A DNA stretch of 32,000 nucleotides from the NCBI RefSeq assembly GCF_003351905.1, contig NZ_CP022339.1, positions 990,001 to 1,022,000 on the forward strand. Reading direction: 5' to 3'. The translations under genes were made by a program, and so were the position numbers. The notes under the pieces were generated by a model. It was given only the letters and a program-made list of their open reading frames with translations. It was not told the origin of the DNA and made no database searches. Positions 1-32,000 of this stretch are shown here, piece by piece (the first letter of the stretch is position 1; every line of letters starts with the position of its first letter). This DNA is from Candidatus Saccharimonadota bacterium. Its GTDB lineage: Bacteria > Bacteroidota > Bacteroidia > Cytophagales > Amoebophilaceae.

Positions 1-253
1 GCTGCGCATCACTAGGTGATGCAATAGCCATAGACGTATCTACCGGCTGCTCATCAACTGGCTTTACTACATCATTAGTAGATGCATGCATCTCCATTGG
101 TTCATCTGGTTCATTTTCATTATTGATACCACATCTACTACTATTGCAAGCAGTGACAAAAGGTGATCCTATGATTGCAGCTATTACATAGCGTGATGCA
201 ATATGGCTTATATGTCTTGGTAACTTATATGTATTATTCATGATATGATTCAT
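1..253 (-). CDS. Putative lipoprotein, 5' part only (runs off the window edge)
   Basis: Absent from the ORF track because it is open at the window edge. The reverse complement of 253..1 reads MNHIMNNTYKLPRHISHIASRYVIAAIIGSPFVTACNSSRCGINNENEPDEPMEMH... with no stop. A hydrophobic stretch is followed by a lipobox-like V-T-A-C. An alternative ATG lies at 241..239. Confidence 0.5.
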   Translation of the reverse strand, partial: MNHIMNNTYKLPRHISHIASRYVIAAIIGSPFVTACNSSRCGINNENEPDEPMEMHASTNDVVKPVDEQPVDTSMAIASPSDAQ

Positions 254-529
254 TTTAGATGTATGTTGGTATTATAGAGAGGAAATGTATCCAATGAAAC
301 CTATTCGTTAGATTGATCTATTCTACTTTCCTCCTTTATTTACTATTCACTAGTTTCTAATGCGCTAGATGCTGGATCTACTGGCCTAGTCAAGCGTACT
401 TGAATACTAATTTTGGTTCAAGTCAATAGTAACTATAGCGTGAATTTTATATTAGACATTTTTTTTTTATTTATGCAATACTATAATGGGGTATTTTGCT
501 CAGGCAACTTTTTAACTTGTTTTTGCATG

Positions 530-578
530 CCTTTGCGCAAAGGTTGCTATTGTTTGATACATCAATTTGATACATCAA
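530..578. promoter_or_regulatory. Candidate operator cluster in the divergent region upstream of ftsA
   Basis: A perfect 14-bp palindrome, cctttgcgcaaagg, lies at 530-543. It is followed at 553-578 by two exact tandem copies of the 13-mer tttgatacatcaa. Each copy is itself an inverted repeat (TTGAT-ac-ATCAA). Confidence 0.3.
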
Positions 579-771
579 TAAGTTTTATCAGAATGATGGT
601 TTTATAATCCAGAGGAAATCCACTCATCTTAATTTATTTCGGATAAATTTTAATAAATTGCTATGTTTAATATGCGCCATTTGTTACCAGTCCGTAACGC
701 AGGGTGGGCTAGATTTTGATCTATCCACCTCTGTTTTAGACGCAGTATGATCACCATATATCCTTTTAGAC

Positions 772-2076
772 ATGTCAGAAATTATTGCTAGTCTTGACAT
801 AGGTACCCGTAAAATTTGTGTGGTTATAGGTGCACAAAGCCAGTATGATGCCAATAAACTTGAGGTTTTAGGTATGGGCAGTGCAGCTTCAGATGGGGTG
901 GTACGTGGTATGGTTGTGAATATTGATAAAGCAGCTATGGCGGTCAAGCAAGCCCTACAAGCTGCTGAAGAGGATTCTGGTATCAATATCAATATTGTAA
1001 ACGTGAATGTTTCTGGCAAGCATGTAACAGGCGCCTGCCACCATGGTAGCATTACGAGGGATGCGGTACAAGAAGAAATTACGGTGGAAGATATCAAAAA
1101 GCTTACGGGTGATATGTATCGCATTGTGCCCCCCCTAGGTACAGAAATTGTGCATGCCATGCCGCAGGCCTATACCATAGATTATGAAATTGTAACCCAG
1201 GATCCAGTAGGTATGTCAGGTGTGAAATTAGAGGCTAATTTTCATATCATTACGGCTAAAACCGATGCCATTCAAAACATACATAAATGTATTAAAAAAG
1301 CTGGTGTAGAAGCAGATATGGTTATGGCTTCTGCGTTAGCAGCTGGTTTAGCTATATTGAGTGATGAGGAGAAAGAGGCAGGGGTCTGTTTGATTGATTT
1401 TGGGGATAGTATGATTAATCTGGTGATCTTTTATGATTCCATTATTCGGTATACTGCTACCATTCCACTCGGCGGCCATATGGTAACTTCAGACATCCAA
1501 CAAAGTTGTATGGTTATGGAGCGACAAGCAGAGTTATTAAAGGTAAAATTTGGCAGCGTTGTACCCGATGCTTTAGCTGCTCAAGCAGTAGTAACCATTC
1601 CAGGATTGCGTAATCGTGCACCAAAAGAGTTGGTGACTAGTCATTTGAATAAAATTATACAAGCACGTGTAGAAGAAATCGTCACATTTGTCTATGAAGA
1701 AATGATACGTTCTGGTTTTTATGACAAGCTAGTTGCTGGTATGGTCATAACAGGTGGAAGCGCTAATTTGCCCGGTATGCAATCCATACTTCAGGCAGTA
1801 ACCGGTTTGGATACCCGTTTGGGTTTTCCAGATGAGTATTTAGAAGAGGGTAGTAGAAAACAATTGCGCGATCCTAGCTATGCCACTGCTGTTGGACTTG
1901 CTTTAGCTGGATTTAAAACATTGGATTACAGGGAAGCCTACTATAGAGCAGCGCAATCTCCTGACTTGAATTTTATGAAAAAAAATATTAAAAAATCAAA
2001 AAAAAGCAGTTTTTCTTTTGCACGCATGCTTACCAAAACGAAAGCTTTTTTAGTAGATGATTATGATGACAACTAG
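772..2076 (+). CDS. ftsA: Cell division protein FtsA
   Basis: 434-aa ORF with an actin-fold N-terminus (SLDIGTRKICVVIG) and the ITGGSANLPG motif. It has a basic/amphipathic C-terminal tail and sits immediately upstream of ftsZ. Confidence 0.95.
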   Translation: MSEIIASLDIGTRKICVVIGAQSQYDANKLEVLGMGSAASDGVVRGMVVNIDKAAMAVKQALQAAEEDSGININIVNVNVSGKHVTGACHHGSITRDAVQEEITVEDIKKLTGDMYRIVPPLGTEIVHAMPQAYTIDYEIVTQDPVGMSGVKLEANFHIITAKTDAIQNIHKCIKKAGVEADMVMASALAAGLAILSDEEKEAGVCLIDFGDSMINLVIFYDSIIRYTATIPLGGHMVTSDIQQSCMVMERQAELLKVKFGSVVPDALAAQAVVTIPGLRNRAPKELVTSHLNKIIQARVEEIVTFVYEEMIRSGFYDKLVAGMVITGGSANLPGMQSILQAVTGLDTRLGFPDEYLEEGSRKQLRDPSYATAVGLALAGFKTLDYREAYYRAAQSPDLNFMKKNIKKSKKSSFSFARMLTKTKAFLVDDYDDN

Positions 2077-2152
2077 TAGGGCATTAGCCTGCTTCCGGAA
2101 CTGGTTTAACTGTCTAGATAATAGGTGGTTTGTGCACCTCATTGTGTAAATT

Positions 2153-3568
2153 ATGAAGGATATTACCTATAAGTTTGAGCTACCTGCTCACCACAAATCT
2201 ATTATTAAAGTAATAGGGGTAGGTGGTGGGGGAAGTAATGCCGTAAATAATATGTATAAGCGTGGCATTAAAGATGTTTCCTTTATTGTTTGCAATACAG
2301 ATGTGCAAGCGTTACAAAGTAGCCCTATACCCATTAAGCTTCAAATTGGCGCGGCACTTACCAGTGGGCTAGGCGCTGGTGCCAATCCAGAAGTAGGGCG
2401 CAATGCTGCATTAGAAAGCAAAGAAAGCATTCGAGAATTATTGGATGATGAGACAAAAATGCTTTTCGTTACCGCTGGTATGGGTGGTGGAACCGGAACA
2501 GGCGCGGCCCCTGTCATTGCTAGTGTTGCCCGTAAGCAGGGCATCTTAACGGTTGGTATTGTCACGCTTCCATTTTCATTTGAAGGTAAAAAAAAGCATG
2601 TGCAAGCCCAAGAAGGCATTAATGAATTGCGGAAACATTGTGATACCGTTCTTATCATTTTAAATGATAAAATACAAGCCATATTAGGGGGGCTTTCTAT
2701 TAGTGAAGCGTTTTTAGAGGCAGATAATGTGTTAACCACTGCCGCCAAAAGCATTGCGGAGATTATTACGGTACCTGGTTATGTAAATGTAGATTTTGAG
2801 GATGTCAAGACAGTAATGAAAAATGCAGGAGCAGCGGTTATGGGCTCTGGTGAAGCGGAGGGTGAAGGCAGGGCATTACAGGCGGCTGAAACCGCGCTGG
2901 CCTCTCCTTTGTTAGACTATACAGATATCCGGGGTGCAAAAAAGATCCTCTTATCTATTGTTTCTGGTAAAGCAGCCGAGCTACAAATGGATGAGTTGAC
3001 AATTATTACCAATTATATACAAGAGCAGACGGGCAATGATGCGGAAATGATTTTTGGTCATGGTTCTGATCCAGAAATGTCAGAAAGTATTAGGGTAACC
3101 GTTATTGCTACTGGATTTAATAGAGAAGAAGAGGTAGAAAATTACCATCTGTTTGAGGACCCAAAGCCGAATATGATGCACCTTGGTGCTGAAATGTCCC
3201 ATCATCCACCATCTAGTAAGCAGGGCTTGGCTGCTGATGCGGCCAAATCAGTGATGGAGGTAACCTCACAATCACCTAAGAAAAGAATAAAGGAAGCTGG
3301 TGAAGAAGCTGCGGTACAGTTGCCCTTACCTTTTGGTGCGCCTCAGGAAGTAGCGTTGGAAACAAGTTGCCCATATGGACATGCGGTGCCTACGTATGCC
3401 AAACCTGGCACACCACCCAGAAGCTGGGAAGACCGTTATGTAAAAGAACAGTTAGAGATTCCGACTTATGTAAGAAAAAAAGTACTACTCGACCCTGTAG
3501 ATGCGGAGACCCAAAAAAAGTGGACACGCTATCGATTAGATGATGCATTAGATAGCCCTGATTCATAA
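2153..3568 (+). CDS. ftsZ: Cell division GTPase FtsZ
   Basis: Carries the tubulin signature GGGTGTGAAPVIA and the N-terminal IKVIGVGGGGSNAVN motif. The C-terminal FtsA-binding peptide is LEIPTYVRKK. Confidence 0.97.
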   Translation: MKDITYKFELPAHHKSIIKVIGVGGGGSNAVNNMYKRGIKDVSFIVCNTDVQALQSSPIPIKLQIGAALTSGLGAGANPEVGRNAALESKESIRELLDDETKMLFVTAGMGGGTGTGAAPVIASVARKQGILTVGIVTLPFSFEGKKKHVQAQEGINELRKHCDTVLIILNDKIQAILGGLSISEAFLEADNVLTTAAKSIAEIITVPGYVNVDFEDVKTVMKNAGAAVMGSGEAEGEGRALQAAETALASPLLDYTDIRGAKKILLSIVSGKAAELQMDELTIITNYIQEQTGNDAEMIFGHGSDPEMSESIRVTVIATGFNREEEVENYHLFEDPKPNMMHLGAEMSHHPPSSKQGLAADAAKSVMEVTSQSPKKRIKEAGEEAAVQLPLPFGAPQEVALETSCPYGHAVPTYAKPGTPPRSWEDRYVKEQLEIPTYVRKKVLLDPVDAETQKKWTRYRLDDALDSPDS

Positions 3569-3678
3569 CTGGAGCAGATATGCAGTCGGATGCGTTGTGA
3601 AAAAAGTAGACCAAACATGCTGAATGCATTTGTGTAATTTTTTTAAAATGCTTAAATTGCCTATCCCTTAATTACGTT

Positions 3679-3751
3679 GGTGATGTAGCTCAGTCGGTAG
3701 AGCATCGGACTGAAAATCCGTGGGTCGGAGGTTCGAGTCCTCTCATCACCA
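3679..3751 (+). tRNA. tRNA-Phe (anticodon GAA)
   Basis: 73-nt cloverleaf. The acceptor stem is GGTGATG/CATCACC, the D arm is GCTC-AGTCGGTA-GAGC, and the anticodon loop is CTGAAAA. The T arm is GGAGG-TTCGAGT-CCTCT and the discriminator is A. CCA is not encoded. Confidence 0.93.
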
Positions 3752-3805
3752 CTTTATACCTGTACAGTAGACTGCTTGCCAAACGCGTTTATTACCCATA
3801 CCAAA

Positions 3806-6800
3806 ATGTTGCATCAACTTTTTTCTAAAATTTTTACTTCCAAGAAAGAGAAACAACACCGTTTTTATAATCAAAAAGTAGCTGAGATCAATCAAAATTG
3901 TCAGTTATTGTCAGCTCTTTCCCATGATCAATTACGGGAAGAAGTTAGGGTTATTCGCCAAGAGATCGCTACACATTTGCAACCTATTGCATCTGAAATG
4001 GAGCGACTCAGTAGATCAATGGATGAACAGCTGACCGATGCGTTGGCTACTGCGCATGCAAGCCTAGAGGGGTATAAGCGTTTGGAGGAGTTAAAAAAAC
4101 AACATAAAGCGGCGTTGGCTACCATTTTAGATCAGGTATTGGTGCGGGTCTTTGCCATTGTAAAAGAAACTGCGCGCCGTTTTAAGGATCATAGCCAGTT
4201 AAGAGTTGTTGCCAATGACCATGATCAAGCCATTGCTACCCGTAAGCCTTATGTAACCATAGCCGGCAATCAAGCCATTTGGCAAAATAGATGGCCCGTA
4301 AGTGAACACATCGTTGTTTGGGCAATGGTTCATTATGATGTGCAATTGATAGGTGGGATGGTCTTGCATCAAGGGAAAATAGCTGAAATGGCTACTGGTG
4401 AGGGTAAAACGTTGATTACCACCCTAGCTGCCTTTTTAAATGCATTAAGCAATGAAGGTGTGCATGTGGTTACGGTAAACGACTACTTAGCTAAGAGAGA
4501 TGCGGAATGGATGGCACCTATTTTTGAGTTTCATGGTTTTACGGTAGACTGCATAGATAACTACCCTGCCTACTCCATCGAGCGACAACGTGCCTATCAA
4601 GCAGATATTATATTTGGTACCAATAATGAGTTTGGGTTTGATTACCTCAGGGACAATATGGCAACAGATGCCAGTGATTTGGTACAGCGTGCCCACTATT
4701 TTGCTATTGTAGATGAAGTAGACTCTGTACTGATCGATGATGCTAGAACACCACTTATCATTTCAGGTCCTGTAGAAGAGAGTGATGAGCATATTTATAA
4801 AGAGTTGGCGCCTAAAATTGCACAGGTTTATGCGCTACAAAAGGAGCTAGTGATTAAGCTGTTGCAAGAAGCAAAGCAAAAAATCAAAGCAGGTAACGTA
4901 GAGGAAGGAGGGCTTGCCCTTTTTCGTGCGTATAGAGGGTTGCCTAAATACAAACCTTTGATTAAGTTTCTTAGCGAAAAAGGGATGCGTCAGATCCTAG
5001 ATAATGTAGAATCTTATTACATACAGGAAAATGCGAAGATGATGCCTGAAGCAGACCAACCGCTTTTCTTTTCCATTGATGAAAGGCACAACAATGTTGA
5101 GATTACTGAAAAGGGGCTTACCTATTTAACGGAGCAAGAAAACGATCCCTCTTTCTTTGTATTACCAGATGTAGCCGCCCACATTGCAGCTATTGAGAAC
5201 GATACGGCTTTGACGCATGAAGAAAGTCTTGCCAAGCGCGCTTATTTTCAGCAAACCTATAAGGTAAAAGCACAACGCATTCATGCCCTGCATCAGTTGT
5301 TAAAAGCATATGCCTTGTTTGAAAAAGATGTCGCCTATATTGTAGCCAAGGGTAAGGTAAAAATTGTAGATGAACAAACCGGGCGCGTATTAGACGGGCG
5401 TAGATATTCAGATGGTCTACACCAAGCCTTAGAAGCCAAAGAGGGCGTTAAGATTGAAAAACCCTCTCAAACCTATGCTTCCATTACCCTTCAGAGCTAC
5501 TTTCATATGTATGATAAGTTAGCGGGTATGACCGGTACAGCGGAAACAGATGCAGAGGAATTTTGGGATATTTATGGCCTTGCAGTAGTACCTATTCCTA
5601 CCCATAGGCCACTGTTACGGGAAGATAGAGAAGATAAGATTTACAAAACAGTACGGGAAAAATTTAATGCCATCATTGAAGAAATTGTCGCCTTATCGAG
5701 TCAAGGGAGACCAGTTTTAGTGGGTACTACTTCTGTAGAAATATCTGAATTGGTGAGTAAGATGCTTGCTTTTCGTAAAATTCCCCATCAGATTTTAAAT
5801 GCAAAACACCATCAAAAAGAAGCAGAAATAGTAGCGCAAGCTGGTATTGCTGGTACCGTTACCATTGCTACCAATATGGCGGGTCGTGGTACCGATATTA
5901 AATTGACCCAACCCTCAAAAGAGTCCGGTGGGTTGGCTATTATTGGTACAGAGCGCCATGAGTCAAGGCGTGTAGACAGGCAGTTGCGTGGCCGTTCTGG
6001 GCGACAAGGCGATCCAGGTTCTTCGCAGTTTTTCCTTTCTTTAGAAGATAGTTTAATGCGGCTCTTTGGCTCTGATAGAATTGCTGCTATAATGGATAGA
6101 ATTGGTTTAGAAGAGGGGGAAGTGATTCAACATAGTATGGTGAGTAGGTCTATCGAAAGGGCACAAAAAAAAGTAGAGCAGAACAACTTTGCGATGCGCA
6201 AACGTTTGTTAGAGTATGATCGTGAAATGGGTACCCATCGTGGTGCCGTTTATCAACGGCGAAACCATGCCTTATTGGGTAAAGGCGTAGAGGTGGATAT
6301 TATGCATATGCTCTACGATACCGTTAACAATATCATAGAGCATGAAGATAGCAAACAAGAAGCCAGTTTTCTAAACCCGATTTTTTCCACTGTATTTGGC
6401 GAAACTTTTGCAGCATCATTTTTTGAAGGTAAAAAGAAAGAAGTGCTGGTAGAAGCTATCTATCAGCAGCTGATGCAGGTATATTACCAGCGCACTACAG
6501 CGTTGCAAAAGCGGTTATTTGACTATTTTACAGCATCTTCTGTAGGGAATGGAGCTCGTTTCGAAGCCCCCTTTTTTGATGGAAAAATATATATTAGTGC
6601 TACGGCTTACCCTACTACCTTTGTGGCATCTGGTGGCAGAGCGCTCATTAAAAATTTAGAATGCATGGTTGTCCTGCATGTCATTGATCAACATTGGAAA
6701 AGTCATTTACGGGTCATGGATGATTTAAAGCAATCGGTTCAAAATGCGATTTATGAAAGGCAAGATCCGATTATAACCTTTAAGTTTGAAGCTTACCACT

Positions 6801-6916
6801 TATTTAGAAAATTTATGGCTACCGTAAGCCAAGAAATTATTTCTTTTTTGTTTCATGCATCCCTTTATGTACAATTGCCAGTTGGTCCAGAAGCGCAACC
6901 AGGTAAAAAAGAGTAA
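3806..6916 (+). CDS. secA: Preprotein translocase ATPase SecA
   Basis: Motor motifs MATGEGKT, DEVDSVLIDDARTPLIISG and TNMAGRGTDIKL are present. The ATG at 3806 gives a canonical MLHQLFSKIF N-terminus. The ORF-track TTG at 3776 is a less likely start. Confidence 0.95.
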   Translation: MLHQLFSKIFTSKKEKQHRFYNQKVAEINQNCQLLSALSHDQLREEVRVIRQEIATHLQPIASEMERLSRSMDEQLTDALATAHASLEGYKRLEELKKQHKAALATILDQVLVRVFAIVKETARRFKDHSQLRVVANDHDQAIATRKPYVTIAGNQAIWQNRWPVSEHIVVWAMVHYDVQLIGGMVLHQGKIAEMATGEGKTLITTLAAFLNALSNEGVHVVTVNDYLAKRDAEWMAPIFEFHGFTVDCIDNYPAYSIERQRAYQADIIFGTNNEFGFDYLRDNMATDASDLVQRAHYFAIVDEVDSVLIDDARTPLIISGPVEESDEHIYKELAPKIAQVYALQKELVIKLLQEAKQKIKAGNVEEGGLALFRAYRGLPKYKPLIKFLSEKGMRQILDNVESYYIQENAKMMPEADQPLFFSIDERHNNVEITEKGLTYLTEQENDPSFFVLPDVAAHIAAIENDTALTHEESLAKRAYFQQTYKVKAQRIHALHQLLKAYALFEKDVAYIVAKGKVKIVDEQTGRVLDGRRYSDGLHQALEAKEGVKIEKPSQTYASITLQSYFHMYDKLAGMTGTAETDAEEFWDIYGLAVVPIPTHRPLLREDREDKIYKTVREKFNAIIEEIVALSSQGRPVLVGTTSVEISELVSKMLAFRKIPHQILNAKHHQKEAEIVAQAGIAGTVTIATNMAGRGTDIKLTQPSKESGGLAIIGTERHESRRVDRQLRGRSGRQGDPGSSQFFLSLEDSLMRLFGSDRIAAIMDRIGLEEGEVIQHSMVSRSIERAQKKVEQNNFAMRKRLLEYDREMGTHRGAVYQRRNHALLGKGVEVDIMHMLYDTVNNIIEHEDSKQEASFLNPIFSTVFGETFAASFFEGKKKEVLVEAIYQQLMQVYYQRTTALQKRLFDYFTASSVGNGARFEAPFFDGKIYISATAYPTTFVASGGRALIKNLECMVVLHVIDQHWKSHLRVMDDLKQSVQNAIYERQDPIITFKFEAYHLFRKFMATVSQEIISFLFHASLYVQLPVGPEAQPGKKE

Positions 6917-6996
6917 CAGGTATCATCGATCTCCTACTTATAACGCTGCGCATACGCTGCTGAATACACCTTAATACAGCTGATAAGCATTGCGTT

Positions 6997-8937
6997 ATGC
7001 ATCCATATATGAACAGATTACACAATAAAATGATGCACATTCTAATAGATGGCCAGCAAAGGTCATTTCCCAAGGGGAGTACGGGTTTAACTATTGCCCA
7101 ACAAGTAGGGGTACCCATGGATATTTTAGCCGTTCAGGTCAATGAGGAAGTCTATGACCTTACCCGTTCTATTGAAATAGATGCCACCATTCGTTTCCTT
7201 AGATGGGAAGACGATGCAGGCAAGCAACTTTTTTGGCACTCTTCTGCCCACCTTTTGGCGGCAGCTTTGGAATGCCTTTATCCTGGTGTTAAATTTGGTA
7301 TAGGTCCTCCCATCGCGCAAGGTTTCTATTATGATGTAGATTTAGGTGCCCATGGTCCTGATACCTTAGACCTAGAAGCCATAGAAAAAACAATTATTAC
7401 GCTGGCGCAGCGAAAAGATCCATTTATCCGTCGATCGGTTTCCAAACAAGAAGCGGTTGACTTTTTTACTAAAAAAAAAGATCCGTATAAGTTAGAATTA
7501 CTAGAAGGGCTAGCGGATGGGACTATTACCTTTTATCAACAAGGCGACTTTGTCGATCTATGTAAAGGCGCCCATCTGCCCCATACTGGATGGGTGAAGG
7601 CTGTTAAAATTTTAAATGTTTCAGGTGCCTACTGGCGGGGTAATGAGAAAAACAAACAACTTACCCGTATCTATGGCATCACCTTTCCAACTAAAAAAGA
7701 ATTGGCTGATTTTCTACATGTTAGAGAAGAAGCCCAAAAAAGAAGTCATGTCAAAATAGGGCAAGCACTTGGCTTGTTCACTTTTTCTGAGCGGGTAGGG
7801 CTGGGCCTACCGCTCTGGTTGCCTAAGGGTGCGCTATTGTGTGATGCCTTGGTGCAATTCCTTAAAAAAGAGCAAATCAAGCGTGGCTATCAGCCGGTGA
7901 TTACCCCTCATATTGGCCATAAGGCATTATATATCACCTCTGGCCATTATGAAAAGTATCAATCGGATTGTTTTCAACCCATTCGTACGGCAGAAGAGGA
8001 ATATCTCTTAAAGCCCATGAATTGTCCCCATCATTGTGAGATTTACAACAGTGCACCCCGTTCTTATAAAGAATTGCCCATCCGTTTGGCAGAATTTGGA
8101 ACCGTCTATCGATACGAGTTACATGGTGCTTTACATGGTTTAACTCGAACCCGTTGTTTTACGCAGGATGATGCCCACATTTTTTGCCGTTCCGACCAAG
8201 TGGCAGAAGAATTTGCTAAAGTAATTGATTTGGTCCTTTATATATTTGGTCTGTTGGGTTTTGAAACCTATACCGCACAACTCTCTTTTAGAGACCCTAA
8301 TAGAGATAAATATATCGGTCAGGCGGCAGACTGGGATTTGGCCGAAGCAGCGATTCAAACGATAACCCAAGAAAAAGGTTTGCAAACCACTGTTGTGCTT
8401 GGGGAGGCTGCTTTTTATGGTCCAAAAGTTGATTTTATGGTAAAGGATGTGTTGGGGCGTAGTTGGCAATTGGGTACCGTTCAGTTGGATTACCAATTGC
8501 CTATGCGTTTTGATTTGACCTATATTGGGGCTGATGGCCAAAGGCATCGACCCGTTATGATCCATCGTGCACCATTCGGTTCCCTGGAGCGATTTATAGC
8601 TATCCTTATTGAGCATACAGGTGGTAAATTCCCGCTCTGGCTCGCGCCGGAACAGGTAGCTCTTTTATCGCTTTCTGAGAAATATAATGGTTATGCTACC
8701 ACTGTAACACAAAAGCTATTGGCAGAGGGTATTCGAGCCACATTAGATAGCCGAAATGAAACCATTGGAAAAAAAATTCGTGAAACCACCTTGCGCAAGG
8801 TTCCTTATATTGTAGTAGTAGGGGAAAAAGAAATGGCCAGTACAACCGTTGCCGTACGCCAACAAGATGGACAAATCAGTATGGCTTTACATGACTTTAT
8901 CCAGCAAGTTTGTGCGGAGGTGGCTATGCCTTACTAA
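6997..8937 (+). CDS. thrS: Threonine--tRNA ligase
   Basis: Has an N-terminal TGS-like segment, an editing-domain HSSAHLLAAA motif, and class II core motifs (MNCPHHCEIY, FTQDDAHIF, MIHRAPFGSLERFI). The true start may be the MM at 7030/7033 (MMHILIDG...). Confidence 0.95.
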   Translation: MHPYMNRLHNKMMHILIDGQQRSFPKGSTGLTIAQQVGVPMDILAVQVNEEVYDLTRSIEIDATIRFLRWEDDAGKQLFWHSSAHLLAAALECLYPGVKFGIGPPIAQGFYYDVDLGAHGPDTLDLEAIEKTIITLAQRKDPFIRRSVSKQEAVDFFTKKKDPYKLELLEGLADGTITFYQQGDFVDLCKGAHLPHTGWVKAVKILNVSGAYWRGNEKNKQLTRIYGITFPTKKELADFLHVREEAQKRSHVKIGQALGLFTFSERVGLGLPLWLPKGALLCDALVQFLKKEQIKRGYQPVITPHIGHKALYITSGHYEKYQSDCFQPIRTAEEEYLLKPMNCPHHCEIYNSAPRSYKELPIRLAEFGTVYRYELHGALHGLTRTRCFTQDDAHIFCRSDQVAEEFAKVIDLVLYIFGLLGFETYTAQLSFRDPNRDKYIGQAADWDLAEAAIQTITQEKGLQTTVVLGEAAFYGPKVDFMVKDVLGRSWQLGTVQLDYQLPMRFDLTYIGADGQRHRPVMIHRAPFGSLERFIAILIEHTGGKFPLWLAPEQVALLSLSEKYNGYATTVTQKLLAEGIRATLDSRNETIGKKIRETTLRKVPYIVVVGEKEMASTTVAVRQQDGQISMALHDFIQQVCAEVAMPY

Positions 8938-9021
8938 CCCATACTAACCCATGTCGTGCATAGACACTGTAATTTAGGCCATGCCTATAATTGGATGATG
9001 TCTATATAACTTAAATAAGTT

Positions 9022-9213
9022 ATGAGGATCGTTTTGAAATGGTTGAGGATAGAAGCGGGTACAATCGAGCAAGCGCGCAACGAAGGCATCCAAATAGGAG
9101 AAGCGCAAAGAAACATAGCAATCGCTAAGGCAATGCTACAAGAAGACGAGACTGCAGATAAGATTATGCGTTTTACAGGTTTATCCATCCAACAAATAAA
9201 GCAACTCCTATAG
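9022..9213 (+). pseudogene. Orphan 3' remnant of an Rpn-family (PD-(D/E)XK nuclease / putative transposase) gene
   Basis: The 63-aa ORF tail QARNEGIQIGEAQRNIAIAKAMLQEDETADKIMRFTGLSIQQIKQLL aligns with the C-terminus of the full-length gene at 10826-11785 (QARKEGKIEG...IEIAQVMLQKGYPIDDIVLLTGLSSSHIEQLI). No nuclease domain lies upstream. Confidence 0.5.
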
Positions 9214-9286
9214 GCTAACTAAATGCGATCGAAAGTAGCTATTTTTTAGTTTATCAAGCACAACTAAGGTAACTTTTCCTAAAATT

Positions 9287-10294
9287 ATGACCATGCAATG
9301 GACCATATCAGAATTGACCGATCGGTTTAACGGAAAATGCTTAGCCGGTAGTTCAGAGACCACTTTGACCCATCTCTGTACATTAGACGATGGATCACCC
9401 GGAGGGATTGGTTTTTTTTCCGATGCCAGATATACCGCTGCTTTTTACCGGACCCAGGCCTCTGCTGTTTTGGTAGCTAAAGATTTTACACCCGTTGCAC
9501 CAGTAGCAGTGGCTTTGATCGGCGTCGAAGATCCATATGGCACTTTTTGCTTGCTTATCGAGGAAGTGCAGCAGCAAAGAATGACTATGCAGTCCTGTAT
9601 AGAATTTCCCTCTTATATAGGCAACGCAGTTCAGGTAGGAGCGAATATTTATCGAGGTGCTTTTTCCTATATTGGCCACCATGTGGTCATAGGCAAAGGG
9701 GTCAAACTGTATCCACATGTTTATGTGGGCGACCATGTAACCATTGGAGACCATACCGTACTCTATAGTGGGGCTAAAATAGCTGCCTATACGGAAATAG
9801 GTAGCCGATGTGTCATCCATGCTGGTGCCGTAGTGGGTAGTGCGGGCTTTGGTTTTTTAACCCATCCAGATGGCAGCTACAAAGCGATCCCTTCGGTTGG
9901 TAAGGTACGCTTAGAGGATGATGTAGAAATTGGAGCCAATACCACCATAGATGCGGCTACGGTAGGTAGCACCCTAATAGGCAAAGGAACGAAAATAGAC
10001 AACCTCGTCCAGGTCGCTCATAATGTGCAAATCGGCAAGCATACCGGTATTGCGTCACAGGTAGGGATTGCTGGATCCACTAAAATAGGTGATTATGGTC
10101 GATTGGGTGGGCAAACAGGTATTGCCGGCCACCTTCATTTAGGCGATCATATCACAGCCATTGGCAGGGCTGGTATTACCCGCTCTTTTCCAAAAGGCCA
10201 TATTACCCTTTCCGGTACACCTGCTTTTGAACATAAAAAATTCTTAGCTTGCTATGCGCGATTTAAAAAGCTGGCACCAGAAAGAAAAACGTAA
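9287..10294 (+). CDS. lpxD: UDP-3-O-acylglucosamine N-acyltransferase LpxD
   Basis: 335 aa with an N-terminal LpxD-type domain followed by a long run of hexapeptide repeats forming a left-handed beta-helix (e.g. VQVAHNVQIGKHTGIASQVGIAGSTKIG). It sits in lipid A gene context. Confidence 0.92.
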   Translation: MTMQWTISELTDRFNGKCLAGSSETTLTHLCTLDDGSPGGIGFFSDARYTAAFYRTQASAVLVAKDFTPVAPVAVALIGVEDPYGTFCLLIEEVQQQRMTMQSCIEFPSYIGNAVQVGANIYRGAFSYIGHHVVIGKGVKLYPHVYVGDHVTIGDHTVLYSGAKIAAYTEIGSRCVIHAGAVVGSAGFGFLTHPDGSYKAIPSVGKVRLEDDVEIGANTTIDAATVGSTLIGKGTKIDNLVQVAHNVQIGKHTGIASQVGIAGSTKIGDYGRLGGQTGIAGHLHLGDHITAIGRAGITRSFPKGHITLSGTPAFEHKKFLACYARFKKLAPERKT

Positions 10295-10715
10295 GGCCCT
10301 CTGCAGTTTTGCTGATCAAGGCAATGATGGTTTTACTCCTTTGCATCTGGCAGTTGAACGTGGTATTGACTCAGCAATGGCTGCCTTATTAGGATTTACT
10401 AACTTAGGTATTGATGTTAATGCACAAAGTAAAGACCATCGAACTCCTTTGCATATAGCATCTTACAATGGAAATGTAAAAATGGTTCAGGAATTACTGA
10501 AGATAGGAGATATTAATGTCAATCTACAAGAGTGTCGCGGCTGGACCCCTGCGCATTTGGCCGTTTATCAGAGCCATATAGAAGTAGTGCAAGCATTGCT
10601 GCAATCAGGAAAAATTGATCTCTATAAAAAAAATGCAAATGGCCATACTGTTATAGACCTAGCGAAGATACAAAATAATCGAGAGCTATTAAAAATGATT
10701 TATAATTTTACTTAG
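10254..10715 (+). CDS. Ankyrin-repeat protein (short, about 4 repeats)
   Basis: ANK consensus recurs: GFTPLHLAVERG, RTPLHIASYNGNVKMVQELL, GWTPAHLAVYQSHIEVVQALL and GHTVIDLAK. The only upstream ATG lies inside the lpxD 3' end, giving a 41-nt overlap in the +1 frame. Confidence 0.8.
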   Translation: MRDLKSWHQKEKRKALCSFADQGNDGFTPLHLAVERGIDSAMAALLGFTNLGIDVNAQSKDHRTPLHIASYNGNVKMVQELLKIGDINVNLQECRGWTPAHLAVYQSHIEVVQALLQSGKIDLYKKNANGHTVIDLAKIQNNRELLKMIYNFT

Positions 10716-10787
10716 TATTATAGTCACGTAACCCAAAAAGAGGCAATACATACCTGATAAAAAATGTGTCTTGTAAAAAGTGGAAAA

Positions 10788-10826
10788 ATTGATAGGTATG
10801 GATTTTATAAATCCATACCTATCAAT
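10788..10826. terminator. 18-bp perfect hairpin at a convergent junction (probable bidirectional terminator)
   Basis: attgataggtatggattt-tat-aaatccatacctatcaat. On the - strand it is followed by TTTTCCACTTTTT. It abuts the stop codon of the Rpn gene. Confidence 0.5.
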
Positions 10827-11785
10827 CATATAAGTTGCTCAATATGAGAAGAAGATAAGCCAGTAAGAAGGACAATGTCATCTATAGGATATCCTTTTTG
10901 AAGCATAACTTGAGCGATTTCTATCTTACCCTCTATCTTACCCTCTATCTTACCCTCTATCTTACCCTCTATCTTACCCTCTATCTTACCCTCTATCTTA
11001 CCTTCTATTTTACCCTCTTTTCTAGCTTGGTTTTTCATATAGTCTTCTACTGCTTGATTATCCATGATACGCTTGATCTCTTGTTCATAGGTAAGTAATT
11101 CCATTTCTGACCAGTTAAACCGATTTAAAGCTTCATAAGCGCGCTGAATAACCAAATCAGAATCTAGTATCTTGCTAACATCTTTTTCACTCGTAGAGGA
11201 AGCATAACGAAAAAAGTAACACCACTTCTCTACCATGGTGGAGAGGTCTTCTATAGCGGTAATCTTAAATTTGGGTAGTTCTATAAAAGTAAAAGAGAAA
11301 TCTTGTAGATCATGCGTGTAGGTATTAGCGTCTAAAATGATATGATTGGATAGGTAGTCTTTTTTGTCAGGAAAAACAATATAATCTGTAATAGCGATAA
11401 AAATAACTGCTTTAAGATCTTGATATCTAGCGCCTATTTCTTGCCCTGCATTGAGCTGTCTGGAATAGGCTTTTGCAGCATAATACTGTGCCCTTTTTTC
11501 AAAGCCCTCTCGGGGAGCGACTTGCATCTCTACGATGATTTGCTTGCCATATTGGTCTGTGCATAGTACATCTACTATACTTTCTTTTTTGCAAGCAATA
11601 TCCGGATCCTGAATTGTAGAAAGAAAAGTTACTTCTTTTACTTTATCTGGACCATGTAGATCCAGCACATCATTGATAAAGTGAATAAGAATATCTTTAT
11701 GCTTTTCACTACCAAATATCTTGCGAAAAGCTACGTCGTTCTTCGGATTTAAAAACTTTGAGGTCACCATAGGGGTATATAACAT
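10826..11785 (-). CDS. Rpn-family recombination-promoting nuclease / putative transposase (PD-(D/E)XK)
   Basis: The N-terminus LNPKNDVAFRKIFGSEKHKDILIHFINDVL is typical of the family. The putative catalytic pattern is D (IVDVLCTD) ... E-x-Q (IIVEMQ). The C-terminal helix region ends in TGLS...IEQLI. Confidence 0.85.
   Translation of the reverse strand: MLYTPMVTSKFLNPKNDVAFRKIFGSEKHKDILIHFINDVLDLHGPDKVKEVTFLSTIQDPDIACKKESIVDVLCTDQYGKQIIVEMQVAPREGFEKRAQYYAAKAYSRQLNAGQEIGARYQDLKAVIFIAITDYIVFPDKKDYLSNHIILDANTYTHDLQDFSFTFIELPKFKITAIEDLSTMVEKWCYFFRYASSTSEKDVSKILDSDLVIQRAYEALNRFNWSEMELLTYEQEIKRIMDNQAVEDYMKNQARKEGKIEGKIEGKIEGKIEGKIEGKIEGKIEGKIEIAQVMLQKGYPIDDIVLLTGLSSSHIEQLI
10921..11016 (-). repeat. 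12-bp tandem repeat x8 (in-frame, encodes GKIE x8)
   Basis: The unit is ctatcttaccct: six perfect copies at 10921-10992 and two one-mismatch copies up to 11016. It lies inside the Rpn CDS. Confidence 0.95.
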
Positions 11786-12119
11786 CTATCTTTAATATAG
11801 TAACTTTTTATGGTATAGCAAGAATCTATTGGTTGAAATGGGTGAAAATTTGCTTTAATAAATCAATGTACTATCTATCATTATAAATGAATCATCTTGA
11901 CTTATATTCGGATGATCTTTCATCAAAGTATCAAGTTATTTTTTTAATTGAAAGTAATTAAAAAATAAATATACATGTTTTAGAACAGAGGAAACCGAGT
12001 CATACCACCAAATATCTTTTTATAGTTGTTTTAAATTAGATTGTATTGATTGTGATGGTTTATTAATATAAATACCTTAAATTCACCCCATGGTACACTA
12101 GATGTGTTGGATGGGGTAA

Positions 12120-12567
12120 TGGAAACATGTTCAGACCATTGAGCCACTGATCGACCCTACAACTAACTATCTTGATTCTGATTACATTTGCTCAATAGAC
12201 TTGACTATATCTTTTACTTTTAATAAACTCTATTGGAGAAACATCACTCAAATCCATTCCGTATGATACGATAGAAAACATACTACTCTTTTTAGATCAA
12301 ATAGCCTATTAACATGGAAGAGTAGTAGTCCATGGAGTTGATAAAGTTACCCATATGGATGGTATAGAATAGAAAAAGATAGCAATAGAAAATAAACAAA
12401 AAATAGCTGATTATAAAGATGTCAGAGTTATTTTGGTTAAATTAGTGGATCGGTTGTATAACCTAAAAACCGCTGACGTGTATGCATTGGAAAAACAAAA
12501 AAGAATAGTTGAAGAAACATTGATTTTTACATCCCATTGGGATAAATGGTTAAGTTGGGTGTTGTAA
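12120..12567 (+). pseudogene. Relic of the relA/spoT HD (ppGpp hydrolase) domain
   Basis: The frame of 12241 translates to [102 protein letters not shown]. This parallels SpoT ...LLHDVIEDT..FG..V..LVEGVSKL...QAENFRKM...DIRVILIKLADRxHNMRTL...IAxETLEIYSPLAHRLG. In-frame stops are present. An upstream frame-shifted KHVQTIEPLIDP resembles H.GQ.R.SGEPYI.HP. The synthetase, TGS and ACT regions are absent. Confidence 0.55.
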
Positions 12568-12789
12568 GTTGAATAGTTAATGAAATGCACACAGTTTATC
12601 AAACCATTATCACTAAATGTACATATAACATGAAGTAATACCTAGTATGATTCCTGTTGCTGTACACGTAATAGTGGCAACGAAAAATATCCATACTACG
12701 TCGCAATATATGCATAGTTATCTGGTAGTGCCATGAACCAGTGTACCTGTGTAAAAAGTGGTATACAATTTTCTAAACAAATCTTTACC

Positions 12790-14202
12790 ATGCATCACCA
12801 ACAACAGACCATTCAACATATTGTTCGCTTTGAAGGCATTGGGCTGCATACCGGTAAAAAGGTTAAGGTTACCTTAACCCCTATGCCCATGGATACAGGT
12901 ATACAATTTCAACGAGTAGATCTACCTGATCAGCCTTGTATAGAGGCATCTGTAGCTTATGTGGTGGGAACAGAAAGGGGTACAGTGCTGGCAAAAGAGC
13001 AAGCACGGGTAGCTACAGTAGAACATTTATTGGCCGCTATTGTAGGGCTGGAGATAGATAATATTTGTGTACAATTAGATGGGCCAGAAGTCCCAGATCT
13101 AGATGGAAGTGCCTTGGCTTTTGTGGAGCTGCTATTAGAGGCAGGGCGGCTGCAACAGGAAGCGCCCCGAACCTTTTTTAGCCTTAAGAAAAAGTTTGTC
13201 TATGATGACCCTGATACCGGTAGCCATTATGAAGTTTATCCTGATACCAATTATAGCTTGCAGGTAACCCTTGCCTACAATAGATGGCCAATAGGCCATC
13301 AATATGCACACCTAGCTACATTAGTCCATTTTAAAGAAGAGATTGCCGCTGCCCGCACCTTTACCTATTTAGATGAAGTAGTTGCCTTGTATCGCAAGGG
13401 ACTGCTACAGGGGGGAGATCCTGCCAAAGCAGTTATTTTTTCTGAGCATAGTGATAACACAGAGTGTTTGCAACAGGTCGCCCAGTTATCTGGTAAGAAA
13501 ATTGAAAGTTTGGTCCTACCTACCAATCCATCTTCCTTGCGTTATATTAATGAACCAGCACGTCATAAACTATTGGACCTAATCGGTGACGTAGCCTTAT
13601 TGGGTAGGCCTTTACAAGGGAAACTGATTGCCCATATGCCTGGGCATGGGGCTAATATACCTTTTGTGGCTGCTTTGCAAAAGCATTTGCTTAGGCAAGA
13701 AGCCAAAGGAGCTCCCATCTGTGACCTAGAGGCTCCACCCCTGTTCGATGTAAAGCAGATCAGTAGCATGCTACCCCATCGTTATCCCTTTCAATTGGTA
13801 GATAAAATTATGGAGCTAGGTTCTTCCCATGTAATTGGGGTTAAAAACGTAACGATGAATGAGCCCTTTTTTCAAGGCCATTTTCCTGGTACCCCTGTTA
13901 TGCCTGGCGTTCTACAGGTAGAGGCATTGGCACAGACCGGTGGCCTATTGGTATTGCATAAGGTACCGGACCCAGCGGAATATTTAACTTATTTTCTCTC
14001 TATTGATGGGTGTAAATTCCGTCGTATGGTCGTGCCTGGAGATACCCTGGTATTACATTGTGTACTGCTTTCAGCTATTAAATTTAGTACTACTGAAAAG
14101 CAGTCTATAGGGATCGCAAAGGTAAAAGGTCGTATTTTTGTAGGTGAACATTTGGTGTGCGAAGCAGTCTTATTGGCTCAAATTGTGAAGCAACATGAAT
14201 GA
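12790..14202 (+). CDS. lpxC/fabZ: Bifunctional UDP-3-O-acyl-GlcNAc deacetylase / 3-hydroxyacyl-ACP dehydratase (LpxC-FabZ fusion)
   Basis: The N-terminal half is LpxC-like ([20 protein letters not shown]). The C-terminal half is a FabZ hot-dog domain ([36 protein letters not shown]). The ATG at 12790 fits homologue N-termini; the ORF-track start at 12733 is an alternative. Confidence 0.93.
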
Positions 14203-14959
14203 TATCCATCCCGGTGCTACGCTGGGTCAAGCAGTAACCATAGGCAGTTTTGTAACCATTCAGGAAGATGTAGTCATAGGTGAGGGCACCTATATAGCGC
14301 CTCATGTGACCATTATGTCCGGAAGCCGTATTGGCAAAAACTGTCAGATTTTTTCAGGTGCCGTCATTGGCGCGGTTGCGCAAGATCGCAAGTCAGCTGC
14401 CTTAAATACCTATGTAGAAATTGGAGATCATACTGTTATACGTGAATTTGTTACCATTAATAGAGGCACTGTTGGCAATACCGTTGTAGGGTCTTATGTA
14501 TTGCTTATGGCCTATGTACATGTGGCCCATGATTGTATCATTGAAGATCATGTGACCGTTACAAATGCCGTGCAATTAGCCGGCCATGTACAGCTGTACC
14601 ACCATGCAGTAATAGGCGGTATGGCAGCTGTGCATCAGTTCATGCGCGTAGGAGCCTATAGTATGGTCGCTTCTAAAAGTATTGTGCGTAAAGATGTGCC
14701 CCCTTTTATTAAAGTAGCAAGAGAACCATTGTGCTATTGTGGCATCAACCTCGTCGCATTACAACGCCATGGCTTTACTAAAGAGCAGTGGAATAGCATA
14801 TGCCATAGCTATCTTTTGATTTATCAAAGTCAATTATTACTACCTTTGGCATTAGAAGAGGTCGAGCAACGGGTTGACCATACGCAAGAAAAAGAAATGA
14901 TCCTCTCTTTTATACGTAGCAGCCATAGAGGTATTGTGAAAAAAATAATACCTATGTAA
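14195..14959 (+). CDS. lpxA: Acyl-ACP--UDP-GlcNAc O-acyltransferase LpxA
   Basis: 254 aa with hexapeptide-repeat N-terminal two-thirds and a helical C-terminal domain. It overlaps the fabZ end by 8 nt, consistent with translational coupling. Confidence 0.93.
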
Positions 14960-14965
14960 GTAGGG

Positions 14966-15187
14966 TATTTTATCTCACTTTTTTCTTGATAAAAAAGTGG
15001 ACAAAAAATCAAGCCCTCGGTAAAAAGTCGCTGAAAGTGACATCTTACAGATGGGAAAACAGTTCCCTTTGGGGGCTTCAAAGGAAACTATTTTCCTAAT
15101 CATTTGTAAGCGGCTACTTTCTACACCCCGACCTTTTACAGAAGCGTTGTTCTTTTAACGCAAAAAACCATTGCGCTGAACACATAG
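14966..15187 (+). repeat. Copy A of the ~225-nt structured intergenic repeat
   Basis: Shares long identical blocks with 23758-23975 and 29100-29327: cacttttttcttgataaaaaagtggacaaaaaatcaagccctcggtaaaaag, gctgaaagtg, acagatgg, ggcttcaaaggaaact, ctttctacacc and ttaacgcaaaaaacca. It lies between the lpxA stop and the stop of the - strand ankyrin gene. Confidence 0.85.
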
Positions 15188-15222
15188 ATAGAATTTAAAA
15201 ACTCAAAAAATAATTTACATAC

Positions 15223-16002
15223 TTAATTAGGCAGAGCCTCTTCCAAGAGAGCCACTATTCCCTGGCGACCAAGGCGTTCTGCAACATCTATAGGTGTTTC
15301 ATTATTTTTATTTGCTTTGATATTAGCGCCTGCCTTCAATAATATTTTAACCATTTTTTGAGCTTTTTCTTCATTGTCTAAAGCTACTGCATCGAATAAA
15401 GCATTATTTCCCAAGTTATCTGATGCATTCACGTTAGCTCCATGGTCCAATAACACTTCAGTAATTTTTAGAAATCCTTTCTTTATTGAAAGAAATAAAG
15501 GGAATAATAATTTATCATTGTCAGTTTTACATGTTGATATATTAACATCACACTTAAGGTTAAAGCTTGTATTTATATAATCTTTACTATAACTGCATAA
15601 CTTGAGTAACGTTTTGACGAGTGGTATGGAACCCGAATTTATTGCATTAAGCAAGTCCATAGGATTATCCTGACAAGGAACACCCTTCATGACAGCTTCA
15701 AAAAACTTTTCTTCAAACCAATGGGGTATAGATTCTTTACCCATCATTCTTGGAAGCGCTTTTTGAATTGCTGAGGCATTCTTAATAATTATATTGAGTG
15801 TCAAATCATTTTGAGAAACGTTTAAAAGGTTATAGATTATTGTGAGAGGAGGTTGAGTAAAGATATGATCTGGATCCATATCCTGCTCTTTGTTTGTAAT
15901 TTCACTTTCCCCATGTTGGATTGTCTCGCCTCCCAACATACCAGACCTTCCTAGCCCATTACAAGATGTAATTAGTGGCAATAAAATTAAATATTTTTTC
16001 AT
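15223..16002 (-). CDS. Ankyrin-repeat lipoprotein
   Basis: The signal peptide has a lipobox (MKKYLILLPLITSC). C-terminal ANK repeats are present (LFPLFLSIKKGFLKITEVLLDHGANVNASDNLGNNALFDAV..., KILLKAGANIKANKNNETPIDVAERLG). Confidence 0.8.
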   Translation of the reverse strand: MKKYLILLPLITSCNGLGRSGMLGGETIQHGESEITNKEQDMDPDHIFTQPPLTIIYNLLNVSQNDLTLNIIIKNASAIQKALPRMMGKESIPHWFEEKFFEAVMKGVPCQDNPMDLLNAINSGSIPLVKTLLKLCSYSKDYINTSFNLKCDVNISTCKTDNDKLLFPLFLSIKKGFLKITEVLLDHGANVNASDNLGNNALFDAVALDNEEKAQKMVKILLKAGANIKANKNNETPIDVAERLGRQGIVALLEEALPN

Positions 16003-16194
16003 GGTGAATAAAAGTTTGATAATAATTGATAGTTAAATATAAATGATCTGTTCGCGCAGAAATAAGATAAATGATTATCCCTTTAATAGATTAAAAATTT
16101 TTTTATCAAAAGGCAAATAACTTTTACCTCCCATCTACTCAATTTATATCTGCCTATTTTTCGCCTCTAGATTTTTGATCTGTTTTTTTGTAAA

Positions 16195-16345
16195 TCTGGG
16201 TCAGTTTATTATTGCATTCTTTAACCCTTATTAATGAATGGCGCAACTGTCTTCCTCAATTGGTTTATCCGATCGTTTTCATGGATGGAATGTGCTTTAA
16301 GGTAAAGGAAGTTGTGTAAGCAAATGTATGTATACCCTATAAAGT
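16195..16345 (+). mobile_element. Relic of an IS256/mutator-type transposase gene
   Basis: Translation VSLLLHSLTLINEWRNCLPQLVYPIVFMDGMCFKVKEVV* matches the IS256 transposase core pattern ..EWQNRPL...YPIVFLDAIHFKVRE... It is interrupted by a stop. No intact ORF and no terminal repeats were recognised. Confidence 0.5.
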
Positions 16346-16630
16346 CCCTCACCCTACGCCAATAAGACCTATAAAGATTCCAGTAGATTACTAGCATAGT
16401 ATAGCGTTCTATCTATTTTTTCTTATTTCATATTGCCCAAAGGCTGAATAGTAGCCCGTAAGAATGCCTTGTCAGTTGTTTATTACAGTAAAATAAATTA
16501 AATTGGCCGCTGATTGTTATCGATTTATTTGTATAACTTTATTCGATAGCGCCTATTAGTACCTTGGGTAGCCTGTTGTGGTTAGGCTTTGCATATACTT
16601 TTTAAGGTTTAAAATTATAAACAATTCATT

Positions 16631-18373
16631 ATGATTAGTAAACGGACAATATTATTATTGATGGCGGTGTGGGTTTTTGCTTCTATCTACTATCAAGAAT
16701 ACAAGAAAGAGCAGAAGTTGCTTGCTACCCCCACATTAAACAATGTAACGCTATCTTCCATTAATGGTACGGATCCAATAAGGGTAAGTGATAAATATTC
16801 TGTAGAGGTGGTTGGTAAAATCTATGAAGGGTTGTATGAATATCATTATTTAAAAAGCCCTTTCGAGTTGGTATCCAATCTTGCTGAAGACCTACCTTCG
16901 ATTTCTCCAGATGGTTTGGTCTATACTTTTAAAATTAAGCAAGGTGTGCTGTTTCAGGATGATCCTTGCTTTCCAAATGGTAAAGGCCGAGCGCTCAACG
17001 CATCTGACTTTGTTTTTAGCTTGAAAAGACTGGTAGATCCTAAAAATATAGTGCCTTATTTTGGCCTTATAGATGGTAAAATCAAAGGGTTGGATGCATG
17101 GAGACAGCAACCAGATTATGCGCAAGAGGTAGAAGGGTTAAAGGTGTTGGATGACTATACCCTACAAGTTACCCTTACGGAACCTTGGGCAGCATTTTTA
17201 CATTTTTTAGCTATGCCGGTTGCTTTTGTGGTTGCTAAAGAGGCAGTAATGCACTATGGTCCTGAGTTTTTAAATCATCCGGTAGGTACAGGTCCTTTTA
17301 TCTTAGAGGGCGGATTTAATCCGCAAGCCAAGCAGTTGACTTTTGTAAAGAATCCTTCCTTTAGGGAAAAATTATTCCCTGTTGAGGGGGATGCGTCGTA
17401 TCAGTCTATCATAGCGGATTGTGCTGGTAAAAGGTTGCCTTTGGTGGATAAGGTGGTGACTAATATTATTACCGAAGAGCAGCCACTTGCCTTAAAACTA
17501 GAAAGTGCAGAACTCGATATAGCACCCATTACGGGTTCTAGTATTGCATTGAATATGGTTGAAAACAATGCTCTTTTGCCAAAATGGAGTAAAAAAGGGT
17601 TGCTTTTGGTGCAATCTCCTAGTGTGAATACTCAGTTTTTTGCCTTTAACCATAGCCATGAGGTGTTTAAAAATACCTATTTAAGGCAGGCGATGTCTAT
17701 GGCTTTTGATCGGGAAGCCTATAGCCAAGCCTTTTATAAAGGTGCTGCTCAGCTGGCACAGTCTCTATTGCCACCTGTATTAATGGGTGAGGCCGATGGC
17801 TTACATGTCTCCTATGGTTATAACCTTGAGCGTGCAAAAGAATATTTAGCTAAAGCAGGCTATCCAGATGGAAAAGGGCTACCTGTTATTACGCTTGATG
17901 CGATTGTGGGAACAAGTTGTAAAGATAGAGCAGAATTTTTTGCCAAGTGTATGGCGAATATTGGTATAAAAATTCAAGTGGTAACCAATGTGCCCGCAGA
18001 ACACTGGAATAAGATTGCTAAGGGGGCAACTATGATGCACCTGTTGACCTGGCAAGCTGATTACCCGGAACCTTCTACTTTTTTACAGGTGATCAGTAGC
18101 AAGGACTTGTGTGGTTTATTCTATGAAAATGCTGATTTTAATAGACTCTTTCATAAAGCGATGTGTACAACCAATGATGCGGAAAGGGCAACATGCTATC
18201 TAACGTTAAATAAAATAGCTGCTGAAGAAGTACCTATGATTTATGCCTTGCATGTCCCTGAGCAATACCTGCACTACAACTGGGTTAGAAATGTAGCTTC
18301 TAATCACTTTTGTCCATCTCTAGATGCGTATATTACGGTGGATATGGCTGCAAAAGTTAAGGCTATCAAGTAA
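16631..18373 (+). CDS. Peptide ABC transporter substrate-binding protein (family 5, Opp/Dpp type)
   Basis: 580 aa with an N-terminal membrane anchor/signal. It has a family-5 SBP-like signature region (LAEDLPSISPDGLVYTFKIKQGVLFQDD) and is the first gene of a five-gene ABC operon. Confidence 0.9.
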   Translation: MISKRTILLLMAVWVFASIYYQEYKKEQKLLATPTLNNVTLSSINGTDPIRVSDKYSVEVVGKIYEGLYEYHYLKSPFELVSNLAEDLPSISPDGLVYTFKIKQGVLFQDDPCFPNGKGRALNASDFVFSLKRLVDPKNIVPYFGLIDGKIKGLDAWRQQPDYAQEVEGLKVLDDYTLQVTLTEPWAAFLHFLAMPVAFVVAKEAVMHYGPEFLNHPVGTGPFILEGGFNPQAKQLTFVKNPSFREKLFPVEGDASYQSIIADCAGKRLPLVDKVVTNIITEEQPLALKLESAELDIAPITGSSIALNMVENNALLPKWSKKGLLLVQSPSVNTQFFAFNHSHEVFKNTYLRQAMSMAFDREAYSQAFYKGAAQLAQSLLPPVLMGEADGLHVSYGYNLERAKEYLAKAGYPDGKGLPVITLDAIVGTSCKDRAEFFAKCMANIGIKIQVVTNVPAEHWNKIAKGATMMHLLTWQADYPEPSTFLQVISSKDLCGLFYENADFNRLFHKAMCTTNDAERATCYLTLNKIAAEEVPMIYALHVPEQYLHYNWVRNVASNHFCPSLDAYITVDMAAKVKAIK

Positions 18374-18489
18374 TTCTCCAGCTATTCGTATCTTCCCTTC
18401 GGGTATAATACAGCCTTTTATTTGTTTGTAATCTATGTGGGTAAATGGAAGAGGTGGTGTACACGAAGGGTAACCGCTCTTTCATTTTT

Positions 18490-19431
18490 ATGATGCGTCT
18501 TTTTTTATACCTTCTAAAAAGATTGTGCTATGCGCTTTCGGTTATCCTAGGAGCTACTTTTTTAGTCTTTATAATCTTTAATGTACTCGTAGGAGACCCC
18601 ACTTTTATTTTATTGGGTAAATATGCTACACCAGAAGCTATGGTGCTGCTTGCCCGTGAATTAGGTTTAGATAAGCCTTGGTATATCCAATACTGGGAAG
18701 TTTTAAAGTCTGCCTTTACCTTTAACTTCGGCTACTCCTGGACCACCAAGCAGTATATTTTAAAAATATTTCAAGAGGGTGGGCTGGTCTCCTTAACCGT
18801 TACATTGCCCGCTTTTTTAATAGGGAATAGTTTAGTAATATCGGTTGCCCTTTGGATGACCCAATATAGGGGAACCATTTGGGACCGTCTATTGGTCACC
18901 TTTTGCATTGTAATGACTAGTATTTCTATATTGGTCTATATTCTAATTGGCCAGTTGTTTTTTGCTTGCAAATTAAGGATTTTTCCAATAATGGGTTATG
19001 AAAAAGGCTTTTTAGCCTCTATGCCTTACATCATTTTACCAACTATTATTCTGGTATTGCTTCATTTTTGTTATCACTATCGATTCTATAGAACCATTAT
19101 GTTGGAAGAAATGTATCAAGATTATGTGCGTACCGCACGGGCAAAAGGACTTCCAGAAGAGCGTGTGTTGTTTAAACACATCTTTAAAAATGTAATGGTT
19201 CCCATTGTTACAACCTTTGTGAAAGATTTTCCATCATTGTTATTTGGTTATGTAGTGATAGAGAATTTTTTTGGCATACCAGGGCTAGGTAATGTGGTGA
19301 TAGATGCAATCAGCCTGTGCGATTTTCCAACGATTAAAGCCGTTACGATAATCGCTGCGGTGCTTAGTGTCTTGTGTAATATAGTGGGTGATGTATTATA
19401 CACTTTGGTGGATCCGCGCATAAAATTGTAG
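18490..19431 (+). CDS. Peptide ABC transporter permease (OppB/DppB type)
   Basis: Multi-pass membrane protein with the EAA-loop region YVRTARAKGLPEERVLFKHIFKN. The likely start is MMRLFLYLLKRL at 18490; the ORF-track start is 18445. Confidence 0.9.
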   Translation: MMRLFLYLLKRLCYALSVILGATFLVFIIFNVLVGDPTFILLGKYATPEAMVLLARELGLDKPWYIQYWEVLKSAFTFNFGYSWTTKQYILKIFQEGGLVSLTVTLPAFLIGNSLVISVALWMTQYRGTIWDRLLVTFCIVMTSISILVYILIGQLFFACKLRIFPIMGYEKGFLASMPYIILPTIILVLLHFCYHYRFYRTIMLEEMYQDYVRTARAKGLPEERVLFKHIFKNVMVPIVTTFVKDFPSLLFGYVVIENFFGIPGLGNVVIDAISLCDFPTIKAVTIIAAVLSVLCNIVGDVLYTLVDPRIKL

Positions 19432-19438
19432 AAAGACT

Positions 19439-20299
19439 ATGCATAAACGTAATTGGTTCCATCCATTTGGTTTTGGTAAAAACGCTTTGTTAGGCAATAC
19501 ATTAAACCTTTTTTGTTTTGTAACCTTATTGGGCTATGCTTTAGTAGCCATATCTACTAAAATGGGATGGGTGGCTGCTAATTGGCATGCAGAAGTGGGT
19601 GCCTCTTATCAACCACCTAATGGCGCGCATTATTTTGGTACAGATATCTTGGGTAGAAGTGTTTTGGATAAAGTGTTGCATGGTACGGAAGTAGCCATGC
19701 ATGTGGGTTTTGTAGTAGCTTTATGGACCGTTGTGATTGGTGCACTTTTTGGTATACTAGCGGGTTATTTTGGTGGCCTAATAGATGCCTGTATCGTTTG
19801 GCTCTATACCGTTGTAACGGCTATTCCCACGATGATTTTACTCATGGTGGTCGCCTTTGTATTGGGGAAAGGCATACAGACGATTTGTATTGCATTGGTT
19901 ATAACAGAATGGACAGAAACCTGTCGACTGGTTCGGGGTGAAGTGATGCGCCATAAGGCTAGAGAATATATGCAAGCTGCTTCAGCTATTGGCGCTAGTA
20001 GTGGCCGTAAAATTTTTGTACATCTATTGCCCAATATGCTTCCATTGATTATTTATCAGTTTTCTTTAGTCTTTCAAACTGCAATAAAATATGAAGTAAT
20101 TCTTTCTTATTTGGGTATGGGCATTCAAAATAAGCCTAGTTGGGGCATTATGATTAGTGATGCCAAAACAGGACTATTGAGGGGCATTTGGTGGGAGCTT
20201 GTTTTTGCTACAATGGCCATGTTCTTACTCGTTCTTGTGTTTAATATTTTAGCAGATGCATTGCGAGATCTATTAGATCCGAAGTTAAAAGGTCGATAA
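19439..20299 (+). CDS. Peptide ABC transporter permease (OppC/DppC type)
   Basis: Multi-pass membrane protein with the EAA-loop region EYMQAASAIGASSGRKIFVHLLPN. Confidence 0.9.
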   Translation: MHKRNWFHPFGFGKNALLGNTLNLFCFVTLLGYALVAISTKMGWVAANWHAEVGASYQPPNGAHYFGTDILGRSVLDKVLHGTEVAMHVGFVVALWTVVIGALFGILAGYFGGLIDACIVWLYTVVTAIPTMILLMVVAFVLGKGIQTICIALVITEWTETCRLVRGEVMRHKAREYMQAASAIGASSGRKIFVHLLPNMLPLIIYQFSLVFQTAIKYEVILSYLGMGIQNKPSWGIMISDAKTGLLRGIWWELVFATMAMFLLVLVFNILADALRDLLDPKLKGR

Positions 20300-20301
20300 G
20301 C

Positions 20302-21282
20302 ATGAAAATTCTTGAGGTTAAAAATTTAATAACGCAGTATTATACAGGGAAAAAGATGACCACAGTGGTCAATAATGTTTCCTTTGATCTTTTTGCTGGC
20401 CATTCCCTAGCCATTGTTGGAGAATCTGGTTCTGGTAAATCAGCTATGGCCCTTTCATTGATGCGGCTCGTTGAACCACCTGTTGGTACGATTATGGCAC
20501 AGGGTATTTTTCTAGAAGGAAAGGATATTTTACAACTTTCTCTAAAAGAGATTCAAGAAATACGTGGCAACCGTATGGCCATGATCTTTCAGGAGCCTAT
20601 GACGGCACTCAACCCAGTTTTTACCATTGGTGAACAGATTATGGAAACCATTCAGTTGCATCAACAGGTTCCACCAAAGGAGGCGAAAATACGTTGTATA
20701 GCCTTGCTAACCCTAGTCGGCATACCTGCTCCTCATCAGCGTATGCTGGAATATCCCCATCAAATTTCAGGTGGTATGCGGCAACGGGTAATGATTGCGA
20801 TTGCACTGGCTTGTAGCCCATCTGTATTGATTGCAGATGAACCTACTACTGCTTTAGATGTGACGACGCAGGCGCAAATTATGGCTTTGATACGAAGGCT
20901 CCAAGTGGAAAAAAATATGGGTATTATACTGATTACCCATGATCTTGGAATAGTGGCTGAAGTATGTGATGAGGTGGCTGTTATGTATGGTGGTAGTATT
21001 GTAGAAAAGAGCTCCGTAAAAACTATTTTTAATGTGCCACTGCACCCCTATACACAAGCATTATTGGATTCTATTCCTCCTTTATCTGGTGGCATTCGTA
21101 GGTTGCGCACCATTGATGGCGTGGTGCCTCCCTTATCAGATCTACCTATTGGTTGTTCTTTTCAAGACCGTTGTCCCAACGTGCAAGATCGATGCAGAAC
21201 GAGCAAGCCACGCCTTGAAAAAGCAAGCGTTGGCCATTCTGTAGCCTGTTTTTATCCATTACAAGGTGGCGTTAAATCGTGA
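20302..21282 (+). CDS. Peptide ABC transporter ATP-binding protein (OppD/DppD type)
   Basis: Walker A is GESGSGKS, the signature is ISGGMRQRV, and Walker B is LIADEPTTALD. The C-terminal oligopeptide-transporter extension carries Cys residues (GCSFQDRCPNVQDRC). Confidence 0.93.
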   Translation: MKILEVKNLITQYYTGKKMTTVVNNVSFDLFAGHSLAIVGESGSGKSAMALSLMRLVEPPVGTIMAQGIFLEGKDILQLSLKEIQEIRGNRMAMIFQEPMTALNPVFTIGEQIMETIQLHQQVPPKEAKIRCIALLTLVGIPAPHQRMLEYPHQISGGMRQRVMIAIALACSPSVLIADEPTTALDVTTQAQIMALIRRLQVEKNMGIILITHDLGIVAEVCDEVAVMYGGSIVEKSSVKTIFNVPLHPYTQALLDSIPPLSGGIRRLRTIDGVVPPLSDLPIGCSFQDRCPNVQDRCRTSKPRLEKASVGHSVACFYPLQGGVKS

Positions 21283-22277
21283 GGGGTATGCAAACCAATA
21301 AACAAATTTTATTAGAAGTAGATCACCTGTATAAGACCTTTGCTGTAAAGCATCATCTCTTGGGTCATCGGGTTGGTACCGTATCTGCTGTGAATGATGT
21401 AAGCTTTACCCTATACCAGGGAGAGACACTAGGTTTAGTAGGCGAATCGGGTTGTGGTAAAACTACATTGGGTAGGACCATTTTGCGCTTGGTGGAGCCT
21501 ACGGCTGGGCGTATTATTTTTGATGGGATAGATATTACGCACTGTAGTGCTAAGCGGATGCGTAGCATACGGAGAAAGATGCAAATTATTTTTCAAGATC
21601 CTTATGCTGCTTTGAATCCTAGAATGGCTATTAAGGAGATCCTAGAGGAACCCATCAAGATTCATCATCTGGCGGATAGCAAAGCGGCATCTACCCAGCG
21701 AATCTACCAATTACTCGATTATGTGCAACTGCCTAAAGCTACTTTATATAAGTATCCCCATGAACTTTCTGGAGGACAACGCCAGCGCATTTGCATCGCA
21801 AGGGCGTTAGCCGTTGAGCCTACCTTTATCGTTTGCGATGAAGCAATTGCTGCGTTAGATGTTTCAGTACAAGCGCAGGTGATCAATCTTTTAATGGATT
21901 TGCAGCAAGAACTAGGATTAACCTATCTCTTTATTTCACATGACTTAAGGGTAGTAGAATTTATAGCCAACCATGTTGCAGTGATGTATTTGGGAAAAAT
22001 TGTAGAAGCTGCTCCCGCATCAGAAATCTATCAAAACCCTAAACATCCCTATACGAGAGCGCTTTTTTCTGCTATACCAACTATTCATTCATCTAGGCAA
22101 AAGGAACGGATTATCCTACAAGGAGATGTGCCGAGCCCAAGGGAGCTGCCTAGTGGCTGTTACTTTCATCCACGTTGCTGGAAAGCAACAGAAGCATGTA
22201 GGTCCATTCATCCAGCATTGGCGCAAACAGAAGGGGCCAATCATCAAGTAGCGTGTCATTTTCCAGAAGTCAATTAA
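21279..22277 (+). CDS. Peptide ABC transporter ATP-binding protein (OppF/DppF type)
   Basis: Walker A is GESGCGKT, the signature is LSGGQRQRI, and Walker B is IVCDEAIAALD. The C-terminal Cys motif is GCYFHPRCWKATEAC. The GTG start at 21279 overlaps the upstream stop (GTGA); an ATG at 21288 is an alternative. Confidence 0.93.
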   Translation: MRGMQTNKQILLEVDHLYKTFAVKHHLLGHRVGTVSAVNDVSFTLYQGETLGLVGESGCGKTTLGRTILRLVEPTAGRIIFDGIDITHCSAKRMRSIRRKMQIIFQDPYAALNPRMAIKEILEEPIKIHHLADSKAASTQRIYQLLDYVQLPKATLYKYPHELSGGQRQRICIARALAVEPTFIVCDEAIAALDVSVQAQVINLLMDLQQELGLTYLFISHDLRVVEFIANHVAVMYLGKIVEAAPASEIYQNPKHPYTRALFSAIPTIHSSRQKERIILQGDVPSPRELPSGCYFHPRCWKATEACRSIHPALAQTEGANHQVACHFPEVN

Positions 22278-22307
22278 ATAGTATAGTTATATCATTCTAT
22301 TAAACAT

Positions 22308-23702
22308 ATGTATCCACTTTCAGAGATTAAAAATCTTTCTACTTTAGATAGTCAGAAAGTCGTTAGGGTTAGAGGTAGGGTCTTTTCCAAAAAAGACTGC
22401 GGGCAGGTGTTATTCTTGATTTTACGCGATGGTATTGATACCTTACAGGCGGTGCTTGTCAAAAATCAAGCAGATACGCAGCTTGCTATAGAGGATTATA
22501 AGCTATTGCGTAGCATTGAAAATGAATCTTTTATTGAAATCATTGGTCAGGTCTATTGCGCTGAAAAAGCCGTATTGGCCTGCTCTAAGCAATCGATTGA
22601 GTTAGCTATAATGGGGTATACAGTGCTTAGTAGGTCTGTATTAGATTTGCCGATTACCCTAAAAGAGGCAGCCTTTATAGAAGATAAAAAAGGTGAAAAT
22701 CAAATCTTTTCATCTATTCAGTATGTAAAACGATTGGATAACCGCGTATTAGATTTGCGTACCGATTTGGCGCAGGCTATTTTTCGCATCAATGATGGGA
22801 TGCTTTTTTATATACAACAGTATCTACGCGAGCATGGTTTTATAGAAATCAAAACACCTAAGTTAATAGGGGGTGTTTCTGAGGGTGGTGCAGATCTATT
22901 TAAGGTAGACTATTTTGGCAAGCCGGCTTGTTTGGCACAGAGTCCGCAGCTATACAAGCAAATGGCAATTATAGGTGATTTTAAGCGTGTATTTGAGGTG
23001 GGCCCCGTCTTTCGTGCAGAAAATTCCGATACCAATAGACACCTAACAGAGTTTATAGGTGTTGACCTTGAAATGGTTATAGATCGGGACTATATGGAAG
23101 TAGTCCGTCTGGTATATCAGCTATTGGTTGATCTTTTTGGTGCATTGAATAAAAAATATAATCGAGAGATTGCCATTATACAATCTTTTTTTGAGGTCCC
23201 TAGGCTCACGCTTGCCTCAGAATTGGTTGTGGTGTCTTTTCCCGATGCGGTTGCTTTGTTAAGGTCCCATGGCAGGGAGCGCGGGGCGTTAGATGATTTG
23301 TCTACGGAGGAGGAAAAACAGTTAGGTGCGCTTGTAAAAGCAAAGTACCACACAGATTTATATGTGATTACCCGTTATCCATCTCGTGTGCGTCCCTTTT
23401 ATACTATGGTTGATCCAGATGATAGTCAATATACCCATGCCTATGATTTTATGTTGCGCGGTGCAGAAATTCTCTCTGGTGCACAAAGAATAGATGATTA
23501 TACCATGTTATCAGAACGTGTCCGTGAGATGGGCATAGACCCCACTACCATCTCCCATTATTTGAATGCATTTAAATATGGTGCACCGCCTCATGCTGGT
23601 GTGGGCATGGGGTTAGAACGGATGTTGAAATATTTTTTAGGTCTACCAGATGTACGTTACAGTAATCTCTTTCCACGTGATCCTAAGCGGTTGCATCCTT
23701 AA
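22308..23702 (+). CDS. aspS: Aspartate--tRNA ligase, archaeal/eukaryotic type (class IIb, no bacterial insertion domain)
   Basis: 464 aa with AQSPQLYKQM, motif 2 GPVFRAENSDTNRHLTEFIGVDLEM, RGAEILSGAQRI, and motif 3 plus tail GAPPHAGVGMGLERMLKYFLGLPDVRYSNLFPRDPKRLHP. The ending FPRDPKRL.P is the hallmark of non-bacterial-type AspRS. Confidence 0.88.
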   Translation: MYPLSEIKNLSTLDSQKVVRVRGRVFSKKDCGQVLFLILRDGIDTLQAVLVKNQADTQLAIEDYKLLRSIENESFIEIIGQVYCAEKAVLACSKQSIELAIMGYTVLSRSVLDLPITLKEAAFIEDKKGENQIFSSIQYVKRLDNRVLDLRTDLAQAIFRINDGMLFYIQQYLREHGFIEIKTPKLIGGVSEGGADLFKVDYFGKPACLAQSPQLYKQMAIIGDFKRVFEVGPVFRAENSDTNRHLTEFIGVDLEMVIDRDYMEVVRLVYQLLVDLFGALNKKYNREIAIIQSFFEVPRLTLASELVVVSFPDAVALLRSHGRERGALDDLSTEEEKQLGALVKAKYHTDLYVITRYPSRVRPFYTMVDPDDSQYTHAYDFMLRGAEILSGAQRIDDYTMLSERVREMGIDPTTISHYLNAFKYGAPPHAGVGMGLERMLKYFLGLPDVRYSNLFPRDPKRLHP

Positions 23703-23757
23703 TCAGGTAAAGCATGGGTAGGCTATTTGTGTCTATTCTCACCATTGGTTAATAATG

Positions 23758-23975
23758 GATTTTATCCCACTTTTTTCCTTATAAAAAAGTGGACAAAAAA
23801 TCAACCCATCGGTAAAAAGTAGCTGAAAGTGCCATCTTACAGATGGAAAAACAGAAAGCGCCCACTGCATAGGCTTCAAAGGAAACTGTTTTGCCTAGTC
23901 ATCTGTAAAATGCCACTTTCTACACCACGACTTTTTACAGGGGCGTTTTACTTTTAACGCAAAAAAACTGTGATT
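23758..23975 (+). repeat. Copy B of the ~225-nt structured intergenic repeat
   Basis: Same orientation and block order as copies A and C. The 5' hairpin is ccacttttttccttataaaaaagtgg. The apical segment and last ~20 nt diverge. It lies between the aspS stop and the stop of the - strand lipoprotein gene. Confidence 0.85.
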
Positions 23976-23988
23976 GGAATAGATACGT

Positions 23989-24597
23989 CTATGGAGAAGC
24001 TAATAAAGTAGTATTCGAAGGTCTTTGCAGTATGAATAATACAGCATTAATAGCCGTCTCAGCCATAGCATCAGCAAGCATCTTTGCATACTGCTTTGCA
24101 TGTTTAGAAACGCCATATTTCATGTTATACTCCGTATAGGTATGGCTAAGCAAATTATTGATAAGATTATCCGGTATATTGTTATTGATCACATTAGATA
24201 GCTGATTATTTATATCTATAGAAAATATCTTAATGCCTTGATAACCAAGATAATCATAAGTATAGTCGTTTGCTTTTATATTAAAATGGTTAGGTAGCAT
24301 AGTCTCCATTTTTTCGCGAAACGTGTTAACAGGGTTCTTCTTGTGAACTGGAGTTTCCTTAAGGTATCTGGCATAGTAAAGAAAATAGTCGCTTAACTCC
24401 TCTTTAACTGTAGGATATTGCTCCTGGAATATACGCTCCATAGCCTGTTCGTTCTTATCTGTAGCACGTCTGCTCGCAAAACAACAAGAATCTCTACTAT
24501 TTGGTTGCATGCCATTAGGTATACCATGTTGATGCATGGTATGGCTACACCCTCCTAGGATGAGTAGATATAATAAATAAACTGTTCTAGTAAACAT
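23989..24597 (-). CDS. Hypothetical lipoprotein (no recognisable domain)
   Basis: 202-aa ORF with a signal peptide and lipobox-like LILGGC. The rest is Asn/Tyr-rich, and I recognise no family motif. Confidence 0.6.
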   Translation of the reverse strand: MFTRTVYLLYLLILGGCSHTMHQHGIPNGMQPNSRDSCCFASRRATDKNEQAMERIFQEQYPTVKEELSDYFLYYARYLKETPVHKKNPVNTFREKMETMLPNHFNIKANDYTYDYLGYQGIKIFSIDINNQLSNVINNNIPDNLINNLLSHTYTEYNMKYGVSKHAKQYAKMLADAMAETAINAVLFILQRPSNTTLLASP

Positions 24598-24904
24598 TGA
24601 TATGCTATCTAATTATGTGTGATTAAAATAAAAACTTGCCTACTCCATCTGAATCTGTTGGTTGATTAGGAATAGTTCTCTTTTTTTTAATATTAATAAA
24701 TATTTTTTTATTATGCAATATCTATTGCGCGTAGCAATTTGGGTATTGTGTCTTTTCTATGCGCCTCAAATACATTGAGGATAGGGTCTATTCTGCTGCG
24801 CCTATCTGCTTGTTATAGCTATCTTGCGAAAGTTGCGCTTTCGGTCCATTTTTATCCATTTTATTCGTATTTTTAACCATTTCTAAACCCTTAATACCCC
24901 ACTT

Positions 24905-27421
24905 ATGGATAGCACACCAACAGATCGTATTATACCCATCAATATAGAGGACGAAATGCGCGATGCCTACATAGATTATTCTATGTCTGTGATTGTAGCC
25001 AGGGCATTGCCTGATGTGCGGGATGGGTTAAAACCTGTACATAGGCGGGTATTGTATGGTATGTATGAGCTAGGGCTCAGTCAAAGTAAATCTTACAAAA
25101 AGTCTGCAAGAATTGTAGGAGAGGTGCTGGGTAAGTATCATCCACATGGTGATGTAGCCATTTATGAAGCGATGGCCCGTATGGCTCAAAGTTGGTCACT
25201 GCGTTATCCTCTTATAGAGGGCCAGGGTAATTTTGGCTCTATCGATGGAGATGCGCCTGCAGCGATGCGTTATACCGAAGCCCGTTTGGTACGTATTTCT
25301 GAGGAGCTGATTAAAGAAATAAATAAAGATACTGTTGATTTTCAGTTTAATTTTGATTCTTCCTTGGAAGAGCCTGTTGTATTGCCTGCGAAGCTACCCA
25401 ACTTGCTTTTAAATGGTGCGTCTGGTATTGCAGTGGGTATGGCCACCAATATGGCTCCACATAATCTATCGGAAACCTTAAGTGCCATTGTGGCCTATAT
25501 TGAGGATCATGACATTACCATTTCTGCATTAATGGAATATATGGTTGCCCCTGATTTTCCTACTGGTGGTATCATCTATGGGTATAATGGAGTGCGCGAA
25601 GCCTTTCAAACAGGCAGGGGGCGTGTGCTATTGCGTGGGAAAGCTACGGTTGAAGTGGCCGCTAATGGGAAAGAGCAAATCATTGTGACTGAAATACCCT
25701 ATCAGGTGAACAAAGCGGTTATGATAGAGCGGACGGCACATCTGGTGAATGAAAAAAAAATAGAAGGTATTGCCGATATTCGGGATGAATCAGACAAGGA
25801 GGGTATGCGTATTGTTTATGATCTCAAACGAGATGCCATAGCCCATGTGGTACTCAATAACCTCTACAAACAAACCCAACTACAAAGCTCTTTTAGTGTA
25901 AACAATGTAGCGTTAGTAGAAGGTAGGCCTAAGGTTTTAAACCTTAAAGAACTCATTGTTCATTTTGTAGACCATAGGCATGAGGTATTGGTACGCAAGA
26001 CTACCTTTGATCTAGAGCATGCCAAGAAGAAAATACATCTATTAGAAGGTTATCTTATCGCTTTAGATCATTTAGATAGCGTCATTGCGTTGATTCGTGG
26101 TGCTCAAGATCCAGAAGTAGCTAAAGTTGCATTGATGGAAACCTTTCCCTTGAGTGAAGTACAAGCAAAAGCCATTCTAGAAATGCGTTTGCAGCGGCTT
26201 ACCGGTTTAGAGCGTGCAAAGATAGTGGAAGAACATCATCAAGTGCAAAAACTTATTGACCATTTAGTAGCGGTATTGGCTGATAAGGCGTTGCGCATGC
26301 GGTTGATTAAAGAAGAACTCATTGCCCTTAAAGAGCGTTATGGTGATGCACGTAGAACCGTAGTGGAGTATGAGGCAGATGCCTTTACCATGGAAGATAT
26401 GATTCCAGATACGGAAATGGTGATTATGATTTCCAACCAAGGTTACATTAAGCGGACTCCATTGATTGACTATCGGTTACAAGGTCGAGGGGGAGTAGGG
26501 GCTAGGGGCATTACCACTAAAAAAGATGATTGTACAGAACATCTATTTATAGCTACGGCACACCAATATTTGTTAATATTTACCGAGTATGGAAAGATCT
26601 ATTGGGTAAAGGTCTATACCATACCAGAAACCAAAAAGACTACACAAGGCAAAGCCATACAGAACCTAATCAATATAGCACCTGGAGATCAGGTGCGTAG
26701 TATTATTCAGGTGAGGGATTTGAAAGATAATAGCTATGTAGATAGCCATTATGTAGTGATGTCTACCAGGCAAGGGATTATTAAAAAAACCCCTTTGCGT
26801 GCCTATGCTACCCCACGTGCCAATGGGATTCATGCTATTGTGATTCGAGCAGGCGATTCGCTATTAGATGTGCAGCTAACCAATGGTAGTCATCACATTG
26901 TACTCGCCTTAGAGTCTGGAAGGGCCACGCAGTTTAATGAGCAAGATGTACGCCCTATGGGCCGTGTGGCCTCTGGTATAAGAGGCATTACGTTGGGGCA
27001 TGCAGCGGATCGCGTGATTGGTATGGCCTGTTTCCCAACATCTGATTTAGATGTGTTGGTGGTTTCTGAAAATGGCTATGGTAAACGTTCGCCTCTGGTG
27101 GACTATCGGATTACCAAAAGAGGTGGTAAAGGTGTGAAAACCATTCAGATTACTGAAAAAACCGGAAAGTTAGTTGCGATTCATGCGGTGAAAAACCAGG
27201 ATGAATTGATGATTATGAACCAGTCTGGTGTGGCCATTCGGATTGAAGTAGGTAGCTTACCCCTGATCGGTAGGGCTACTCAGGGCGTTCGATTGATTCG
27301 GTTGGGCAAAAATGATAAGATTGCTTCGGTAGCCAGAATCGATGTGTTAGAAGATGGCGAAGAACCTAAAGCAGGTATAGCGCAATCATTGGATACAGTG
27401 TCAGATGAAATGAGCGTATAG
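24905..27421 (+). CDS. gyrA: DNA gyrase subunit A
   Basis: Has the QRDR region [15 protein letters not shown], the active-site [10 protein letters not shown] motif, and C-terminal beta-pinwheel repeats. Length is 838 aa. Confidence 0.97.
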
Positions 27422-27520
27422 CGTTCAATTATAGATAGTATCTTGTTAACTGACTTATTGCTTGTCCATTTAAGCCCGCCTTAAGGGTACAAACAGCTTT
27501 CAATTAGTTATATAGCGGTC

Positions 27521-29083
27521 ATGTATACATTTTATTTTTTACTGATATTTTTAGTCACTCCCTCGTCTCTTTTTGCTATACCTGCATCCATCGCACGCAT
27601 TGTGCGTACCTTTGAAGGTCAAAATAAGCAGAAAAGTGCTAAGCCCAAGTCTGATCAGGTTACAGTTAGATCAGGAGATGGTTCGGCTAATGACACCCAA
27701 TCAGCTGATCCATCACTTCTCTCTAATGCGCAGCAGGCTCGACTAGCTATAGATGCAGCCATTAAAAACAATAAGTTGGTAGGCCATCCTGCTACGTGGT
27801 ATTATAGAGGGGTGATCTATGATCGACTTGTAAGGGATCATATTGCTGAAGCATCCACTGTATCTATTTTGTTAGATGAAGCACTTGCCGCCTATGCGCA
27901 GGCTAAGAAATTAAGTCTATCTAAAAGCAAGCAGTTTTATAGTTTTACCCTGAATAATGTAGCCGCTTTGTGGTCTTACTTTTTAAATAGGGGTATAGGT
28001 TACTATAGGCAAGAAGCAGTTGAGCAAGCCTTAGCGCAATTTGCTATTTGTAGACGTATCTTACCGGAAGAGCCGACTCCATTGTTGTATACGGCTATTG
28101 TCTATCATAGTGTTGATCAGCCAGAAAAGGCATTGCGTTATTATCAAGATTATGTAGCAGTCCACGGGCCGCATTTTGCGGTTGCACGTGCTATGGCTGC
28201 TATTCATTACCATAAGCTTAAAAATTTTGATAAGGCCATAGCTATTTTAAATGAAGCACTCCTTCAATTTCCTTTTCATAATGAGTTATTAGAAGAAAAG
28301 TGTTTGATCTATGAAACTTCTGGAAGCATAGATGATTATAGCACCTCTTTAAAGGTTGGGTTGCAAGATAAAAAAATAGATGCCTATTATGCATATGCTT
28401 ATCTGTTGGAACATCAAGGTCGTATTCAGGAGGCCACTGGTTATTATCAGGAGCTTTTACAGGAGCATCCACATCAATATGATACATTGCGCCAAGTGGG
28501 TTTTATATTTTATAACGAAGCCATAAAACTATATACCGACATCCTAAAATTAAACCGACAAAAGGAGCAACTTGCCTATTCTGCGTTGGTTGAATCGTTC
28601 GGATTAATGCATGTAATGATGCAGCGTTTATGGCTGCATACGATTTGGCGCAATAGCGCCTTACCTAGGGGATTTTTTCCTAAGGAACCACCATTTTCTA
28701 CCCGTCCTATATGGGTCGTATATGCGCATCCATTGGTTCAGCATAGTAGCGTAAGTCGCCTAGTTCATCTATTACAAGCAGGAAAGGTACCCTGTACGAG
28801 TCCTTTGTATGGCTACATCCATAGAAAAGTTGCCACTGCATGGGCTGCTAATAAGTCGGTGCAAACGGCAACAGCATTAGAACAATGCCTGCAACAAGCT
28901 TTGTATTACTTAAAAATGGTGCATAGAAAAGATAAAAAAGATCATAAAGTTGCACAAGCTTTGTACTATAGCTATTATCACTTAAAAAAGCACAGGGCTG
29001 CCTATAAGCTATTGCAAGCGATGCAAAAGCAGAAATGCCCTCTTGAAGATGATCCATTTATTGGGCATCAAGACCAGGTATAA
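27521..29083 (+). CDS. Secreted TPR-like repeat protein
   Basis: Has an N-terminal signal-like sequence (MYTFYFLLIFLVTPSSLFAIPAS). Helical-repeat segments follow a TPR-like A/Y/L pattern (ALAAYAQAKKL, ALAQFAICRRILPEEP, EKALRYYQDYVAV, EATGYYQELLQEHP). Confidence 0.65.
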   Translation: MYTFYFLLIFLVTPSSLFAIPASIARIVRTFEGQNKQKSAKPKSDQVTVRSGDGSANDTQSADPSLLSNAQQARLAIDAAIKNNKLVGHPATWYYRGVIYDRLVRDHIAEASTVSILLDEALAAYAQAKKLSLSKSKQFYSFTLNNVAALWSYFLNRGIGYYRQEAVEQALAQFAICRRILPEEPTPLLYTAIVYHSVDQPEKALRYYQDYVAVHGPHFAVARAMAAIHYHKLKNFDKAIAILNEALLQFPFHNELLEEKCLIYETSGSIDDYSTSLKVGLQDKKIDAYYAYAYLLEHQGRIQEATGYYQELLQEHPHQYDTLRQVGFIFYNEAIKLYTDILKLNRQKEQLAYSALVESFGLMHVMMQRLWLHTIWRNSALPRGFFPKEPPFSTRPIWVVYAHPLVQHSSVSRLVHLLQAGKVPCTSPLYGYIHRKVATAWAANKSVQTATALEQCLQQALYYLKMVHRKDKKDHKVAQALYYSYYHLKKHRAAYKLLQAMQKQKCPLEDDPFIGHQDQV

Positions 29084-29099
29084 TGGACTGAAAAATAAT

Positions 29100-29327
29100 G
29101 ATTTTTATCCTACTTTTTTCTTGATAAAAAAGTGGACAAAAAATCAAGCCCTCGGTAAAAAGCCGCTGAAAGTGTCATCTGACAGATGGAAAAACAGAAA
29201 GCGCCCCCTTCGGGGGCTTAAAAGGAAACTGTTTTTCTACATCATCTGTAAAATGCCACTTTCTACACCACGACTTTTTACAGGGGCGGTTCTTTTTGAC
29301 GCAAAAAACCACTGCGCTGAACACATA
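29100..29327 (+). repeat. Copy C of the ~225-nt structured intergenic repeat (best preserved)
   Basis: Contains all shared blocks plus an apical GC hairpin, gccccc-ttc-gggggc. Its 3' end (ccactgcgctgaacacata) matches copy A. It lies between the TPR gene stop and the ftsY stop. Confidence 0.85.
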
Positions 29328-29446
29328 CAAATTAAGGACAAGCTGTCCGAATATAGCAAGTTACTATACCCCTAGAGGTAGGTAGTATATTTCATTATGC
29401 GTGAGCGGGAGGGGAGGTGGTTTTTTGTGCTAAAGCAGCTTTTCTC

Positions 29447-30391
29447 TTACCATTTTTGAAATAAAGAAGCAACAAATGCGTGAGGATCAAAAGATTTTAA
29501 GTCTTCTACTTTTTCGCCTATACCAATGTATTGGATGGGGATGGAAAACTGATCTGCTATACCTAGCACCATACCCCCTTTAGAGGTCCCATCTAGTTTG
29601 GTAACAATGATACCCGTTACAGCTACAGCTGCTGTAAAGGCCTCGGCTTGCAGAAAGGCATTTTGCCCATTGGTGCCATCTAACACCAACAATACCTCTT
29701 GGGGAGCGCCAGGAAGACACTTTTGAATGGTTCGTTTAATTTTGGCTAGTTCATTAATCAGATGTACTTTGGTATGCAGCCGACCGGCCGTGTCTATGAT
29801 CACTACATCTGTATGATTGCGTAGGCTTGCCTGTATCGTTTCATGCGCAACAGAGGAAGGATCTGACTGCATCGCTCGTGCTACTACTTCTGCTCCTACA
29901 CGATTGCCCCAAATCGTTAGTTGTTCTACCGCTGCTGCGCGAAAGGTATCGGCAGCACCCAGCGTAACTTTTTTCCCTTGTGCTATAAACTGTGCTGCCA
30001 GTTTACCAATAGTAGTGGTTTTGCCTACACCATTTACACCTACTACCAGTATGACATGCGGATAGACGGGTGGTGTAGCTACCTGTGATGGGGAGGAAAT
30101 ATGTAAAAGTTGCTCCGTTTCAGACTGTAAAATTTGGTCTAACTCAGCCGTGGTCAGGTATTTATCCCGTGCAACCCGTTGCTCTATGGCGCCTATAATC
30201 TTAAGCGTTGTAGCTACACCCACATCTGCACCAATCAACAACTCCTCTAACCGATCCAGTACTTCACCATCAACCGTAGACTTGCCAGCAATCACTTTAG
30301 ATAGCTTCCCCCAAAAAGATTGACGCGTCTTAGACAATGCTTCTACTAAATGCGGCTTGGTTGACTTAGCAAAAAAATCAAAAATACCCAT
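29447..30391 (-). CDS. ftsY: Signal recognition particle receptor FtsY
   Basis: SRP GTPase motifs [22 protein letters not shown] and TKLDG are present. At 314 aa it is the short Bacteroidota-type form. Confidence 0.95.
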
Positions 30392-30429
30392 AGTAAGTAA
30401 CCTGCTTAATACTAAGATTATAAAACCCT

Positions 30430-30449
30430 ATCCTGCCCCCAGGCAGGAT
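30430..30449 (-). terminator. Hairpin between the DUF4295 gene and ftsY (possible attenuator/terminator)
   Basis: atcctgcc-ccca-ggcaggat forms an 8-bp stem. On the - strand it is followed by AGGGTTTTAT. Confidence 0.35.
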
Positions 30450-30461
30450 GGTAGCAGAGCA

Positions 30462-30620
30462 CTATGCCTTGCTAGCTACAATCTCTTTGATTACCTCAGA
30501 GGGTACAATTCTGCTACGAAAGGTATAAGCACCTGTTTTTGCTGATTTTTTTACTTGAATCAACTTAGTTAACTTAACCGTATCTCCTTTAGAAAGGGTG
30601 GCTACTACTTTCTTTGCCAT
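30462..30620 (-). CDS. DUF4295-family small protein
   Basis: Not in the ORF track (52 aa). Sequence: MAKKVVATLSKGDTVKLTKLIQVKKSAKTGAYTFRSRIVPSEVIKEIVASKA. Its position between rpmG and ftsY matches the arrangement I recall as typical of Bacteroidota. Confidence 0.75.
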   Translation of the reverse strand: MAKKVVATLSKGDTVKLTKLIQVKKSAKTGAYTFRSRIVPSEVIKEIVASKA

Positions 30621-30632
30621 GCTATTTAATAA

Positions 30633-30818
30633 TTATTTAATTTCCTTATGAAGGGTATGTCGCTTGAGTATAGGATTATACTTTTTTAATTCCATGCGTG
30701 CAGTAGTAGTGGTTCTATTTTTTTCTGTACAATACCTGGACATACCTGCTACGCCACTATTTTTGTGTTCTGTACACTCTAAGATTACCTGTACCCTACC
30801 GCCTTTTTTCTTTGCCAT
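30633..30818 (-). CDS. rpmG: 50S ribosomal protein L33
   Basis: [22 protein letters not shown]...[19 protein letters not shown] is the canonical L33 pattern. Confidence 0.93.
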
Positions 30819-30852
30819 TTTGCTTTATTACTTTTTACGAGGTTTCACACAT

Positions 30853-31110
30853 TTAAACCAACCAGTGGTATTGCTTGGACAGCGTTCCCTTCTGTTTGGC
30901 CTCTTTTAACACCGCATGAATCCCCTTCTTATTGATGGTACGGATCACAGAAGTACAAACCTTCAATGGAATCCAAATACCCTCTTCCGGAATGTAAAAA
31001 CGCTTTTTTTGCAAATTTGGGTAAAACCATCTTTTGGTTTTGTTGTTTGCATGGGATACGTTATTCCCTACAATGGGCTTTTTTCCCGTTATATCACAAA
31101 TTCTTGCCAT
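30853..31110 (-). CDS. rpmB: 50S ribosomal protein L28
   Basis: [39 protein letters not shown]... is the canonical L28 pattern. Confidence 0.93.
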
Positions 31111-31151
31111 GCTTCTCTATGCTTTAAAATACTTACAAATATAGGGTAACG

Positions 31152-31183
31152 AAAGGATTATTCAAATTATTGAATAATCCTTT
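31152..31183 (-). terminator. 14-bp perfect hairpin enclosing the ankyrin gene stop codon
   Basis: aaaggattattcaa-atta-ttgaataatccttt. The stop codon (31167-31169) lies in and next to the loop. The hairpin sits about 40 nt upstream of the rpmB start. Confidence 0.45.
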
Positions 31184-32000
31184 TCTTAAAGGGTATCATG
31201 TTGGTGTTGCTTTGCCTATCATCATAGGGTCTTTTTTTTGTTTTTACTCTTGACGTTTTCTGGTTGGCAGCTGCAATAGGTTCCTGGAAAAGTTTGTATT
31301 TTCGCTCTAGATTGGGGGGCGTAAGGCCCTTTATATCTGATTTATATAAACCCGCTCTAGCGTGTGGTAAACTTAGTAATTGAGTAAGTATACTATCATC
31401 CTCGCCTGTATGGTATTGTACGATCACCAATGTTTTGGGATTAGAAGGGGAAACTATGGATTGATGCGTAAGGGATTTAATGAGCGTACAGATTTTTTGC
31501 ATCTCCTTAAAATCTTGCGTTTTAATGGCTTGCTCTTGTTTGGCACGCGCATTATCTATGGCTTCAAGGGTAGCATGCAAAACCGTTCGACCTCTTTTAT
31601 CCTGTATGGTGAGATCAGCATCTTGGGCAATCAGTACCTTAAGGATATCCTTACGACCTAGCACAGCTGCCCATTGTGCTAGAGTATTCCCCTGGTTATC
31701 TTGATCATTAATATTGTATTCAGGTAATAAAAATTGGAAGATTTGTAAACTTGTTTCACGAGTAGACTCCTCATTTTCTTCTGAATGTTCTGGATTTACG
31801 GTCCAATATATAGCCGTGCAAGCGCCTATACCTGTTTTTGGATTGATAGCTGTTTTGCGTTGTATAAATGTTTTGGCTGCTGCTTGCGGCAGTATTCGTT
31901 TTGCATAATTTACAACTGCTTCTACTGCATTTTGATTATTATTGGCTACTGCCCAGTGCAGGACAGTCATGCCATTGCGGTCTGTTGTGTTGATATGCCT
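31167..32000 (-). CDS. Ankyrin-repeat protein, 3' part (continues past the window end)
   Basis: The frame stays open upstream of the ORF-track ATG (..RHINTTDRNGMTVLHWAVANNN). ANK repeats include GNTLAQWAAVLGRKDILKVLIAQDADLTIQDKRGRTVLHATL. The C-terminal tail is basic. Confidence 0.85.
   Translation of the reverse strand, partial: RHINTTDRNGMTVLHWAVANNNQNAVEAVVNYAKRILPQAAAKTFIQRKTAINPKTGIGACTAIYWTVNPEHSEENEESTRETSLQIFQFLLPEYNINDQDNQGNTLAQWAAVLGRKDILKVLIAQDADLTIQDKRGRTVLHATLEAIDNARAKQEQAIKTQDFKEMQKICTLIKSLTHQSIVSPSNPKTLVIVQYHTGEDDSILTQLLSLPHARAGLYKSDIKGLTPPNLERKYKLFQEPIAAANQKTSRVKTKKRPYDDRQSNTNMIPFKKRIIQ

Follow-up and report, generated by a model that had tools for sequence, protein, structure and literature searches.

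The repeat that fills three of the four convergent gene junctions in the 32,000-nucleotide stretch of DNA analysed here (hereafter the window) most probably belongs to a family of non-autonomous DNA transposons (MITEs) of Candidatus Cardinium, which have a hairpin-rich interior, duplicate 8 bp of their target and gather behind genes. The first-pass annotation had seen neither terminal inverted repeats (TIRs) nor target-site duplications (TSDs) and had therefore excluded a MITE; that exclusion is overturned by the 20-22-bp TIRs, the 8-bp TSDs and a site that is empty in the window and filled in Candidatus Cardinium sp. TP. These marks had been missed because the first and third copies in the window are without the left repeat and the repeats of the second have diverged.

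Copies in the window

Aligned over ~240 nt, the three window copies have a mean column identity of 86%, and the identical blocks that had been quoted for them are indeed present in all three. A profile built from the copies (nhmmer) placed the first at 14956-15192, the second at 23747-23990 and the third at 29092-29333, with E-values between 1e-78 and 3e-83, and a 16-nt core, AAAAAGTGGACAAAAA, was counted three times against a chance expectation of 0.01. The copies are roughly 235-260 bp long, non-coding and all in + orientation. The coordinates first assigned to them had clipped the element, the second copy truly spanning 23729-23986 with its TIRs.

This second copy (+ strand) is the only one in the window with both TIRs, in diverged form; a search for TIR pairs recovered it at its full length of 258 bp (nhmmer E=8e-82), 26 nt past the stop of an aaRS gene and 2 nt from the stop of an orphan ORF. 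Its left TIR, GTGTCTATTCTCACCATTGGTT (23729-23750, +), aligns to the left TIR of the family, and its left boundary is common to an inverted copy in TP. There follow, all on the + strand, the conserved 5' module made of a hairpin and an A-rich linker (23766-23805), a long hairpin (23806-23944) with an apex at 23860-23874 that resembles a terminator on the minus strand, and a right TIR of the A type, AAACTGTGATTGGAATAGATAC (23965-23986).

The other two copies have lost, or never had, the left TIR. The first (14956-15187, +; nhmmer E=1e-78) is truncated at its 5' side, the left TIR being missing or degenerate, and at its left edge stands the stop codon of lpxA (14957-14959); its positional ortholog in TP lies at 5490-5731 of locus L029. 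The conserved 5' module of this copy (14976-15013, +) consists of the hairpin CACTTTTTT-CTTGAT-AAAAAAGTG, then GACAAAAAATCAAG, and folds as a 9-10-bp hairpin; it is succeeded by a long imperfect hairpin of ~130 nt (15014-15144, +) with a GC-rich apex at 15066-15084, and by a right TIR of the B type, AACCATTGCGCTGAACACATAg (15166-15187, +), that matches the family right end AACCACTGCGCTGAACACATAC. Folding gave MFE z-scores of -4.3 for the + strand and -7.7 for the - strand of this copy, and of -5.7 and -8.9, respectively, for the third copy (29092-29328, +; nhmmer E=3e-83). The latter, which has no recognisable left TIR, carries its 5' module at 29111-29148 (+), a long hairpin at 29149-29287 (+) with the apex GCCCCCGAAGGGGGC and then GCTTTCTGTT (29203-29217, minus strand), and a B-type right TIR at 29307-29328. 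The sequence to the left of the third copy, GTATAATGGACTGAAAAATAA, is also found in TP, there without an element after it, at the end of a TP contig. That contig ends at the position of the third copy, beside a different repeat.

Element ends and target sites

When copies of the family were aligned together with their flanks, the similarity reached ~25 nt further to the left than had been annotated and ended sharply on both sides. The canonical element is ~257 bp long and is bounded by TIRs of 20-22 bp, GTATCTGTTCACGATACTGGTT on the left and AACCAGTGACTGGAACAGATAC on the right (A type), with AACCACTGCGCTGAACACATAC as a second right-end variant (B type), and pairs of TIRs stand ~257 bp apart in dozens of copies. 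The TSD measures 8 bp: among 38 TIR-bounded copies, the two flanks agree perfectly (8/8) in 4 and at 7/8 positions in 3, compared with 0.07% and 0.5% of flank pairs drawn from different copies as a null, and a recognisable TSD is kept in only 7 of the 38. One variant has two right ends in tandem, and there the TSD GCTAAGGC comes after the outer (second) one.

An empty target site lies in the window itself. Between gyrA and the TPR gene, AACTGACT (27448-27455) is present as a single copy, whereas at the same site TP has a full element flanked by AACTAGCT and AACTGGCT, as seen in a pairwise alignment of 27400-27540 of the window with 1740-2110 of locus L027. Some copies are inserted into other copies. 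The flanks are variable among copies, and no conserved flanking tetranucleotide is apparent.

Distribution

One genome per prokaryotic species was searched for exact matches to a 21-mer taken from the block that is conserved best, and hits fell in ~36 stretches in Candidatus Cardinium sp. TP, six in Cardinium cBcalN2, and one in the Cardinium of Nabis limbatus, together with a handful of other Bacteroidota. The TP loci that we examined amount to ~370 kb, roughly one third of the TP genome, and a profile search found 42 full-length and 21 partial copies in them, in addition to 4 copies in cBcalN2 and 1 in the Nabis limbatus symbiont. The window shows synteny with TP contigs, at 80-96% identity, and therefore comes from a close relative of this mite symbiont. 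A canonical copy had no blastn match among PLSDB plasmids or INPHARED phages, and no family copies were present on two Cardinium plasmids. A metagenome scan with a 26-mer returned a single contig, and a viral scan returned one match, which lay inside a coding sequence and was judged to be due to chance.

Coding potential and secondary structure

Variation among the copies showed no 3-base periodicity (p=0.46), and a frame was open over at least 90% of the length in only 12 of 48 copies. A protein-coding reading of the repeat is ruled out by these two results, which makes the ORFs at 14830-15081 and 29043-29375 spurious, in line with what the first-pass annotation had supposed from the lack of a conserved frame.

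The conserved secondary structure that had been suspected proved to be strong. The window copies fold far better than shuffled controls (z of -4 to -9), into a 10-bp 5' hairpin, an imperfect hairpin of ~130 nt with a GC-rich tip, and a small 3' hairpin. In an alignment of 48 copies, 86% of the cells in the structure pair, against 42-50% when the partners are slid, and double-sided changes are seen at 35 pairs against 18.6 in shuffles. The diverged copies of cBcalN2 and of the Nabis symbiont keep the hairpin with different sequences in its arms. Wobble counts (GT:AC) were 131:250 with the minus-strand MFE pair set and 185:180 with the plus-strand set, each set favouring its own strand, and there is no clear strand preference. 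The conserved pairing is compatible with selection at the RNA level and at the DNA level alike and does not separate the two.

The apical loop reads TTT or TTC in 21 copies and AAA in 12; the central ~75 nt of the copy at locus L041 are inverted, and the loop of the 5' hairpin is flipped in two copies. Such flipped loops and inverted segments are marks of DNA-level recombination between the inverted arms. A search of the whole window against Rfam passed one tRNA and nothing else, and at permissive thresholds the best scores on the copies were 15-23 bits against gathering thresholds of 38-128, which is noise; the earlier impression that the repeat belongs to no known RNA family thus agrees with Rfam.

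Gene context and orientation

Pfam scans bore out the gene context described in the first-pass annotation, in which each copy lies between the stop of a + strand gene and the stop of a - strand gene. The first copy is placed between lpxA (14195-14959, +) and an ankyrin gene (15223-16002, -), the second between a class II aaRS gene of the aspS/asnS type (22308-23702, +) and the orphan ORF (23989-24597, -), and the third between the TPR gene (27521-29083, +) and ftsY (29447-30391, -). The copies begin 0-26 nt after the + strand stops and finish 2-118 nt from the - strand stops. At the fourth convergent junction of the window (10716-10825), we likewise found the 18-bp perfect hairpin that had been noted there. 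The nearby Rpn-family nuclease gene, to which attention had also been drawn, is not associated with the repeats: tblastn with Rpn queries detected no co-occurrence of Rpn/PDDEXK_2 genes with repeat copies.

The preference for convergent junctions stands as an enrichment, but not as a rule. When simple ORF calls in the loci that carry the copies served as background, 13 of the 37 copies that could be classified were at convergent junctions, a class that comprises 23 of all 164 junctions (Fisher p=0.007, or p=0.04 when the window copies are left out), while 22/37 lie between co-oriented genes and 2/37 at divergent junctions, which make up 27/164 of the total. This convergent enrichment matches the residue that purifying selection leaves for any small insertion element.

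The common orientation, for its part, holds for the three window copies but not for the family, in which the two orientations are found 7:6 at convergent junctions and 11:11 relative to the direction of the genes at tandem junctions. The agreement within the window is a small-sample effect, with a chance of 1/4 for three copies. At the aspS site, the TP copy shares the left boundary of the window copy and has the opposite orientation; in-situ inversion and independent insertion fit this alike and could not be told apart. Copies at orthologous positions are not the closest relatives of one another.

A conserved hairpin block in other Bacteroidota

The 5' block of ~40 nt, CCACTTTTTTCTTGATAAAAAAGTGGACAAAAAATCAAG, has a column identity of 0.98, the highest in the family, a figure inflated by the way in which the loci were collected, namely through an exact 21-mer inside the block. 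Outside Cardinium, the block recurs exactly: one Rikenellaceae MAG has it at three places, and single copies are found in Winogradskyella, in one MAG each of the Chitinophagales, the Saprospiraceae and another member of the Bacteroidota, and in one metagenome contig. At one of the Rikenellaceae places, the stem is shorter by 1 nt and the loop is flipped and reads ATCAAG. At all these loci the block is intergenic and is directly followed by a different hairpin of 130-170 nt. No TIRs surround the block in these other Bacteroidota, no neighbouring gene is consistent, and a search of the non-Cardinium loci against Rfam gave no family.

Two readings fit this distribution: the block may be the end of a mobile element that passed horizontally between lineages of the phylum, or else the Cardinium MITE may have captured a conserved module that acts in cis or as RNA. 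We put forward, tentatively and as a rather unlikely case, that the block together with a long hairpin of arbitrary sequence constitutes an unrecognised Bacteroidota-wide class of structured elements, of which the Cardinium MITE would be a derivative that acquired TIRs and was amplified; such a class may consist of mobile hairpin elements, or of modules that act in cis or as RNA.

Search for a transposase

A TSD of 8 bp points to the IS6, IS256, IS66, ISL3 or IS1595 classes. By TSD length, the candidate transposase classes for the family would be IS6, IS256 and IS1595, none of which has so far been seen with matching ends. IS6, IS256 and IS4 transposases occur in cTPut according to its transcriptome paper. 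When transposases of IS26, IS256 and of the Cardinium IS6, IS5, IS3, IS982, IS110 and IS1595 elements were searched against all examined loci by tblastn, two small fragments were the only matches. No parental IS with the same ends was found in the examined loci (about one third of the TP genome), two Cardinium plasmids, PLSDB or the phage collection, and an IS256-like relic on pCher has no clear ends.

Discussion

In its length of ~257 bp (below ~500 bp), high copy number, TIRs, TSD of fixed length and absence of coding capacity, the family has what is expected of a MITE; the expected feature that was not found is a parental autonomous IS with the same ends. The intact element consists, from left to right, of a 20-22-bp TIR, a spacer of ~20 nt, the conserved module of ~40 nt formed by the 10-bp hairpin CCACTTTTTT/AAAAAAGTGG and ACAAAAAATCAAG, the imperfect hairpin of ~130 nt with its GC-rich tip, a short 3' hairpin with an A-run, and the right TIR. 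We propose that it is moved in trans by a transposase, probably of the DDE type, whose cuts would be staggered 8 bp apart and so give rise to the 8-bp target duplications. The conserved module may act as a cis-acting site. Copies would persist mainly downstream of genes, where an insertion is harmless, in either orientation, and this would be why three of the four convergent junctions of the window are filled. The nested inverted repeats (the hairpin tip, the arms and the TIRs) are expected to recombine with each other and thereby to flip loops and sub-segments, and could possibly invert a whole element in the same manner.

Some observations count against a MITE. The TIRs have a column identity of 0.79-0.82 against the 0.98 of the internal module, which is unusual for such an element. 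The small number of copies that keep a TSD, the two window copies without a left TIR and the occurrence of the module elsewhere without TIRs also belong on this side.

The copies abut or nearly abut the stops of the genes on either side and must therefore be part of the 3' ends of the transcripts of these genes, and from their position and predicted folds it is plausible that they act in passing as two-way terminators or as 3'-UTR stabilising hairpins for the flanking genes. A stronger form of this idea, in which mobility is secondary and selection keeps the element as a structured 3'-UTR module that terminates transcription in both directions, or insulates, between converging genes, seems unlikely to us. 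It would account for the ~2.5-fold enrichment of copies at convergent junctions and their depletion at divergent ones, for the closeness of the window copies to the stops on either side, and for the plain hairpin at the fourth convergent junction, but purifying selection that removes insertions from promoters and genes would produce such an enrichment too, and 22/37 copies stand between co-oriented genes. T-rich tracts follow the long hairpin at its base on either strand, and among the terminator-like sites of the scanned region the GC-rich apex followed by GCTTTCTGTT on the minus strand of the third copy ranks first; the arrangement typical of an intrinsic terminator, a GC-rich stem-loop ahead of a U-run, is seen on the minus strand in the second and third copies, in a plus-strand variant in the first, and again where the long hairpin has its base, in both directions. 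Such sites, however, are not more numerous in the region than in shuffles (18 vs 14.1), and the orientation of the copies is random although their strands offer unequal terminators.

The strong folding, with z-scores of -4 to -9, could also be read as the sign of genes for structured small RNAs or another functional RNA, with the 5' block as a motif and the long hairpin as the body. Compensatory changes in the long hairpin between Cardinium lineages speak for such RNAs, as does the nearly invariant ~40-nt block that recurs in distant Bacteroidota beside different hairpins. We nevertheless regard them as highly improbable, considering that the copies match no Rfam family, that inspection by eye revealed no Bacteroidota-type promoter (TTTG / TAnnTTTG) on either strand of the consensus, that wobble pairs show no clear strand bias, and that flipped loops and inverted segments are tolerated though they would change the RNA; moreover, the copies arise by transposition, as their TIRs and TSDs show, and their orientation to neighbours is random. 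Least credible of all is movement as single-stranded DNA through the hairpins, in the manner of REP/REPIN with RAYT or of IS200/IS605-derived elements, with the TIR-like ends being incidental. Hairpins do dominate the element, the hairpin module is better conserved than the TIRs and has copies in other Bacteroidota with hairpins and without TIRs, and the single orientation of the three window copies is what a strand-biased insertion of ssDNA would produce. Nevertheless, 8-bp TSDs and a single-copy empty target are not produced by HUH/Y1 transposases, orientation across the family is random with respect to neighbouring genes, no tetranucleotide is conserved in the flanks, and ORF clustering and tblastn with DDE-type and Rpn queries only, disclosed no RAYT, TnpA or TnpB near the copies.

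For genome annotation, the copies matter since they give rise to spurious ORFs, such as the two in the window. By marking where close Cardinium strains differ through insertion, deletion or inversion, the MITE family also offers a handle on the recent genome dynamics of an unculturable reproductive manipulator. If copies terminate or stabilise transcripts, the expression of the essential genes that they abut (lpxA, the aaRS gene and ftsY) would be shaped by them. As an element type, this MITE family is fairly ordinary apart from its oddly conserved hairpin, and new ground might be reached only through the hairpin block that recurs across the phylum.

Comparison with known elements

The family seems to be undescribed in the literature, though it is of a well-known kind. 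The closest published counterparts, MITECca01 and MITECca02, which are the sole Cardinium MITEs described so far, derive from the IS982-family element ISCca4 and have been reported only in the Oedothorax symbiont (2022, PMC9769881). They resemble our family in being TIR-bounded, non-coding, high-copy and mostly intergenic Cardinium elements of ~240-260 bp; their ends, ACGTGAATTCGGGATT, and their AT-rich interior are unrelated to it, and the family differs from them in its other TIRs, its 8-bp TSD, its long internal hairpin and in that no parent was found. Comparison of the MITECca01 and MITECca02 sequences with the family ruled out that they are the same. In the cTPut transcriptome paper, 'MITE' is used for transposase fragments only, and a 2025 review of Cardinium makes no mention of such repeats.

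A target duplication of 8 bp is shared with IS6/IS26 elements and their MITEs (ISCca2; MITEBth2 and MITEHarch3 in ISfinder; Harmer & Hall 2019, PMC6807381), and ISCca2, the Cardinium IS6, is listed with a TSD of this length. IS6 is present in Cardinium including cTPut, and the IS6 consensus GGTTCTGTTGCAAA has the TIR core TCTGTT in common with the family. The GG start and the G10 that nearly all IS6 TIRs have, however, are absent: the MITE end GTATCTGTTCACGA has G1 and G7, but position 2 is T and position 10 is C, and it agrees with 8/14 of the IS6 consensus and with fewer positions of the ISCca2 ends. The ends of Cardinium IS6 copies (ISCca2 on pcBtQ1 and a copy in a Cardinium MAG) read GG(C/T)TCTGTCGC and share only TCTGT with GTATCTGTTCAC; between GGYTCTGTCGC and the MITE end only ~6-8 of 17 positions match. 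The length of the TSD agrees with IS6/IS26, but of the diagnostic G1, G2 and G7 the MITE lacks G2, and its ends do not support descent from IS6.

Among hairpin-forming repeats, the Rickettsia palindromic elements (RPEs) are comparable in having spread in an obligate intracellular bacterium, but they often lie in frame inside genes and have no clear TIRs or TSDs, whereas the Cardinium copies are intergenic and bounded by both. REP/REPIN-RAYT and IS200/IS605-derived palindromic elements are, like the family, centred on hairpins and have inverted isomers in some cases, yet they make no TSD and insert strand-specifically by a fixed short motif, neither of which applies to the family. Correia/NEMIS elements of Neisseria, ERIC/IRU, RUP and BOX are short repeats, TIR-bounded or modular, whose long hairpins are found in 3' regions and where genes converge, and which can serve as terminators, processing sites or transcript stabilisers. 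The Cardinium family has no sequence relationship to them, and Correia elements duplicate TA where it duplicates 8 bp, but its TIR-bounded build, its long hairpin and its position behind genes are similar to theirs.

Isomers, nested copies and a short form of the MITE

Flip-flop isomers occur among the copies of the MITE. At the apical loop (columns about 162-165 of A2, our alignment of repeat copies) some copies read TTT and others AAA, the same alignment shows the central ~75 nt inverted in the copy of L041 (922-1181; L numbers denote the sequence loci compared with the window), and the 5' hairpin loop is ATCAAG, not CTTGAT, in the L045 copy (2687-2954) and in one Rikenellaceae copy. Full copies were also found nested within others, in L007 (~2240-2300), L011 (~5600-5660) and L018 (~420-470). 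Because nested insertions twice sit in the 5' hairpin loop, after TTTTTTC/CTT, they hint at a target preference for this AT-rich hairpin. Some copies are only about 150-157 bp long, a short form that retains both ends and the 5' module without the long hairpin (L020 6017-6173, L019 3400-3538, L010 3894-4040 and L048 4780-4920).

Junctions in the window and in Cardinium sp. TP

The copy at the lpxA/ankyrin junction, c1, is truncated on the left, and its left edge contains the lpxA stop codon (14957-14959); the stop of the TPR gene (29081-29083) lies 8-16 nt upstream of c3, the copy at the TPR/ftsY junction; therefore, these two insertions abut coding ends very tightly. The fourth convergent junction (region 10769-10826) carries an 18-bp perfect hairpin, TTGATAGGTATGGATTT-TAT-AAATCCATACCTATCAA. 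The string before it, CTTGTAAAAAGTGGAAAAATTGAT, bears a loose resemblance to the conserved 5' module, CTTGATAAAAAAGTGGACAAAAAATCAAG. Together they may represent the module-plus-hairpin layout of the MITE in a small, decayed form; the hairpin gave no match in the repeat-family profile search. The adjoining Rpn/PDDEXK_2 gene (10826-11785, minus strand) contains 8.2 copies of a 12-bp tandem repeat, TCTATCTTACCC (10920-11018), which gives the Rpn-family protein an (EGKI)x9 stretch close to its C-terminus.

At the aspS site, about 870 bp of the window (23987-24856), carrying an orphan ORF (23989-24597, minus strand), are missing from the same interval of the close relative Cardinium sp. TP (L027 4653-4716), and the adjoining MITE copy has opposite orientations in the two genomes. 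A second repeat, GTAGTAGTTAGGATTTAATCTGACAATTGTTAAATTATGATGATATAAATCTTAAC, unrelated to the MITE, lies in inverted orientation at the two ends of TP contig 26 (L027 1-110 and L029 5745-5870), which correspond to the window positions of lpxA/c1 and TPR/c3. The arrangement points to a further repeat family, and to these sites having been either rearranged or broken in the assembly. A string similar to GTAGTAGTTAGGATTTAATCTGACAATTGTTAAATTATGATGATATAAATCTTAAC flanks a MITE copy in L005.

Other elements and genomes

Plasmid pCher (L054) carries an IS256-like transposase relic at 37691-38812, aligned by tblastn with IS256 across 383 aa at 27% identity, for which clear terminal repeats were not found and at which the PLSDB gene table for pCher has no feature entered. 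Unrelated Bacteroidota genomes contain exact matches to the 5' hairpin block of the Cardinium element, at L009 1772-2080, L036 1140-1250 and 6450-6700, L014 ~440-700, L025 ~450-720, L026 ~3470-3250 (minus strand), L039 and L051 1225-1400. No TIRs are visible around the block at these loci, and a different long hairpin follows it each time. All three Rikenellaceae copies share an additional upstream hairpin, TTAATCTGTCATC...GATGACAACCA.
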